Source: an uncultured cyanobacterium (GTDB lineage: Bacteria; Cyanobacteriota; Cyanobacteriia; Cyanobacteriales; CAWCAG01). Taken from it: a stretch of DNA of 64,000 nucleotides. How positions within the stretch are numbered: the first letter of the stretch is position 1; every line of letters starts with the position of its first letter. The translations under genes and the position numbers were made by a program. The stretch is from positions 960,001 through 1,024,000 of the forward strand of contig CAWDOD010000002.1 in the NCBI GenBank assembly GCA_963803805.1, in the 5' to 3' direction. Shown piece by piece: positions 1 through 64,000 of this stretch. Below the pieces are notes generated by a model. The model was not told the origin of the DNA. It worked only from the letters and a program-made list of their open reading frames with translations, and made no database searches.

Positions 1-455
1 TCAATTAAATTCCCTTGGAAGTGAACCCGGCGCTGTACTAAGTCGATTTTAAGATCACCATAGTTGAGATAAAGAGGAACAGAAGTTAAGCGCATCCGCC
101 TCATCAAAGTTTCAACCCTGGTCATAAACTCCTGCATTCCAAAAGGTTTGCTTAAATAATCATCCGCCCCTGCTTTTAAGCCAGCGACGATATCCTTTTC
201 ATTACTCCGGGCAGACAGCATTAGGATTAGAGATTGCTGCTGTTGATAGAGCCAGCGGCATAGTTCTACCCCACATCCGTCTGGTAAGTCAGAGTCAAGA
301 ATAACTAAGTTTGGTTGGTAACTATGGAATATGTTTCTGGTAGCGTGAATGCTGGCGGATTGTTGAACCCAATAACTTGCTTGTTGCAAGTGCCATGCTA
401 AAAGCGATCGCAGGTGAGGATTACCCTCAACAATTAAAATTTGAACCGAACCCAC
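1..455 (-). CDS. nrrA: OmpR-family response regulator, NrrA/Rre37-like (3' part outside window)
   Basis: Hand translation from GTG at 455: MGSVQILIVEGNPHLRSLLAWHLQQ...VILDSDLPDG...AGLKAGADDYLSKPFGMQEF, resembling cyanobacterial NrrA; NtcA box upstream; not in ORF track. Confidence 0.85.
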   Translation of the reverse strand, partial: MGSVQILIVEGNPHLRSLLAWHLQQASYWVQQSASIHATRNIFHSYQPNLVILDSDLPDGCGVELCRWLYQQQQSLILMLSARSNEKDIVAGLKAGADDYLSKPFGMQEFMTRVETLMRRMRLTSVPLYLNYGDLKIDLVQRRVHFQGNLI

Positions 456-488
456 GTTGGTCTTCTTCCGTTGAATTTGGTGAGATTA

Positions 489-530
489 AAGGTAACAGAG
501 CTAATGTCAAGATGTTGTAACAGAGGCTAC
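489..530 (-). promoter_or_regulatory. NtcA-activated (class II) promoter of the nrrA-like gene
   Basis: GTA-ACAGAGGC-TAC (GTA-N8-TAC) at 517-530; 22 nt further on the minus strand a TAN3T -10 (TACCTT, 494-489). Confidence 0.85.
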
Positions 531-755
531 GTATAACTCCATAGAAATAATTTTGTCTTGGTTATTACTTCTCGCTGAAAATAGACCAAGTAAGATTTTC
601 TACGGGAATTGAGTACTAATTCGTTAAAATGAGTTTAAAGGAATGTTGAAGAAGTTTATTAATCTTCTCAACCTTTAGCAATAAATTACTGGTAATATTT
701 ACTTAAACCCTAGCTTTTTTCTTTAGTTCTCACTACTTACCAAAACTTTAAGATA

Positions 756-1016
756 ATGCTTCAAGATACTAGAGCCATTCGCTACTACCAAAGACTAACA
801 GATTCTATGGTAGATCTTTGGCAGCGAGGTTATCGCTTTAATGATTTGCGAATGTATATGGATGGTTACTTATCCTGTCTCAGACAGTGCAATGACCTGG
901 AACCGTACCTAATCCACCGCTTAGAAGAAGATACCTTTCGCTTTCTACGTGACCCTTCTAACTTCGAGCTAGCTATGCCCCAAACTCAAACTCAAGCTGA
1001 GGCGGACTACTACTAA
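756..1016 (+). CDS. Conserved small cyanobacterial protein (DUF6761-like)
   Basis: MLQD..IRYYQRLTD..V.LW.RGYRF.DLRMY.DGYL motif, divergent from nrrA. Confidence 0.75.
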   Translation: MLQDTRAIRYYQRLTDSMVDLWQRGYRFNDLRMYMDGYLSCLRQCNDLEPYLIHRLEEDTFRFLRDPSNFELAMPQTQTQAEADYY

Positions 1017-1118
1017 ACATCTTCTTTGGCTATGTCTCAAAAACGATTACTGGCTCAGGGGTGAAAGATATCTTATTGAGTTCTTATCTCCCCCGTTCTC
1101 CATCTACTGGCGGGGAGA

Positions 1119-1192
<74 letters not shown>

Positions 1193-1336
1193 TAAACTGC
1201 CAGTTAAAGACTATAACATAGAGTTCCTCAACAGAGCAAATTTTACTTTTCAGCAAAGAAAACTATCTTCAAGAACGATCCGAGACTCCTGAGTTTTGAT
1301 AAAATTACTGGGGTCATTAAATTTGAGTAACAATTT

Positions 1337-1840
1337 TTGAGCCAATCTACAGACGTACAACAAATCGACACATTGGCACAAGAACTGGCAAGCATACAGC
1401 AAACTAGTTCCAAAAGGATCGCTTTGCTTGGCTCTCGCCATGTTCCGATCACTCATCAGTATTTGATTGAAATGATGAGCTATGCCTTAACCCTTGGTGG
1501 TAACCGCCTGATTACTTCTGGTGCTACAGGAACTAATTCTGCTGCTATTAAAGGGGCAATGCGGGCTGATGCCAATCTTTTGACAGTGATCTTGCCTCAA
1601 AGTTTAGAGCGCCAGCCTTTAGAGTCCAAAAAACAGTTGGAAAAAGTTATCCATTTGGTTGATAAGCCAGAGAATAACCATCTTTCCTTAGCTGAGGCTA
1701 GTGCTTTGTGCAACCAAGAAATTATTTCTCGCTGTCAGCAATTAATTTGTTTTGCTTTCCACGATAGTAAAACTTTGCTAAAAACCTGTGAAGATGCTGA
1801 AGAGCAACATAAAGTAGTAACTTTGTTCTATTTTGATTGA
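1337..1840 (+). CDS. DprA/Smf-like Rossmann-fold (SLOG superfamily) protein
   Basis: IALLGSRH...ITSGATGTN...ICFAFHDS motifs. Confidence 0.75.
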   Translation: MSQSTDVQQIDTLAQELASIQQTSSKRIALLGSRHVPITHQYLIEMMSYALTLGGNRLITSGATGTNSAAIKGAMRADANLLTVILPQSLERQPLESKKQLEKVIHLVDKPENNHLSLAEASALCNQEIISRCQQLICFAFHDSKTLLKTCEDAEEQHKVVTLFYFD

Positions 1841-1849
1841 TTAAAATTT

Positions 1850-2260
1850 ATGGCTATTTCCACTAGTGCTATTCTGCTCTACTCTATTGTCGGGGCAGTA
1901 GTTTTGATTTATCTTCCTTTCTTGGTAGTAGGTTATGCTCGTACCCAAGTAGGATATGATATGCAAGCTCCTAGAACTATGCTAGAAAAGTTACCTGACT
2001 ATGCAAAAAGAGCAAACTGGGCGCACCAAAATTCTTTTGAGACTTTTATGGTGTTCGCTGCGGCGGCTTTCATGGCTTATGTAACAGGAGTTGATTCTCC
2101 TTTAGCGATAGGAGCAGGAATTGCTTTTTTAGGAGCGAGATTTTTATATTCGCTTTTTTATATTTTCAATATTCCTTTGGCGCGATCGCTAATGTTTGGT
2201 ATTGGTTCTTTTTGTACAACAACTCTTTTTGTCTTGAGTTTGCTAGCAATTAATTCCTAA
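1850..2260 (+). CDS. MAPEG family membrane protein
   Basis: RANWAHQNSFE motif, hydrophobic helices. Confidence 0.85.
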   Translation: MAISTSAILLYSIVGAVVLIYLPFLVVGYARTQVGYDMQAPRTMLEKLPDYAKRANWAHQNSFETFMVFAAAAFMAYVTGVDSPLAIGAGIAFLGARFLYSLFYIFNIPLARSLMFGIGSFCTTTLFVLSLLAINS

Positions 2261-2285
2261 CTTTTAATTTTTTTAATTAACCACT

Positions 2286-2777
2286 ATGGCTTCCAACTCT
2301 TCTTTTGATATTGTCAGCGATTTTGATCAGCAAGAAATGGTTAATACAGTAGATCAAACTAATCGAGAAATAATTAATCGCTATGACCTCAAGGATACGA
2401 AAACAACTGTGGAGTTGGAGGATGATACTATTAAAATCAATACTGAAAGTGATTTCACTTTAGAGGCGGTTAATTCAATTTTGCGTACAAAGGCTGCTAA
2501 ACGTAAGTTATCTCAGAAAATCTTTGATTTTGGCAAAGTAGAATCTGCTGGTGGCGGGCGCGTTAGACAAGAAATTAAGTTGCAAAGAGGTTTAACTCAA
2601 GAACTTGCCAAGAAAATTAGTAAGTTAATTCGGGATAATTATAAGAAGGTACAAGCTTCTATTCAAGGAGATAGTGTTCGGGTTTCTAGCAAGTCAAAAG
2701 ATAGTTTACAAGAAGTGATGCAGTTATTGAAGCAGGAAGATTTTCCTGTGGAATTACAATTTACTAATTACCGCTAG
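2286..2777 (+). CDS. yajQ: YajQ family nucleotide-binding protein
   Basis: SFDIVS...NRYDLKDT...[14 protein letters not shown]...LQFTNYR. Confidence 0.93.
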
Positions 2778-2805
2778 GTAATCATTGATCATTAAAAAGT
2801 TTATT

Positions 2806-3886
2806 TCAAGGCCGCATAATAATAGTTAAATCCTCTCCGAACATTGCCTCAAGTAAATCTTCAAGTTCTTCTGGAACAACTGGGGAAGCAGAAACAGGTC
2901 CTTGTAGGAAGTCTTTAATAGTAATCTTGCGATCGCGAAAATCTTGAACAAAATCACGAACTTCTTCAAGGATATCAATCTCCATTTGACCCTCTTCGAG
3001 GGTATTGCTAATTATATCTATACCCTCTCGCTTGGCGCTACGATAGGCTTTTACCATTTGACCTTCGGGAGTATTCTTAACTTGATTTAGTTCTGTTTTA
3101 AGCTGTTCAAGTTGTTCATTGAGTAACTCGATTTCTTTTTCTAACTGTATTTCTTGTCTTTCTTGTTCATTTTGAGCAGAAGCGCGAAAAGCTTGTTTGT
3201 TACTCTGACGTTCAATTTCTAATAACCTTGCATAATCACCATTTTTGTAGGCAAGATTAATTTCTTTCATTACCTCTGTATGATGATTTCTTGTTTCTTC
3301 ATCAGCAACTTTATCAGGATGAAATTTATCTGCTAACTTTAAGAAAAGCTTTCTCAAATCTTTAGAAGCGCGTCCTTTAACTTCTGCACCAGGTTCTTCA
3401 AAAAACTCCTTTTGTCCCCCAAAAAAGTTTCTAGGATTCTGAAGAATCAAAATTTTCTCCTTCTGGCTCAAAATCAAACCCATCCCCCCTTTCCTGTCCC
3501 TCTGATGGGTCAAGGCGGGAAGAAATTCGTCCTGTCAACTGAAGGGTTTTATATACTTCTTCAATCTGCTTTTTTGAGCGCTTACCAAAGCTACGTTTAG
3601 TTATAATCTCATCGAACAAATTGTGAATTTCTTCATCAAGTTTGAAAATTTGCTCATATAAAGAACTACTTTTCGACACCATTTCCATGGCAACTTCCCT
3701 TACTTGCCCAGTTAAGTTAGCCAATTCCGTTCTTCTACGCTTAACTTGGGTAAGAAGCTTTTTATGTTGTTGCTGAAGAAACTCTAGTCGTCCACTGAGG
3801 GATGCAAAGGAAAGTGTTGACTCATTAGCAGTGGGGGAAACCGTAGATGTAGTTTTGGAGGGGGCTTTTCTTTTCCTTCTGGCCAT
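2806..3886 (-). pseudogene. Coiled-coil J-domain (DnaJ-like) protein split by a frameshift near 3435-3445 (real or sequencing error)
   Basis: Two overlapping ORFs (3431-3886, 2806-3513); downstream part has the J-domain motif FHPDK; coding character continues across the shift. Confidence 0.7.
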
Positions 3887-3994
3887 GAATCAAAAAAAGA
3901 GGAAGAACATAAAATCCATTTCAGTTTACCGAACTTTGTGGATTTAACACCAGCTTAAGCCTGGGTAAGGGAAAGCATTAAAACCTTATTATGC

Positions 3995-4069
3995 AAAAGA
4001 AAAGGCTTCTGGGAGTCTGGCCGTGTTTCGACCCCAAAAGCCTTTTCTTTAATTTTTGCTCCTCACACA
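3995..4069 (-). ncRNA. yfr2: Yfr2-family sRNA
   Basis: Minus strand starts TGTGTGAGGAG (complement of the Yfr1 CTCCTCACAC motif), then hairpin AAAGAAAAGGCTTTTGGGGTC-GAAACACGGCCA-GACTCCCAGAAGCCTTTTCTTT with the Yfr2-type GAAACACGG loop. Confidence 0.8.
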
Positions 4070-4182
4070 ATCATAACTTATACTTTTCTTGCCTATTTAT
4101 CTAGGGGAGTAGTGACACTTTTCAAACTGACACTCACCTCTAATTGATAGTTGATAATTACCTCTCCTTGTCTCCCCCTGTT

Positions 4183-5493
4183 TTAGTCTTTTCCTTTCCC
4201 TATCGGCAGTTCAATAATAAATTCCGTTCCTTGATTTAAGTGAGAAATACACTTAAGTTCGCCTTGATGTTTCTCTTTGATTATGTGGTAGCTGCAAGCA
4301 ATCGCCAAATACTTTTCTGTATCAATTTCTGGGGCAGCAAATAAGTTGTCAAAAAAATGATTTTGCTCTACTTCAGTTATCCCAAAAGCATTGTCGCGAA
4401 AGGAAATTTTCAGATAATTTTCAGAAGATACTTTTGTGTTAATAGTGATTTGAGGTTCTTTATTTTCTTTTCTTCTCCTTTGTTCATCTAACACATTTAC
4501 AGCATTAGTAAGGATGTTCATAAACACTTGATTAATTTCCCCTGGATAACATTCAATTAAAGACAAATCACCATATTCTTTAACTACTTTAATAATAGGT
4601 TCCCCGACTCTTGCTTTAAAACGATGCTGTAAAAGTGCCAAACAGCTATCAAGTCCTTCGTGAATATCTACTAATTTTAAATCTGCCCTATCAAAATTAG
4701 AAAAGTTACGCAAAGAATGAACTAATCTGTAGATCCTTTCTGCCCCTATATCCATTGAGGTAAGTAGTTGTAGCAAATCAGATTTGAGAAAATCTAGATC
4801 AATAGCCTCTATTTCTTGAGTGATCGCCGCAGTTTTTTCTGGCAATGCTTCTTGATACATAGTTAAAAGTTTTAGTAAACTTTGAGCATAACTACGAGCG
4901 TGGGATAAGTTACCGTAAATGAAGTTAATTGGGTTATTTATTTCATTAGCAATACTCACTACTAACTGCCCTAAACTAGACATTTTCTCACTTATAATCA
5001 AATGAGACTGGGCCTTTTGTAGTTGGCGTAAAGCTTGAGTTAATTGTTGTGATTTAGCTCTTTGCTGTGCTTCAGACTGTTGTAGTTGTTCTCGTAAGCG
5101 CAAGCTATTAATTTGGGTTTCCACCCTAGCTATAACTTCATCAATTTGAAAGGGTTTAGTTATATAATCTGCTGCACCAAGTTTAAACCCTTTAACTTTA
5201 TCAAAAACGTCGTTAAAAGCACTAATAAAAATAATGGGGATGTGGCGGGTTTGTTGATTTGCTTTGAGTTTTTCACAAACTTCATAACCATCCATTTGTG
5301 GCATATTTATGTCTAGCAAAATCAAATCTGGTGGTAGCACTTGGATAGACTTTAAGGCTAAAGAACCACTAATAGCACTGCGCACTTCATAATTGTGACT
5401 CTTCAACATCGCAGAAAGAAGGCGGAGATTATTGGGCATATCGTCAACGATGAGAAGGTTTCCTTTGAAACCTTCTACTCCATTGCTACTCAT
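4183..5493 (-). CDS. Hybrid REC + histidine-kinase-like protein with degenerate kinase core
   Basis: Intact REC (LLIVDD, DLILLDINMP, KPF); H-box reads SIANEINNP; G boxes degenerate. Confidence 0.85.
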   Translation of the reverse strand: MSSNGVEGFKGNLLIVDDMPNNLRLLSAMLKSHNYEVRSAISGSLALKSIQVLPPDLILLDINMPQMDGYEVCEKLKANQQTRHIPIIFISAFNDVFDKVKGFKLGAADYITKPFQIDEVIARVETQINSLRLREQLQQSEAQQRAKSQQLTQALRQLQKAQSHLIISEKMSSLGQLVVSIANEINNPINFIYGNLSHARSYAQSLLKLLTMYQEALPEKTAAITQEIEAIDLDFLKSDLLQLLTSMDIGAERIYRLVHSLRNFSNFDRADLKLVDIHEGLDSCLALLQHRFKARVGEPIIKVVKEYGDLSLIECYPGEINQVFMNILTNAVNVLDEQRRRKENKEPQITINTKVSSENYLKISFRDNAFGITEVEQNHFFDNLFAAPEIDTEKYLAIACSYHIIKEKHQGELKCISHLNQGTEFIIELPIGKGKD

Positions 5494-5697
5494 GGGATAA
5501 TAGTGTAGTTGTTAGCAAGCTTATATAAATCAAGAATTACCTACCCAAAATTAACCGGCACTAGTTTAGGTAATGAGGAAATAGGGAACAAGAATATATA
5601 ACCCTAAAATTCCCTTATTTATGTAAGTCTTCAATGTTATTTAAGGGCATTGAGGTGAGAAACTGAATTTGAAGGGAACAAAGAGATAAAAAGAAAA

Positions 5698-6306
5698 ATG
5701 GTCAAAACTAAAGGTGTTAGCTATTTTGTAGCTGTCAGCGATCTTGCTAAGCCTGTTGCTGAACAGGAAGGGTTTTTAGTAGAGGTAGATAATCGTAGTG
5801 GAGATACAGAGAAAAATCGTGCTAAAGCCCTAGAAATTGTTAACCAGATGTGGGAAGAAGGGAACATAGAGTCCGATAAGTTCCCCGATGGTGTAACCAA
5901 AGAACATATTTTCTTTGTTCCTCCAGATAGCCCTCAACTACGTTCTCCCCAAGCTTTAAACGAAGAACCTGAACTTTTGCCCGTAGTTCAAGGAGCGCAA
6001 GAAATCCTGGAATTGACTAAACTTCAAGTAGAAGTTCAAGAAGCGGCAGAAGAAACTGCTCCCTATGCTCCCATTATTGAAGCAATTTTAGACCGAAGCC
6101 GCCCCCTGACTCCAGAGGAGAAGGATTTAGCGAAAGAAAAGAAATACGGCAAAGTAATTAATAGAATGGGTTTCGCCATCGCTAATCAAGAAGAGTACCA
6201 AGCAAATTGTACTGGTAACGGGCGCTTAATTCTCAATGCGATCGCTTGGCAGTTGAACAAAGAAGAGGAGGAGACTAACGAGCTAGGTGAGGGAGAGTCG
6301 GAGTGA
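5698..6306 (+). CDS. Hypothetical acidic protein
   Basis: 202-aa ORF, purine-rich leader, no recognised family. Confidence 0.7.
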   Translation: MVKTKGVSYFVAVSDLAKPVAEQEGFLVEVDNRSGDTEKNRAKALEIVNQMWEEGNIESDKFPDGVTKEHIFFVPPDSPQLRSPQALNEEPELLPVVQGAQEILELTKLQVEVQEAAEETAPYAPIIEAILDRSRPLTPEEKDLAKEKKYGKVINRMGFAIANQEEYQANCTGNGRLILNAIAWQLNKEEEETNELGEGESE

Positions 6307-6334
6307 GGGGGAGAAGTAATAAGTGTCGAATATA

Positions 6335-7375
6335 CTATTGCCTATTCCTTATTCCCTTTAGTAACCGTTGATTATCTTGTTGAGATCGCACTGCTACCCG
6401 GAAATAGCTATTCCCTAATTCGGGAAAACTGAGACAGTCTCGGATTAATATTTGGTGATTTAGAAGTAGTTCTTTTTGTAGCCTGGTACTAGGTTGTTCT
6501 GTTTCTACTAGAAGGAAGTTAGCTGCCCCTAGAAGGGGAGTTAATCCTGAAATAGAGGCTATACCATGGAAAAGTTCGGATTTCGCCTCAGACAGCCATT
6601 TCCAAGTCTTTTGCTGAAACTCTTGATCTTCAAGTACAGCAACTCCTGCTGCGGCTGCTAGAATATTAACTGGCAAAGGATCACGCCAGCTTTGCCAACG
6701 CTTTAATCTTTCAGGATGGGCGATGGCATAACCGAGACGCAACCCAGGTAGACTGTAAAACTTAGTCAGCGATCGCAAAATTACTAAGTTAGGATATTCT
6801 TCAATCACTGACACCAAACTTTGCTGTTCTAAGGGAGGTAGAAAGTCCATAAAGGCTTCATCTACCACTACTAAGTCAAACTCTTCCAAACAGGGCAGAA
6901 TCTCTTCTGTGTGCCACAGCTTGCCCGTAGGATTGTGAGGATTATTTAAAATTAAGCCTCCTCTAACAGAAACTCTTTCTGCTTCCTCCAAAAAAGTTAG
7001 AGGACATCGACAAACCTTCCCTTCAAAAGTTGCCAATGCCCGCTCATAATCGCGAAAAGCAGGAGTAATTAGATGGGTAACAGCTTGCTGAGAAAGTTCC
7101 CAACAAGCCCAAGTTAATAATTCAGCAGAGCCATTTCCTGGCAAAATCCACTCAGGGGATAATTGATGGAATTGAGCTAAAGACGATCGCAGTTGAGAGT
7201 AATGAGGATCGGGATAATTGCTTAAAAAGCTTAAATTCTCATGAATCGCTGCGATCGCACTTTGGGGAGGTCCTAAAGGATTAATACTGGCAGAAAAGTC
7301 CAGGATCTGAGCAACCGAGCAACCCGCTAATTGGGCTGCCCAAGTCAAATTACCTCCGTGGACTGGTCTAGTCAA
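6335..7375 (-). CDS. cobD: Threonine-phosphate decarboxylase
   Basis: HGGN, DFSASINPLG, NNPHNPTG, DEAFMDF, RSLTKFYSLPGLRLGY. Confidence 0.9.
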   Translation of the reverse strand: MTRPVHGGNLTWAAQLAGCSVAQILDFSASINPLGPPQSAIAAIHENLSFLSNYPDPHYSQLRSSLAQFHQLSPEWILPGNGSAELLTWACWELSQQAVTHLITPAFRDYERALATFEGKVCRCPLTFLEEAERVSVRGGLILNNPHNPTGKLWHTEEILPCLEEFDLVVVDEAFMDFLPPLEQQSLVSVIEEYPNLVILRSLTKFYSLPGLRLGYAIAHPERLKRWQSWRDPLPVNILAAAAGVAVLEDQEFQQKTWKWLSEAKSELFHGIASISGLTPLLGAANFLLVETEQPSTRLQKELLLNHQILIRDCLSFPELGNSYFRVAVRSQQDNQRLLKGIRNRQ

Positions 7376-7389
7376 GATTTCCGTTACAA

Positions 7390-7674
7390 CTATTTTTTTG
7401 AGGCTGCAACTTTTTCTTTGAACAACTTACCAGCAGAGAAAGCGGGAACTGTAGTTGCCGGAATTTCCATCTTATCGCCAGTTTTGGGGTTACGACCTTC
7501 ACGAGCTTTGCGATCGCGAGGTTCAAAGGAACCAAAGCCTACTAAGGTCACTTTATCATCGTTAGAAACTGCTTCCATGATGGTTTCTAATGCAGCAGTC
7601 AAAACTGCATCAGCTTGTTTTTTAGTAACGCTTGCTTTTTGAGCAACCTTATCTACTAAATCACCCTTATTCAT
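7390..7674 (-). CDS. hup: DNA-binding protein HU
   Basis: MNKGDLVD...LVGFGSFEPRDRKAREGRNPKTG. Confidence 0.96.
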   Translation of the reverse strand: MNKGDLVDKVAQKASVTKKQADAVLTAALETIMEAVSNDDKVTLVGFGSFEPRDRKAREGRNPKTGDKMEIPATTVPAFSAGKLFKEKVAASKK

Positions 7675-7961
7675 TAATAATCTCCTTATTTTGGGCTAAT
7701 TGTTGGCATTTTAAGCTAAATGTCCTTTTTGCGCTCTCAAACACATGAAATACGCCTATGAAACTAGAGATGTTGAGTATTTAGCGTTATAAGGCGCTGA
7801 AATACCTGTAGCCTGGAAGTTTCACTGCATTATTCTACGCTCTGCTTGCCTGATCTGGATAGCCAAAAGCTTTGAATTTATGTAGATTTAGCTTTTTCTT
7901 TGCAAAAATACACCTTTAGTAGCATTTTGAGTGGCACTAAATTAAAGTTTTTGTTACATCC

Positions 7962-8022
7962 GTAGGGGCGACCCGTCTCCCAAGTATTTTTGACAAACCG
8001 GAGTTTAAATTGGGTCGCCCTA
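7962..8022. repeat. GTAG-type REP-like inverted repeat
   Basis: GTAGGGGCGACCC ... GGGTCGCCCTA arms around a ~37-nt spacer. Confidence 0.55.
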
Positions 8023-8092
8023 TCCATCAGTTTAGTTTGGAGCAACGGCTACGTCCTACAGTTATCACCTTAGGCTAGCAACCGTTCACTGT

Positions 8093-10039
8093 TCACTGAG
8101 GAATATTGGGAAGAGCATTTTCCCCCTGCAATCTTTCCCGCACGTCACTATTGGGAATATAGCTATAGTTGAAGTCTCCATAGGGTTGAGAATCATCCAT
8201 AATGCGAGGTGTTACCAAAACAATCACCTCAGCCCTTTGATTAGCTCGGTTGGTACTTCTAAATAGGGAACCAATAATCGGTAAATCTCCTAAAATTGGT
8301 ACTTTACTTACTGTTGCCCTTTCCTGTTCTTGAATAATTCCAGTAAGTACCAAGGTTTGACCATCTCGCAAGCGCACCAACCCAGAAGAAAGAGAGCGTT
8401 CACTTAATAAAGCTATAGTATTACTGATACCAGCCGCTTGGATGTTTTGAGTATCTCCTATAGCCGTGATTTCCGGATTAACAGTAAAACTAACAAAACC
8501 GTTATCATCAATGCGGTCTACCTCAATACCTAAAATTAGTCCGGCTGGTTCTTTTTCTACGGTAATGGTGGTAGTAATAGCTCCCCCAGCAATAGTTTGC
8601 TCTGTTCGGATATTAGTAACTACTTCCTGAAAAAGCCTCACAGCCGCTTGCTGACCTTCTTGGACAATCAAAGTTGGATCTGTAATAATCTTGGCATTAT
8701 TACTAACTACAGCAGCCTGAAGCTGAGCTAAAAATCTTCTTCCCACATCAAATTGGCTCACTCCTGGTATAGTTGCTAGCCCTGTACCTATACCAGTAGT
8801 GGGAAGATTAGCGCTAGAGGGAGTGGTAGTATCAGAGCCACCTAAACTGAGGATACCCACACCAAATTGATTGATAAAAGATGTGTCATTAATACCAAAA
8901 GAGAAGCTAGTACCGAAAATATCATTACTAGTCAAATTGACATCAATCACCTTGACATTAATAGCCACTTGTCGCCGACGGGCATCTAATTGAACCAAAA
9001 AAGAAGTGGCAATTTCCACTTCATTAACAGGTCCGATGATGGTAATACTGTTCAAACGCGGGTCGGTTGCTATAGCTAGACCCCTAAGTAAAAATGTTGT
9101 TTCGCTACCCTCACCGACTTCTGCGGTTAATGTTCTCAACTCAGTAGGTAAATCCCTTCTACCTACAACTTCCTGAGTTTGGGGATTGACAATATCTTCT
9201 TGCAACTGGTCGAGAATTTGTACTGTTGCTCCTTGAGTTGCCAAGAAAGTTGCAGCATCTTCAGAATTAACTTGGTTAAGGCGGAAGGTGCGAGTAACAA
9301 TATTACGGGCGCTATCAGGTAAACTTCCTCCCACCAAAATAGTTTGATCATTACGAGAAGCTTTTAAACCAGAAAGCTGAAGAATATAGTTAAAAGTATC
9401 TTGTACTGACTCATTTTCTAAATCCAAAGAGACAGTCGGAGTAACACTTTCTTCTGCTTCTTCGGAGTAAACGAGGTTTAATCCTGCGGTACGAGCTAAA
9501 AGCGAAAGGACTTCCCTTACTGAGGCTTCCCTCAAGACTAAGCGAGGTATTCTTGCTCCTGTACCTAAATCAATGACACGAGGAACTGGAACAATCGTTG
9601 AAATACTAATGTCTCCTACTGGAGGAGCTACGGCTCTCGGTAAAAGAGGTGGTGCTGGGGCAACTGGTTGGATGGGGCCACTAGGGGAAGCTGGCTGTCC
9701 GTCGATGGTAATATCTGGATTAGGAACCAATACATCTGGAGTAGATTCAGGGAGGATTGGTATTGGTTGAGGTGGATTGGGGGTTTGAGCTACAGTATTT
9801 GTTTCTTCTGGAGAAATTTCTTCTACTGCAACTTCCTCATCAACTTCTTCCTCTTCTAAAGGTAATGCAGCTAAGTCCTCGTTTTCCTTTGCTGTTACAA
9901 TTTCTGTTGATAAAACTTTTTGTTCTTCTTGAGATTCTAGCTCCTTAATTTCGCTATCAACGGCTCTAGCTGGCTGTGCTGCCAGAAGTAACATAGCTAC
10001 TCCGGCTAAAATTTTGATGTTTGTTGGGTATGTTTTCAC
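8093..10039 (-). CDS. pilQ: Type IV pilus secretin
   Basis: PPLLPRAVAPPVGDI, secretin C-domain (DGQTLVLTGII, KVPILGDLPIIGSLFRS, VTPRI); last gene of pilMNOQ. Confidence 0.92.
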   Translation of the reverse strand: MKTYPTNIKILAGVAMLLLAAQPARAVDSEIKELESQEEQKVLSTEIVTAKENEDLAALPLEEEEVDEEVAVEEISPEETNTVAQTPNPPQPIPILPESTPDVLVPNPDITIDGQPASPSGPIQPVAPAPPLLPRAVAPPVGDISISTIVPVPRVIDLGTGARIPRLVLREASVREVLSLLARTAGLNLVYSEEAEESVTPTVSLDLENESVQDTFNYILQLSGLKASRNDQTILVGGSLPDSARNIVTRTFRLNQVNSEDAATFLATQGATVQILDQLQEDIVNPQTQEVVGRRDLPTELRTLTAEVGEGSETTFLLRGLAIATDPRLNSITIIGPVNEVEIATSFLVQLDARRRQVAINVKVIDVNLTSNDIFGTSFSFGINDTSFINQFGVGILSLGGSDTTTPSSANLPTTGIGTGLATIPGVSQFDVGRRFLAQLQAAVVSNNAKIITDPTLIVQEGQQAAVRLFQEVVTNIRTEQTIAGGAITTTITVEKEPAGLILGIEVDRIDDNGFVSFTVNPEITAIGDTQNIQAAGISNTIALLSERSLSSGLVRLRDGQTLVLTGIIQEQERATVSKVPILGDLPIIGSLFRSTNRANQRAEVIVLVTPRIMDDSQPYGDFNYSYIPNSDVRERLQGENALPNIPQ

Positions 10040-10087
10040 GGGGATTCACTCCTCTACCTAAAAATAAGGGCATTAGAACAGGACTTT

Positions 10088-10867
10088 TTACTGTGCAGGT
10101 TGAGCTTGTTGAGCCTCTTGAGCTTGTTGTTGTTCTTGGGCTAATTTTTCTGCTTCTTCATCTGAGATGGGATAGAGCATATCGAGTCTAAAGGTAGTCC
10201 TTAGCTCATTTGTGTCTTGGGGAATAAGTTGCCCTTGTCTAAATTCAAAAGTTTCGTTCTCCTTTAACTCAGAGCGCAAATTATTAACTACTAAAACAGG
10301 TTGAAGTAGCTCAATGTTACGCATGATATTCTGAGTTTGTTGGAAAGTACCATCTAATTGCAATGTGACACTTTCCCGCTTCAGCTTACCATCTACTTCT
10401 GAACCTAAAGAGCCGTCATTAATAATATTATTATTGGCTTCACCAGCTTGCGCTTCTTGTTCTACAGGTTGATAACTAACTAACTGCCCCTGTCTAGAGG
10501 TAACAAAACGATTAATATCCAACAACAAGGTATCTAAGCTTTGTTGATCAGAAAACAAATTCCTGACAGCTACTTCCCTTTCTTGGGCTTCTGCTGCTTG
10601 GATTTCCAATTCAGCAATTCGTCTGTCTAATTCTTCTATATTTGCTAGTTGAGCTTTCTTTTCTTCTACTTCAGTGTTAGCGCTTTGATATTCTTCTATT
10701 TTCGGCTGCACTAATTTCAAGAACATATAAGCTGCTGCCGCCAGACCTAAAACGGCGATGATAATACCAATAACCGTAGGGGTTAAAGTTACTCCGAAGG
10801 CTTGGGGATATTGGGGTTCTTCGACCTCTTCTCCTTGACCAGGAACAAATTCTTCTGCAAATGCCAT
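10088..10867 (-). CDS. pilO: Type IV pilus assembly protein PilO
   Basis: N-terminal TM, coiled coil, operon position. Confidence 0.85.
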   Translation of the reverse strand: MAFAEEFVPGQGEEVEEPQYPQAFGVTLTPTVIGIIIAVLGLAAAAYMFLKLVQPKIEEYQSANTEVEEKKAQLANIEELDRRIAELEIQAAEAQEREVAVRNLFSDQQSLDTLLLDINRFVTSRQGQLVSYQPVEQEAQAGEANNNIINDGSLGSEVDGKLKRESVTLQLDGTFQQTQNIMRNIELLQPVLVVNNLRSELKENETFEFRQGQLIPQDTNELRTTFRLDMLYPISDEEAEKLAQEQQQAQEAQQAQPAQ

Positions 10868-10875
10868 TACTCAAA

Positions 10876-11739
10876 TTACTCCTCAATTACTCCTTGTTCG
10901 ATCAGGGTTTCAATCCTAGAGGCTAACCCCACTGCACCTTTACGCTGCAATTCTCCTAATAGTTCTGTGGAAGGGACGTTATTGAGTTGAGTTTGAATAG
11001 TATAGGAGACAACTTCAGGTAATTCCACTGTTACTTGTTGTTGCTGATTTTGTCCTTGTTGGTCAAACTCCACACTCCCTGGATAGCTGATTAATTTAGC
11101 TTCCTTTAATAAGGTTTCTTCACGGTCAAAAAAGTTAGATTGCTGGAGAACTAAAAGGAAGTCATTAACTTCATTGAACGAACGAGCTATACCTGTAACA
11201 GTGAGTTGAATTTTAGGAACATTAGCTGCTGTATTGGCGGCTGGTTGTCCCTCAGCGGGTGGTTGTCCCTCAGCGGGTGGCGGGGTAGCCGCCGCCGCAG
11301 TTTGGGCTGCTGGGTCTACTTCTATAGGTGTTTGTTGAACTGTTAGAACTTGAACTCCTCCAGGAGCGCGATCGCTAATATCTTTGAAAATTGCTGACCA
11401 AGGTTTAATAAAGTTAAAAACGCTAGCTAGGGAATTCACCTCAGCATTAGATTCAGTGATTTCTTGATTTAGTTCACTAATTTGCTTTTCTTTTTGCCTT
11501 ACTACTACTAATTGTTGTTCAAGTTCCGCACTTTCTGCTCTGAGTTGACCTGTACGCCAATTAAGAAATAACCAACCTGCTCCTACTAAAGCTGGGAAAA
11601 GCAGCCCTACAGCTATTCCCGCATACATGGGTCGTCTATCTCCTACTGCTCTAGCTCTCCCTCCCGCCACAGGAGCCGCCATTTCTGAGCCAGTTAGTTC
11701 TGGTCTATCCTTAAGAAAATTAATATCTAAACTATACAT
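10876..11739 (-). CDS. pilN: Type IV pilus assembly protein PilN
   Basis: MYSLDINFLKDR motif, TM, coiled coil. Confidence 0.9.
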   Translation of the reverse strand: MYSLDINFLKDRPELTGSEMAAPVAGGRARAVGDRRPMYAGIAVGLLFPALVGAGWLFLNWRTGQLRAESAELEQQLVVVRQKEKQISELNQEITESNAEVNSLASVFNFIKPWSAIFKDISDRAPGGVQVLTVQQTPIEVDPAAQTAAAATPPPAEGQPPAEGQPAANTAANVPKIQLTVTGIARSFNEVNDFLLVLQQSNFFDREETLLKEAKLISYPGSVEFDQQGQNQQQQVTVELPEVVSYTIQTQLNNVPSTELLGELQRKGAVGLASRIETLIEQGVIEE

Positions 11740-11747
11740 AAGCTCTT

Positions 11748-12849
11748 TTACACCTCTCTTAATCCCAAGCCTAGGACAACTCCTAATCCTGGGCGTTGTA
11801 CCCCAGGAATATCCTCGTCTGCTTCTATGGCTAATTCTGCTAAGGGGTCAATTTGGGTGGTAGGTAAACTTAATTTTTGAGTAAAAAACTCGTCAAGTTG
11901 CCCAATCCCCCCTCCAGGCCCAGCAAGTAAAAGTTGAGCAACTTCAAGGTTATCACTAGAGTTTAAATAGAAATCTATGGAACGACGCAACTCATCGGTT
12001 AATTCTGTTAATACTCTTAACAAAGCGGCCATACCGGGGTTAATTCCTGTTGCCCCACTACGAATCCCTTCTACAGGAGTGTTAGGAATAGTCATATCTT
12101 GGAGCAGTTCAGTATTGCGCTGAATTGGTAAATTCATCGCTCGCGAAAGAGCGCTTTGCATTTGGTAAGTACCAATGGGGACAGTACGGGAGAATTGCGG
12201 CACACCATCGACAATAATGGCAATTTCTGTGCTATCAAATTCTATATCTACTAGTACTGCTGCTTCCCTTGGTCTCGAACTGGCGTAATTGTTCTCTTAT
12301 AGTTCTAATTAAAGAAAAGCTATTAATTTCGATAACATCTACCTTGAGGCCCGCTTGCTCAAAAGTATCCAAATACATATCCGTTACTTCTCTGCGGGTG
12401 GCAACTAATAGTACTTGTACTTTTTCAATACCATCTTCGTCGTCTATTAAACCTAGCTTTTGGTAGTCTATGTCTACTTCTTCGCGAGGATAGGGTAAAT
12501 ACAGAGCAGCTTCTTGGTTGAGAACCACATCTTCTAGTTCCGCATCGTCTAATTCGGCGGGAATTGGAATAATACGGATAATTGCTTCCCGCATTGGTAG
12601 AGCAGTAGCAACTTGAGTCACTTTGATTTTACTTTCTCTAAGGGCATCTTGAATTAATTCGGCTAAGGCTGGGGAATCAACAATTTGTCCCTCCTCAAAT
12701 ATACCTTCGGGGACTTCAACTGAAGAAAGACTAATTAACTTATACTTCTGTCCTTGCTTACGGACTTGAGCAATATTAATCCTTTCCGGCGCGATTTCAA
12801 TGCCGATCCCCTTTGCTTGTTTAGAGAAAAGACCTTTTAAACCAAACAT
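11748..12849 (-). pseudogene. pilM: Type IV pilus assembly protein PilM with a +1 frameshift at ~12266-12268
   Basis: ORFs 12235-12849 and 11748-12203 join (…QFETK-EAAVLVDIEFDSTEIAIIVDGVPQFSRT…) if one base of the GGG run is removed. Confidence 0.88.
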
Positions 12850-13021
12850 AAGTTTTCGTTCCCTGGGGGAATTTTTTTAATTTAATATAGAGGATTAAGG
12901 CGGGAAGATAGCTAATTTCCCATCATGATGGTACTCAATCTAGCTTAGAATTAACCATCTTGGTCAGTTTCTTACCGAAATTCACTCTTGAGTTTGATCT
13001 CAAAACTCGATTTTATCTACC

Positions 13022-14395
13022 ATGGAATCATCCGAGTCTCAAAACTTTTCGCCAGAACAATCTTCTATTGTTCCAGAAATATCTGAACCAGAAGTTTCTG
13101 ATTTTCCTGAAGAATCTTCTTTTTCTAGCAAAATCAAGCAATGGTGGCCTTGGTTATTAGGGTTATTGTTGCTTTTAGGGGGAGGGTTTATTGCTTGGCG
13201 TTTTTTGTTGAATAACAATGCTCCTCCTAACCCCGTTGCTGCTCAACCTCAAGCTACTCCCGTTAAATTGGCTCTAGTAGAAACTAAAACCATTGAAGAA
13301 AGTTCTGAATTTAACGGAACCCTCGAAGCCCAAAAAGGTGTGGTTATTAGGGCAGAATCTACTGGTCGTGTTACGCAAATCTATGGTTCATCAGGGGATA
13401 GAGTAACACCAGGAACTCCTCTTTTACAATTAAAACCTGACCGCTCACGAGCCGAATTAAGTAGCGCGATCGCCAATATAAATGCGACTCGTGCTGCCCG
13501 AAATAATGCTCAAGCACAAATTGCTGCATTGGAAGCCCAAAGAGCTAGCGCTCAAGCAGAGTTAGACTTACAAGATAAAGAGTTAGAGCGTACTTCTTCC
13601 CTGGTTTCTCAAGGAGCCTTAGCAAAACAACAATTAGATATAGTCACTACCAATCGTGCCTCTGCTACTGCTGCTCTTAATGCAGCCGATGAACAAATTA
13701 AAGCCGCTAAAGCAAATTTAGAGCAAGCTAATGCTGATGTGGCCCAGGCTGAGGCTGATGCGGCTGTTGCCCGTGAGGATTTACAAGATACTACAGTAGT
13801 TGCCCCTATTGCTGGAGTGGTAGGAGATATACCAACTAAACTGGGAGATTATGTTAGTGTCGGCGATGAGTTGACTACCATCACCCAAAATGAAAGTTTA
13901 GAGTTGGAAATTGCTGTCCCTATTGAACAAGAAAATCAACTCAAAGTAGGTCTGCCTGTTGAATTAACCACCTCTTCTGAGGATGATTTTCCCATCAGGG
14001 GTCGCCTTAGTTTTATTTCTCCCCAGGCTAGTAGTAATACTCAAGGTGTTTTAGCTAAAGCACGTTTCGACAATGTAGGGGGCGTTTTGCGCGATCAGCA
14101 AAAGGTTCGAGCCAGAATTATTTGGGAGCAACGTATAGGAGTCATTATTCCTACTACCGCAGTTTCTCCCCTCGCTGGACAAGATTTTGTTTTCGTAGCG
14201 GTGGAAGAAAGAAATAAACAAGGGGAGATAGAGTTAATTGCCAAGCAAAAAGCAGTTAAATTAAACAAAAAACAGGCACAAGATAACCAGTACCCCGTAT
14301 TAGAGGGCTTGGCAAAGGGGGAAAGGTTAATTGTTTCAGGACTCCAAAATCTTAGGGATGGCGCTCCTATTAAAGTCCAGTCTACGGATAATTAG
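13022..14395 (+). CDS. RND efflux periplasmic adaptor (membrane fusion protein)
   Basis: N-terminal TM, lipoyl half-motifs (APIAGVVG), long alpha-hairpin. Confidence 0.88.
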   Translation: MESSESQNFSPEQSSIVPEISEPEVSDFPEESSFSSKIKQWWPWLLGLLLLLGGGFIAWRFLLNNNAPPNPVAAQPQATPVKLALVETKTIEESSEFNGTLEAQKGVVIRAESTGRVTQIYGSSGDRVTPGTPLLQLKPDRSRAELSSAIANINATRAARNNAQAQIAALEAQRASAQAELDLQDKELERTSSLVSQGALAKQQLDIVTTNRASATAALNAADEQIKAAKANLEQANADVAQAEADAAVAREDLQDTTVVAPIAGVVGDIPTKLGDYVSVGDELTTITQNESLELEIAVPIEQENQLKVGLPVELTTSSEDDFPIRGRLSFISPQASSNTQGVLAKARFDNVGGVLRDQQKVRARIIWEQRIGVIIPTTAVSPLAGQDFVFVAVEERNKQGEIELIAKQKAVKLNKKQAQDNQYPVLEGLAKGERLIVSGLQNLRDGAPIKVQSTDN

Positions 14396-14438
14396 GTGAT
14401 GGGTAATAATAACCTGTGCAAATAAACAGCAATTTGGT

Positions 14439-14813
14439 ATGACATTAAAAGAAATTCATTCTCTTGTTCAACAAGCAGTTTATGCTTGCCAAGAAAGGAA
14501 TGTAGAAGCCTTTACCACTTTATTTGCCCAGGAAGGAGAGTTGATAATTGCTCAACAATCTATCACTGGAAAAGCTGCTATTGGCGAAATTACAGAGGCT
14601 TATTTTCTTAGCTGTGAAGGTATAGAAATTACTGTCAAAGAAATTCTCATAGAAGGCGATTCTCCTACAGAGACGCTTCGCGATCGCGCCATAGTAAAGT
14701 GGTTTTGGGAAGACACCAAAAAAGCTACAGGTAAACGTAAAGGCAACCATAACACCATTAAGATTGAGTTTGAATCTGGTTTAATTGTCCGTTGGCAAGA
14801 GTTCATTACTTAA
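14439..14813 (+). CDS. SnoaL/NTF2-like protein with an 8-aa insertion
   Basis: F..LFA.EG...GKAAI...EGD[SPTETLRD]RAIVKW...GLIVRWQE. Confidence 0.75.
   Translation: MTLKEIHSLVQQAVYACQERNVEAFTTLFAQEGELIIAQQSITGKAAIGEITEAYFLSCEGIEITVKEILIEGDSPTETLRDRAIVKWFWEDTKKATGKRKGNHNTIKIEFESGLIVRWQEFIT
14661..14684 (+). repeat. 24-bp short dispersed repeat inserted in a HIP1 site
   Basis: GCGAT[TCTCCTACAGAGACGCTTCGCGAT]CGC; removing it restores GCGATCGC and the EGDRA motif. Confidence 0.7.
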
Positions 14814-14887
14814 CTCAATTGCTGGGCTTAGGGTTTTTAATTCCCATGCTATGCTTAGAGCTTTAGAGATAAGATCGAAAATCGGAA

Positions 14888-15517
14888 GTGAATCAACGTC
14901 TCTCCAACCTCCGAGAAAACCATACTCCTGCTGTGTCTGCAACCAACGAATTACTATGGGCTTTAATTGGTTTATTGTTAACCATTGGTGGGACATTAGT
15001 TGAAGCTTTTTTTACTAATATGCCTTGGCAATGGCAAAACCAAGGCATTACAGTTCATTCCCTCAATGTCAGTTTGCAGATGGGGGCTGTATTATTGGTA
15101 GGGTGTTTGGGGGGGAAAAATGCTGGGGCGCTTTCTCAAATTGCTTACATATTTTTAGGTTTAGCTGGCTTACCTGTTTTTACTGGGGGGGGCGGATTAA
15201 AGTATATTCAATCTCCAAGTTTTGGTTACTTACTTGGCTTCATACCAGGTGCTTGGCTGTGCGGTTTTTTTGCTTTTCAAACTAAACCAAAACTAGAATC
15301 TCTTTCTTTTAGTTGCCTGTGTGGTTTAGTTACCATTCATATTTCTGGCTTAACTTATTTAATCGTTTCTTACTTTATTTTACCGATTGAAAGCGGAACA
15401 GTAATGCTTTGGGATGCTATTATGAGTTACTCAATTAATCTTGTGCCAGGACACATTGTTGTTGTTTGTGCGGTAACTGTCATTGCTTTTGTGATGCGCA
15501 AGGTCATGTTTTATTGA
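14888..15517 (+). CDS. bioY: Biotin transporter BioY
   Basis: YIFLGLAGLPVFTGGGG...PSFGYLLGF. Confidence 0.9.
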   Translation: MNQRLSNLRENHTPAVSATNELLWALIGLLLTIGGTLVEAFFTNMPWQWQNQGITVHSLNVSLQMGAVLLVGCLGGKNAGALSQIAYIFLGLAGLPVFTGGGGLKYIQSPSFGYLLGFIPGAWLCGFFAFQTKPKLESLSFSCLCGLVTIHISGLTYLIVSYFILPIESGTVMLWDAIMSYSINLVPGHIVVVCAVTVIAFVMRKVMFY

Positions 15518-15541
15518 GTTAATAAGTTATTTTTGTACTAA

Positions 15542-16012
15542 ATGATCAAAAATCTTTACTTCTGGATCACTGCTATTATTGGCTTGGTTTTAGATCAATT
15601 AACGAAGTATATAGTAGTACAGAATTTCGCTGAAATTGGCGACACAGTTCCTTTATTGCCAGGGATATTTCATTTCACTTATGTTACTAATACAGGTGCT
15701 GCTTTTAGCTTATTTAGTCAAGATGGGGGCTGGTTACGCTGGCTTTCTTTATTAGTAAGTATTGGCTTAATCTTATTAGGATTAAGTACGAGGTTAAGGT
15801 TGACTGAGCAGATAGGTTATGGTTGTATTTTAGCAGGAGCTGCTGGCAACGGTATAGACCGATTTTTAGCTGGCTACGTTGTGGATTTTTTTGATTTTAG
15901 ATTAATCCAATTTGCTGTTTTTAATATAGCTGATGTTTTAATTAATCTTGGCTGGATTCTAATTTTAATTACTATTTTTCAAGAAAGCACTCACCATAAA
16001 TATAGAAATTAG
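15542..16012 (+). CDS. lspA: Lipoprotein signal peptidase II
   Basis: DQLTK, NTGAAFS, GNGIDR, VVDF, FNIAD. Confidence 0.95.
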   Translation: MIKNLYFWITAIIGLVLDQLTKYIVVQNFAEIGDTVPLLPGIFHFTYVTNTGAAFSLFSQDGGWLRWLSLLVSIGLILLGLSTRLRLTEQIGYGCILAGAAGNGIDRFLAGYVVDFFDFRLIQFAVFNIADVLINLGWILILITIFQESTHHKYRN

Positions 16013-16136
16013 GGAGTAGCATTAATTAAAAACTCTTAGGGTCAGCCTTCTCACATTTAGTAAATTGAAAATTAATACCATTTCTGAAAAATAACTGGAG
16101 AATTAATCCAGTTTAGAGTCTCCGTGCCGAAAATAG

Positions 16137-17072
16137 ATGAAACAAATTTGGTCAGCTATCAAACCCTACTTGCGCTGGTTCATTTTAGGGGGAACATTAT
16201 TTTTCTTACTCCAAACCTTAAAAGATCGTTGGCGAGAAGTAGCTGAAGTTCGTATTGATGCTAATGGCTGGGCTATTTTAGCTATCGCCTTAGTAGTTAC
16301 TTTGATGGCGCATATTTGGTCAGGTTGGGTTTGGACTTGGATTCTCAAAGCTTTTAAACAACCTGTATCTCAACGTTGGGCTTTGGAAGTTTACCTGAAA
16401 ACTAATATTGCTAAATATTTACCGGGCAATGTTTGGCATTATGCCGGGCGTATCTCGGCTATTACCGAAGCGGGAGGTTCTATAGGGGTAGCAAGTCTTA
16501 GCGTCCTATTAGAACCACTTTTAATGGCAGCCGCAGCTTTACTAATTGCCCTTCTTAGTGGTAGCTTAGGGTTCATTTCCACAGCCCCAAATCCCCTCAT
16601 CCTCGCCCTACAAATTGGTGGTTTAATTGTGGTTTTGTTAGGAATCCACCCCCGGTTTCTCAACCCAGTGATTAAGTTTTTAAACCGTTCAAAAAAGGTG
16701 ACAGAAACTGGTGAAGTGAAACTAGAGCATTATCCTCTGTTACCTTTATTAGGAGAAGTAGGTTTTCTTCTCTGGCGGGGTAGTGGTTTTCTGTTAACTT
16801 TGCTAGTTCTTTTTCCTGTCACCCTTCCCCAAATACCACAACTCCTCAGTTCCTTTAGTTTTGCTTGGTTATTAGGATTAGTTGTACCTGGTGCGCCGGG
16901 AGGTTTAGGCATTTTTGAAGCAACAATTATTGCGCTTCTGGGCAACCAAGTTTCACCCGGTTTAATTTTAACTGTTGTGGCTATATTTCGGATGGTAAGT
17001 ATTTTGGCAGAGTTAGCAGGGGCTGGTTTGGGGGTTTTGAGTGAACGTGCTTTTGCCAAAAGAATCCAGTAA
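16137..17072 (+). CDS. Lysylphosphatidylglycerol-synthase TM / UPF0104 flippase-like membrane protein
   Basis: KYLPGNVWH and PGAPGGLGIFE motifs, multi-TM. Confidence 0.8.
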   Translation: MKQIWSAIKPYLRWFILGGTLFFLLQTLKDRWREVAEVRIDANGWAILAIALVVTLMAHIWSGWVWTWILKAFKQPVSQRWALEVYLKTNIAKYLPGNVWHYAGRISAITEAGGSIGVASLSVLLEPLLMAAAALLIALLSGSLGFISTAPNPLILALQIGGLIVVLLGIHPRFLNPVIKFLNRSKKVTETGEVKLEHYPLLPLLGEVGFLLWRGSGFLLTLLVLFPVTLPQIPQLLSSFSFAWLLGLVVPGAPGGLGIFEATIIALLGNQVSPGLILTVVAIFRMVSILAELAGAGLGVLSERAFAKRIQ

Positions 17073-17176
17073 TTGTATTAGTCGCTGAAAACTATTTCGC
17101 AAATGTTTCCGGAGAGTGAGAATTCTTAATGTTCTCTTTTTTAGCAATTTTAGTTAAGTGTAAGGTTAAGCATATT

Positions 17177-17659
17177 CTAAAAAGCACAATTGCTTGGTAA
17201 TGGTTCGGCACTCGCCAGAGAAGTAGCAAAATCTGTAGGTAAAGTTACCTCAGAAAAACCATCTTGAACCGTTCCTTTTTGGGCCCTTGAACTATAACCG
17301 TCAGGAGACATATGGACTCGGACAATTACCTCTTGTTGGGGTTGAATTGCTACAGTGCCTCCCGTGCGGGTGAATGGTTGTTCTTCTACATGGGAGTGTA
17401 ACAGAACTCGGCGATACAATAGTTGTTCATCAGGGGTAATTACTTCCCACCAGTTAGCATAGCGATCGCATCCACTATCAGGACTACTAACTGTAACGGC
17501 AAAGGTGTAATTATTAGCTTCTCCTGTGGCTTCAACTTTTAAAACCTGAGCAGGATTATTTTGCTCTAAAATGGGTTGGGGTTGGGACACTTGTGACTCA
17601 TTCGTTGTCGAACATCCACCGCAAATTAGGATGAGAGCTAAACTTACAATCTTAGTCAT
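17177..17659 (-). CDS. Conserved hypothetical lipoprotein
   Basis: Lipobox-like N-terminus; SPDSGCDRYANWWEV...RVLLHSHVEEQPFTR motif. Confidence 0.75.
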   Translation of the reverse strand: MTKIVSLALILICGGCSTTNESQVSQPQPILEQNNPAQVLKVEATGEANNYTFAVTVSSPDSGCDRYANWWEVITPDEQLLYRRVLLHSHVEEQPFTRTGGTVAIQPQQEVIVRVHMSPDGYSSRAQKGTVQDGFSEVTLPTDFATSLASAEPLPSNCAF

Positions 17660-17673
17660 ATTAAATATTTACC

Positions 17674-18489
17674 CTAACTTTTCTCTATTGTGTAATTGCT
17701 ACCTTGATGGGAACGAAAGAGATGGGAATGTTGGGGATGATAAAGCTGCGATCGCACTTTTTGATCAGCTTTTAAGGCAGGACTAATTATATAAAGAGTA
17801 GTACGAATTAAATCTTGTTCTTGAGTAATTTTAGCCATTTCTTCAAGAGTAACCATCAAGACTTTTTCATCAGGCCAACCTATGCGAAAACAGATAGCCA
17901 CTGGGGTATCAGGGGGATAATGCTGAAGTAACTTTTCCTGGGCCGCTTCTACATGACGGGCAGCGAGGTAAAGGCAAAGACTCCCTTGGTGGGCAGCTAA
18001 AGAGGCTAAATCCTCCGACTCTGGTACAGCAGAAGCACGACCGCTAATACGGGTTAAGATAATTGTTTGTACCAAGCCCGGTACTGTCAGTTCCGTTTGT
18101 AGTGTGGCTGCTGCGGCTTGAAAGGCACTGATTCCTGGTACTAATTCAAAAGGGATTCCTGCTTCTTTTAAAGCGTTCATTTGCTCATGAATAGCGCTGT
18201 ACAAACTCAAATCTCCAGAGTGTAAACGTACCACAATGCGATTAGCTTTTACCCTTTCAATCATCAAAGGTAAAATTTCTTCTAAGGTTTTGTTACCAGT
18301 ACGTACTAACTCCGCATCGGGGGGTACATCTTGCCAAATTTGTTGAGGAACTAAAGAATCAGCAACTAAGATTGTATCTGCTTGTTGCAAAATTTTTAGG
18401 GCTTTAACTGTTAGTAAATCTGGATCACCAGGTCCAGCACCAATGATATAAACGGCTGGGGTTAAGGAAGAATAAGAAGATGAAGACAT
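17674..18489 (-). CDS. cobM: Precorrin-4 C11-methyltransferase
   Basis: IGAGPGDPDLLTVK, VVRLHSGDLSLYSAIHEQM, ELTVPGLVQTIILTR. Confidence 0.93.
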   Translation of the reverse strand: MSSSSYSSLTPAVYIIGAGPGDPDLLTVKALKILQQADTILVADSLVPQQIWQDVPPDAELVRTGNKTLEEILPLMIERVKANRIVVRLHSGDLSLYSAIHEQMNALKEAGIPFELVPGISAFQAAAATLQTELTVPGLVQTIILTRISGRASAVPESEDLASLAAHQGSLCLYLAARHVEAAQEKLLQHYPPDTPVAICFRIGWPDEKVLMVTLEEMAKITQEQDLIRTTLYIISPALKADQKVRSQLYHPQHSHLFRSHQGSNYTIEKS

Positions 18490-18589
18490 GAATATAAGTT
18501 AAAAGTTAAAAGTTGTTGGTGGAAGGCGATTTTATCTAGTTTGGTAAACTCTTCCGGATCTGAACCCAAAAGCGAAGTAATAAAGAAGT

Positions 18590-18640
18590 GGTAGATGCAC
18601 CCTGGTTAAGCTCTGGAGTTTTCACTTCAGAGCTTTTTTT
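18590..18640 (+). ncRNA. NsiR1-like sRNA, copy 1
   Basis: TCCGGA 18553-18558 (-35 position), GTAATA -10, GGTAGATGCACC 5' end, terminator AAGCTCTGGAG/CTTCAGAGCTT + T run. Confidence 0.6.
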
Positions 18641-18738
18641 GTTACTAATTATTCCTCTAATTTCCTAAAGTTAAATAAGAAAAAGAAATATCTGATTACT
18701 TTCCGGATCTGAACCCAAAAGCGAAGTAATAAAGAAGT

Positions 18739-18790
18739 GGTAGATGCACCCTGGTTAAGCTCTGGAGTTTTCACTCCCAGAGCTTTTTTT
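18739..18790 (+). ncRNA. NsiR1-like sRNA, copy 2
   Basis: TCCGGA 18702-18707, same 5' end, terminator hairpin + T7. Confidence 0.6.
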
Positions 18791-18888
18791 GTTGCTAATT
18801 ATTCCTCTAATTTCCTAAAGTTAAATAAGAAAAAGAAATATCTGATTACTTTCCGGATCTGAACCCAAAAGCGAAGTAATAAAGAAGT

Positions 18889-18939
18889 GGTAGATGCACC
18901 CTGGTTAAGCTCTGGAGCGAAAACTCCAGAGCTTTTTTT
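18889..18939 (+). ncRNA. NsiR1-like sRNA, copy 3
   Basis: TCCGGA 18852-18857, same 5' end, perfect hairpin AAGCTCTGGAG-CGAAAA-CTCCAGAGCTT + T run. Confidence 0.6.
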
Positions 18940-18973
18940 GGTTTTGGGAATTATTTAAAATTGAGCGATCGCC

Positions 18974-19786
18974 CTAACTCATAGTTGATTTTTTCCGAGT
19001 AGAAATCACATTGGGAAGAGGACGCTTAAAGCCATAGAGCCAAATTAGCCCAGCTACACCGAGGGTAATAGCAATTAAACTAATAACCTGAGCAATGCGT
19101 AAAGGCCCTAACATCAAACTATCTAACCGCAGTGCCTCAATCCAGATACGACCGCTACTATAAGCTATTAAGTAAACTAAAGCTAGGGTTCCTATTTTCA
19201 AAACTTGAGGATGCCTCAAGCCCCAGAAGAAAAGATACATCAGCAGAGAAAAAACAGCGATATTCCAAACCGACTCATAAAGGAAAGTGGGATGAAAGTA
19301 GCCCTCTGCTTGGGGAATATAAAGTTTCCAAGGTAAGTCTGTGGGACTACCATAGGCTTCTGAGTTAAAGAAGTTACCCCAACGCCCAATTGCTTGCCCT
19401 AAAGCCAGGGAAGGAACAGCCAAGTCTGCTAGTTGCCAAACCGAGACTTTATTGATACGGGCGAAAATCAACCCGGCAATAGTGCCTCCCAAAATCGCGC
19501 CATGAATAGCAATACCACCATGCCAAATAGCGAAAATTTCCGTAGGGTTCTGGGCATACTGGGGCCATTGAAATAATACATAATAAAGTCTGGCACAGGG
19601 AATTGCCCCAATAACCAGCCAAATTGCCAAATCAGCCAGCAAATCAGGATTAACTTGGCGGCGTTTAGCTAGATACTGAGAAAGGGCTACCCCAATTAAG
19701 ACAGCACTAGCTATTAGTACACCGTACCAGCGAACAGTAACAGGTCCGATGGTAAAAATTTCTGGCCCAGGAGAAGTAAATTGCAT
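18974..19786 (-). CDS. lgt: Prolipoprotein diacylglyceryl transferase
   Basis: [38 protein letters not shown]. Confidence 0.95.
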
Positions 19787-19829
19787 TTTTCAAGCAGGAC
19801 TTTCAATTAGGGACGACTTACTCTACATC

Positions 19830-21137
19830 ATGAAACTTCAGCAAGTTGGATTACTAAAAATACTAGCTAGAGGTACAGGAATTGCCTTAATTGTACAGCT
19901 TTTAAGTGTCGGTATCATCTATATCTCAAGACTATTTCTGGCTCGTTGGCTAGGGTTGGAAGAATACGGAGTTTATGAGTATGCGACAACCTTAAGTCTA
20001 TTTCTCGGCTTCTTGGCTGGTTTAGGATTTCCTAATGCTGTTTTACGGTTAATTTCGGAGTATCTTGTTAAAGAAAATTGGGCGGGGTTACGAGGTTTAA
20101 TTAAAGCCAGTTGGTGGCAAACTTTAGCTGTAGGAATTGCGATCGCAATTTTAGGTACACAGTTAATTTTCTACCTAGATTCTTGGCAAGAATTAGCTCA
20201 TAAAACTGCCTTAATCTTAGGGTTGTGGTCAGTGCCGATTATCGGTTTAATGAAACTGCAAAAGGAGATGTTGCGAGCATTACGTCGTATCGGTTTAGCC
20301 TACTCTCCTCAGCAAATCTTATTACCTTTACTTTTACTAGGAGTAGCTTGGTTTTGGCAACAAAGCGATAATAATTTAACTAGTGAGGTAGTTTTAGTTA
20401 TTTACATACTATCTCTGTTGCTTTTAATTTCCCTACAATTAGCTACTTTTCCTGTAGTTTTCCCCAAGGAAACTTATCAGTTGTCTCCCCGTTATCAGTT
20501 ACGTCATTGGCAGAACATGGCTTTTTCAATGTTTTTAGCTGATAGCTCTTTTATCGTTATGGAATCTAGCGATACTTTAATGTTAGGAAGTTGGTTAGGT
20601 TCTGCTCAAGTTGGTATTTATAGTGCTGCTCTTAAGACTGCTGCTTGGGTCAACTTTATTTTAATTGCAGTTAATGCGATCGCCGCTCCTTTGTTTGCTT
20701 CTCTCTACGCAGAAAAAGATTTTTTAGGATTACAAAAATTAGTCTCTTCTATCGCTAGGTGGATGTTTTTCCCTGCTTTTTTTGTAGCTTGTGGGCTAAT
20801 TTTGGGGGCAGAACCTTTACTAAAACTATTCGGAACAGAATTTATTGCGGCTAAGTGGTCATTAATCGCTTTAACAGGCGGGCAATTAGTTAACGTGGGG
20901 GCAGGTTCAGTTGGCTATCTATTAATGATGAGCGGACATCACAAGCAATGTGCCAAGGTTATGGGCTGGTGTACTGGGGTTAATATAATTCTCAATCTAA
21001 TTGGGATTCCTTTGTTAGGTAGTTTAGGGGCTGCGATCGCTACAGCAGTATCTATGGCTTTGTGGAATATTTGGTTGCACCGTTTGGTGATGAAATATCT
21101 CAATATAAATCCTTCTATTATGGCGGCTTTTAGGTAG
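19830..21137 (+). CDS. Wzx/MOP-family oligosaccharide flippase (start likely ATG 19830)
   Basis: LARWLGLEEYGVY, VGIYSAA, GAAIATA motifs, many TMs. Confidence 0.85.
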   Translation: MKLQQVGLLKILARGTGIALIVQLLSVGIIYISRLFLARWLGLEEYGVYEYATTLSLFLGFLAGLGFPNAVLRLISEYLVKENWAGLRGLIKASWWQTLAVGIAIAILGTQLIFYLDSWQELAHKTALILGLWSVPIIGLMKLQKEMLRALRRIGLAYSPQQILLPLLLLGVAWFWQQSDNNLTSEVVLVIYILSLLLLISLQLATFPVVFPKETYQLSPRYQLRHWQNMAFSMFLADSSFIVMESSDTLMLGSWLGSAQVGIYSAALKTAAWVNFILIAVNAIAAPLFASLYAEKDFLGLQKLVSSIARWMFFPAFFVACGLILGAEPLLKLFGTEFIAAKWSLIALTGGQLVNVGAGSVGYLLMMSGHHKQCAKVMGWCTGVNIILNLIGIPLLGSLGAAIATAVSMALWNIWLHRLVMKYLNINPSIMAAFR

Positions 21138-21250
21138 TTGGAGAGGGAAACTTTTCACTTACTTCAGACTCTTCCCAGTAACGCACCAAAAATATAACTA
21201 TAAATAACTAATTATCGCTCCCTCGTAACTACCAATATGGAATGGTTAAC

Positions 21251-21357
21251 GGTGGGTTACGCCTAACAGCTAACGCCACCCTACTTTTTTTCTGTTTTGT
21301 TTTCAGCATTATAACTTTGTTAAATCACCTTAAGTAATAGTAGGGTGTGTTAGGCGC
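21251..21357. repeat. GTAG-type REP-like palindromes
   Basis: GGTGGGTTACGC...GCTAACGCCACCCTAC (21251-21284) and GTAGGGTGTGTTAGGCGC (21340-21357). Confidence 0.55.
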
Positions 21358-21407
21358 ATTAAAATAATTTCAGCATCATTAAATATAAACATATTGCGCC
21401 CAATGCT

Positions 21408-21701
21408 TTGACAAACATCTTAGCTGAACATTACGACTCTACTAACCTTCCCTTACCAAAGCCAGGATATAGATTAAGGGAATATCAACGCCTAGAAAAG
21501 TCTGCTGATCCGCAATTTCCTGCTGCTAGTACCCATAGCAGAATTGGAGATTGGCAAGTAACGAGGGTGGAAGTATATACTCCAGACATTCCGGCTAGGG
21601 AATTTGAAACTATTGCTATTTGTTATTGCCAATATGTTCCCATAGAAACTTCCTTAGAATCTTTGCCAGAAATTCAAAAGACAGAACAATCAATTTGCTA
21701 A
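21408..21701 (+). CDS. Conserved cyanobacterial hypothetical protein, probably 5'-truncated
   Basis: TNILAEHYD...PKPGYRL...STHSRIGDWQVTRVEVY; TTG start, REP-like elements immediately upstream. Confidence 0.55.
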   Translation: MTNILAEHYDSTNLPLPKPGYRLREYQRLEKSADPQFPAASTHSRIGDWQVTRVEVYTPDIPAREFETIAICYCQYVPIETSLESLPEIQKTEQSIC

Positions 21702-22730
21702 GTCAGCAATCACTTCTACCAAACCAGCTACAACACGAGTAAACTTAGCAAAGTCAATTTTATCAATGGTATCTTCCCCTGTGTGGTAGTGAGGATAGCG
21801 ATTAAAAGCAGTGTCGGTGATCATTATTCCCTTGTATCCCTGTTGCCAAAAAGACCACTGATCTGAAAAACCAACCCCAGGCATCCAAGCAGGTAAAGAA
21901 GCCCCTTCTGAAGGAAAATCAACATGACGGCGGAAAGAAGCAAGTGATTTTCTTAGCAAGTCTCCAGAATTAAGGTTGCCTACAAAAGCGACAAAATTAC
22001 CTTGTTGAGGATAGATTAAGTTGAGGGGAGGAGGATATTTTTGGCTACCTTCTGCATTGTCAAAATAGCCCATTGTTTCTAAGCTTAACATCGCCACAAT
22101 GTTTTCGTCCTTTTGAGCTAATTCCTGGGCATATACCAAACTCCCCATCTCTTCTTTCCAGAAAAAAGGTGGTTCTTCGTTGACAAACTCCACAAAGCGA
22201 ATTGTCCGCTTAGCGGGTTTCTGGGCGAATATCCGCGCTAATTCTAGGGTTGCTGCGGCCCCGGTGGCATTATCATTAGCACCCGGACTGGTGAAAGCTG
22301 AGTCATAATGACCACCAATCACAACAATCTCCTGGGGTATCTCCGTTCCCAACTTTTCTGCTTCTAGGTTGTAACAAAGTTTGCCCTCAACTTCGTACCC
22401 TTGCAACCTCACTTCATAACCAGCTTGAGTTAAGGCTGTTTCTAAAAAGATTCTCGCTGCATCAAGCTTTGCATATCGTTCAACATTCCTCGCACCAATT
22501 TCCCCAGCCATTTTAGCCACATCTTTTTGTAGGGAGTTTTGCAGGGCTATTTCTTCAGTTTGTAGAGGTGGAAGTTGCCCTTGATAACTTTGTCCCGGCA
22601 TCCGAAACATGGTTAACCATACCCAAAAAGAAAGGATTAGTAAGACAGCACAAAGTATCCCTAAACGCATTAGTGCAGACTTATTGATTAGCTGCAATCT
22701 AAACTTGTGGTTATTTGAAGAACGGCGCAT
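21690..22730 (-). CDS. M28 family metallopeptidase
   Basis: GGHYDS, PGANDNATG, NEEPP, SLETMG, SDQWSF, YHT. Confidence 0.9.
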   Translation of the reverse strand: MRRSSNNHKFRLQLINKSALMRLGILCAVLLILSFWVWLTMFRMPGQSYQGQLPPLQTEEIALQNSLQKDVAKMAGEIGARNVERYAKLDAARIFLETALTQAGYEVRLQGYEVEGKLCYNLEAEKLGTEIPQEIVVIGGHYDSAFTSPGANDNATGAAATLELARIFAQKPAKRTIRFVEFVNEEPPFFWKEEMGSLVYAQELAQKDENIVAMLSLETMGYFDNAEGSQKYPPPLNLIYPQQGNFVAFVGNLNSGDLLRKSLASFRRHVDFPSEGASLPAWMPGVGFSDQWSFWQQGYKGIMITDTAFNRYPHYHTGEDTIDKIDFAKFTRVVAGLVEVIADLAN

Positions 22731-22741
22731 AATAATTCGGA

Positions 22742-23107
22742 TTAAAAGACTTGTAGCATTCTGGTTGCTGGTAACAACTCCTGAACAACATTTTCTGGCC
22801 AATTGCCTTCGCAACGACGGCCTGTGTTAAGAATAAAACGAAGACTGTAAGCGTGAGGATATCCTTCAATTTCCATCCACAATAATTCACTTTCTGCTTC
22901 GCAAGTGATTCTTTCTTCAGGCATCAATTCTGTGGCTATTTTGATAATAGTTTGGCATAGTTCTGCTGATAAACGCCGAAAATCTTGCAATTCCGCCTCT
23001 GTTAACTCAATGGCCCAATTTTCCCCCGCCACTAAACCCGGATAATCTTGTGCTTCCGGGTTCCAACCAATACGCCAACCAGTGCCACTTTTAACTACCC
23101 GTTTCAT
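22742..23107 (-). CDS. DUF1818 family protein
   Basis: KSGTGWRIGW...WAIELTEAE...GRRCEGNW. Confidence 0.8.
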   Translation of the reverse strand: MKRVVKSGTGWRIGWNPEAQDYPGLVAGENWAIELTEAELQDFRRLSAELCQTIIKIATELMPEERITCEAESELLWMEIEGYPHAYSLRFILNTGRRCEGNWPENVVQELLPATRMLQVF

Positions 23108-23109
23108 GA

Positions 23110-23697
23110 TTACTTCAGTAAGTCTGCATCCCCCGGTTGAGGTAAAGATGGGTTATTAGGAGTTGTAGGAGTTGGTGTTGGGTTTGAGGTGGGCGTTGGG
23201 GTTTCTGGTTCTGGTTTAGGGGCAAAAGTATTAACGAGGGCGCTAATTAACTGTTCTCTTTGCTGCCTATCTAGATTGTCAATGATGGCTAAATCCTGAG
23301 CAAAAGGATTGACAGTTAAGCTATTGTGGCCAGGATAACGAGACTCATCAATTTTATCATGAACCCCTAAATAGTCAGCCATAGTTAGCTTCCAATCTAA
23401 ACGAGAATTGGGCAAGCGATTTTTGATGTAAAGGTGATAGCTGAGGAGGCGACGAATCAGGGTATGATTTGTAGCTACTTCTCCTGTTTCTAGGCTGATA
23501 TACTGATTCTCTAAAGGAAAATCAGCCAACTGTTCATAGACAAAAGGAGCAACTTCTTGGGGAGAAATAAATTGTGCGATCGCCGGTTCTATGGTAGCTA
23601 ATTTACCAATTTTACCTCCTCCCAAAAAGAAGATCAGACCAGTTACTATTACAATATTTCTCAACAGCCGAGGCTTTTTAACCATTATTCTTACCAA
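23110..23697 (-). CDS. Conserved hypothetical exported protein
   Basis: Signal-like N-terminus, PLENQY...RLDWKLTMADYLG, Pro/Thr-rich tail. Confidence 0.75.
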   Translation of the reverse strand: MVRIMVKKPRLLRNIVIVTGLIFFLGGGKIGKLATIEPAIAQFISPQEVAPFVYEQLADFPLENQYISLETGEVATNHTLIRRLLSYHLYIKNRLPNSRLDWKLTMADYLGVHDKIDESRYPGHNSLTVNPFAQDLAIIDNLDRQQREQLISALVNTFAPKPEPETPTPTSNPTPTPTTPNNPSLPQPGDADLLK

Positions 23698-23775
23698 AGA
23701 AAATAAAAATAACCAAAATGATCATTGTACGGCTTTGCCATTGTTATAGACATTAGTAATCATTGATCATTGATA

Positions 23776-24009
23776 TCAGTCGCCAATAATTTCTGGTTGA
23801 GTTAATTCATCAGACATTTCAATGATGGCCCTAATCACAGGCTTCATCATTGGATCATCAAGATTCTCAAAATCTTCATAACGTCGGCGTTTGGCGCGAT
23901 TAGCTACTTGAACAGTAATTTTATAACGATTAGAAGCCGCCGACATTAACTCCTCTGCCCGGTGCATAATTTGAGGAGAATTGAAAGATGTGCGTCTAAG
24001 CATTCTCAT
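23776..24009 (-). CDS. rpoZ: RNA polymerase omega subunit
   Basis: [19 protein letters not shown]...[14 protein letters not shown]. Confidence 0.93.
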
Positions 24010-24375
24010 AGGTTGATCACTCTAGTTAGGTTGCAAAGCTATAGTTTAACAAAGTCCGTCCCTATTAGTTTTTTAGATGTGCGATAAACCTGGGAATAGC
24101 TTCCCTTAGGCTTCTTTATTGTCGGGTGTGTTCCTTCAGGTAATACTTTATAATCTAAAACAAAATTTTCTAATTAGGAACGCACCACTCCCATTACTAA
24201 ACATTCCGTAAATAAATTTTAATTCTCAATTCTCAAAAATAGCAGCTAGACTAATGGTGCGTTAAGTGCTGAATAAAGACTTTGGTGGACTAAAAAGTCT
24301 TTAGCTACCCCTGTCTACATTAATCTTGAACTTGAGGATCATCACTAATGATCAATAACTAATGACCAACAACCA

Positions 24376-27300
24376 ATGAATAATAACTCCCCTTCCTTAA
24401 GAATTTCCGTAACTGTGGGTACATCTGAACCAGAGTTATTGCAAGGTTTGGATGTTTGGTTGCGTTTAGGTTTGATTAGTGAGTTGCAGGTAAACAAGAT
24501 TGCCAGGGAGTATCTTAGTTGTCCCCTGCCTACTTCTAGCAATATCGCAGTTTCTCAATCTCAACCTGTTGCAACCTCAGAATTTGCTTCACCAGCTAGA
24601 GAACCACAATTACCCAGAGTGCCTGGAATACCTTTGCTTTCCAGGTTAGGGCAGTCTTTTAAAGATGAGCTTAGTGTGCGTTGGCTACTCTTTTTAGGGG
24701 TATTTTTAGTGGTCATGTCCTCCGGAGTACTGGCGGCAACTCAGTGGTCAAGATTCCCTCCTGTGGGGCAATATGGGGTCTTGTTTGTCTACACTGTCAT
24801 CTTTTGGCTAGTAGGTTTTTGGGCCAAACAGCAGGAGAATTTACAACTAACTGCCCAGACTTTGACTAATATTGCCTTACTGTTGATTCCCCTTAACTTT
24901 TGGGCGATGGATAGCTTTAGTTTATGGCAAAATACCACCGGATTAATCACGGTAGGAATCGCCGTTGTTGGTTTAGTTAGTATCACTTGGTTCCACAACT
25001 CCGCAACCAAGGTGCAAAGTCTGGTTTTTCTCGGTTTAAGTCTGTTGCATTGGGGTTGGCAAATTTCAGGATTTGCCCTTGTATCTGTTTATCTAGCAAC
25101 CATCACCACAACAACCATTTTTCCCTGGCAACGTGCTTCAATCAAGCCTCCATTACTAATTTATGCTTTAGGGGTTATCCTTGCTAGAGCAGTTTTTATT
25201 GAACAGTTACCCATAGAAAGTTTAGCTTTAGCAGTGGGGATTTGCGGTTGGTTGTCGGCAACCGAAGGGTTAAGGGTTGAAACTTCCCAAAGGACTACGT
25301 GGCAAATTATAGGAGTGATTCTGCTCTTTTTTAGTTGGGCGGTGGTTGTTGAACAAACTGCCTATGGGCAAGCATTATTAGTCAGTGGTTTAACTATCTG
25401 GTTTTTCACTCGTCGCTTACAGCTTTATTGGCAACGTAGAGATTTAGGAATTATATTTATCATTGGTTTGCAGACATTATTCCTTGTCTGGGCATTAGTC
25501 CCCTCCTCCTGGCAAACCAGCATTGTTACCCCCTTGCTACAACTCACTACTTCGCAAACCAACCCTGAAGCCTTGCTTAGTATCAGTTTGTTTCCTTATG
25601 TCGTACTCTTCACTGCTGTAAACGATTGGTTGTATAGCCGCGAAAAAACTAATGCTGCTAGATTTGGAGACTTTCTCACCTTAGTTTTAGGCATCGCCTT
25701 AACCTTAATTAGTTGCTTAAACCCTAACCTGCGATCGCTAAATTTAATTCTCTCGACTTGTACCCTCGCTTTTGTTAGCCAACGTCGCCAACCTCTCAAT
25801 GCTTATCTGGTTTATTTTACCCACCTCCTCGGCTTACTGGCTTTTGCTTCCACCCTTGATAGCTTTTTCCCCAACCTTCCCGAACAAAATTGGGCCTTAA
25901 TTCTTTTATTATTAATGATAGGAGAATGGCTTTTCTCCAGCCGCAATACCTCTATTGCTCATCAAAGCGCTTGGTATTTCGGTTTCCTCCTCGCCGCTAT
26001 TAGCTATGCCCTCTTAACTTCAACCTTAACCCTAGAAGTTAATCAACGTTGGCAACTTGCTTGGTTACTCACTCCCCTCACCTTAACCGGAGTTGCTGAC
26101 ACTAACCAACCACCCCGGCAACATCAAGCAGCTTGGTTTAGCATTGCTAGTTTAATAGCGGTACAACTGCTTACCGGCTGGCAACCAGAAACGAGAATCA
26201 TCAGCTTAGGTTTTGCAGTAGGATTGATGCACCTGAATCTTCGCTATCTCAATTCTTTAGTTGCTGCCACAATTCATTTAGGCTTCATGCTTACCTTTGT
26301 AGCAACTATACTCTGGCAGTTTTCCCCCTCTCCTCCTACCTGGTTACTTAGCAGTGCGATCGCAACTATTATTCTTTGGTTAGGACAAGGCTTTTTACAA
26401 CAGAGTCAAGGAAACCTTGCAGCGATCTATGCCAAAGCTGCTGATAGTTGGGCAATTTCGCTCTGGATTATAAATTTAAGCCTCTTAACCTGTCATAGCT
26501 TAACTATCTACAATCCCATCTTCTTACCCCATTGGCAATATCCTACCGTAGCAGCTTTAATGGTAATCGCTATCATCGGGCGCTACTGGCAACAACCTAA
26601 AGATGTTCACGTTTATGGTTTCATCTGGGCAGTAGAAATATTGATTGCTGAAATCATTCTCCTCAACAATGGTTCAGCATTACACCTTGCCGTTGCCAAT
26701 ATCCTTCTCGCCCTAGTCACCCTGGTAGCAACAACGTGGTTATTAAGTCAGGAAAACCGCCTTTCTTCCTTAGAAAGCATCGCTCTATCTCCCCTCATCT
26801 ACGCCATTATTGGTACTTGCAGCCGTTTACCTTACTTCAACCCCTACACTGGCTTACTTACCCTGGGGGCAGCATTAACTGGGCTAGGAGTATCCCCTCG
26901 TCGTCAGGAGTGGAAAGATCTTGCTTACTTTTCCTTAGCAGGTATTTCCTTAGCTTGGTATGAACTAGTTATTTATCAACTCTCCCAAACACCAGCAGGA
27001 AACCCCGCCGACGGCTACACAATCTTAGGGGCAGTGGCAGTAGGAATCGCCTTTTGTTACCATTTCTTAGCTTGGTGGGGACAAAATAAACCCCGTATTT
27101 TCAACTTAGAAACCAAAGAAATTCAAACCACCGCCCATATCCATTGGTTTATTGGCACTTTCTTAATGGTGGCAGCAGCAAGCTACAGCGTAATTTCCCC
27201 CCCAAATCTTAAAGTAGCTGCTATTGGTATTAGTTTAAGTCTGGTTGGTTATAGCTTGGCACAAGGTAGAAAGACAACTGACACAGCTTCTGCTTGGGTT

Positions 27301-28074
27301 TATGCTGGTTTAATAGAACTTGGGGCAACAACATTATACACTCGCTTATTGTGGCCGCAACTTAATATCTTCGACAACTGGATTGTCTTGATCGCCTGTT
27401 GTATTGCTGCCCTACTTTACGAATTACCTTGGGGAGGTTGGGGATGGCAAAATCAACCTTGGTTACATTCTGCTACTGTCCTACCTTTACTAACTATCAC
27501 CTTAACTTCTCTCCAAGTATCCTCTGTCAGCTTACTTGGTGCTGCTGCCTTTTATGGTTGGCTTGCTAAACGTCAACAAAACCTGCGCTTTTCTTACCTC
27601 AGCCTAATTTTAATTGATTGGGCGATCGCCCGTTGGTTATTAACTCAGCAGCTTAACGATCCTCTTTGGTATGCCGCCGTTATTGGTTTATCAATTTTGT
27701 ATATTGCCCAATTCAATCCTCAAAAAAGACAACGCCATCACCTACGCCTCATTGGTATGAGTCTCATTGCCGTAGTTGCAGTCATCTTCCACCAAGAAAA
27801 TGGAATCATACCTGGAATCATTGGTTTAATAGCAACTTTCTTGGGCTTAGGTCTAAAAATCAGAGCTTTCCTTTGGGTGGGTACAATCACCTTTGTAATT
27901 ACCGTTTCCTACCAATTAATTATCTTAGCCTTAACCTACTCCTTTTTGAAATGGGTTTTCGGCATCATCGCCGGAACAACTTTAATCATTGTTGCTGCTA
28001 ACTTTGAGCGACGTAGAGAACAAGCTTCTTCCCTCTGGCAAAATTGGTCAACCAGGCTAGAAGAATGGGAATAA
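24376..28074 (+). CDS. Very large polytopic membrane protein (DUF2157-like)
   Basis: 1232 aa, dozens of TMs, LDVWLRLGLI and ELSVRWLLFLG motifs. Confidence 0.75.
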   Translation: MNNNSPSLRISVTVGTSEPELLQGLDVWLRLGLISELQVNKIAREYLSCPLPTSSNIAVSQSQPVATSEFASPAREPQLPRVPGIPLLSRLGQSFKDELSVRWLLFLGVFLVVMSSGVLAATQWSRFPPVGQYGVLFVYTVIFWLVGFWAKQQENLQLTAQTLTNIALLLIPLNFWAMDSFSLWQNTTGLITVGIAVVGLVSITWFHNSATKVQSLVFLGLSLLHWGWQISGFALVSVYLATITTTTIFPWQRASIKPPLLIYALGVILARAVFIEQLPIESLALAVGICGWLSATEGLRVETSQRTTWQIIGVILLFFSWAVVVEQTAYGQALLVSGLTIWFFTRRLQLYWQRRDLGIIFIIGLQTLFLVWALVPSSWQTSIVTPLLQLTTSQTNPEALLSISLFPYVVLFTAVNDWLYSREKTNAARFGDFLTLVLGIALTLISCLNPNLRSLNLILSTCTLAFVSQRRQPLNAYLVYFTHLLGLLAFASTLDSFFPNLPEQNWALILLLLMIGEWLFSSRNTSIAHQSAWYFGFLLAAISYALLTSTLTLEVNQRWQLAWLLTPLTLTGVADTNQPPRQHQAAWFSIASLIAVQLLTGWQPETRIISLGFAVGLMHLNLRYLNSLVAATIHLGFMLTFVATILWQFSPSPPTWLLSSAIATIILWLGQGFLQQSQGNLAAIYAKAADSWAISLWIINLSLLTCHSLTIYNPIFLPHWQYPTVAALMVIAIIGRYWQQPKDVHVYGFIWAVEILIAEIILLNNGSALHLAVANILLALVTLVATTWLLSQENRLSSLESIALSPLIYAIIGTCSRLPYFNPYTGLLTLGAALTGLGVSPRRQEWKDLAYFSLAGISLAWYELVIYQLSQTPAGNPADGYTILGAVAVGIAFCYHFLAWWGQNKPRIFNLETKEIQTTAHIHWFIGTFLMVAAASYSVISPPNLKVAAIGISLSLVGYSLAQGRKTTDTASAWVYAGLIELGATTLYTRLLWPQLNIFDNWIVLIACCIAALLYELPWGGWGWQNQPWLHSATVLPLLTITLTSLQVSSVSLLGAAAFYGWLAKRQQNLRFSYLSLILIDWAIARWLLTQQLNDPLWYAAVIGLSILYIAQFNPQKRQRHHLRLIGMSLIAVVAVIFHQENGIIPGIIGLIATFLGLGLKIRAFLWVGTITFVITVSYQLIILALTYSFLKWVFGIIAGTTLIIVAANFERRREQASSLWQNWSTRLEEWE

Positions 28075-28661
28075 TTGTCAGAACAGTTAAAAATAATTTG
28101 CTATTTGGCAATGAGAAACTAAAATAATTAAAGATTGTCTTACTAATAACCCTCTGCTTTGTGAGTTAATACTCATCTACTCGATTTAGTACGAAGTAGT
28201 TTTAACATCACAAAGAAAGCAGTGCGTCTGTTATGTTAAGTCTAGGCAAAAGACTAGCTAACCTATCACTGAGAAAGTAAAGTGTAAGTTAGCCTCAATT
28301 GCTTCTAACGAGACAATCTCCCTAACTGATGTCAACAAGAGCAAAAAATTCACTCTGCAATCTTTCCAATGGGTTTGACCAATTTTGCATCTATATTTCT
28401 CTACAAACAGAGAGTTCAGCAACATAATCGGCGCAGAGACAAGCATAAATCCCAGTTTGGGGTTAAGGATAGTAAAAAGTATCAAGAAATGATGACTTTT
28501 AACTTTGATAATTCATTAATGTTCTTGAATTCTTTATCCTTCAAACTCAGGTTTTGTGCCTTCTTCGCCACTAGAAACATTCAAAGATTGCTATTTGCCC
28601 TGCAAAGTTATAGCAAAAGCCAACCAATACAACGCCCCATAAGATTTAAGGACTATTCTCA

Positions 28662-30926
28662 ATGGAATTTTCAGTCGCCACACTGCTATCTCAATTCAGT
28701 GATGACAAATTAGTAGCTCGCAAAGCACTAGAAAAAAAGCTAGATTGTGAAGATGCTGAAAGTACAGAAAAACTTGATATTGTTTTAGATGCCCTAGAAA
28801 GAATCGGTGTTCTGGTTAAGGAACGTGGCAAATATCGTCGTCTGGAAGAAGATGATGTAGTAGAAGCCAAATTACGCTGTTCGAGTAAAGGATTTTGCTT
28901 TGCGATTCAAGATCAAGAAACCTCTGAAGATGTCTACATTAGAGAAAGCCACCTCTCCAATGCTTGGAATAGCGATCGCGTCTTAGTCAAAATCATCAAA
29001 GAAGGTAGCCGCCGCCGTTCCCCGGAAGGAGAAGTTAGGCTCATTTTAGACCGTTCTAACCCTTCTTTACTAGCAACAGTGAAAAAAACCGAACGAGGTT
29101 ATCGGGCTGTACCTTTAGATGATCGCCTATTGTTTGAACTCAACCTCAAAGGAGAAGAAGAATTTTTAGAGCAAGCAGTAGAACACTTGGTTCATGTCGA
29201 AGTTAAGCGTTATCCTTTAGGTTCTAATTTACCCATCGGTCAAGTCAGCAAAATTCTCGGTAGTGATGCAGAAGAAGCAGCGGATACAGACATAGTTTGT
29301 TGCAAACACGACTTACCTCAAACCTTCCCAGAAAAAGTACTCGAAGCCGCCGAAGAGTTACCTAAACAACTACGCCAACAACATCGCAAAGATAGGGAAG
29401 ACTTAAGAAAGTTACTCACCCTCTCTATTGAAGCTGAAGCAGACACCTCTAGTAGTCGTCAAAAAAAGCCTTTAGTCGAAAATGCCTTTACCTTAGAAAA
29501 AACTGAAGCAGGGGATTGGTATTTAGGCATTCATATCACTGATTTAGCTTACTTCATTGAAGAAGGTTCTCCTTTAGATTTAGAAGCGAAAAAACGGGGT
29601 ACAGATATTTATTTGGCAGATCTGGTACTGCCTTTACTTCCGGATACAGCCATTCGCCGTTGTTCCCTATCTCCTGGTTCGGAACGTCTGGCCATTTCTA
29701 CATTTCTAACTATTGATGAAACAGGGAAAGTAGTTGAGTTTGAGTTCAAGCGTACAGTGGTAAAACCAGATTATCAACTCAGCTACCAAGAAGTGCAGTC
29801 TCTTTTAGGAGGACAAGAAGAAGTTGATCAAGAAATGAAGCCTGTAGAAGATTTGCTCAAACAACTCTTTTTCAGCTTAAGTCCTGTGGTTAAAGCCAGA
29901 AGACAGCAAAGAGGGGCTTTTGAAATTGAAGCTCAAGACAATACCTTACCTTATAAAGACGAAGGTAGAATGGGGGCAGTAGCTGTTTCCTCTTCCTTTC
30001 CCATTCGCTCCCTACTCACAGAATTAGTGGTACTGGCTAACCGAGCGATGGCAGAACATTTACAGGCTTTAGAACTCCCGGCTATCTATTGCTATCAAAC
30101 TGAACCAGACTTAGAGCAACTCGAAGACTTAATCAAACTAAGTAGTAACTTAGGCTTGGATTTGTATGTCGAAGATGAAGAAGAAATTCATCCCCAGGAT
30201 TATCAACGTTTTACTCAACAGTTTGCTACTTCCTCAGCCCGGAAAATTCTTAATTACCTGTTGCAGTCAACCTTAAAACCCTTAGCCTACAGCACCAAAC
30301 CAGCCTTCCACTTCGGTTTAACCTATGAAGGTGGTTATACCCGTTGCATTTCTCCTGGTAGACGCTATGCAGATTTGTTAATACAGCGTTTGTTACATAG
30401 CCTTTTTGATGAAGGGCGCGATCGCCGTTCTACCCGTTCCAAAGAAGGTGTTGATTTAGGCAGTAGCACCAGCCATGACCAAATTAACTGGAACATTCTC
30501 CCGGCACAAACTCAAACCGCTTGGGAAGAAACCCTCTCATCCATCATACCTTACCTCAACGAGCGCGAGAAGCTCGCTCAAGACGCAGAAAAGGACTTGG
30601 AAGGGTTGAAGAAAGCTGAACAAATGAAAGAGCGTACAGGGCAAGTTTTCCAAGGTTTGATTACCGGAGTTCAATCCTATGGCTTCTTTGTGGAAATTGA
30701 AGACTTGCTTGTAGAAGGATTAGTTCATGTCAGTTCTCTCAAGGATGATTGGTACGAATATCGTTCCCGTCATTCTTGTTTAGTCGGGCGCAAAAACCGC
30801 ACTGCCTACCGCTTAGGAGATAGAGTAGAAGTACAGGTGAAAAGCGTCGATTACTATCGCCAGCAAATTGATTTAGTCACTGTTAGCGGCGGTAGTGAAG
30901 CGAGTAACGAAGATTTGGAGGATTAG
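28662..30926 (+). CDS. RNase II/R family protein (Zam-like) with degenerate catalytic motif
   Basis: CSD (KGFCF...), RNB (SPGRRYADL), S1 (GFFVEI..LVEGLVHVSSL) domains. Confidence 0.88.
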   Translation: MEFSVATLLSQFSDDKLVARKALEKKLDCEDAESTEKLDIVLDALERIGVLVKERGKYRRLEEDDVVEAKLRCSSKGFCFAIQDQETSEDVYIRESHLSNAWNSDRVLVKIIKEGSRRRSPEGEVRLILDRSNPSLLATVKKTERGYRAVPLDDRLLFELNLKGEEEFLEQAVEHLVHVEVKRYPLGSNLPIGQVSKILGSDAEEAADTDIVCCKHDLPQTFPEKVLEAAEELPKQLRQQHRKDREDLRKLLTLSIEAEADTSSSRQKKPLVENAFTLEKTEAGDWYLGIHITDLAYFIEEGSPLDLEAKKRGTDIYLADLVLPLLPDTAIRRCSLSPGSERLAISTFLTIDETGKVVEFEFKRTVVKPDYQLSYQEVQSLLGGQEEVDQEMKPVEDLLKQLFFSLSPVVKARRQQRGAFEIEAQDNTLPYKDEGRMGAVAVSSSFPIRSLLTELVVLANRAMAEHLQALELPAIYCYQTEPDLEQLEDLIKLSSNLGLDLYVEDEEEIHPQDYQRFTQQFATSSARKILNYLLQSTLKPLAYSTKPAFHFGLTYEGGYTRCISPGRRYADLLIQRLLHSLFDEGRDRRSTRSKEGVDLGSSTSHDQINWNILPAQTQTAWEETLSSIIPYLNEREKLAQDAEKDLEGLKKAEQMKERTGQVFQGLITGVQSYGFFVEIEDLLVEGLVHVSSLKDDWYEYRSRHSCLVGRKNRTAYRLGDRVEVQVKSVDYYRQQIDLVTVSGGSEASNEDLED

Positions 30927-30995
30927 TTTGCTAATTGCTAGTTGCTAGTCGCTAGTTGCTAACTGAATCATTGATAACTGATAACTGATGACTGA
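30927..30995. repeat. Short tandem heptamer repeats (STRR-like)
   Basis: TTGCTAG-like and TGATAAC-like heptamers; similar tracts at ~31606-31640, 34165-34230, 41511-41550. Confidence 0.7.
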
Positions 30996-31601
30996 ATGAA
31001 GCCTTTAATTTTAGGAATTTCTGGTGCTTCTGGTTTAATTTATGCTGTACGTGCTTTGAAATTCCTTTTAGAGGCAGAGTACAGCATTGAACTAGTTGCT
31101 TCCAAAGCCAGCTATATGGTTTGGCAAGCGGAACAAAACATCCGTATGCCTCCGGAACCAGAACAGCAAGAACTCTTCTGGCGACAGCAAGCTGGAGTAG
31201 AAAGTAGTGGTAAGCTTAATTGCCATCGCTGGGCAGATGTGGGAGCAAATATTGCTAGCGGTTCTTTTCGTACTTTAGGGATGATTGTTATTCCCTGTAG
31301 TATGAGTACAGTGGCTAAAATTGCGGCTGGTTTGAGTTCTGATTTACTGGAGCGGGCTGCTGATGTACAAATAAAAGAAGGAGGGAAATTAATTGTTATG
31401 CCCAGAGAAACTCCTTTGAGCCTAATTCATTTGCGTAACTTAACTCAGTTAGCAGAAACTGGCGTAAGAATTGTTCCTGCTATTCCTGCTTGGTATCATA
31501 ATCCCCAAACTATTGAAGATTTGGTAGATTTTGTAGTGGCAAGAACTTTAGATCAACTGGATATTGATTGTGTACCTATTAATCGGTGGAAGGAAGATTA
31601 A
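30996..31601 (+). CDS. ubiX: Flavin prenyltransferase
   Basis: GISGASG, IASGSF, PCSMST, ERAADV, PRETP. Confidence 0.93.
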   Translation: MKPLILGISGASGLIYAVRALKFLLEAEYSIELVASKASYMVWQAEQNIRMPPEPEQQELFWRQQAGVESSGKLNCHRWADVGANIASGSFRTLGMIVIPCSMSTVAKIAAGLSSDLLERAADVQIKEGGKLIVMPRETPLSLIHLRNLTQLAETGVRIVPAIPAWYHNPQTIEDLVDFVVARTLDQLDIDCVPINRWKED

Positions 31602-31701
31602 TAATGGCTAGTCGCTAGTGGCTAGTGGCTAATTGCTAAAGGGTTGTTGTGTTTACTACAGGCAAAAGTAAATTATAAAACTTATTACTTGATTAAACGA
31701 G

Positions 31702-32283
31702 ATGGCTCTAATTCGTATGTTGGTGTTGCTGGTAGTCTTTGGGGGAGGGACTGTTTTTGTCTTGCAGAACTTCTCTCCAGCTTTGCCTTTAGTGGTTTTT
31801 GGCAGTCAAACTTTAACTTTGCCAGTGGGATTATGGCTATTGCTTTTTTTATTGGCTGGGGCTTTAACTGGACTTTTCTTACAAATAATTAATTATAGCC
31901 CCAGGCCATCACCAAAAGATTATCGGGAAAGAAAAGTTACTGTTTCCCCTCCCCCTCCTCCACAAAGTGGGAACTACAAAAGAGAAAGACAAAGAGAAGC
32001 AGAAACAACCTCAAATGCAAGTTCTTATCCCTCTGTTGAACCTGACCAAACAATTACATCTCCACCTATCAATAATCAACCAGAAACGAAGCAAGACAAA
32101 GAAGATGTTGAACTAAAATTTCCTTCAAACAATTCCTTCGACTCGGTTGATGTTCCCCCTCAAGACAAGACTAACTCTCCTAAAGTAGATAAAATTCATG
32201 ACGCTAACTATCGCGTTATTGAACCCCCTACCAGCCCCAATGGAGAGGTGGGAAAAGATGATGATGATGAAGAATGGATTTAA
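31702..32283 (+). CDS. LapA-like membrane protein with disordered tail
   Basis: VFVLQN...LPVGLWLL two-TM N-terminus. Confidence 0.65.
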   Translation: MALIRMLVLLVVFGGGTVFVLQNFSPALPLVVFGSQTLTLPVGLWLLLFLLAGALTGLFLQIINYSPRPSPKDYRERKVTVSPPPPPQSGNYKRERQREAETTSNASSYPSVEPDQTITSPPINNQPETKQDKEDVELKFPSNNSFDSVDVPPQDKTNSPKVDKIHDANYRVIEPPTSPNGEVGKDDDDEEWI

Positions 32284-32483
32284 TCTTTACAGCCTGAAAA
32301 AATCAACTCTCGCGACTGTTGCCTTACCCTACCCAGCATCGCTGCTTGCTGCAAAGTCATGAAGGCTTCAAAATCCTCCTGACAATATTTTTTCCTGAGT
32401 AATTGTCTTAATATTTCCTCCGCTTCCACTGTTAAATAACCAGTTTCCAAAGCCTGTCTAACCACATCACGAATGAATTCCAT
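32280..32483 (-). CDS. Conserved small cyanobacterial protein
   Basis: IRDVVRQALETGYLTVEAE...LQQAAMLGRVRQQSRE. Confidence 0.75.
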   Translation of the reverse strand: MEFIRDVVRQALETGYLTVEAEEILRQLLRKKYCQEDFEAFMTLQQAAMLGRVRQQSRELIFSGCKD

Positions 32484-32913
32484 TTTCTTAAACTCTACTT
32501 TTAGTAAAAATGCACCTTGAAAATACTGAAGCAGTTTTGCCTTTAATTATGTATTTCCCAGTAATTGGACTGGGAATAAAATTTACTAACAAAACGTAAT
32601 AAGAGAAAGACCTTGGGTAATATCACTAGTAATTATTAAAATTACTATGAAGATACTGCAAAATGTAAAAGAAATACCAGCTAAATGTCAATAGCCTTTG
32701 GTGTAAATTAAGTACTTGTCTTATAGTTTCTCTCAAAAGGCACTTTTGTTAATTGCGGTGCAGAGGTCGGAACGAAGCGCCACCTATGGGTGCATTCACA
32801 AGCTAACAAGCGCAAGGGAACGCGCACCGGTTGACAATTAATAATTGACAATTAATAATTATTTGATTTGGTTGAAAACTTCTCCTTGAAGAAAAAAAGA
32901 AAACCAGATATAA

Positions 32914-33468
32914 ATGATGATGATGAATAACCCTTTAAAAGGTATTAATGTTTTCCTCATTGGTATGATGGGGGCAGGAAAAACTAGTGTTGGCAAGAGT
33001 TTAGCCCAAAAGTTAAGTTACCGTTTTTTTGATACAGATATTCTGTTAGAAAAAGTTGTAGGTCAAAGTATCGAAGAAATATTTGCAACCCAAGGAGAAG
33101 AGGTTTTCCGAGAGCTAGAGAGTAAAGTCTTAGGACAACTATGTGCCTATACCAAAAGCGCGATCGCCACAGGGGGAGGCATTATTTCAAAACAAGAAAA
33201 CTGGGGCTATCTTCACCACGGTTTGATTGTTTGGTTAGATGCCCCTGTGGAACTTTTGGTTCAGCGTCTGGCTACAGATACCACCAGACCTTTATTGAAA
33301 GAAACAGATCCCACCCAAAAATTAACATCCCTACTTGCCAATAGACAATCTCTTTATTCTCAAGCCGATTTGCAAATCAAAATTAAGCCAGACCAATCTC
33401 CAGAGCAAATTTCTGAGCAAATTTTGGCTCAAATTCCGACAGTCTTGAAAAATAAAGTTCATTCTTAG
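32914..33468 (+). CDS. aroK: Shikimate kinase
   Basis: GMMGAGKT, DTD, FRELE, ATGGG, RPLL. Confidence 0.95.
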   Translation: MMMMNNPLKGINVFLIGMMGAGKTSVGKSLAQKLSYRFFDTDILLEKVVGQSIEEIFATQGEEVFRELESKVLGQLCAYTKSAIATGGGIISKQENWGYLHHGLIVWLDAPVELLVQRLATDTTRPLLKETDPTQKLTSLLANRQSLYSQADLQIKIKPDQSPEQISEQILAQIPTVLKNKVHS

Positions 33469-33542
33469 GAATAGCCAGCTATAATGATAAATTTGGGTTA
33501 GATTTTATTACCTAAAAGTAAATGTAGGAGAAAGAAAGTTAT

Positions 33543-34151
33543 ATGTCTCGTTATAGAGGCCCGCGTTTGCGGGTTATTCGTCGTCTAGGAGAACTACCAG
33601 GCTTAACTCGCAAAAATGCCCGTAGAGCTTATCCTCCCGGAGAACATGGCCAAGCACGCCGTAAGCGCTCAGAATATGCTATTCGCTTAGAAGAAAAGCA
33701 AAAACTACGCTACAACTACGGTGTAACGGAAAAGCAACTGATTAGCTATGTTCGTAAAGCGAGACGGGCTACAGGTTCTACGGGGCAATCTTTACTACAA
33801 TTACTAGAAATGCGCCTAGATAATACAGTGTTTCGTTTAGGAATGGCTGGTACAATTCCTGGAGCGCGACAATTAGTAAGCCATGGTCACGTTACTGTTA
33901 ATGGCAGAGTGCTGAACATTCCTAGCTATCAATGTCGTCCTGGAGATGTCATTAGTGTTAAGGATAAAGCGGCTTCTCGCAAGCTTGTAGAAGCGAATAT
34001 GGAATATCCTGGTTTAGCAAATATTCCCAGTCACTTAGAATTTGATAAAAATACTTTGACGGGTAAGGTTAACGGTGTTGTGGATCGCGAATGGATCGCC
34101 CTACAAATCAACGAACTACTCGTGGTTGAGTACTACTCCCGTAAGGCTTAA
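33543..34151 (+). CDS. rpsD: 30S ribosomal protein S4
   Basis: MSRYRGPRL...LEMRLDN...VVEYYSR. Confidence 0.98.
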
Positions 34152-34231
34152 TTATTTGTTCCGAGTAATTAAGTAATAAGTAATAAGTTCAAGAATATAC
34201 TATTACCTATTACTTATTACTTATTACCTTT

Positions 34232-34918
34232 ATGGTACTACGCCTACTCCAACTAGCCAGTTCAGCCTTACCAGTTGGGGCTTATAATTATTCTGAAGGA
34301 TTAGAATTCTTAGTCGAAAAAGGCGCGATTACAACTCCAGAAAGTTTAGAATCTTGGTTAGAACAAGAATTAGTTTTTGGAGTTATTCGTCTAGAAACTG
34401 CCGTTATGGTGCGCTCTCATAATTGTTTGACTACAGGTAATTTAGCAAAACTAAATTATTGGAATAACTGGCTTAGTGCCAGTAAAGAAACGGCAGAATT
34501 GCGTCAACAAAGTTGGCAAATGGGAAGTACTTTGATGCGTTTGTTGGGAGATATGCCTCTTGGTCAGCAAGACAAAAATCTTCCTACTTGGCAACAAGTT
34601 ACCGCTAATTTAGATAAGCCCTCTAATTACGGAATCGCCTTTGGAGTAGGGGCAGCTTACTGGCAAATAAGAATTGAAGAAGCAATCCTTGGTTACTTAC
34701 AAAGTTGGGCAACTAATCTTATTGGTGTCGGGGTTAAGTTAATTCCTTTAGGTCAAACAAAAGGTCAGCAATTATTATTTAAGCTTGACTCTCAAATAAG
34801 TGATATAGCAAAGGAAGTAATAACTTTGGAAGATGAGGATTTATGTAGTTGTGGTTGGGGCTTAAGTTTAGCAAGTATGGCTCATGAGACTCAATATACG
34901 AGGTTATTTCGTAGTTGA
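34232..34918 (+). CDS. ureF: Urease accessory protein UreF
   Basis: LQLASSALPVGAYNYSEGLE...IPLGQ...HETQYTRLFRS. Confidence 0.93.
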   Translation: MVLRLLQLASSALPVGAYNYSEGLEFLVEKGAITTPESLESWLEQELVFGVIRLETAVMVRSHNCLTTGNLAKLNYWNNWLSASKETAELRQQSWQMGSTLMRLLGDMPLGQQDKNLPTWQQVTANLDKPSNYGIAFGVGAAYWQIRIEEAILGYLQSWATNLIGVGVKLIPLGQTKGQQLLFKLDSQISDIAKEVITLEDEDLCSCGWGLSLASMAHETQYTRLFRS

Positions 34919-34991
34919 TAAATAAAGTATCACTATTGCAGAAAAAGCCAACTATTTTGATTACACGTGAGTTCGACATTCCCAGCAATCA

Positions 34992-36140
34992 TCAATTATC
35001 AATTATCAATTCCTTCTCATACATACGATACTTTTTATATAAATAACTACCGCTAGCTTCAATTATTTTACGAGAAGGAAAATTGTCTTCCCAAACCCAA
35101 GATGAATCTGTTCGTTTGTAAGGCTTCCCTTTTTTTATGCCCCCCTGCAAAGACAAATACATCAAAGCTAGAGGAATTAGCTTACGACGATGTTCTGGTA
35201 AAGAACAAATAACAATTACCCTCGCTTGATCAATTTGACGACGATACCAAAGAAACTTGAGAATACCAAGCCAATTGAGCTTGCCATTAACTTGTTTGAG
35301 GGGAATATTATAATCTGGTATAGCCATGAGAAAACCTACCATTTCCCCTTCATATTCAGCGATTGGAAAAATATCCGGGTCTATTAACGGTTGTAACTCC
35401 TTTGCTTCTTCAAAAAACTCTTCCTCGCTACGGGGGGTAGAACTCCAGTTATCAGCAAAAGTTTTAGTGAATAATTGATAGATACTACGGCAATCCTGTT
35501 CAAATTCTGCCCCTTTGGTATGAACAGGGCGGAAGTTTACACCTGACTTACAAGCAATGCGATAAGACTTAACGTACTTTTCCGGTACGAACTTTTCTAA
35601 AGGCATATCATAAGCATAAGCATCTTTAGCTTTGTGCAAACCAGCTTGTTCAAAAAACTGGGGGTAATAGGTAGGATTGTAAGCTGTCATGATTACAGGA
35701 GGAGAATCAAACCCTTCAATTAAACATAAACAGTTATTGTGGGTAGATAAGTCAATTGGCCCCCTGAGTAGGTTTATATTGCGATCGCGCAACCATTGGG
35801 AAGCAGCATCTAATAACCCTTGGGCAATAGAAAAGTCTTCAATACATTCAAAGTAACCAAATAAACCAATTGATTCACCTGTTTTTTCAATTAATCTGTT
35901 ATTAATGGCAGCAACAATTCTGCCGATAGGTTTTCCCTCCGTTAGGGCAATAAACTGTTGAAACTTGCCATACTCCAAAAAAGGATTGCTAACTGATAAA
36001 GCTAACTGCTTGGCAATACTGCTACGAATAGGAGGAACCCAGTTAGGGTCATTTGCATATACCCTAGCTGGTACGTCCAAAAACATTTCCCTGTCTGCTG
36101 GGTTGACAACAGCTTTAATTTTGAAATTTGTTTCGCTCAT
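34992..36140 (-). CDS. GNAT-fold N-acyltransferase, YghO / bacterial ceramide synthase (bCerS)-like
   Basis: VYANDPNWVPP, GRIVAAIN, FGYFECIED, GP, EGFDSPP..M..YNP.YY, PDYN, SWVWEDN motifs. Confidence 0.75.
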   Translation of the reverse strand: MSETNFKIKAVVNPADREMFLDVPARVYANDPNWVPPIRSSIAKQLALSVSNPFLEYGKFQQFIALTEGKPIGRIVAAINNRLIEKTGESIGLFGYFECIEDFSIAQGLLDAASQWLRDRNINLLRGPIDLSTHNNCLCLIEGFDSPPVIMTAYNPTYYPQFFEQAGLHKAKDAYAYDMPLEKFVPEKYVKSYRIACKSGVNFRPVHTKGAEFEQDCRSIYQLFTKTFADNWSSTPRSEEEFFEEAKELQPLIDPDIFPIAEYEGEMVGFLMAIPDYNIPLKQVNGKLNWLGILKFLWYRRQIDQARVIVICSLPEHRRKLIPLALMYLSLQGGIKKGKPYKRTDSSWVWEDNFPSRKIIEASGSYLYKKYRMYEKELIIDN

Positions 36141-36156
36141 CCTGGACTTTATTTAA

Positions 36157-37542
36157 TTAAGCACTGATTGTTCTAGCTGTTGGTTTATACAAAGCCTCTC
36201 TGGTGGCGATTAAAGCTTCTACCAAACGATCCATTTCTTCTTGGGTATGGAGGGCATTAGCGGTGATCCGGAGGCGAGGCTTGGCAATAAACCAAATGGG
36301 AGATACCCAAATACCATGTTTTTCCATGAGATGGGTGGCAAATTCTTTGGGATTTAATTCTTCTGGCAGGAGGACAGGAATCACATTAGTTTCTCCGATG
36401 GCCGCAAAATCATTTTCCAACAGATGAGATCGCAAGTAACGGGTATTTTCTTGGAGAGTAGCTACAAGTTGGGGTTGGGAACGAACTTGGCGAATACTTG
36501 CTAAAGCTGCTGCTGTTGTGGGTGGTGGCAAGGAAATAGTACCAATGGAAGTAGGGCAAACATCTAACAAATCGATTAATTCACTAACATGACTGCTAAT
36601 AGCTGCCCCCGCCGAAGCTGCAAACTTAGAAAAAGTTGTCATAATCAAAGGCACTACCCCTTTGTCAATAACCTGTTGGGGCAAGATACCAAAATGTTCA
36701 TAAATGCCCCTTCCCGTAGCGCCAATTGCCCCACTAGCATGGGCCTCATCCATGACAATCACACTACCAGGATAATCCGCTAAAACCTCAATCATCTCTG
36801 GTAAAGGGGCAATATCTCCATCCATAGAAAATACCGCATCAGAAACCACCAAAATACGATCATCAGGACGGGCATAGCGACGCAGTTTTCGGGCTAAATC
36901 CTGAACATCACAATGGCGATAGGGCTTAACCCTCACCCTGGGGCTATGACCATAAACCTTACCCGAACGAGTTCCGGCATTAACCACAGCAGAAAGGATA
37001 CAACCGTGGTTAAGGACATCGGTAAGAATCAAAGTTTCGCGGGTATGTTTAAAACCAGGAACCCTAGCAGCTAGGTGGCAAAATCCATCCATCAATGCTT
37101 GCATAGCCATCCAAGCATTGAGAAACAGGTGGGTATGGGGTAAATGCTTAAAATCAGAAATTTCTTGTTCTAGCTGTCTGTGGAGGTCAATGCGACCGCT
37201 CAATACAGAACAAGAACTATTGGAAGTGCCGTATTGATAAATAGCATCAATGGCTGCTTGCTTCACAGATTCTGATTGTACTAAACCCAGAACATCATTA
37301 GTACAAAAGGTCAAAACCGTCCTTAATTTACCGCTCTTATCTTCTTCAATTTCAACTAAATTACCTTTCTTGTGATGGCAGATAAATTTATCGGGATAAA
37401 GTCCACTTTCATGGAGGCCTTGCATATAATCTTTGACAACTTGCACTTCTTCTACTCCTGGTGACCTTTTCCTAAATAACCTTTTGGCTCTGCTTGTAAT
37501 GATGCTGTGCGCTCTAGCACCTAATGTCTCCTCTACATCCAA
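36157..37542 (-). CDS. PLP-dependent alpha-oxoamine synthase (SPT/BioF/KBL family); start may be GTG at 37446
   Basis: TNDVLGL, LNHGCI, FSMDGD, DEAHA, TFSK (PLP lysine), RLRIT. Confidence 0.85.
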   Translation of the reverse strand: MDVEETLGARAHSIITSRAKRLFRKRSPGVEEVQVVKDYMQGLHESGLYPDKFICHHKKGNLVEIEEDKSGKLRTVLTFCTNDVLGLVQSESVKQAAIDAIYQYGTSNSSCSVLSGRIDLHRQLEQEISDFKHLPHTHLFLNAWMAMQALMDGFCHLAARVPGFKHTRETLILTDVLNHGCILSAVVNAGTRSGKVYGHSPRVRVKPYRHCDVQDLARKLRRYARPDDRILVVSDAVFSMDGDIAPLPEMIEVLADYPGSVIVMDEAHASGAIGATGRGIYEHFGILPQQVIDKGVVPLIMTTFSKFAASAGAAISSHVSELIDLLDVCPTSIGTISLPPPTTAAALASIRQVRSQPQLVATLQENTRYLRSHLLENDFAAIGETNVIPVLLPEELNPKEFATHLMEKHGIWVSPIWFIAKPRLRITANALHTQEEMDRLVEALIATREALYKPTARTISA

Positions 37543-37605
37543 GAACTAAATAATGACTATCTTTAATGACTGATTTGCCCAAGAGCAAGTTTCAAAGCAT
37601 TATAC

Positions 37606-38718
37606 TCAGTTTAAAGATACCGAGTCATTGGCATTCTTATTAAGATTAGGAGACGATTGACTAGATTGTTGCACAAATTTTTCATATTGCCGGATAATTA
37701 GTCGCTGAAGAGCAATAATAGCAGGATTTATTTCCACATATTTTCTCTGAGGATTAGCAAGATAGTTTTTTTGTTCGCTTTCAATCATGGCAATATCTTG
37801 AAGCAGGAATTTTTTGAGTAAAAAGCGCCAAATAAATTTACTGAGTAAGGGTTTGCATTTAGCGATTAACCACTGAGGTAAGGGTAATTTCAAGAACAAT
37901 AGGGAAAAGGAACGGGTTTCTTGTGGCCCCACAGGTAAACGCATTAAATACATCGAAGAAACCCCTTCTAAGGAACTGTAGTAGTGGGGATAACGATAAC
38001 GGATAGAGATATTTTTAGTTGTGACTTGATTGGCTTGGCTACTAAGTCCAAGAATCTTGGATAGAAAGCCCCGATAAGAAATTTGATAATCCGCTTGCAG
38101 TTCCCCTGAACTTTGCTGCAAATTAAGTAAAACCGGATCGAACCAGCCTTGTATATCCTGATGCAAGAAACCATGGAAAACATCCATCGTATTTTCATTA
38201 CAGATGGAAAAATGGGCTTGAAAATGAGCTGGTATAGGAATGGCAATTAATTGAGGATCACTATACTCTGGTACTTCTGGGGGCTGAGATTGGGCTGCTA
38301 AAGTAGGTTCTCCAGGAAAAACCCAAATTATGCCATATTGATCTAAAGTTGGATAGCTACGGGCTTGGGCGCAGGGCAATTTTTGTTCTGGGGGTAAATA
38401 AGGGATTTTTACACATTTACCATCTTCGCCAAATTCCCAACCGTGATAGGGGCAAACAAGATTGTCACCATGTACAGCACCATTATGAAGGGCTACACCT
38501 TTATGGGGACAAGCATCTGCCAAAGCGTGAACTTTTTTATTCTGGTCACGATAAACAGCGATCGCCTCTTGCCAAATTACAACACGGAGAATTTTCCCTG
38601 CTTTAATTTCATGGCTCCAAGCTACAGGATACCAATGGTTAGGGTCTATCCCAACTTCTCTAATTCTCTGAATTTGAACATTCTGGCTTTGTAAGGTGGG
38701 AGCCAGTTTCATGCGCAA
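37606..38718 (-). CDS. Rieske non-heme iron oxygenase
   Basis: CPHKG...CPYHGW Rieske motif; ENTMDVFHGFLH mononuclear Fe motif; C-terminal QD. Confidence 0.92.
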   Translation of the reverse strand: MRMKLAPTLQSQNVQIQRIREVGIDPNHWYPVAWSHEIKAGKILRVVIWQEAIAVYRDQNKKVHALADACPHKGVALHNGAVHGDNLVCPYHGWEFGEDGKCVKIPYLPPEQKLPCAQARSYPTLDQYGIIWVFPGEPTLAAQSQPPEVPEYSDPQLIAIPIPAHFQAHFSICNENTMDVFHGFLHQDIQGWFDPVLLNLQQSSGELQADYQISYRGFLSKILGLSSQANQVTTKNISIRYRYPHYYSSLEGVSSMYLMRLPVGPQETRSFSLLFLKLPLPQWLIAKCKPLLSKFIWRFLLKKFLLQDIAMIESEQKNYLANPQRKYVEINPAIIALQRLIIRQYEKFVQQSSQSSPNLNKNANDSVSLN

Positions 38719-39049
38719 CTCCTATCTTCAATAATAATTTAGTGACAATCTATTTAGAGTCGCATAATACCAGACTGGGCAACTATAGTAGCCCATAAGT
38801 TTAGGCCCGCATCAATGCAATAACTGTCACAAATATAGCGAAAAGTAGAAAAATAGCGCTTTTACTAGGGGATAAATGTCGCATTTAAAGCTGATATCAA
38901 GCTTAATACCTCCTAGAGAGCAACTATGATTTCAACTTTTCGCGCCAAGATGTTGTTTATTTGTCATATTGATTTGTGGTGCAGTAACCTCTTAAGACAA
39001 CTTTTGAGCATTTTTTCTGTATAGCAGTTTATTTTTTTAGAATCTTATA

Positions 39050-40225
39050 ATGTTAAGCGATCGCAAAATCATGGGGCAGGAAAACTTAAGACTGCCTTTA
39101 GTTCTGCTGGCTGGTTCGTTGATTACTATGGCAGGAGGAGTTTTAGCGCCAATCTTACCAGAGTTGGCACAACAGTTAAATCTCAACCCCGTTTTAGTAG
39201 GAAATTTAGTTAGTATTCATTGTTTAACCCTAGCTTTATTTTGTTTGCCCTTGGGGATATTAACGGATCAACTCAGCCCTTCTAAAGTATTAATTCCTTC
39301 TCTTGCTCTCTATAGTATTTTCGGCTGTGCAGGTGCTTTGATGACAGACTTTTGGCCTTTACTGGCTACAAGGGCTTTATTAGGTGCTGCTAGCGGCGGT
39401 ATTGCAGCAGCCAGTTTGGGTTGGTTGGGGCAAGAATATGAAGGGGAAGAACGTTCCCAGGCTATTGGTTATGCTACAGCAACTTTAACTATCGCTGGCA
39501 TTATTTGCCCTTTACTAGGGGGTTGGTTAGGCTCTTGGAACTGGCGATGGGCTTTTTGTTTATATGGAGTAGGTTTACCCCTAGCTTTTCTTACTGCTTG
39601 GATTATTGCACCTAGTGAATCCCGCAGCCGTGGCAAAGCCCACGCTGTACCTGATCTTGATAAAACTTTCAGAAAGCTATTGCGTCATCGGGCTTTTTGG
39701 CGACTCTTAGTAAGTTTAGGGATGGCTTCTTTGGTTATGTATGCTGTATTTATTTATTTACCTCTTTACCTCAAACAAACCAGCAATACTACCCCGACTT
39801 TAAATGGCTTGTTGCTAGCTTGTGAATCCCTTGGTGCAGCCCTAATCTCAGCTTTTGGTGTTCAACCCCTTGCTCAAAAAATTGGTCGCGATCGCTCTAC
39901 AGCTATAGGTTTTACCCTCATGGCAGGAATGTTAGCAATTATTCCCCTATTTCAAGATTATGTTGCTCTACTTTTTGTCGCGATCTTTTTTGGGATCGGG
40001 CTGGGGTTAGTTATTCCCAACACCTACAATACCCTAGCTAATTTAGCACCACAAAAACTACAAGGAAGTATTCTCGCCACAGGAACTGGAGCTAGCTTTC
40101 TGGGGCAATTTCTTAGTCCCATCCTCTTAGGGCCAATTCTTGGTATTGGGGATATAACCTGGGTTTTTTATACTGCTGCGGCTGTAGCTTTGACTGGAGG
40201 ATGTATTTTATTCTACAAGACCTAA
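39050..40225 (+). CDS. MFS transporter
   Basis: About 12 TMs, GILTDQLS, RALLG, WRWAF. Confidence 0.88.
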   Translation: MLSDRKIMGQENLRLPLVLLAGSLITMAGGVLAPILPELAQQLNLNPVLVGNLVSIHCLTLALFCLPLGILTDQLSPSKVLIPSLALYSIFGCAGALMTDFWPLLATRALLGAASGGIAAASLGWLGQEYEGEERSQAIGYATATLTIAGIICPLLGGWLGSWNWRWAFCLYGVGLPLAFLTAWIIAPSESRSRGKAHAVPDLDKTFRKLLRHRAFWRLLVSLGMASLVMYAVFIYLPLYLKQTSNTTPTLNGLLLACESLGAALISAFGVQPLAQKIGRDRSTAIGFTLMAGMLAIIPLFQDYVALLFVAIFFGIGLGLVIPNTYNTLANLAPQKLQGSILATGTGASFLGQFLSPILLGPILGIGDITWVFYTAAAVALTGGCILFYKT

Positions 40226-40378
40226 GCATTTCTCCTAGCCAACCCCTAATTATCCCACTTCATTTATCTCTCTAAATTGCCCAACTCACCAACTTTCCCA
40301 TTTTCCCTTGTCCCCCTCCTCTCCAAATGGGAAGATAAAAACTAGGAAGCCTACATTAAATTAATAATTTATCAATTT

Positions 40379-41512
40379 ATGAAACTTACAGAAACTTTTT
40401 TCGGCAAGCAATGGCGGCGTTTGCTAAAAACCAGTCTAGTTGCCCTTCTGATGGTTAGTCTTTCCGTAGGATTGAGTGGTGCTTGGTGGAACTTTGGCGA
40501 AGAGGAAAATTCTTACCGTGAGAGTAGGTTGCCCCAAGGTAATGCCATTACTGATCCGACAGCTATTTTGCGTTACGCCCTACCGATTGAAAACGATACC
40601 ATTAGGAAATTACAACAAAGCTTAGAAGATATTGCTAATGAGCTACGAGGCAAGCGTTGGAGTCCCATTAGTCGAGATGTCAAAGAAGCTTCTAGGTTTT
40701 TGGGTAGTAGCGACAAAATTTTAGCTAGTATTCCTGTGGAGTATCAACCCCAAGCAGAATCTTTACTTACTCAAATGAAGGATGAAGTTAGTCAACTTCG
40801 TGAAGCAGTTGAGGCACAAGATAAAGAATTAGTTTGGACATTACGGCGAGAAATATTGGCGCAAATAACAGATTTAGAAGAGTTTATGGTAGCAGAATTT
40901 CCTTTTGAAGTTCCTGCTGAATATGCTAATTTACCTCAACTAAAAGGTCGTGCCACTGTAGAAATGAAGACCGATAAAGGTGATTTAGTATTAGTGGTAG
41001 ATGGTTATAATTCCCCAGTTACCGCCGGAAATTTCGTTGATTTAGTCGAAAAAGGTTTTTACGACGGCTTACCATTTATTCGCGCTGAAGATAATTATGT
41101 TCTGCAAACAGGAGATCCTAATGGACCAGAGGAAGGTTATGTAGATCCTAAAACTGGAGAATATCGCGCTATTCCTTTAGAAATTAAAATCAGAAGTGAA
41201 TTAGAACCGATTTATGGCAATACTCTAGAAGAACTTGGTTTATATCGCGAAGAAACAGTATTACCTTTTTCTGCCTATGGCGCTTTAGGTATGGCCCGTC
41301 CTGGCAATGAACCTAATGGTGGTTCTTCCCAATTTTTCTTCTTCTTATTTGTACCAGAATTAACCCCTGCTGGACTTAATCTTTTAGACGGTCGCTATAC
41401 AGTTTTTGGTTATACAGTGGAAGGCAAAGAAGTATTAGAGCAACTCAGAGCCGGAGATGAAATTATCTCAGCTAAAGTAGTAGATGGTTTGGATAATTTG
41501 GTGAAAAGCTAA
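40379..41512 (+). CDS. Thylakoid cyclophilin-type peptidyl-prolyl isomerase (TLP40/CYP38-like)
   Basis: LPQGNAITDPTAILRYALP, VDGYNSPVTAGNFVDLV, SSQFF, LDGRY. Confidence 0.9.
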   Translation: MKLTETFFGKQWRRLLKTSLVALLMVSLSVGLSGAWWNFGEEENSYRESRLPQGNAITDPTAILRYALPIENDTIRKLQQSLEDIANELRGKRWSPISRDVKEASRFLGSSDKILASIPVEYQPQAESLLTQMKDEVSQLREAVEAQDKELVWTLRREILAQITDLEEFMVAEFPFEVPAEYANLPQLKGRATVEMKTDKGDLVLVVDGYNSPVTAGNFVDLVEKGFYDGLPFIRAEDNYVLQTGDPNGPEEGYVDPKTGEYRAIPLEIKIRSELEPIYGNTLEELGLYREETVLPFSAYGALGMARPGNEPNGGSSQFFFFLFVPELTPAGLNLLDGRYTVFGYTVEGKEVLEQLRAGDEIISAKVVDGLDNLVKS

Positions 41513-41596
41513 TTGCTATTAGCTAGTCGCTAGTTGCTATTGGCTAGTTGCAAAACATCAGACTTCAAAGGATATTTTGTTTTGGGAATGTTCTGA

Positions 41597-42577
41597 GTGG
41601 AAACCGTTCAAGATATTGGCGAACAGGGATTGCTGAAAATCCTACAAAAGTTCTGTCCCCAACATATTGTTGGAGATGACGGAGCCGTTGTAGAAACACA
41701 GAATAATCAATCTCTGGTTGTCACCACCGATGTTTTAGTTGATGGAGTCCATTTTAGCGATCGCACCACTAATGCAGAAGATGTTGGTTGGCGTTCAGCA
41801 GCCGCTAATTTATCAGATTTAGCTGCAATGGGGGCAACTCCTGTAGGTATTACCATCGGTTTGAGTTTGCCTGGAGAAGTCCCAGTTGATTGGGTTATCA
41901 AGCTTTACAAAGGAATTAATAGTTGTTTAAGCAAATATAAAACAGTAATTCTTGGTGGTGATATTTGTCGGTCTTCTGTCATCACTATTTCTATCACTGC
42001 CTTTGGTCAAGTTTCACCTCACCAAGTTATCCGTCGCCAGACCGCTAAACCAGGAGATGCCATCATGGTTACTGGTTTTCATGGTGGCTCAAAAGCAGGG
42101 CTAGAACTCCTGCTTAATCCAGAATTAGGTCAAGGACTCACCGAGGTAGAAAGAAGGGGGTTAATCGCCTTTCATCAAAGACCTCAGCCCCGATTAGATG
42201 TCTTACCTCACCTCCAATTTCCTGTCGCTGGGATGGATAGTAGCGATGGTTTGGCTGATGCGGTTATACAAATTTGTAACTGTAGCCAAGTGGGGGCAAA
42301 ACTTGAGCGCAATCTGATTACTTTTCCTGAAGCTTTACTCAAGTTAGTTTCTCCTCAACAGGCTCTAAATTGGGCTTTGTATGGAGGAGAAGATTTTGAA
42401 TTAGTACTTTGTTTACCAAAGCAAAATGCTAAAGAGTTGCTTAGTGAGTTAAATGTGGGAGCCGCAATTATTGGGGAAATAACTGACAGAAAAGAGGTTG
42501 AGTTAAGAGATAGTACTCAAGCTTTTCCCTCAGAAATTTTGACTATCTCCCAAGGCTTTCAACATTTTTCAAACTAG
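41597..42577 (+). CDS. thiL: Thiamine-monophosphate kinase
   Basis: GDDGA, DGVHF, NLSDLAAMGA, GGD, DSSDGL, GGEDFEL. Confidence 0.95.
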   Translation: METVQDIGEQGLLKILQKFCPQHIVGDDGAVVETQNNQSLVVTTDVLVDGVHFSDRTTNAEDVGWRSAAANLSDLAAMGATPVGITIGLSLPGEVPVDWVIKLYKGINSCLSKYKTVILGGDICRSSVITISITAFGQVSPHQVIRRQTAKPGDAIMVTGFHGGSKAGLELLLNPELGQGLTEVERRGLIAFHQRPQPRLDVLPHLQFPVAGMDSSDGLADAVIQICNCSQVGAKLERNLITFPEALLKLVSPQQALNWALYGGEDFELVLCLPKQNAKELLSELNVGAAIIGEITDRKEVELRDSTQAFPSEILTISQGFQHFSN

Positions 42578-42589
42578 TTGTTTTCTGTT

Positions 42590-42664
42590 TTATAAGAACT
42601 CACCAACGGCTTGTAAAACCTCTACATAAAGCTCTTCGTTTACCCAAAAGCCTGCTTCCTTTGA
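42590..42664 (-). pseudogene. C-terminal remnant resembling DUF3368 (PIN-like) proteins
   Basis: Hand translation KEAGFWVNEELYVEVLQAVGEFL*. Confidence 0.45.
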
Positions 42665-42823
42665 TTATCTAATTTTAAGATTCCATATTTTAATTGTATT
42701 GTCTTGACTTCCACTAATTAAAGTTTTGCCATCAGGACTAAATACTAAAGACTTAATATAATTTGCATGACCGTACAAGGTTTTCACAACATTTCCGACA
42801 TTCAAATCCCAACTCTTGATTAA
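42665..42823 (-). pseudogene. WD40-repeat gene remnant
   Basis: Hand translation IKSWDLNVGNVVKTLYGHANYIKSLVFSPDGKTLISGSQDNTIKIWNLKIR*; no ATG start. Confidence 0.8.
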
Positions 42824-42965
42824 GGAATTAGCCGCTCGCTTTTAGACAAGTTTTTTCTCGGTTCTTCTTTATTATTTTAGGTGGTAAAGTATTAACAATC
42901 TCTCCAAGTCAAGATCCAAACTCAACATCTAGAGCAATATTCTACCAACCATCTGAAAGGTAATT

Positions 42966-43917
42966 ATGGGAAGTTACAAGCGGATCAAAAAGCCTAGTTT
43001 TCAACCATCTAAAGTTTCACAAAATCCCAATCTACAACAAAAGCGTGAGCTATAGCCACCACAGCAACAACCAAAGGGGCAAACCCTAGAAGAGATGGAC
43101 ATTGCCAGGAAAAATGCTGAACGTCTGGGCGACCATATGTTTGATTTTTCTTCAACCCCTTCTCCAGGAGTCCAAGCGAAATTAAATGTAGGGGAAGTTG
43201 GGGATAAGTATGAACAAGAAGCGGATTCTGTCGCTGGTCAAGTAGTAGAAGAGATTAACTCTCCCCAAGGACAAGTTGAGCCAAATGTCATGCGCCAATG
43301 TTATGCTTGTGAGGGAGAAAAGGAGGAATCTTCAACTTCTTTGCAGCGTCAAGGAGACGAATTATCAAATCACAGTGCAAGAGCAACACAAGATGTTTTT
43401 GTTCGTCAGGGAGCTTATGCGTCTCAAGGTAGGCAAGTACAAAAGAAGCCAGCTAATAGCCAAAACCAAAACTCTAAGCAAAGCAGTGTATGGGAAGAGG
43501 CAGGAGGCGCTTTTTGGGGGGTTATCTGGTGGTTCGGTGCAACCTACATTGTCAATCCTACTGCTGAGTATATTGGCGATGTTTTAAGGATTGAGGAAAA
43601 TCAGGATAAAGCTCCTCAAAATCCTGACGTTGTATCTTAAGTCTTATGCCTATGAATGCACTCCTCAAGGCTTTGATCCAGATACCTGGAAGACTCTTAA
43701 CGACATGATTAGTTTGTTGAGAAAAGGCAACTCAAAAACAGTTATGAGAATAATAGAAGCTCTCAGCAATGTACCAACAGGGCAGGAGGGTTTACGCAAA
43801 CTTCATAGTCTTATATCATCCCTGACTGGGTGTGATAATTTCACAGGCGAGGAAGAAAATGCTCAACAGCTCAGTGAGCTGGCTACACTTTTAAGAATGA
43901 TCGGACCTTTCTTATAG
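42966..43917 (+). pseudogene. Decayed DUF4157 (eCIS core)-type effector gene
   Basis: ATG 42966, in-frame TAG 43053-43055, QAKLNVGEVGDKYEQEADSVA motif, collapsed DUF4157 (ARATQDVFVRQGAY, no HELTH); possible C-terminus in overlapping ORF 43591-43917. Confidence 0.65.
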
Positions 43918-43942
43918 ATATTGTAATGTAACAACATTAAGC

Positions 43943-44917
43943 ATGAAAGACAAACTTTTAAGAGTAAAACAGAATGGTGAAGTTGGTTATATTGACACCC
44001 AAGGAAAGATAGTTATACCTTGCCAATTTGATGGGGGTTCAGGCTTTTCTGAAGGATTAGCAGCAATAAAAGTTGATGGCAAATATGGTTACATCAATAC
44101 AAAAGCAGAGTGGGTTATCCCTGTTCAGTTTGAAAGAGCAGCAAGTTTTTGTGAAGGATTAGCGTTATTTGTAGTTGATAATCAATATGGTTACCTGAAC
44201 AAGAAAGGGGACTTAGCCATACCACCACAATTTGCCTATGAAGATAATCTCTTTTCTGCTTTAGAAGATCAGAGATTTCATCAAGGAAGGGCGTTATTCA
44301 AAGTAGATGGTAAGTATGGTTACATTGACCCTAGTGGCAATCAAGTTATCCCACCACAGTTTGATGATGCTTCTCCTTTTTCTGAAGGTTTAGCTGCCGT
44401 TAGGAAAGGAGAGAAAGTTGCCTATATAGATAAAAATGGACAAATAGTTGTTCCTTACCAATTCGAGAATCCTGGGTTCATGAGTACGATTATCGAAGTC
44501 TTCGGTACAAGTTTTTTTGAAGGGCTAGCGAAGGTGATAATTGATGGTAAATCAGGCTACATAAACCCTTCAGGAGAAATAGTTATAGAACCGAAATTTA
44601 ACGAGGCTCTAGCCTTTCGTGAGGGGTTAGCAGGAGTTCAAGTTAGAGATAAATATGGGTTTATAGATAAGACAGGGAAAATAGTTATAGAACCACAATT
44701 TATCTTAGTTAACTGTTTTTCTGAAGGATTAGCCAGTATAACCACAAGCTATACAGGTAAAGGTCATGGCTATGTAGATCAAACAGGGGAGATAGTTATA
44801 CCTCCACAATTTGATTCAGCAGTAGACTTTAAAGGTGGAGTAGCATCAGTATTAGTTGATTCAAAGGAAGGATACATCAACAAAAAGGGTGAATATATTT
44901 GGGAACCAACTAACTAA
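43943..44917 (+). CDS. WG (KWG-Leptospira) repeat protein
   Basis: About 8 repeats of GYID..G..VI..QF..A..FSEGLA.V. Confidence 0.92.
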   Translation: MKDKLLRVKQNGEVGYIDTQGKIVIPCQFDGGSGFSEGLAAIKVDGKYGYINTKAEWVIPVQFERAASFCEGLALFVVDNQYGYLNKKGDLAIPPQFAYEDNLFSALEDQRFHQGRALFKVDGKYGYIDPSGNQVIPPQFDDASPFSEGLAAVRKGEKVAYIDKNGQIVVPYQFENPGFMSTIIEVFGTSFFEGLAKVIIDGKSGYINPSGEIVIEPKFNEALAFREGLAGVQVRDKYGFIDKTGKIVIEPQFILVNCFSEGLASITTSYTGKGHGYVDQTGEIVIPPQFDSAVDFKGGVASVLVDSKEGYINKKGEYIWEPTN

Positions 44918-45033
44918 TGTTAAATGTTAGAAATAAAATAAAAAGTAGAGTGAGCAAAAAGTAAGAAAGTGGTTAGTTAAATTTGTTTGATGATATTTGC
45001 TCACCTTTACTCAGGAATTCCTCAATCAATTAT

Positions 45034-45095
45034 GGTGGGCAAACAAGATAGATAAACTTTTGATGCTAATTTTAAACTCAACTTGCCCACCCTAC
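45034..45095. repeat. GTAG-type REP-like inverted repeat
   Basis: GGTGGGCAA ... TTGCCCACCCTAC. Confidence 0.55.
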
Positions 45096-45107
45096 AAATT
45101 TGGCTAT

Positions 45108-45980
45108 TATTTAGACTGCTATGGCACTCATATCTAAATTAATAGAACAGTGTACCTCTTGTGAACCTCAACAGCAAGCACCTGCAATTATGGAGTTAGT
45201 AGAAATTGAAGCCTACTCTGCTGTGGCGGTTTTACTAGAATTACTGCAATCAGCAGATCAGTCAATTCGCCCAACAATAGCATATGCCCTTGGGCGTTTG
45301 GGGGAACAGGAAGTTGAGTCTGTCGGACCCGCTCTGATAGGCTTACTAAAAGATCCCGAAGTTATGGTCAGGTCAGATGCTGCGGAGTCTCTTGGCTTAC
45401 TTGCTTATCAGCCAGCAAGAAAGGCGATAGAATTATTATTGCAAAATGAGCTAGAGCCATTTGTTCGTGCTGATGCGGCTGAGACACTTGGGGATTTAGG
45501 AGATACCAAAGCCATAGATTCTTTAAAACTAGCTATGGAAGATCCTGACTCGGCTGTGCGTTCCTACACAGCAAATTCTCTGGGTTTATTAGGTTCATCC
45601 GAATTAATACCACAACTCCAAGCTTACCTGGACTCAGAAGATTATTTAGAAGTAAAAGCGGAATTGTGGGGCGCTCAATATAGGTTAGGGCGAGAAAAAG
45701 CCCTGGAAGAATTTTTGCAAGTTTTAAGGGATACTGACGAGGATTTAGCAACAAATATGTTGAATGTTTTAGATGATTTATTATCTCGTAATTTACCTCC
45801 AACAATTACTAGGGATGCAGAACATATTGATAATATTTTGAGTTTAGTTCAAAATCGTTTTTCATTGTTGTCTCCTCATGTTCAGAAGCTCAGGAATAAA
45901 TTGATTGATATACAAAGAGACAATGCTATAGCAGAGACTTAGAGAGTACAAATATTTAGACTGCTATGGCACTCATATCT
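45108..45980 (+). repeat. 28-bp direct repeats flanking the HEAT gene
   Basis: TATTTAGACTGCTATGGCACTCATATCT at 45108-45135 and 45953-45980. Confidence 0.92.
45121..45942 (+). CDS. HEAT-repeat (PBS-lyase-like) protein
   Basis: VR..AAESLG.L repeats. Confidence 0.88.
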   Translation: MALISKLIEQCTSCEPQQQAPAIMELVEIEAYSAVAVLLELLQSADQSIRPTIAYALGRLGEQEVESVGPALIGLLKDPEVMVRSDAAESLGLLAYQPARKAIELLLQNELEPFVRADAAETLGDLGDTKAIDSLKLAMEDPDSAVRSYTANSLGLLGSSELIPQLQAYLDSEDYLEVKAELWGAQYRLGREKALEEFLQVLRDTDEDLATNMLNVLDDLLSRNLPPTITRDAEHIDNILSLVQNRFSLLSPHVQKLRNKLIDIQRDNAIAET

Positions 45981-46006
45981 CCCTGGGACGATTCAGAAAG
46001 TATGGA

Positions 46007-46228
46007 TTGTTTGCCAGCCCTATCTTTACCAACTCTAGAATGGACACAACCCTTTATCCCTCTATTAGGTTGGCCTCAAGAATTATTAGAACAACCGTAG
46101 TTATAGCTGCTACAGCTATCATCATAGGAGTTGGTGTCACACTTCCTGCTTGGGGCTTAGGCGCACTGACCGCAATTGCCGCTTATCTAGGAATAACTTT
46201 GATTGACAATAGGCGAAACGCTCATTAA
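46007..46228 (+). CDS. Small hydrophobic ORF, possibly an orphan C-terminal fragment
   Basis: Ala/Gly/Ile-rich hydrophobic C-half; TTG start; overlaps the 61-bp repeat. Confidence 0.35.
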   Translation: MFASPIFTNSRMDTTLYPSIRLASRIIRTTVVIAATAIIIGVGVTLPAWGLGALTAIAAYLGITLIDNRRNAH

Positions 46229-46239
46229 ATCGATCTGAA

Positions 46240-46662
46240 GTGGAGAGCTTTGAAAAAATTTCAATTGTTTTAAAGGAATTGATGAGCAAACAAATCCAAA
46301 TAAAAATTCAACAAGCTATCACTGAAGGTAACTCTAAAAAACTCAGGGAATGCTTTTACACCCTCAGAAACTTAATGTCAGCAGGAACTGATTTTAGTTC
46401 AGAAGACCTGGATTTTTTAGCTAGCCTGGTTGAACAGCAAAAATTTCTTGACTTAGGAGGAGGATGGTATTTTGTCATGCTTTCCCAAGTTAATGGAAAA
46501 GACTTGTCCTTCAAGAAATCGAAGAAAATTAAATCTGTAATTTCTACTGCCTATGATGCCTTGAACGAAACTCCTCCAGAAATATTTTCCGAAGCTATTG
46601 AGCAAGCCATAGACCACGTGAGTTCGATGAAGTTAAAAAACAGCAGAAGGAAGTTCAGCTAG
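46240..46662 (+). pseudogene. Hypothetical protein truncated by the IS (native sequence ends at 46615)
   Basis: Last ~15 codons are read from the IS end. Confidence 0.55.
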
Positions 46663-47627
46663 GCCTTTGGGGTCAAGGTCAAGGGAAGGCTTTTTGGGCA
46701 AGAAAGTATAAGCGATTAGACCAGCTAAGAGATTAACCAAAAAATTCCAAACGCTACGGTGTCTTGAATGCTGAATCTGACAGATATTCTTGAGCTGGTC
46801 ATTAACAGTCTCAATCAGAGAACGCTTACGTAGGAGAATCTTATCCTGAAGACGCATTAACTTCGGCTTCATATTTTTCTTGCGGTGTGTAATCAGTTGT
46901 AGTCTTTGTTCATAGAGTTTCTCAAACAAATCCTGAGAAATATAACCTCGGTCGCCAAATAACTTACCAATCAAGCCATCAGCCATATCTGGCACAGGGT
47001 TACGGTCATCAGTATTACCCTCTGTAAGTTTGAAAGCAAGCAGCTCACCTTTGTCATTAATAATTAGATGTAGCTTGAAGCCATAATGCCATCCCATAGC
47101 ATTTTTGCCCCAACCTACCAAACCTTCAAAAACACGGTGGCTTTTGGAGCGATTCGGGTGGCAGACCTCAATGGGGGTAGAATCAATAAAGCTGATGCCG
47201 GTAATTTCTCCTCGAAGAGTATGTAGAAAACAGCAAAGAAGCATTAAGCTCCACGGCATTAGCTCTACGAATCGAGTGTAACTGACCAAGTTGGGAAAAG
47301 CTTTCTTCCAGTAAGGCAAGACTTGTAGAGTGTAAAATTCTTTAAAAGTGCGAAATCCCGAACCATGAAAGGCAATGACAATGGTCATCACTTCGCTTAG
47401 GCTTAGGCGGGAGCGACATAGACGCTCTCCACAAGTTGCTGTTAACATTGGCTGTTGTTGCCAATGCCTCTCAAACCTTTGATAAAAGTCATCTACCTGA
47501 CAGAATATTTGGGTGATATCGAGACGAGATACAATATTGGACATAGCATCAGATTCTGATTAAGATTCATTTTCAGCATACCTCTGATGCTTTTCTTTTC
47601 TCTCTTTTTCCTCCGTCGAACTCACGT
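46616..47627 (-). mobile_element. IS982-family insertion sequence (~1.0 kb)
   Basis: Terminal IRs ACGTGAGTTCGA (46616-46627) / TCGAACTCACGT (47616-47627) around a transposase. Confidence 0.9.
46633..47544 (-). CDS. IS982-family DDE transposase
   Basis: FIDSTP, GWHYGFKLHL, GDRGYIS, KRSLIETVNDQLK. Confidence 0.93.
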   Translation of the reverse strand: MSNIVSRLDITQIFCQVDDFYQRFERHWQQQPMLTATCGERLCRSRLSLSEVMTIVIAFHGSGFRTFKEFYTLQVLPYWKKAFPNLVSYTRFVELMPWSLMLLCCFLHTLRGEITGISFIDSTPIEVCHPNRSKSHRVFEGLVGWGKNAMGWHYGFKLHLIINDKGELLAFKLTEGNTDDRNPVPDMADGLIGKLFGDRGYISQDLFEKLYEQRLQLITHRKKNMKPKLMRLQDKILLRKRSLIETVNDQLKNICQIQHSRHRSVWNFLVNLLAGLIAYTFLPKKPSLDLDPKGLAELPSAVF

Positions 47628-47755
47628 TTTACCAACTCTAGAATGGACACAACCCTTTATCCCTCTATTAGGTTGGCCTCAAGAATTAAAAGAATAGAAA
47701 AAAGCTTTGGTAACTCACCTTATCCTGGTGACAATAACATTTTTTTATAAAATGA

Positions 47756-49384
47756 CTAAGAACTTTTAACCACAAATTCCAAAGCTTGCCCATAAGTACT
47801 ACCAAACTTAATCTGTACCCCAGAATTCAAAGCTACTTCTTGATGATGAATTCTTTGCCAACCTTGGGGTGTAGACAAAAAAGTTCCATAGCGGGAAAAA
47901 TCCCTGAGAAAATAATTCTTTTCCAAATCTTGCCCAGCAAAAATTTCTCGACAGATGATTTGGGCATGATTTTGGGAAACCCATTTTTCTTGAATTACTA
48001 AATCATTTTCCCGACGACGACCTACTCGCATCAATCCACCACGAATATTCCAAACTTTACTAGTATTATCTACAGCACGAATTGAGGCGACTAGTTTGGG
48101 TTGGGAAGATGACTTACTAGAGGCAGGCATCACAGGAAGTTCGGTAATACCTTCGTCCACAGCTTTAATCAGCTTGCCATCAAACTCCGGGTGCATATAG
48201 AGAATGGGTAAAGTCCAGGCAGGTTGATTAAACTTATAAAGAGTCAATAGCTGCTGTCTCGCCACTGCTACTGCTTGATCAATAGCCATTCTTTCACAGA
48301 GGGCTTCTGTGAGGACCTGTATAAAACTCAGGGCTTCGTCATCGGCAATAGGATCTCTCATACCTAAAACAGCCGGAACACCATGGTGAATCAATACCTC
48401 TGCTAAGCTACTACGCTTGATGGCTAATTTACCAATACGATCTGGTTGAGCGCCCCAACAAGCATTGAAAACGGCTAAAGTGACCTTATTCCTTACCAAT
48501 ACTTGGGCCAATTCTGTGCCGTTAATGGTGGCATCAGAGCGGAGAAAAAGTAGTCCCCCATCTGGGGCAGGAACACAATGTCCTGCATAAATTAAAACAT
48601 TATATTTTTCTGTTTCCAAGGCTTCAATTAAAGTAGCTGGGGTGGGCTGAATCAAAGAATCAACACAAGCAGGTACAGGATAAACAAATTTGTTTGAATC
48701 CGGCTGAAATTGATTTTCTTGTTCAATCACCTTAGCTAAGGTTGCTGCTTCTTGCTCTAGTTTGAGGGGATTAAATTGCTCATATTTTTGTTCGTCATGA
48801 CCTAAGACTAAAAGGATATTCAACACTTCTTGGGCTGGATATCGCCTCAGAGGATCAACATCATTGGTAGTACGACTAAACAAAAGCTGCTGGTTTAAAG
48901 AAATTGCTTGCTTACCTGCTTCTGGTTGCATAATTTCCCAAGGTAAGGAAATTAAATTAGGATCACGCAATTCTAGACGCAGACGAAGGGGCTTGTTTTG
49001 GCCAATGGCAATACCTTGGCTTTGAGCTAAGCTATTGCGTATTAGACCTTGAAACAGCCACTGCCACAAATTAATACCAAAGTCTTGCATTAATCGGCCG
49101 CCATACCCCTGGGAAGAATCTCCATTAGAAATATATAACTCCGGAGGGGCTGGCAGTGTAGAATTTTGGTCTAGCGGGTAAGGCAAATAGAGGTCTTCTT
49201 CAATAGAGAACATTTCTTGCCAAGCTAGCCATTTTTGGCTCAACTCTTGTGACCAAATACAGTCATGGTGAACATAACCCCCTGGAAAAGGAGCTTTGAG
49301 AACCCAAATAGCAAAGTTTTCTGACCCAGCCTGAGTCAGGCGAGCGATCGCTAGACTGAGGCTGGGAGTAAAGCCTGAAGACAT
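47756..49384 (-). CDS. CHAT-domain protein with C-terminal FHA domain
   Basis: LPWE, YAGHC, FNACWG (His/Cys dyad); FHA VGR...VSQNHA...DFSRYGT. Confidence 0.88.
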   Translation of the reverse strand: MSSGFTPSLSLAIARLTQAGSENFAIWVLKAPFPGGYVHHDCIWSQELSQKWLAWQEMFSIEEDLYLPYPLDQNSTLPAPPELYISNGDSSQGYGGRLMQDFGINLWQWLFQGLIRNSLAQSQGIAIGQNKPLRLRLELRDPNLISLPWEIMQPEAGKQAISLNQQLLFSRTTNDVDPLRRYPAQEVLNILLVLGHDEQKYEQFNPLKLEQEAATLAKVIEQENQFQPDSNKFVYPVPACVDSLIQPTPATLIEALETEKYNVLIYAGHCVPAPDGGLLFLRSDATINGTELAQVLVRNKVTLAVFNACWGAQPDRIGKLAIKRSSLAEVLIHHGVPAVLGMRDPIADDEALSFIQVLTEALCERMAIDQAVAVARQQLLTLYKFNQPAWTLPILYMHPEFDGKLIKAVDEGITELPVMPASSKSSSQPKLVASIRAVDNTSKVWNIRGGLMRVGRRRENDLVIQEKWVSQNHAQIICREIFAGQDLEKNYFLRDFSRYGTFLSTPQGWQRIHHQEVALNSGVQIKFGSTYGQALEFVVKSS

Positions 49385-49477
49385 TCCTCGCCTATATTAA
49401 GTAAAAAAGCAAGCCCATATTAATTATGAAGTATGAAGTATAAGTTTTTAAGGGACTACACCCAAATATCTATATTT

Positions 49478-51790
49478 TCACTGCGTTTCTTTAGGAGTTA
49501 TCGTAGCAGGTTTGCATTGACCTATTACTCCTTGGGCAGATAAGTTAGTTAAGCTAGTGACTTTTGCTAGTTGTGACGTTTTCACCCACCCTGTCCCTTC
49601 GGTTAATGAAGTTAGAGAGTTAGGAGATGGTGAAGGGTTAGGAGAAACTGGTTGGGAAACTTGGCAAATCTGTACTCCTGACCAAGGGGAAGATGAGGAA
49701 GAAACTGAATTGATTTGTATAATACTTCCTGAAGGAATTTCTCCAATCGCTTTAGTTTGCTCTGGGTTTTCTTGGTCTTGGGAGTAAAGAATAACTGCTT
49801 GGGAGAGTTGAAGCCGTGTTCCTACTTGCCAAGTAGATGTCTCAACCACAGGAGGAGGAGTTGCTTCTGGTGTGGGAGATACCGTAATTGTCGGAGTGGG
49901 TGTTATTTCTACTTCTCTGCTTAAAAGCCTACCTACTCTATTTTTGAAGTTGGGGTTGAAAAAATACAAAGCCATTGCCCCAACTCCAGATGCCAGAATA
50001 AACAACAGTAGTAATAAGCCGGCAAGATAGGAACGACGTGGTTGAATTTCTCTTTCTTGGGAAGTAACTGTTGGAGGAGTTTGTAAGGTGGTAGGGCTAG
50101 AAGATTGTACTTGAGTAGCTGCTCCTTGAGTATTTACTTCTTCTACCGAAGCTTTTTGGGGGACATAGGGGGCAGTAGATTTGAGGTTATTGGGGAAAGC
50201 TAAAGCTGTTTGATTAGACTCACCACTTGTTGCTTTTACTTGGCAGTAAACCAAAGCAACAGTAGCATTATCATGGCCATTTTTTTCATTGGCAATTTTG
50301 ATCAAACGCTTCGTTGAGGCGGCAACATCACCATTTTTAAGTATAGGTAGGATTTCTGTTTCCCAATACTGCTCTACTCAATCGGAATCGCTCAACCCAT
50401 CGGAACAAAGGAGAAAAATACTATCTTCATCTAAGATGACTCTTTGTACCGTAGGATGAAGGGTTTTTGAAGAACCCATACCTAAAGCTTGAACCAAAGA
50501 GCCAGAAGAAGGATTTTGTGTCGCATCCCGATAAAAAGAATAACCTAGGCGTACTTCCCTAGAAGCAACATCATCATCTATTGTGAGCTGATAACAACCT
50601 CCTGAAGTGATTAAGTAAATTCGTGAGTCTCCCACATGGGAGATGTACATTTCGTGGTAATGGGCAAAGGCAGCTACTAAGGTTGTCCCCATCCTTTGCC
50701 TTTCGTGACGCTGTTCACGATCATTAACTTCGCTAACAGTATCATTCGCCTCAGCAATAGCATTTTCCAACGAATGTACTATTTTATAAGGGTTCCAATG
50801 TTCTGGGTCAAAGGATAAATTTTCTACCCCTTCCCGCATTTTTCCAATTGCTAAAGCCGATGCCACTTCCCCCCCTTCATGGCCACCAATACCATCACAA
50901 ACAATCGCTAAAGCATCATGGTTCTGTTCCGGTATTACTAAGCGTTCAGCAGGGGGATAACAAGCATCTTCGTTGCGATCGCGGCTAGGGCCAGCATCGG
51001 TACTAGTGAAAATTTGATAACTTCTTTCCTGGGAGCGTCCGCATTTCAACCCTGCCCGGTCTAAAATGCTTACCAATTGTAGTGAATCTACTAATATTCC
51101 TTCTGTTAGTTTTGAGCAAAGTTGCTGTAAGAAATTCTCTAATATGGGGGATGCTCCAGGTAGCCAAGATTGCCATAAGTTACCCAACTCAGCTAAGGAT
51201 GGTTCTCTAGTTTTTTGCTCTAAATTTAACTGACGCAGCTTGAATACAGACCCATTCACCCTAAGTAATTCAGGAATAAGCAAGCTAGAAGCAACACCTT
51301 GATTTTTTAGGGGCAGCCACAACCTTGCCATCTGCCACAGCCAATTAATCTGTCTTAGGGCAGTTGCACCTTGCCATGCTTGTTCAATAGGGACGAAAAA
51401 ATCCCATAAAGATTGGTTAGGAAAAGTTTGTGTGGCTAAGAAACCGTACTCCAATAGCCAAATTGGTTCTTTCCCTTTGCGAGTTTGTTCTGGGAGTAAG
51501 CCATAAATTTGAGGTACATTGAAACGAAAAGGAAATAATTTCAGGTAAGGAATAACCTGACTAGGAATTTCTGTAATTGTCACAGGAGCTAGTTTTGGTT
51601 TCGTCTCTATTACCACCCCTTCTTCTTTAATCAAATAGCGGTTGGCAATTAAGGTTCCTGGTTGGTAACTTTTTATGCCTTCCCCCAAAGCATAAAGATG
51701 GAGTTTCCCAGAAGGGCTATCTTCCTTGGCACCGGACCTACTGTTTGGATTATTGGGAGAATTGAACATGGGATTACTCGATATATTCAA
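49478..51790 (-). pseudogene. Membrane-anchored PP2C-family phosphatase interrupted by an in-frame TGA at 50378-50380
   Basis: RNEDA, CDGIGGH, GTT, HVGDSR, LCSDGLSD, then *VEQYW...GHDNAT in the same frame. Confidence 0.85.
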
Positions 51791-51844
51791 CCATCACCTT
51801 TAGGGGTGCTGGGGGTGGAACTGGAATGGTGTTTATGGCAGTTC

Positions 51845-52069
51845 TCATTTTTCTATTAATTGAGGCCAAATTAACAAAAAGTAAGTCCACCAGAGCAAAA
51901 TCGGCAAAGAAATTAGTAGGGTCAACCAAATAACTTTTGCTAATAACCAACTTCCAGTTATTACTACTGTACCAGTTAATAAAATTGACCAAGGTTGACA
52001 CCACCAAGGTTTGTAATTCCAAGGACTTGGGGAGTCTTGATTAAATTTCTGGTTAATATTTTCCTTCAT
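51845..52069 (-). CDS. Small membrane protein (DUF6737-like)
   Basis: [19 protein letters not shown] motif. Confidence 0.8.
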
Positions 52070-52406
52070 CTTCAGGACTCTCTATTCTGGGTAGCCCCAT
52101 ACTATAGTTAAGAACACGACTATTGAGGTTATAGCTAAGTTGGCCACTCTGTAAAAGAGAACGGATAAAATGTTCTAAATCAGAACCAATGCGGCGTAAG
52201 TTATATTCTGTCAAATCCTGACCCCCACAGGACTGGACTAATTCATCAAATTTACGATACACCCCCTGTAGTACTTCTTCACTCCAATCAAACTCATTAT
52301 CTGGATCAACATCTAAAGTTAGTACTCCATCACTTTCATGAAGCTCATTATCCTTAACCTCAGCAGCAAAAATTCTGATGTGACGGGTAGTGGATTTCAA
52401 CAGCAT
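52053..52406 (-). CDS. ndhM: NDH-1 subunit M
   Basis: [13 protein letters not shown]...[11 protein letters not shown]...[11 protein letters not shown]. Confidence 0.96.
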
Positions 52407-52461
52407 AGTAACTTCCTGCTTCTTTATATTTATAAATTGTAGGTGATTATTTATGGTTAAT

Positions 52462-53013
52462 TTAGCGCGAAATCATCCCTGTTTGGCGAGCGTAGGCAAA
52501 TATTCCCCCTGCATCAATTACTGGTCCTACTTCACCCAAGGATTTGAGGGCATAAACTGCTTCTTTTAAAGAGTGATTAATAATCTGATTTTGTTCAAAA
52601 TCGATGGTGACTTCCTGACCAGTTAGAAATTCTGAGGATAATAACTTAGTAGATTCCCAAGGATATAGTTCTCCTGTAGCTGAACAGTTACGGAAGAAAA
52701 TACGGGCATAGGAGACAGCAACCACTGCTTGAACTCCCGCAGCCCCTAAAGCAATGGGAGCGTGTTCACGAGAAGAGCCACAGCCAAAGTTGTTGCCAGC
52801 GACGATGATGGGATACTCGGTTTTCATTGCTCCTGGCTCAATAAACCGAGGATAATTATCAGGTAAACCAATCAAAGCATAACTACCTAATTTGGCATAT
52901 TCATCAGGTTTGGAAGGAACCAAAGTTAAGTACTCCGCTGGGATGATTTGATCAGTGTCGATATTATCTCCTACCACAAAAATTTTGCCTCTAATTACCT
53001 TACCCATAGCCAA
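52462..53013 (-). CDS. leuD: 3-isopropylmalate dehydratase small subunit
   Basis: [31 protein letters not shown]. Confidence 0.94.
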
Positions 53014-53152
53014 GTCTCCTGATTGGTATTTTTTTTACATAGCAGCTTTTAATATTAAAGTCTTAAGGATAAATCTTCAAATTTGGCAAGGTGAGATTAA
53101 AATTGTTGTCATGCTTCAGGGCTAATGTTAGATCTAAATTGCTAGACCAAAA

Positions 53153-54034
53153 ATGGTACATACACTAGAAAACATAGATAACATCAAACGACAAGCTCAT
53201 CAGGGGAGTGTTGCCGCAATTATCCAAATCTTGAATGAGCGTCTTGCAAATCGAGGAGTAAGAACTAGAGCGGTTTTGGCTGAGGGGGTTTTGCAACTGC
53301 TATGTGAAGCAGCACAAGTAGAACAACTCGAACAGACCTCATTAACTCAAGAGGTTAAGCACATTTTAGAAGATCTTGCTCCCCATAATATTCATCGGGT
53401 TAACATCAACAGTCGTATAGTTAGGGAACAGCAGTTACTTTGGCTAGAAGAAATTAACCGAGATCCAGAAAACCAGTTACTCTGGTCAGAAGAAATTGCT
53501 TTGGCTAGACCCAATTTTTTCTACAGTTTCATACAGCAGGTTCAAGAATTTCAACTCCCTAGTCTCCAGAATCGCCATTCACCCCAACCAGATCGTTCTA
53601 ATCAACCAGCTAAACGTTCTTTCCGGCGTGGTTTATTAGGAGGTGTCACTATCACAGCTTTGGTATTTGTCCTTGGTACAATTCTGGCTAGTCGTCAGCT
53701 AGAGAGAATTGTAAACCCCAACTGGAGCGCTTTGCTTAAATCCTCCTCTAAGCCATCTCCCCAGACTGTTAGCTCTCCCCAAGTGATCACCGAAGATCCT
53801 TTTGCTGAGGCAGTTAGGTTAGCGGAAACGGCTTCTGCTGACGGCAAGAAGGCTCAAACTACGGCAGAATGGTCAGATATATCCCTTAAATGGCAGCAAG
53901 CATCTAATCTGATGGCAGCAGTACCTACAGCTCACAATCGCTATGTTACTGCTCAAGATAGAATGATTCGCTATCGTCAAAATAGTGAAATTGCTCAACA
54001 GCAAGCACAAACAACGGCTAACAAGGTTGAATAA
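53153..54034 (+). CDS. Conserved cyanobacterial single-TM hypothetical protein
   Basis: QAHQGSVAAIIQILN...NSRIVREQQLLWL; C-terminal DPFAEAVRLA. Confidence 0.75.
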   Translation: MVHTLENIDNIKRQAHQGSVAAIIQILNERLANRGVRTRAVLAEGVLQLLCEAAQVEQLEQTSLTQEVKHILEDLAPHNIHRVNINSRIVREQQLLWLEEINRDPENQLLWSEEIALARPNFFYSFIQQVQEFQLPSLQNRHSPQPDRSNQPAKRSFRRGLLGGVTITALVFVLGTILASRQLERIVNPNWSALLKSSSKPSPQTVSSPQVITEDPFAEAVRLAETASADGKKAQTTAEWSDISLKWQQASNLMAAVPTAHNRYVTAQDRMIRYRQNSEIAQQQAQTTANKVE

Positions 54035-54178
54035 CTTTAATAATTTTTTGATAGCTAGAACTAAGGAGGGGGCATTCTAAGAACAATATAAATTAGTGAA
54101 ATCGCTAATTTATGTTAGTAAGAATAAAGAATTGAGAAAGCTCTTTGATTACTTTGAATAAATCACTTTTTAGCAACC

Positions 54179-56212
54179 ATGCTAAGGTCTTTTTCCGCCA
54201 ATCACCATGACTCCCCTAATTTAATGGCTCCACAGGAGAAAGTTGCCAGTAAGATGAAGCACAACCATGAAGCTAGCGAGATCGGCTTTGAGATTCTTGA
54301 TAATATCAGCCATAGTCAAGACTCTCAGAGTATTCTGCTCAATCTTGCTAGAACTTTAGGCAAAAGCTTTCAAGCCAATAGTTGTTTAGCGATCGCTGGT
54401 ACTAGTCCTAATGCCAATGTCCAGGTAGCTTTGTGGGAAGACGGGGTTTCTAGTATTCCGATACTTACTCACCATGAACTACTTTCCCAGCCATTTTTCA
54501 AGAAGATTTTAGGTCAAAAGGAAGCTTTGGTGGTTGCTGATTTAACCACTGACGAGCATTTTTCAGCTCTTCGATTTTCTTGGACTTCTCTTCGGCTCAA
54601 AGCTATTTTGGCTATTACTACCTATTTCCAGGGTAGTGCTAATGGCATAATTGTTCTGGGTAGCTTTCAACCCCAAAAGTTTAGTAACCAAGATCAAGGT
54701 TTACTTACTGAAGTTGCTAAATTTATTGCCGTTGCTATTTCTCAGTCTTACCTTGGCCAACAAACACGCCTTAGTACCAAATACCAAAATTTGGTCAAGG
54801 AAATGAGCAAAACTATTAGTAAGGCCTCTGATCCAGAAGCTATGCTCAGTAACACCCTAGCTGAAGCTGCTCATACTTTGCAAGTGGATCGAGGCTGGCT
54901 TTTGATGCTCAAATATGCTGACCCCCTCTCCAAAACCCAAGCTAAAGCTAAAGTGACTTATCATTGGTCAGCAGATACTAATGCTATTGAGTCTCCCAGT
55001 GGTCCTACAAGCATCACTAATTACTCTTTTTGGATTACAGATTGTTTTTTATGTCAAAAAGCCCTAGAGAATGCACCACAGTTAGTTACTGTGGCTAACT
55101 CTACCCAGTTGCCTCAGCTTCAACAATCAGAAAAGCCATCTTGCTTTTTTGATTTGAAAGCTTTGCCAGCCCTATTAATAGCCCCTTTAATGGGGCGCGG
55201 CAGCAACAATTCTAATCAAAGAGTGGTTTTAGGCTTTTTTGTTCTCCAACATCGCCAACCTAAAGTTTGGCAACCAGAAGAAGTTGAGTTAGTTAAGTGG
55301 GTAAGTACTCAAGCTAGCACCGCAGTAGTTCATGATCAAACCTTGCGTCAGGTACAATCTTTGGTAGAAGAACGTACCCTCCAACTCAGAAGAAGTTTGG
55401 AGGTACAGGCAATGTTATACGATAAAACCAGGCAGCAAGTAGAGCAACTTCGGCGCTTAAATCAGCTTAAGGATGAATTTGTGACGAATATGAGTCATGA
55501 GTTAAAGACTCCTTTAGCAAGTATGAAAATCGCCATTAGGATGCTCAACCAGCCCCAATTATCTTCTGAGCAACAAGGAAGATATTTGGGTATCTTAGAA
55601 CAGGAGTGGAATCGAGAATACAATCTCATTCAAGATTTTCTGACTCTTCAGGATGTAGAATCTAACCAATTTGTTATCCATCCACAACAGTTTGAACTTC
55701 AACCGGTTATTAATGAATTAGTTCAAGGGTTTGCTCAGAAATGGCAGCAGGATAGAAAGCTGAATTTAGAGCTTAACTATATTTCCCCAATATCCCCCGA
55801 TAGTTCTTGGCTGATGTATACAGATTTATCTAGCTTTAAACGTATTTTCCAGGAACTCCTCACCAATGCCGGGAAATTTGCCCCGAAAAATAGTACGATT
55901 AGCTTCGGTATTGAACAAAAAATTCAAGGAGAAAAGCCAAAAACTACTTTTTCTCTAACCAATACAGGCTCTGGTATTTCCCCTGAAGAACAAACCTACA
56001 TATTTGACCCTTTTCGTCGGGGTAAAGGGGCTACAGAGGGAGCCGTACCTGGTACAGGTTTAGGTTTAGCTTTAGTTAAGTGTTTAGTACAGCATCTCAA
56101 TGGCACAATAAATGTATCTAGTTCTGTTGCTCAAGATAGTCTTCAGGGTAAAAGTTCTTTTATTGTCACTCTACCTCACCTCAATAAGCAGCTAACTAAT
56201 CTTGATGGATAG
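54179..56212 (+). CDS. GAF-GAF sensor histidine kinase
   Basis: MSHELKTPL, ELLTNAGKF, GSGI, GTGLGL. Confidence 0.9.
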   Translation: MLRSFSANHHDSPNLMAPQEKVASKMKHNHEASEIGFEILDNISHSQDSQSILLNLARTLGKSFQANSCLAIAGTSPNANVQVALWEDGVSSIPILTHHELLSQPFFKKILGQKEALVVADLTTDEHFSALRFSWTSLRLKAILAITTYFQGSANGIIVLGSFQPQKFSNQDQGLLTEVAKFIAVAISQSYLGQQTRLSTKYQNLVKEMSKTISKASDPEAMLSNTLAEAAHTLQVDRGWLLMLKYADPLSKTQAKAKVTYHWSADTNAIESPSGPTSITNYSFWITDCFLCQKALENAPQLVTVANSTQLPQLQQSEKPSCFFDLKALPALLIAPLMGRGSNNSNQRVVLGFFVLQHRQPKVWQPEEVELVKWVSTQASTAVVHDQTLRQVQSLVEERTLQLRRSLEVQAMLYDKTRQQVEQLRRLNQLKDEFVTNMSHELKTPLASMKIAIRMLNQPQLSSEQQGRYLGILEQEWNREYNLIQDFLTLQDVESNQFVIHPQQFELQPVINELVQGFAQKWQQDRKLNLELNYISPISPDSSWLMYTDLSSFKRIFQELLTNAGKFAPKNSTISFGIEQKIQGEKPKTTFSLTNTGSGISPEEQTYIFDPFRRGKGATEGAVPGTGLGLALVKCLVQHLNGTINVSSSVAQDSLQGKSSFIVTLPHLNKQLTNLDG

Positions 56213-56224
56213 TCCATCACCTTC

Positions 56225-57907
56225 ATGCTCACCACCACTGCCTCTAAGCCATTACATTGGCAACGCACTCGTTATTCGACTTGGCAACGTCAAGTTGAAG
56301 TTTTTGGTGTAGCAAGTAAATTTTCCTTTTTTGTGTTTTGGGATCAACTTTTCGGACGTAACTCCCCTCAACAAAGGAATAATCGCGCTCATTGGTTAGT
56401 TAATCAGTTACTTAATTTAGGGCCAACTTTTATTAAAATCGGTCAATCCCTTTCGACCCGTGCAGACCTTTTACCCCTAGAATATATCCAAGTTTTAAGT
56501 AAGTTACAAGATCGCGTTCCACAGTTCGATTCAGTCGATGCTATTAATGTTATTGAAACTGAATTAGGCAACTCTCTACATACTTTGTATCGAGATTTTG
56601 ATCGCTTCCCCATCGCTTCAGCTAGTTTGGGACAGGTACATAAGGCTAAATTACATACAGGAGAAGATGTTGTTGTTAAGGTACAACGCCCTGGTTTAAA
56701 AGAATTATTTAACCTCGATTTTGAAGTTTTGCATCGTTTAGTACGTTTTGCTAATCGTTATTTACCTGGGACAAGAAAGTACGATTTAGAAGCTATTTAT
56801 CAAGAATTTTTTCAGATTCTTTACCAAGAAATTGATTATGTTCATGAAGGGAAGAATGCTACTCGTTTTCGAGAGAACTTTCTCGATTATCCTCATATTT
56901 TAGTTCCCGAAGTTTATTGGCGCTACACCACGAAAAAGGTTCTCACTTTGGAATATTTGCCGGGGATTAAAATTGATGATCGCCCAACTTTAGAATCTTG
57001 TCAGATTAATACTAAAGAGATTATTCAATTAGGTATTTGTTGTTATCTCAAACAACTACTTCAGGATGGCTTTTTCCAATCTGATCCTCATCCCGGTAAT
57101 ATGGCGGTGAGCGAGGAAGGAAAGTTAATCTTTTATGATTTTGGTACTATGGCAGAGGTTAAGCCCATTGCTAAAGAACAAATGGTGAAAACTTTTTTTG
57201 CGGTGTTAAAAAAGGATACAGAAGAGGTGGTTGATACTCTCACCTACATGGGCTTAATTGAACCAGTGCCGGATATGACTCCTGTTAAGCGTTTAATTGC
57301 TTTTATTTTGGAGAAGTTTACCGAAAAACCGGTGGATATCCGAGAATTTGATGCTCTACGTAACGAAATATACTCTATGTTTGAGCAGCAACCTTTTCGC
57401 TTGCCAGGGCAAATGACTTTAATTGTTAAATCCCTAACTACTTTAGATGGTATTGCTCGTCGCCTCGATCCTGAATATAATCTCGTTGCTGCTAGTCAGC
57501 CTTTTATTCGCAGCCTAACCATTTCTGGGGGTGTTAAGGGGAATCTGGTGGGAGAATTGGCTCGACAAGCTAAGGATTTTATTACTTACAAGCTTAAGCA
57601 GCCTAGCAAAACAGCGAGGATTTTAGAAAGCTTACAATCTCGCTTGGAAAGGGGAGAAATTGAACTTCGTGTTCGCTCCCAAGAAAGCGATCGCCTTCTA
57701 CAACGTAATTATTTAGGTATCAAATGCCTAATTTATGCCTGTATTTCTGGTTTTACTTTGGTAGCAGGAACAATTTTGTTACTGGGTTCCTATAAAGTGA
57801 GTGGGATCGCCTTTTTAATTTTCTCAGGGTTGTGGTTGGTGATTTTCTTACGCTCTTTACTGAGGTTGAAGGTAACAGAAAGGTTAGACCGTTTAGGGAA
57901 GCTTTAA
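56225..57907 (+). CDS. AarF/ABC1/UbiB kinase family protein
   Basis: LGPTFIKIGQ, ASASLGQVH, VVKVQRP, DPHPGN, DFG. Confidence 0.93.
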   Translation: MLTTTASKPLHWQRTRYSTWQRQVEVFGVASKFSFFVFWDQLFGRNSPQQRNNRAHWLVNQLLNLGPTFIKIGQSLSTRADLLPLEYIQVLSKLQDRVPQFDSVDAINVIETELGNSLHTLYRDFDRFPIASASLGQVHKAKLHTGEDVVVKVQRPGLKELFNLDFEVLHRLVRFANRYLPGTRKYDLEAIYQEFFQILYQEIDYVHEGKNATRFRENFLDYPHILVPEVYWRYTTKKVLTLEYLPGIKIDDRPTLESCQINTKEIIQLGICCYLKQLLQDGFFQSDPHPGNMAVSEEGKLIFYDFGTMAEVKPIAKEQMVKTFFAVLKKDTEEVVDTLTYMGLIEPVPDMTPVKRLIAFILEKFTEKPVDIREFDALRNEIYSMFEQQPFRLPGQMTLIVKSLTTLDGIARRLDPEYNLVAASQPFIRSLTISGGVKGNLVGELARQAKDFITYKLKQPSKTARILESLQSRLERGEIELRVRSQESDRLLQRNYLGIKCLIYACISGFTLVAGTILLLGSYKVSGIAFLIFSGLWLVIFLRSLLRLKVTERLDRLGKL

Positions 57908-58133
57908 TACTACTTTAAACTAACAGCTTAATATTGCGTATGGGAATTAGCTTAAATATAGCCAATTTAGTTAGGGTAGTTGTTGCCCATCATTTAGCAC
58001 CTATTTCATATTAGTAATTTTCTCTAGTGGTAACAAACTTGACTAGCGTGCAATAATAATTTTAGCTCATCATCAAAGGTCTTAATTCATCATCTCTACC
58101 ATACTTTTTAGATAATGGGATAAGAGTGGAATT

Positions 58134-58595
58134 ATGTCATACCTATCAATGACGAGGTTGAAGCTTAAATCTCCTCGCCACTTAATTCCTTTTTGGATCT
58201 ACAACGAGAAAGTTGTGTGGCAGGTTAGGAAAGCTGAGGGATTTTTACGGGGTAGATGGCTAGCAAATTATAGTCTTTCCATGTGGACAACAACTCTTTG
58301 GGAATCGCAACAAGTAGCGAAGAAGTTTTATCTCCAAGGTTCTCACCGGGAGGCCATGACAAGACTCAGTAAATGGTCTTCTGAAGCGGTTTTATGTTCT
58401 CAAGATATTAATACAACCGAGTTACCTTCTTGGCAAAAAGTTGGTGATGAACTTGCTCATCAAGGTAGATTCGTTGCCATAGAAGAGCCGTCCTTTAATC
58501 ACCAAAATAAGGTAGTAGAAGCACCTAATTTTGTGAGTTTAACGAGAGAATTTACTGCAACTCACAGCCAATACTTTGTCCTCATTAATAAATAA
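58134..58595 (+). CDS. DUF3291/ABM-like dimeric alpha-beta barrel protein
   Basis: TRLKLKS...AEGFL.G...WTTTLWES...HREAM. Confidence 0.6.
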   Translation: MSYLSMTRLKLKSPRHLIPFWIYNEKVVWQVRKAEGFLRGRWLANYSLSMWTTTLWESQQVAKKFYLQGSHREAMTRLSKWSSEAVLCSQDINTTELPSWQKVGDELAHQGRFVAIEEPSFNHQNKVVEAPNFVSLTREFTATHSQYFVLINK

Positions 58596-58619
58596 AGCTC
58601 AACTTAATCTGCTGGAAAG

Positions 58620-59510
58620 ATGGAAGATAGAACTTTAAATCAAGAGTTGATTGTTAATATTGCTAATCAGTTTTTTCCTGAAAAAAAGCCTCTTTTGATG
58701 AGTCAAGGTTATACATTAGAAAATCTATTTGTGGTGCGTTATCAATACCCTGCCCATGAAATTCCTGAACATCTTGTTCCCTACACTATTTTGGAGGTGA
58801 TTGAAGATGGTAATTCTATCCCCCATAAGCGGCGTTTAGTAGATAACTTGTATAATGAACCATTGCATGGCGGTGAGTTGTTTTTTTATCCCCAGCATTG
58901 TGATCATGCTGTCAGATGGGAAGGGGAAGTTGCATTTACATTACTAATGTTTAGACCACAACTTTTTGAGCAAGAATTTGGCTGTAGTAGCTTTGCTGAC
59001 ATCTTTCCTTTTTTTGATAAATATGACCGTGATATTTATACCTTAGTGCATCTGATTATTCGAGGATTAAAAAGAGATGATCAGGATCTTGACTACATTG
59101 ATTATTTAGCCTTACCCCTTGCCAAGCGTCTTGTTTCCTTAATGGGATTAAAACATAAGGTTATTCAAGAAGGCCAATCACCGGAAAAGAGGATCAAAGA
59201 AATAACAGATTTTATTGAAGCAGAAATTGAATTAGGGCGCAAACCAACATTAGGAAAATTAACCAGACAAGCAGGCTTTCAAAGTCAATCCTACTTCAGT
59301 AAGCTCTTTAAAAAAGAAATGGGAATTGCCCCAAGTAAGTTTGTTAACCAAAGAGCTATAGAAAAAGCTAAATATCTACTAAAAAAAACAGATACCAATA
59401 TTACGAAAATATCCCAGCAATGTGGTTTTGATTCAATTAGAGCTTTTAATGAAACCTTTAAAAGAGTAGTAGGAGTTACACCTAGTAAATTTCGCGCAGA
59501 GTTTAAATAA
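58620..59510 (+). CDS. AraC-family transcriptional regulator
   Basis: YFSKLFKKEMGIAP...ISQQCGFDS...FKRVVGVTPSKFR. Confidence 0.92.
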   Translation: MEDRTLNQELIVNIANQFFPEKKPLLMSQGYTLENLFVVRYQYPAHEIPEHLVPYTILEVIEDGNSIPHKRRLVDNLYNEPLHGGELFFYPQHCDHAVRWEGEVAFTLLMFRPQLFEQEFGCSSFADIFPFFDKYDRDIYTLVHLIIRGLKRDDQDLDYIDYLALPLAKRLVSLMGLKHKVIQEGQSPEKRIKEITDFIEAEIELGRKPTLGKLTRQAGFQSQSYFSKLFKKEMGIAPSKFVNQRAIEKAKYLLKKTDTNITKISQQCGFDSIRAFNETFKRVVGVTPSKFRAEFK

Positions 59511-59817
59511 GAGAGTAAAAATCCGCTACATTGAGAGCAAAAAGTCGCGAGACTACCCTTTATTTGTTTGTTATTGTTGGTCTTGTCATCATCTCAATCA
59601 ATCCCTGTGTAGCAAATATTGGTTATCACTTAGGGAAATATATCAGCGAAACTTAACTCATTCAGTTACTAAAAATTATTCGTTCTTTAACTTCTGGGTT
59701 AATGGTCACATACCCTAAGATTTTTTGCCATTGGGGGCATTACCGAAGCAAGTTTTCCTAGAAAGAATATTTATCCTTTTTTGTCAACTTTTAACACCAA
59801 AGAGTGGAGGTTTTCCC

Positions 59818-60408
59818 ATGTCTAAAAAGTTTGTCTCCAGTATGATCGCTAGTACATTAGCCCTTGGCAGTATTGCCCTAACAAGTCAACCAAGCCAAGC
59901 CCAAAGCGCTCGTTTTTATTGTGGTGTCAGCCAAGGTGTACCAACCACCATTGCTACTACTCCTAGGGGGAATGTCCCTGTAATTCGCTGGGTTTCTAGC
60001 TATTTTTCCGGTTCCGGATATGACCCCCAAACCCGTTGTCAGGAAGTATCAGGACGTTTCCAAACTTATTATAACAATGGCACTCTCAGCTACATTACCA
60101 CAGGAATTATGAATGGTTTACCCGTAGTTTGCGTTACTGGTACTAATGGTGGTTCCTGCAATGGTTTGTTGTTTACCTTGAAAAAAGGTCAAAACGCTAG
60201 CAAAACAGTACAACAGTTATTTGATGTCCGTAGCGGTGCTAGTGGCCCTTTATATGAAAGTTCCAATGGTGATAGTGAGCAAATCTACATTGATGTTAAC
60301 AACTACCTTAACACCAGTCCTGTGGAGGAAGCTACAGAACCTAACCAAGCAAATCCAAATCCTGTTCAGCCAGAAACTGGTAATGCTGAAGGTGGTTCGA
60401 TTTGGTAA
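59818..60408 (+). CDS. COP23-domain exported protein (start likely ATG 59818)
   Basis: Signal peptide ..AQA, FYCG, VIRWVS.YF..SGY.PQTRCQEVSGRFQ, LLFTL. Confidence 0.88.
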   Translation: MSKKFVSSMIASTLALGSIALTSQPSQAQSARFYCGVSQGVPTTIATTPRGNVPVIRWVSSYFSGSGYDPQTRCQEVSGRFQTYYNNGTLSYITTGIMNGLPVVCVTGTNGGSCNGLLFTLKKGQNASKTVQQLFDVRSGASGPLYESSNGDSEQIYIDVNNYLNTSPVEEATEPNQANPNPVQPETGNAEGGSIW

Positions 60409-60565
60409 ACAAATGTTGCTTTGTGCATAAAACTAACATTTGCAACCAGAGATCAAAGTAGAGAATTACTTGCAAAAGAAATATGCTTATGTCTCTTAAA
60501 TTGTCGTCCCGATTAAGCGCCATTGTCACCTTTACCTGCATCATTTTGCTAGCACCCTTGTACCT

Positions 60566-61348
60566 ATGAACTGGCGTGAACTAGTTTTGATTAGCATTAT
60601 TACTACTGCAATTCCAGTAGAAGCCGAGGTTTTAAAAGAAAGGGGTTTTGCTGCAACAGAAAATTATGCTTTTCTGCAACAACAAGCCCAAAATATCACC
60701 GTTAAGGTTATGTCTGGGCCTACATCGGGTTCTGGCATTATTATCAACCGGGAAGGACAAACATATACGGTTTTAACTAACCGCCATGTTTTAAATCCTA
60801 GTGATAATCACAAAATACAAACCCCTGATGGCTTAGTTTATCAAGGCACTGTGTTAGAAAAATCTAACTTCAGGGGTCATGACTTAGCTTTATTGCAGTT
60901 TCGTAGTCGGGGTGCAGTCTACACCGTTGCTTCTTTAGCAGATTCTTCTCAATTGGGGCAAGAAGAAACTGTTTTTGCCGCCGGTTTTCCCCAAGAAACG
61001 ATAGGAGAAGGTTTTGCTTTTGCGCCAGGGAAAATCTTCCTAGTTCTAGAAAAACCCCTACAACAAGGTTATCAGGTAGGTTACAGCAATGATATTCGTA
61101 AAGGAATGAGTGGGGGGCCTTTGCTTAACAGCCTGGGAAAAGTCGTTGCCATCAATGGTATGCACGCCTACCCCCTTTGGGGTAATCCTTATATTTACGA
61201 AGATGGTTCTCGCCCCAATCCCAATTTAAGTAGGGAAATGCAGCATTACAGTTGGGGCATTCCCATCAATACTTTTCTACAAGCCAAGGGGCAAGTAGCT
61301 ACATCAGTTACACCTGAAGCCCAATCACCACCGGAATATTTGTGGTGA
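60566..61348 (+). CDS. Trypsin-like serine protease
   Basis: GSG, LTNRHV, DLALL, GMSGGP triad motifs. Confidence 0.9.
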   Translation: MNWRELVLISIITTAIPVEAEVLKERGFAATENYAFLQQQAQNITVKVMSGPTSGSGIIINREGQTYTVLTNRHVLNPSDNHKIQTPDGLVYQGTVLEKSNFRGHDLALLQFRSRGAVYTVASLADSSQLGQEETVFAAGFPQETIGEGFAFAPGKIFLVLEKPLQQGYQVGYSNDIRKGMSGGPLLNSLGKVVAINGMHAYPLWGNPYIYEDGSRPNPNLSREMQHYSWGIPINTFLQAKGQVATSVTPEAQSPPEYLW

Positions 61349-61384
61349 AATTAACTTCTCAAAATTGATTAAAGGAAAATAATT

Positions 61385-62311
61385 ATGAATATATCTCAGC
61401 AATTTCCTGCTATTTTCGCTGGTACAGCAATTGCCAGTGCTTTAGTAATTTTGCAACCCCAAGCAGCCCAAGCTTTAACGGGGGAAGAGATTAGTGATAT
61501 CTCTCGCGAGGTTACTGTTTTGATTAAAGGTGAGGAAGGCGGCCATGGTTCTGGAGTTATTGTCTCTCAAAATGGTAATAGCTATTATATTCTCACTGCT
61601 AATCATGTAGTTTCCCAACAGCAGAAGTATAATATCGTCACTGCTGATAAACAAGCTTATGTCGTTGAGTACAGTAAAGTCACAAGTCTCCCTGGTGCTG
61701 ATTTAGCAGTGATAGAGTTTGGCAGCGATAAAGATTATCAAGTTGCTAAGTTAGCTAATTCTGACCAAGTTAAGGAAGGTAAACCAGTTTTCGTTTCCGG
61801 TTGGCCTCGTTTAACCACTGTTGGTAAAGCTTCCGGAACTCAATTAGTACGACAGTTTACTAATGGTCAAGTTTCAGGTTTCCTCGATGCACCTTTGAAT
61901 GGCTATGAAATGATTTATACCAACACTACTCTTGGCGGTATGAGTGGTGGCCCAGTATTAGATGCTGGAGGGCGTGTAGTGGGCATCCATGGCTTGGGGG
62001 ATACGGAAGATTCAGAAAGATTACAGCGAGAAGGATTAAGCGAAGAGTCTGCTAGCAGCATTGCTGGTTTGATTAAGCCCGGTTTTAATTATGCGATTCC
62101 CATCAACACCTTTTTAAGTCTTGCGCCGCAACAGGGACTCTATTTAAGTTTACAGGTGGATAATTCTGCTGCACCTCCATTAGGTGCGCCCTATGTAGCT
62201 AGTGGTGAACCTGATCCTCGCGACACTATTTCTGATATTAATGAGACTTTGAATACCGTTAACGGGGCAGTAAATACTCTGCGGAATATTTGTGGTTTGT
62301 TTGGTTGTTAA
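61385..62311 (+). CDS. Trypsin-like serine protease, exported
   Basis: Signal ..AQA, LTANHV, DLAVI, GMSGGP. Confidence 0.9.
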   Translation: MNISQQFPAIFAGTAIASALVILQPQAAQALTGEEISDISREVTVLIKGEEGGHGSGVIVSQNGNSYYILTANHVVSQQQKYNIVTADKQAYVVEYSKVTSLPGADLAVIEFGSDKDYQVAKLANSDQVKEGKPVFVSGWPRLTTVGKASGTQLVRQFTNGQVSGFLDAPLNGYEMIYTNTTLGGMSGGPVLDAGGRVVGIHGLGDTEDSERLQREGLSEESASSIAGLIKPGFNYAIPINTFLSLAPQQGLYLSLQVDNSAAPPLGAPYVASGEPDPRDTISDINETLNTVNGAVNTLRNICGLFGC

Positions 62312-62370
62312 AGCTTTTTCGGGGTGGGCTATGCTCACCTCTTTTTTAGTTATTTATTGTCGGTGAAGTT

Positions 62371-64000: not shown

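Follow-up and report, generated by a model that had tools for sequence, protein, structure and literature searches.

Three tandem units resembling the promoter, small RNA gene and terminator of the heterocyst RNA NsiR1 lie between lgt and cobM in a 64,000-nucleotide stretch of DNA from an uncultured cyanobacterium (hereafter the window). According to a 2015 review, NsiR1 has been verified in cyanobacteria that form heterocysts and fix N2, and its place is upstream of hetF (PMC6596454). The locus raises the question of whether these units are genuine NsiR1 genes and, if so, what they might do away from hetF in a genome that looks non-heterocystous.

The repeat array and its RNA family

The units form a single array detected by Tandem Repeats Finder with a period of 150, 2.6 copies and 96% matches (Table 1). 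Each is ordered TCCGGA, 18 nt, GTAATA, 7 nt, GGTAGATGCACCCTGGTT, hairpin and T run, and the GGTAGATGCACCCTGGTT segments (GGTAG) start at 18590, 18739 and 18889, spacings of 149 and 150. A preliminary description made from the sequence alone had given this layout and spacing, placed TCCGGA at -37..-32 of the GGTAG start, which is true in all three units, and noticed that the hairpin loop and 3′ arm vary while their pairing is kept. The computed folds agree with the latter point (energies in Table 1): the three copies have the same promoter and 5′ part, variation is confined to the terminator loop and 3′ arm, and the copies share a two-helix fold (z-scores of -3.2, -2.1 and -3.2, 200 shuffles). 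The RNAs would be 52-53 nt long. The start of copy 1 falls within 18589-18591, and the Nostoc start maps to the G of GTAGATG (Table S3 sequence, PMC4734099). Three terminator-like sites are found on the + strand between 18300 and 19100 against 0.7 expected, two of them being the hairpins of copies 1 and 3.

Table 1. Coordinates of the array, its flanking genes and a second class of NsiR1-like genes of the host (window positions unless a contig is named).
Feature	Position	Strand	Evidence and remarks
cobM/cbiF (precorrin-4 C11-methyltransferase)	17674..18489	-	TIGR01465, 331.9 bits (cut-off 259.65)
Whole array: three promoter-sRNA-terminator units, period 149/150 bp	18552..18940	+	Tandem Repeats Finder, sequence
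Putative promoter, copy 1	18553..18589	+	TCCGGA (-35, DIF1 type) 18553-18558, N17, aGTA, N9, T; predicted function
NsiR1 copy 1, ~50 nt	18589..18641	+	RF02399, 44.4 bits, model positions 1-60; fold -17.9 kcal/mol
Putative promoter, copy 2 (identical to copy 1 promoter)	18702..18738	+	TCCGGA 18702-18707
NsiR1 copy 2	18738..18791	+	RF02399, 44.6 bits; fold -17.0 kcal/mol
Putative promoter, copy 3	18852..18888	+	TCCGGA 18852-18857
NsiR1 copy 3 (distinct terminator loop CGAAAA)	18888..18940	+	RF02399, 47.1 bits; fold -19.8 kcal/mol; terminator scan
lgt (prolipoprotein diacylglyceryl transferase)	18974..19786	-	TIGR00544, 248.5 bits
Second-class NsiR1-like genes	C2:160790-160847, C3:60391-60444, C10:381857-381914		(U)AGUAGAUGCACCCUGAUG and GGAGAG-type terminator

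The window was searched against Rfam 15 at gathering thresholds. The three units match the NsiR1 model (RF02399) over its full length (1-60 of 60) and above its gathering score of 39, while the covariance-model search of 14 control genomes gave no NsiR1 match above the cut-off. The 5′ end of the array RNAs is an exact match to the start of the Rfam consensus (UGGUAGAUGCACCCUG) and the Nostoc PCC 7120 entry starts GTAGATGCACCC (Table S3, PMC4734099), so that the NsiR1 5′ end given in the preliminary description was correct. The array consists of new members of the known NsiR1 family, as had been proposed. Chance is excluded because the Rfam scores exceed the cut-off and the same unit is conserved at the same locus in dozens of genomes (see below). 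The window also contains, on the - strand, a Cyano-1 RNA (3996-4072; RF01701, 51.9 bits vs cut-off 41) and, from the Rfam search, a tRNA (1119-1192).

The published DIF motif of heterocyst-specific promoters is a TCCGGA near -35, with the nsiR1 promoter as type example (PMC4030482); the box of the array, earlier called DIF1-type, corresponds to the motif as defined there. The sequence TCCGGA at -35 is recognized by σHetZ, with the consensus TCCGGA-N16-17-TGNA-N7-9-T, and candidate promoters were assigned with at most two mismatches in the methods of that work (PMC13342950). The array promoter TCCGGA-N17-AGTA-N9-T18589 falls within this limit with one mismatch in the -10 part. Its -35 box and spacing fit the σHetZ (DIF1) regulon of Anabaena PCC 7120, in whose accessible description NsiR1 is not named (PMC13342950), and the array promoters are predicted to depend on HetZ.

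The best-known relative of the array is NsiR1 of Nostoc/Anabaena sp. PCC 7120 (RF02399), present in 12 tandem copies upstream of hetF as compared with three copies beside cobM and lgt here. The two share the family, the 5′ sequence, the size class, the terminator, one DIF1 promoter per copy and the tandem layout, and both are transcribed away from a neighbouring protein gene whose leader RNA could overlap them. They differ in sub-type, the array having CCCUGGUU and a GCUCUAGAG-like stem where the Rfam consensus and the copy in the accessible Table S3 (PMC4734099) read CCCUGAU. They also differ in context: the Nostoc array is near and divergent from hetF and its host forms heterocysts and fixes N2, whereas the neighbours here are cobM and lgt and the host lacks nif and HetP-family genes. 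NsiR1 of Nostoc is described as an RNA whose HetR/HetZ-dependent expression is limited to differentiating cells.

The search of the host genome yielded ten NsiR1 matches, eight of them above the cut-off. Four further copies are of the DIF1 type: a pair at C2:932868/932982, one at C2:13490 and one at C10:556577 (box TCCTGA). Next to the genes at C2:932868-933034 and at C2:13490-13542, in divergent orientation, there is in each case a small pentapeptide-repeat gene whose HetL/Alr5209-like matches are below cut-offs. Three matches carry another promoter without a DIF1 box (second class in Table 1); no other Rfam family matches the NsiR1-like paralogues lacking DIF1, and such an origin was rejected. 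Second-class genes are also present in Microcystis ichthyoblabe and in a Spirulina MAG. A GGGG-N5-CCCC palindrome, which fits the published HetR site requirement GGGnnnnnCCC (PMC4192349), lies ~25-40 nt upstream of two of the three host copies and of the Spirulina copy; the Microcystis ichthyoblabe copy lacks this site and that genome lacks a HetZ gene.

Regulators of the host and distribution of NsiR1

The host genome (5.31 Mb in 11 contigs, 97.4% complete) was searched for the genes of heterocyst development and nitrogen fixation. Profile searches of the contigs did not find nifH (best match 216.9 bits vs cut-off 394) or nifD (55.6 bits vs 654). HetP-family genes are absent from the host genome and from two other members of its family, the same model detecting 4, 2 and 1 genes in the control genomes G008, G044 and Lyngbya aestuarii. 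The GTDB family of the host comprises three sampled species, none with nifH, and the host CobM is closest to non-Nostocales records, with at most 76% identity among 53 named loci. This gene content (no nifH, nifD or HetP family) supports the earlier impression of a non-heterocystous genome, morphology itself being unreadable from sequence.

The look-up of hetR, hetF and patX suggested at the outset gave a mixed picture. The gene hetR is present and intact (C9:176069-176968; PF18460, 145.5 bits). Just upstream, at C9:177447 (-), a patX-like ORF of 76 aa ends in ERGSGRFDTGPFQG and has a TCCGGA box 46 nt before its AUG; it is the sole short ORF with RG[ST]GR found in the host genome by a crude screen. 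A HetZ-related gene is intact (NF037964, 621.9 bits vs cut-off 612) and HetZ proper is recognized (NF037963, 552.4 bits vs 550). The latter was located with published sigma-4 residues used as a motif and confirmed with NCBIfam; HetR-box-like palindromes did not lead to hetZ in the host genome. Relative to the congener G001, host hetZ proper (C11:~305900-307061) has a 1-nt deletion that puts its first ~50 codons in another frame, either a real break or an assembly error. A comparable N-terminal loss is found in hetZ of G032. The best hetF homologue (C4:206952-209332; CHAT protease type) is interrupted by a change of frame that leaves two ORFs, of 204 and 598 aa, the break lying outside any long homopolymer. 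Contig C4 carries no NsiR1 match, in agreement with the earlier remark that no hetF is near the array. The window itself encodes a CHAT-domain paralogue of the hetF-like protein (48158-49081 (-), C2:1008158-1009081; 34% identity over 314 residues).

Judged from its genes, the host has the HetR/PatX/HetZ core without nitrogenase, since hetR, patX-like and HetZ genes were found and nifH and nifD were not. The frame breaks in hetZ and hetF indicate that part of the circuit may be decaying or that the assembly may hold errors. The array could accordingly be read as a relic whose sequence is kept while its driving circuit is broken, in line with the frame-shifted hetZ proper, the split hetF homologue and the lack of nif and HetP-family genes. 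This is improbable: the three copies have identical promoters and 5′ parts and intact terminators, the array is expanded relative to the congener, the HetZ-related paralogue, hetR and the patX-like gene are intact, and both frame breaks may be assembly errors.

Two additional sequence elements were observed. The 17-bp HetR site of the Anabaena hetP promoter (GAGGGGTCTAACCCCTC) recurs without any change at C2:1363124, ~40 nt before a 213-aa ORF without NCBIfam or Pfam match, in this genome lacking HetP-family genes. The palindromic repeat TTATTGGGGGACTAGCCCCCCAAAC and close variants occupy at least eight intergenic sites of the host genome (e.g., C2:224892, 225198 and 225504; C4:204210 and 412185; C6:85931; C11:410616), the three on C2 being 306 bp apart. 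The element looks like a small dispersed repeat.

The distribution of NsiR1 was investigated in the host and 60 relatives of the same order, representing 38 families with at most two genomes each. NsiR1 scores above the cut-off in 34 of the 61 genomes, and a HetZ-family gene (E <= 1e-30) is found in exactly the same 34. HetR_C is present in 32 genomes, 31 of them shared with the NsiR1 set; G031 has a weak HetR without NsiR1 above the cut-off, while G011, G034 and G039 have NsiR1 without HetR_C. The nifH gene occurs in 27 of the 61 genomes and in 14 of the 34 NsiR1 holders. Ten named genomes show the same partition (NsiR1 in 5/5 with the HetZ family vs 0/5 without): Lyngbya aestuarii BL J, Capilliphycus salinus, Limnoraphis robusta, a Spirulina MAG and a Chamaesiphon MAG have both, while Crocosphaera watsonii WH 8501, Microcystis ichthyoblabe and the Prochloraceae, Snowella and Halothece MAGs have neither above the cut-off. 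In the pooled set NsiR1 is found in 39/39 genomes with a HetZ-family gene vs 0/32 without, figures that describe a pattern and not a statistic because relatives are not independent. As a pattern across genomes, NsiR1 appears to track the HetZ sigma factor and not heterocysts or nitrogen fixation. Such a distribution fits the initial suggestion of an ancestral or repurposed system.

Occurrence of NsiR1 outside heterocystous strains is on record. A BLASTn comparison of 89 genomes in Table S3 of PMC4734099 gives 38 homologues, of which 27 are heterocystous. This leaves 11 non-heterocystous genomes, among them, judged by column position, Trichodesmium IMS101, Arthrospira PCC 8005 and Oscillatoria PCC 7112, 6506 and 6304. 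In that table the NsiR1 5′ motif appears in one row only, that of the hetF copy. RNA162 of Limnospira indica PCC 8005 (57 nt) is an NsiR1-like RNA of a filamentous non-heterocystous host (PMC8400943). The accessible parts of PMC8400943 and of Table S3 (PMC4734099) do not state where these RNAs are encoded, from which promoter or in how many copies, and do not connect them with lgt-cobM or HetZ.

The spacer between lgt and cobM

Both flanking genes are encoded on the - strand, lgt upstream of cobM, and the array on the + strand, so that the sRNAs are antisense within the lgt-cobM spacer as first described. The array is divergent from cobM, with 101 nt between the cobM start codon and the beginning of copy 1, and convergent with lgt. 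A simple consensus scan of the - strand detected neither a σ70-like promoter nor a terminator in the spacer, which is weak evidence for promoter absence. The distance from the NsiR1 start to the cobM AUG is only 72-81 nt in some genomes. A salt-marsh metatranscriptome with 6% of the sampled words contains one 151-nt contig over 18890-19040 (depth 2, 6 differences, no strand or start information) and a second one only at the edge, 19364-19400.

The preliminary description had proposed to look at lgt-cobM spacers of relatives. NsiR1 is directly upstream of and divergent from cobM in 18 of the 32 NsiR1-bearing relatives with a cobM match. The remaining 14 have no copy within ~1.5 kb of cobM, so the linkage is not obligatory. 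Among 53 named cobM loci, 11 have one to four NsiR1 copies that share this position and orientation (four Lyngbya, two Limnoraphis, Capilliphycus, a Spirulina MAG and three other MAGs); the unicellular records carry none. In 15 of the 18 relatives, and at 10 of the 11 named loci, the far side is occupied by lgt on the strand of cobM. The gap between lgt and cobM is only ~8-139 nt at seven named loci that lack NsiR1 (Halothece, Dactylococcopsis, Snowella, Prochloraceae and three MAGs), and on account of these close pairs lgt-cobM resembles an old operon within which the sRNA gene was placed. The sRNA gene is present in the spacer of 15 of the 16 HetZ-bearing relatives that keep lgt beside cobM, the exception being G039. 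Position and opposite orientation are retained in at least 11 families.

The most uniform case is a single large family (f7), probably heterocystous. A 16-nt signature of the cobM-type copy occurs once per genome in 41/41 genomes of 40 genera, its reversed control never, and in 40/40 genomes with a cobM match it lies beside cobM as a divergent single copy. Since every sampled f7 genome with a cobM match has the lgt-cobM copy, the non-hetF context of NsiR1 is not peculiar to the host. One member, G008, also has a long NsiR1 array next to a divergent hetF-like gene (842 aa, CHAT domain), together with nifH and four HetP-family genes, a gene content as expected of a Nostoc-type organism. In G044, an nifH-negative member, a long array with 9 copies above the cut-off (C38:205321-206478) is not divergent from a hetF-like gene and is flanked by an LptD_N-domain ORF and a subtilase-DUF5942 gene.

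Sequence conservation at the cobM locus was assessed in an alignment of 22 copies beside cobM, taken from 20 genomes. Positions 1-15 do not vary, except for positions 1-2 in two copies. Pairing in the terminator helix amounts to 96%, and three of its nine pairs show compensatory changes; neither the covariation score nor the percentage of pairing was reached in any of 500 shuffles, and sliding the partner by 1-3 columns gave at most 67% pairing. TCCGGA is exact at -34..-36 in 20 of the 26 cobM-linked copies of relatives, four having one mismatch and two being masked by N. At other best-match NsiR1 loci it is exact in 47 of 67, with one mismatch in 18.

Most genomes have one copy at the cobM locus, e.g., the congener G001; G002 has two, G005 four (three above the cut-off) and in G041 five were found. 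The single copy in G001 and in most genomes implies that the triplication in the window is a recent, local and lineage-specific expansion. That the true locus is single-copy, as in this member of the same genus, and was multiplied by the assembly is conceivable for tandem repeats, which are prone to mis-assembly, and very improbable here: the copies differ in loop and 3′ arm with pairing kept, the array is inside a 1.45-Mb contig, and arrays of 2-6 copies exist at the cobM locus in other genomes.

Candidate modes of action and their meaning

We consider it probable that the array represents three independently transcribed genes for NsiR1, a regulatory RNA of ~50-60 nt, with HetZ-type promoters, each producing a pairing RNA, which arose by recent triplication of a probably ancient gene of the lgt-cobM spacer found in heterocystous and non-heterocystous HetZ-bearing cyanobacteria. 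Each unit comprises a HetZ-type promoter, a 17-nt 5′ segment (UGGUAGAUGCACCCUGG) that is constant from genome to genome, a short linker and an intrinsic terminator. In the mechanism that we propose, HetR would switch on the HetZ-family sigma factor, the sigma factor would fire the three promoters, and NsiR1 would base-pair through its 5′ segment. Its action would probably be exerted in cis on an lgt-cobM read-through transcript or a long cobM leader, to which the RNA is perfectly complementary, and in trans, by way of the 5′ segment, on further targets of the host.

In Nostoc, hetF translation is blocked by NsiR1.1, an antisense RNA to the leader of that gene, and the hetP-like gene alr3234 is repressed in trans by NsiR1.4, according to the accessible parts of PMC9045159 and PMC8406250. 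The proposed cis action on cobM would parallel that of NsiR1.1 on the hetF leader. A duplex scan gave no complementarity beyond background between the array RNA and the start regions of hetF, hetR, hetZ and lgt; the duplex with the hetF start region has -11.5 kcal/mol vs a genome median of -12.4. With no HetP family and no hetF complementarity above background in the host, neither of the known Nostoc targets can be carried over to it. Perfect complementarity exists only to the DNA upstream of cobM and of one pentapeptide-repeat gene. Trans targets were sought by pairing the 22 nt at the 5′ end of the RNA with 4191 roughly defined start regions of the host genome only. One of the two top matches was discarded as a target, being the antisense of a paralogue. 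The best candidate in this single genome is the leader of a cyclase-TIR-AAA_35 gene (-30.9 kcal/mol). An 18-bp near-perfect complement to the NsiR1 5′ end is found there at C2:503421-503442, ~80-100 nt before C2:503520-505619, which encodes an adenylate/guanylate cyclase-TIR-AAA_35 protein. It may be a trans target, or else the remnant of an NsiR1 copy that decayed on the opposite strand.

A cis effect on the lgt-cobM or cobM message is a tentative reading of these data. The missing - strand promoter and terminator and the short NsiR1-cobM gap are suggestive only, and a lower need for cobalamin in a non-dividing cell type, which would give the effect a rationale, is speculation. The main rival to the cis effect is that NsiR1 acts in trans only, its lgt-cobM position being a frozen accident with no effect on either gene. 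This is quite possible: descent alone can preserve synteny and orientation, alr3234 is a trans target of NsiR1.4 in Nostoc (PMC9045159, accessible text), the conserved 5′ segment is what a trans seed would resemble, the cobM-linked copy is missing from the 14 NsiR1-bearing relatives mentioned above, and the host has four further DIF1-type copies elsewhere, two loci being divergent from pentapeptide-repeat genes. Conversely, the same position and opposite orientation are kept throughout the f7 genomes with a cobM match and across the families noted above, the spacer gene is nearly constant among HetZ-bearing relatives that keep lgt beside cobM, and no conserved trans target could be named, the best candidate coming from one genome.

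A wider version of the cis proposal would make the spacer copy the original NsiR1 of all HetZ-bearing cyanobacteria, older than the heterocyst and functioning as a cis-antisense switch that uncouples or lowers cobM, and with it cobalamin synthesis, in any cell where σHetZ is active. We regard this as doubtful. No paper of the searchable literature contains both NsiR1 and cobM, NsiR1 does not occur in the 8 papers listed of 666 found on precorrin, cobalamin and lgt, and within this literature the lgt-cobM home of NsiR1 is apparently undescribed. With sizes of 171 and 122 nt (PMC4734099), NsiR8 and NsiR9 were dismissed as possible identities of the RNA beside cobM. The added value is moderate and lies in the conserved lgt-cobM locus, apparently new, and in the strict link to HetZ; the RNA family and its occurrence outside heterocystous strains were already known.

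With the family known and its non-heterocystous presence on record, the gain for this window itself is modest. The wider interest is that an RNA cast by reviews as a heterocyst RNA beside hetF has a fixed home between lgt and cobM in many families. This locus offers a concrete candidate target, cobM and the lgt-cobM message, and the array promoter may serve as a marker for the role of the HetR-HetZ circuit in filaments that never make heterocysts. If the spacer copy were indeed the original cis-acting switch, non-heterocystous filaments would also have HetR/HetZ-defined cell states with a metabolism of their own, and the model Nostoc strains would carry an overlooked single-copy NsiR1 paralogue in that role.

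Follow-up and report, generated by a model that had tools for sequence, protein, structure and literature searches.

A dispersed gene module for a candidate ceramide-like lipid in cyanobacteria, combining a YghO/bCerS-type N-acyltransferase with a divergent alpha-oxoamine synthase

Within the window (i.e., the whole 64,000-nucleotide stretch of DNA that was analysed), three genes on the minus strand and a divergent fourth gene on the plus strand form the locus considered here:

34992-36140, minus strand: GNAT, a YghO/bCerS-type tandem-GNAT N-acyltransferase, 382 aa
36157-37446, minus strand: AOS, a divergent PLP-dependent alpha-oxoamine synthase, 429 aa (longest ORF to 37542)
37606-38712, minus strand: Rieske non-heme-iron oxygenase, 368 aa (longest ORF to 38718)
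38713-39049: intergenic region between the Rieske and MFS genes, 337 bp, presumed to be a shared promoter region
39050-40225, plus strand: DHA1-type MFS transporter, 391 aa, divergent from the Rieske gene

The four reading frames named in an earlier, sequence-only reading of this DNA (34992..36140, 36157..37542 and 37606..38718 on the minus strand, 39050..40225 on the plus strand) are all present in the ORF list, and the starts of two of them were refined. The AOS probably begins at the GTG at 37446, which has a GGAG 9 nt upstream and matches the start of all seven translated orthologues; this yields the 429-aa protein and a gap of 159 bp between the Rieske and AOS genes. The Rieske gene probably begins at the ATG at 38712, with a GGAG 7 nt upstream. 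Consequently, the description of these genes as tightly packed is strictly true of AOS and GNAT alone (16 bp from the AOS stop to the GNAT start). Housekeeping genes flank the locus, with UreF, S4 and AroK on one side and a CYP38-like PPIase and ThiL on the other (Pfam and NCBIfam matches).

To describe how the module is distributed, we used a sample of 201 cyanobacterial genomes from 96 genera. Orthologues of AOS (72-80% identity), GNAT and an extended-SDR reductase occurred in exactly the same 16 genomes (13 genera), which bears out the proposal that AOS and GNAT are functionally linked. AOS and GNAT were adjacent in 13 of the 16, and GNAT and SDR lay less than 1 kb apart in seven, the SDR directly following GNAT in many loci. 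In the genome studied here, the SDR and a fatty-acid hydroxylase are found away from the window:

G000:C3:229400-230356, unlinked: extended-SDR reductase, a 67%-identical orthologue of the cluster SDRs
G000:C2:589180-589674, unlinked: small membrane di-iron fatty-acid hydroxylase

Of the 16 genomes with the core genes, 15 had a hydroxylase orthologue (66-77% identity). The remaining 185 lacked one, five of them having only 48-55% homologues. In 11 of the 16, a Rieske orthologue (57-63% identity) lay beside AOS; the 185 had no such orthologue. The flanks of 54 GNAT loci (≥59% identity) contained SDR at least 37 times, AOS at least 30, Rieske at least 17, and MFS and the hydroxylase at least 14 times each, these counts being lower bounds as many contigs end nearby. 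Since the grouping recurs across many genomes, it is not a product of chance. Related loci additionally contain lipid-type tailoring genes (i.e., a fatty-acid desaturase, a CMAS-type methyltransferase and a B12 radical-SAM enzyme), and these point to a long-chain lipid product, as had been proposed. The module is also present in the cultured strains Baaleninema simplex PCC 7105 and Mastigocoleus testarum BC008.

We then asked to which family the AOS belongs. Its Pfam match is Aminotran_1_2 (PF00155, 114.7 bits), and its best NCBIfam matches are of the AOS type, all of them below the respective cut-offs (bioF 229 of 426 bits, KBL 196 of 460, SPT 176 of 640, ALAS 172 of 339). The motifs NHG, SMDGD, DEAH and TFSK, picked out by the sequence-only reading, are all found in the translation. 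In an alignment with reference AOS they coincide with the PLP-site motifs, as does the Arg of R-L-R-I-T; the catalytic Lys that forms the Schiff base, the stacking His, the Asp and His of DEAH and the C-terminal Arg are kept. These PLP residues occur throughout the AOS superfamily and do not single out SPT.

The bioF model gave the highest single NCBIfam score, and the AOS might on that account be taken for a housekeeping enzyme of the BioF or KBL type whose neighbours are unrelated to it. We regard this as scarcely credible. The score (229.3 bits on TIGR00858) lies far under the cut-off of 426.45, while a separate, genuine BioF on contig C11 of the same genome passes it with 465.2 bits; moreover, the AOS co-occurs exactly with GNAT and SDR and is absent from 185 of the 201 sampled genomes, as would not be expected of a housekeeping enzyme. 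The earlier conclusion that the AOS is not BioF thus stands, although the argument given for it (no adjacent bio genes) was weak and the real evidence is the second BioF.

As a statement of family membership, however, the label "SPT-like" was not supported. The AOS failed all three SPT models (NF047600, 175.6 of 640 bits; NF047599, 161.8 of 500; NF047603, 118.1 of 670), and when the genome's BioF was compared with it on NF047600, BioF reached 342.9 bits against 174.9 for the AOS. Proteobacterial SPTs likewise matched this BioF (E 1e-37 to 2e-56) better than the AOS (E 7e-9 to 5e-25). Aligned with reference AOS, the protein shows three insertions and a four-residue deletion that shortens the substrate loop. 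A P-x-x-x-P/x-G loop precedes the conserved Arg in all 11 aligned reference sequences, while the PPxTP-type loop at this position is missing from all four aligned cyanobacterial AOS, which have IWFIAKP and a four-residue gap. The PPxTP-type loop has a role in substrate binding, and its absence here makes the use of serine uncertain. In a phylogeny, suggested earlier as a check on the synthase, the cyanobacterial AOS form their own clade on a long stem, outside a clade (SH-aLRT 98) of eight reference AOS from other phyla that are linked with the same GNAT family through gene clustering or fusion; an AU test rejected neither their union with this GNAT-linked clade (p 0.37) nor that with BioF (p 0.29). 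None of the tests we ran identified the AOS as an SPT.

The GNAT gave a clearer picture. Although its Pfam match is weak (PF00583, 23.5 bits), its AF2 model has a tandem-GNAT fold (pLDDT 94), and it aligns over nearly its whole length (residues 5-379 with 2-383; 28% identity, E 1e-52) with an N-acetyltransferase encoded in a cluster of Sphingomonas parapaucimobilis. This cluster also has an NAD(P)H-binding protein, an ACP and lptF/lptG, and its AOS reaches 833 bits on the SPT model NF047603 (cut-off 670). A tblastn match to E. coli yghO (28.6% identity, 97% query coverage, E 2e-44) bears out the earlier description of the protein as YghO-like. It is a single-copy gene, the sole match in the genome of both the Sphingomonas N-acetyltransferase and E. 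coli YghO. Its relatives of known context all adjoin an AOS and an SDR: the two proteobacterial ones lie in SPT clusters with an ACP, or with an ACP and an acyl-AMP ligase, and the two actinobacterial ones in three-gene AOS-GNAT-SDR operons. Natural AOS-GNAT fusion proteins also exist (P0173 and P0201). Full-length homology to N-acyltransferases of genuine SPT clusters upholds its earlier placement in the bCerS-type family. The link to the experimentally defined bCerS of Caulobacter itself (CC_1154, UniProt A0A0H3C8X0) is indirect, running through the synteny of Sphingomonas lptF, lptG and N-acetyltransferase with the Caulobacter gene map of PMC11324152. The GNAT is the only clear member of a ceramide-pathway family in the module, and N-acylation is its predicted activity.

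In the absence of a reductase gene next to AOS and GNAT, the sequence-only reading had suggested that the product may stay oxidised. This is contradicted by the SDR, which is unlinked rather than absent, given that it occurs in the same 16 genomes and has its orthologue on C3 here. The protein has an NAD(P)-binding extended-SDR/epimerase-family fold (PF01370, 147.9 bits; 3Beta_HSD, 118.7 bits). It is related to the SDRs of SPT clusters (21% identity to that of E. coli, E 1e-12; 28% to that of Roseomonas, E 7e-12), but orthology to these reductases was not found, as they match another SDR of the genome (C2:1440143-1440913) better; it is closer to the SDR of a Streptomyces operon (32%, E 2e-26). 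No ACP gene accompanies the cluster, as stated before, and none of 55 loci contained an AcpR- or AasR-type gene.

The Rieske protein carries a Rieske [2Fe-2S] domain (PF00355, 88.1 bits) and a VanA_C match (23.8 bits), and its CPHKG and CPYHGW cluster motifs as well as its NENTMDVFHGFLH iron motif are kept in six orthologues. Its best NCBIfam model is SdmA 4beta-methylsterol monooxygenase (NF052579, 218.1 bits over positions 17-353 of 370), and the best for the SDR are HpnA (200 bits) followed by SdmB (NF052578, 137 bits). SdmA and SdmB form a bacterial sterol C-4 demethylation pair that acts on hydrophobic lipid substrates. One could accordingly imagine the Rieske protein and the SDR as an SdmA/SdmB- or HpnA-like pair working on a triterpenoid (sterol or hopanoid), with AOS and GNAT decorating this scaffold and building no sphingoid base. 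We consider this very improbable. The SdmA, HpnA and SdmB scores are far under their cut-offs (600, 368 and 600, respectively), those for the Sdm pair being about one third of the cut-off or less, and the loci scanned contained no cyclase or hopanoid gene. The SDR and Rieske genes differ in their distribution over the genomes: the SDR follows AOS and GNAT (16 of 16), whereas the Rieske gene is missing from five of the 16. The SDRs of proteobacterial SPT clusters also rank HpnA first and OleD- and SdmB-type models next, meaning that this ranking reflects a 3-oxo-lipid-reductase-like subgroup and not triterpenoid specificity. The Rieske oxygenase is here assigned a putative role as an accessory tailoring enzyme of the module.

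The MFS protein (MFS_1, 178.8 bits) has NorA as its closest solved relative (E 7e-13). An orthologue (47-66% identity; threshold ≥45%) was found in 14 of 17 Rieske-bearing loci, directly divergent from the Rieske gene in 10 and 1.6-3.2 kb upstream, past inserted genes, in four; a fifteenth locus has an incomplete copy where the contig ends. The protein is a candidate for the export or flipping of the product. Its likeness to drug-efflux pumps would also fit a soluble product.

Such a product would be a small, soluble N-acyl amino-ketone or amino-alcohol (an antimetabolite or signal) made by AOS, GNAT and reductase, tailored by the Rieske enzyme and exported by the MFS protein. The alaremycin cluster, with its AOS, N-acetyltransferase, oxidoreductase and MFS genes, offers a parallel layout. 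An AOS outside the SPT-like clade with an altered substrate loop, a transporter closest to NorA-type drug/H+ antiporters, the patchy distribution (16 of 201 genomes) and the lack of a dedicated ACP or acyl-AMP ligase are all consistent with it. Other observations make it unlikely, namely the constant AOS and SDR neighbours of the GNAT's relatives, the membrane hydroxylase in 15 of 16 genomes, the desaturase and CMAS-type genes that join some loci, and an AOS identity of 72-83% across orders, which is very high for a secondary-metabolite gene.

We favour the interpretation that the genes in the window belong to a cyanobacterial pathway, dispersed over the genome, that makes a ceramide-like lipid (i.e., an N-acylated long-chain amino alcohol), and put its probability at roughly 65%. 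This judgement draws on gene content, the homology of the GNAT to acyltransferases of genuine SPT clusters and the strict co-occurrence of the genes. In such a pathway, AOS would form a 3-keto long-chain base by condensing an amino acid (serine being the default guess) with a long-chain acyl thioester, probably acyl-ACP since the clusters contain neither an ACP nor a ligase of their own; the tandem GNAT would N-acylate the amine; and the SDR on C3 would reduce the ketone. The di-iron hydroxylase on C2 and the Rieske oxygenase may then hydroxylate or desaturate the lipid, and the MFS protein may flip or export it.

The module reads as a variant of the bacterial ceramide pathway Spt-bCerS-CerR, known from Sphingomonas and from Caulobacter crescentus (CC_1162/CC_1154/CC_1164) as described in PMC11324152 and PMC11087976. 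Both comprise a PLP-dependent AOS, a YghO-type GNAT of about 380 aa that is homologous over its full length and an NAD(P)-dependent extended SDR, often clustered. By contrast, the cyanobacterial AOS and SDR were no orthologues of Spt and CerR in the tests run, AcpR, AasR and a second LptF/G do not belong to the cyanobacterial module, the module further includes a Rieske oxygenase and an MFS transporter, and in this genome the genes are split over three separate sites. The E. coli yghO locus (intact form, NZ_MG591698.1), where YghO adjoins an SPT-type AOS, an ACP, an epimerase-family reductase and an acyl-AMP ligase, differs in its proteobacterial arrangement, which includes an ACP, a ligase and lptF/lptG, and its AOS passes NF047599 (600 against 500 bits). 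The closest non-cyanobacterial relatives are the operons on Rubrobacter radiotolerans plasmid 1 and a plasmid of Streptomyces sp. NBC_01001, in which overlapping or abutting AOS, GNAT and SDR genes follow the cyanobacterial order (GNAT 32% identity; AOS 31%, E 3e-51; SDR as given above). Unlike the cyanobacterial enzyme, their AOS fall within the SPT-like clade (377-444 bits on the SPT CFB model against 176), and the operons have no Rieske or MFS partner. To our knowledge, their products are uncharacterised.

Cyanobacteria are usually regarded as producers of glycerolipids only. Nostoc punctiforme was reported to have no sphingolipids and no candidate gene except BioF, and the same study left open whether second AOS genes of other cyanobacteria make long-chain bases (PMC8895605). 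The module is a concrete, testable candidate for such synthesis by a cyanobacterial second AOS, and our literature search, which covered key sources in part, found no published description of it. Should it be borne out, cyanobacteria that form mats, crusts and symbioses would gain a further class of lipids, which would matter for lipid biomarkers, and enzymology would gain a divergent AOS as well as a lipid-acting oxygenase of the Rieske type; we know of no Rieske-type enzyme in sphingolipid metabolism. More tentatively, and with more doubt than belief, we suggest that about one in 12 of the sampled cyanobacterial genomes, from several orders, could make a structurally new sphingolipid-like membrane lipid through a neofunctionalised AOS, maybe using an amino acid other than serine, the product being Rieske-tailored in most carriers and translocated by a dedicated MFS protein. 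This would give scattered old reports of cyanobacterial ceramides a genetic basis.

Finally, we considered the region between the Rieske and MFS genes. Its 337 bp contain no ORF and no Rfam match, and promoter-like sites over 34700-40500 were not above chance. On the minus strand it holds CTAAATAGATTGTCAC (38757-38742), which is similar to CTAAATATTGTCA, a sequence common to five of 10 related intergenic regions.

An ORF listing of the window confirmed the gene cluster claimed in the sequence-only reading, with all four ORFs in place:

34992-36140 (-): GNAT gene, 382 aa, YghO/bCerS-type tandem GNAT; weak match to PF00583 (23.5 bits)
36157-37446 (-): alpha-oxoamine synthase (AOS), PLP-dependent; class I/II aminotransferase fold, top Pfam and NCBIfam matches all alpha-oxoamine synthases
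37606-38712 (-): Rieske [2Fe-2S] oxygenase; Rieske plus VanA_C-type catalytic domain (Pfam)
39050-40225 (+): MFS_1 transporter (Pfam), divergent

The stop codon of AOS and the start of GNAT are 16 bp apart. A GTG at 37446 has GGAG 9 nt upstream and marks the start point in all seven translated orthologues (7/7), from which we take AOS to be probably 429 aa long, with a 159-bp gap to the Rieske gene; for the latter, the ATG at 38712 is the most likely start codon. Since the neighbours on both sides are housekeeping genes (UreF, S4 and AroK; CYP38-like PPIase and ThiL), the module forms a four-gene island in this 5.3 Mb cyanobacterial genome, in which the window spans C2:960001-1024000. Rfam returned no riboswitch or RNA family within or near the cluster, and between 34700 and 40500 the numbers of promoter-like sites (15 vs 13.5 +/- 3.4 expected) and terminator-like sites (4 vs 6.0 +/- 2.4) were uninformative. 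Two further ORFs, at 31702-32283 (+, 193 aa) and 43095-43640 (+, 181 aa), had no Pfam or NCBIfam match.

The informative gene of the cluster is GNAT. It has no NCBIfam match and no sequence match in the PDB, and its AlphaFold model (from an alignment of 58 sequences; pLDDT 94, pTM 0.91) is of high confidence and adopts a tandem-GNAT fold whose nearest solved structures are a tandem GNAT of the clavulanate pathway, MAB_4324 and MshD. The family is large: an exhaustive HMMER search recovered 6713 representatives at E <= 0.001, of which 990 reach E <= 1e-30. The ESM Atlas returned only GNAT-family clusters, from Cyanobacteriota, Planctomycetota and Thermodesulfobacteriota. A tblastn search of a plasmid collection gave 45 records, including E. 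coli yghO (28.6% identity across 97% of the query, E 2e-44) and a homologue in Sphingomonas parapaucimobilis, which BLASTP aligned end to end (28% identity, E 1e-52). The Sphingomonas homologue lies among genes for an NAD(P)H-binding protein, an acyl carrier protein (ACP), an AOS, lptF, lptG and a fatty-acid desaturase, and that AOS scores 833 bits on the NCBI alphaproteobacterial model of serine palmitoyltransferase (SPT; cut-off 670). Likewise, yghO has as neighbours an ACP gene, the genes of an acyl-AMP ligase and an epimerase-family protein, and an AOS gene whose product exceeds the cut-off of the betaproteobacterial SPT model (600 vs 500). Such a layout matches the Caulobacter ceramide map (aasR, cerR, acpR, spt, second lptF/lptG copies and cerS, CC_1154) as it appears in the accessible portion of PMC11324152. 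In addition, an SPT-like AOS domain and a YghO-type GNAT domain occur as natural fusions of about 780 aa among the representative proteins (P0173, 780 aa; P0201, 777 aa; also P0198), and the AOS halves of P0173 and P0201 score best on an SPT model (470 and 539 bits). In two other representatives, P0158 and P0183, a PilZ domain is fused N-terminally to a YghO-type GNAT, a hint that in some bacteria c-di-GMP may regulate acyltransferases of this family.

The label of SPT-like that the sequence-only reading gave the synthase was too generous. AOS falls below the cut-offs of all three SPT models (175.6/640, 161.8/500 and 118.1/670), and the BioF of the same genome is closer to SPTs: proteobacterial SPT queries found it at E 1e-37 to 2e-56 and the cluster AOS more weakly (E 7e-9 to 5e-25), and the SPT CFB model gave 342.9 vs 174.9 bits. 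That AOS is itself a BioF or KBL can be excluded for practical purposes, as it scores 229 bits on the bioF model (cut-off 426.45), a threshold passed by the genuine BioF on contig C11, the second AOS of the genome (465.2 bits); it also fails the NCBIfam models for KBL, ALAS and CqsA. In quick maximum-likelihood trees, eight cyanobacterial AOS sequences formed a compact clade with a very long stem branch. A tree of 24 rows, with actinobacterial and fused forms added, united eight reference AOS from other phyla whose link to a YghO-type GNAT is a shared cluster or a fusion (SH-aLRT 98), leaving the cyanobacterial AOS outside; an AU test rejected union of the latter neither with this GNAT-linked clade (p 0.37) nor with BioF (p 0.29). 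The closest AOS found, at 31% identity (E 3e-51), is encoded in a Rubrobacter operon. The alignment shows that the PLP lysine (TFSK), NHG, SMDGD, DEAH and the C-terminal arginine are all kept, and that the clade has three insertions of its own, about 11, 12 and 7 residues long. The P-x-x-x-P/x-G loop, which contributes to amino-acid substrate binding in SPT, is present in 11/11 reference enzymes and is replaced in the cyanobacterial AOS by IWFIAKP, with a 4-residue deletion.

A pattern scan for GNAT, restricted to one genome per species, gave 55 loci. In 54 of these, with cyanobacterial or unclassified-MAG titles, GNAT was 59-70% identical; the remaining one, a Bacillota MAG (L058, 35%), had no match to AOS, Rieske or MFS at E <= 1e-10 within 8 kb and thus added no context. 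Because many contigs end inside the flank, all gene counts across the 54 loci are lower bounds: tblastn at >=45% identity placed AOS beside GNAT in 30, Rieske in 17 and MFS in 14. Unexpectedly, a reductase of the NAD-dependent epimerase/3beta-HSD family (hereafter SDR) lies directly downstream of GNAT in 37 of the 54, often with overlapping stop and start codons, and is followed in 14 by a small PF04116 fatty-acid hydroxylase. The largest version seen, in Rivularia sp. MS3 (L026, 1-10919), adds a fatty-acid desaturase and a CMAS-type methyltransferase, bringing together within 11 kb MFS (partial), the methyltransferase, the desaturase, Rieske, AOS, GNAT, SDR and the hydroxylase. In L030 and L031 a B12 radical-SAM/DUF4070 gene is inserted between the MFS and Rieske genes. 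No AcpR- or AasR-type genes were detected in the 55 loci; FAAL-like genes occur elsewhere in this genome, unlinked. Within the flanks retrieved, 3/54 loci (L014, L020 and L039, 2194-3876) carry a gene of the GH3 family (acyl-acid amido synthetase-like) at a distance of 1.7-6 kb upstream of the module; in L039 this gene adjoins MFS. A search of this genome at E <= 1e-20 gave no such gene.

This genome carries orthologues of both additional genes outside the window: SDR at C3:229400-230356 (67% identity) and the hydroxylase at C2:589180-589674 (72-76%). The earlier statement that CerR is missing thus holds for the window and not for the genome. SDR shares only 21-28% identity with the cluster SDRs of E. 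coli and Roseomonas, which better match a different SDR of this genome, and it is closer to the SDR of a Streptomyces operon (32%, E 2e-26). For the cyanobacterial SDR and 4/4 scored cluster-context reductases alike, the top NCBIfam family is HpnA, always below cut-off.

We considered co-occurrence among 201 evenly sampled cyanobacterial genomes (177 of high quality, 96 genera). For AOS (72-80% identity), GNAT (58-71%) and reductase (62-73%) alike, 16/201 genomes hold an orthologue, and these were the same 16, spanning 13/96 genera and at least nine families, although the carriers are interrelated and the counts therefore overstate independence. AOS and GNAT are adjacent in 13/16 carriers, and GNAT and the reductase lie within 1 kb in 7/16. 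The hydroxylase orthologue (66-77%) occurs in 15/16 carriers and 0/185 others, five of which have homologues at 48-55%, and the Rieske orthologue (57-63%) in 11/16 carriers, always beside AOS, and 0/185 others. A Rieske paralogue at 35-41%, with Rieske and iron motifs kept, is widespread in cyanobacteria lacking the AOS/GNAT module, being the sole Rieske relative in 40 other sampled genomes, and is also present here (C3:592622-593656).

These distributions bear on a triterpenoid-directed, SdmA/SdmB-like role. The top NCBIfam family of the Rieske protein is the sterol monooxygenase SdmA (218 bits vs a cut-off of 600), and OleD- and SdmB-type models come next after HpnA for the cyanobacterial, E. 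coli and Roseomonas reductases; such a role is nevertheless unlikely, because across genomes SDR tracks AOS and GNAT, not the Rieske gene.

Taken as a whole, the cluster is probably a variant of the bacterial ceramide pathway, possibly with a new product; the earlier ceramide-like proposal was right in outline, apart from the missing reductase and the SPT-like label. In such a pathway, AOS would carry out a decarboxylative Claisen condensation, likely with acyl-ACP as acyl donor; cyanobacteria recycle fatty acids via acyl-ACP synthetase and Spt enzymes vary in thioester preference, according to the accessible parts of PMC9386255 and PMC11324152. The tandem GNAT would then N-acylate and the SDR, unlinked here, would reduce the keto group, an order adopted from the Caulobacter model as outlined in the available text of PMC11087976, in which keto-reduction follows N-acylation. 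The di-iron hydroxylase and Rieske oxygenase could hydroxylate or desaturate, and the MFS protein, closest among solved structures to NorA, might translocate the product. Alternatively, the MFS protein could export a soluble amino-ketone metabolite, which we consider improbable given the lipid-type partner genes.

A full-text literature search found no description of the module, although cyanobacterial homologues may already be listed. The consulted portion of PMC8895605 reports only BioF and no sphingolipids in Nostoc punctiforme, mentions that ceramides had been reported from Scytonema julianum and Moorea producens, and urges that second AOS genes of cyanobacteria be tested. PMC11334938 extends Spt-like genes to 40 phyla, with Cyanobacteria not discussed in its main text as far as accessible. 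Cyanobacterial hCERK-like enzymes were remarked on in 10.1101/2023.05.01.538943; DAGK_cat lipid kinases were uninformative as a link, with two copies in this genome and the family also present in the Synechococcus elongatus control.

Five of ten Rieske-MFS intergenic regions (L037, L042, L043, L044 and L046) share CTAAATATTGTCA, the first nine bases of which recur in a sixth (L039), and its counterpart in the window is CTAAATAGATTGTCAC at 38757-38742 (-); because the loci are related, this conservation weighs little. Three Baaleninema/Geitlerinema loci have an NtcA-like GTA-N8-TAC site instead. Elsewhere in the window Rfam detected small RNAs:

3996-4072 (-): Cyano-1 RNA
18589-18641 (+): NsiR1, first of three tandem copies (44-47 bits, gathering score 39)
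18738-18791 (+): NsiR1, second copy
18888-18940 (+): NsiR1, third copy

NsiR1 is a nitrogen-stress sRNA whose arrays are typical of heterocyst-forming cyanobacteria, and the three copies point to a host of such a lineage. A heterocyst-specific role for the module was rejected, as loci with the titles Geitlerinema, Coleofasciculus, Microcoleus, Prochloron and Halothece carry it too.
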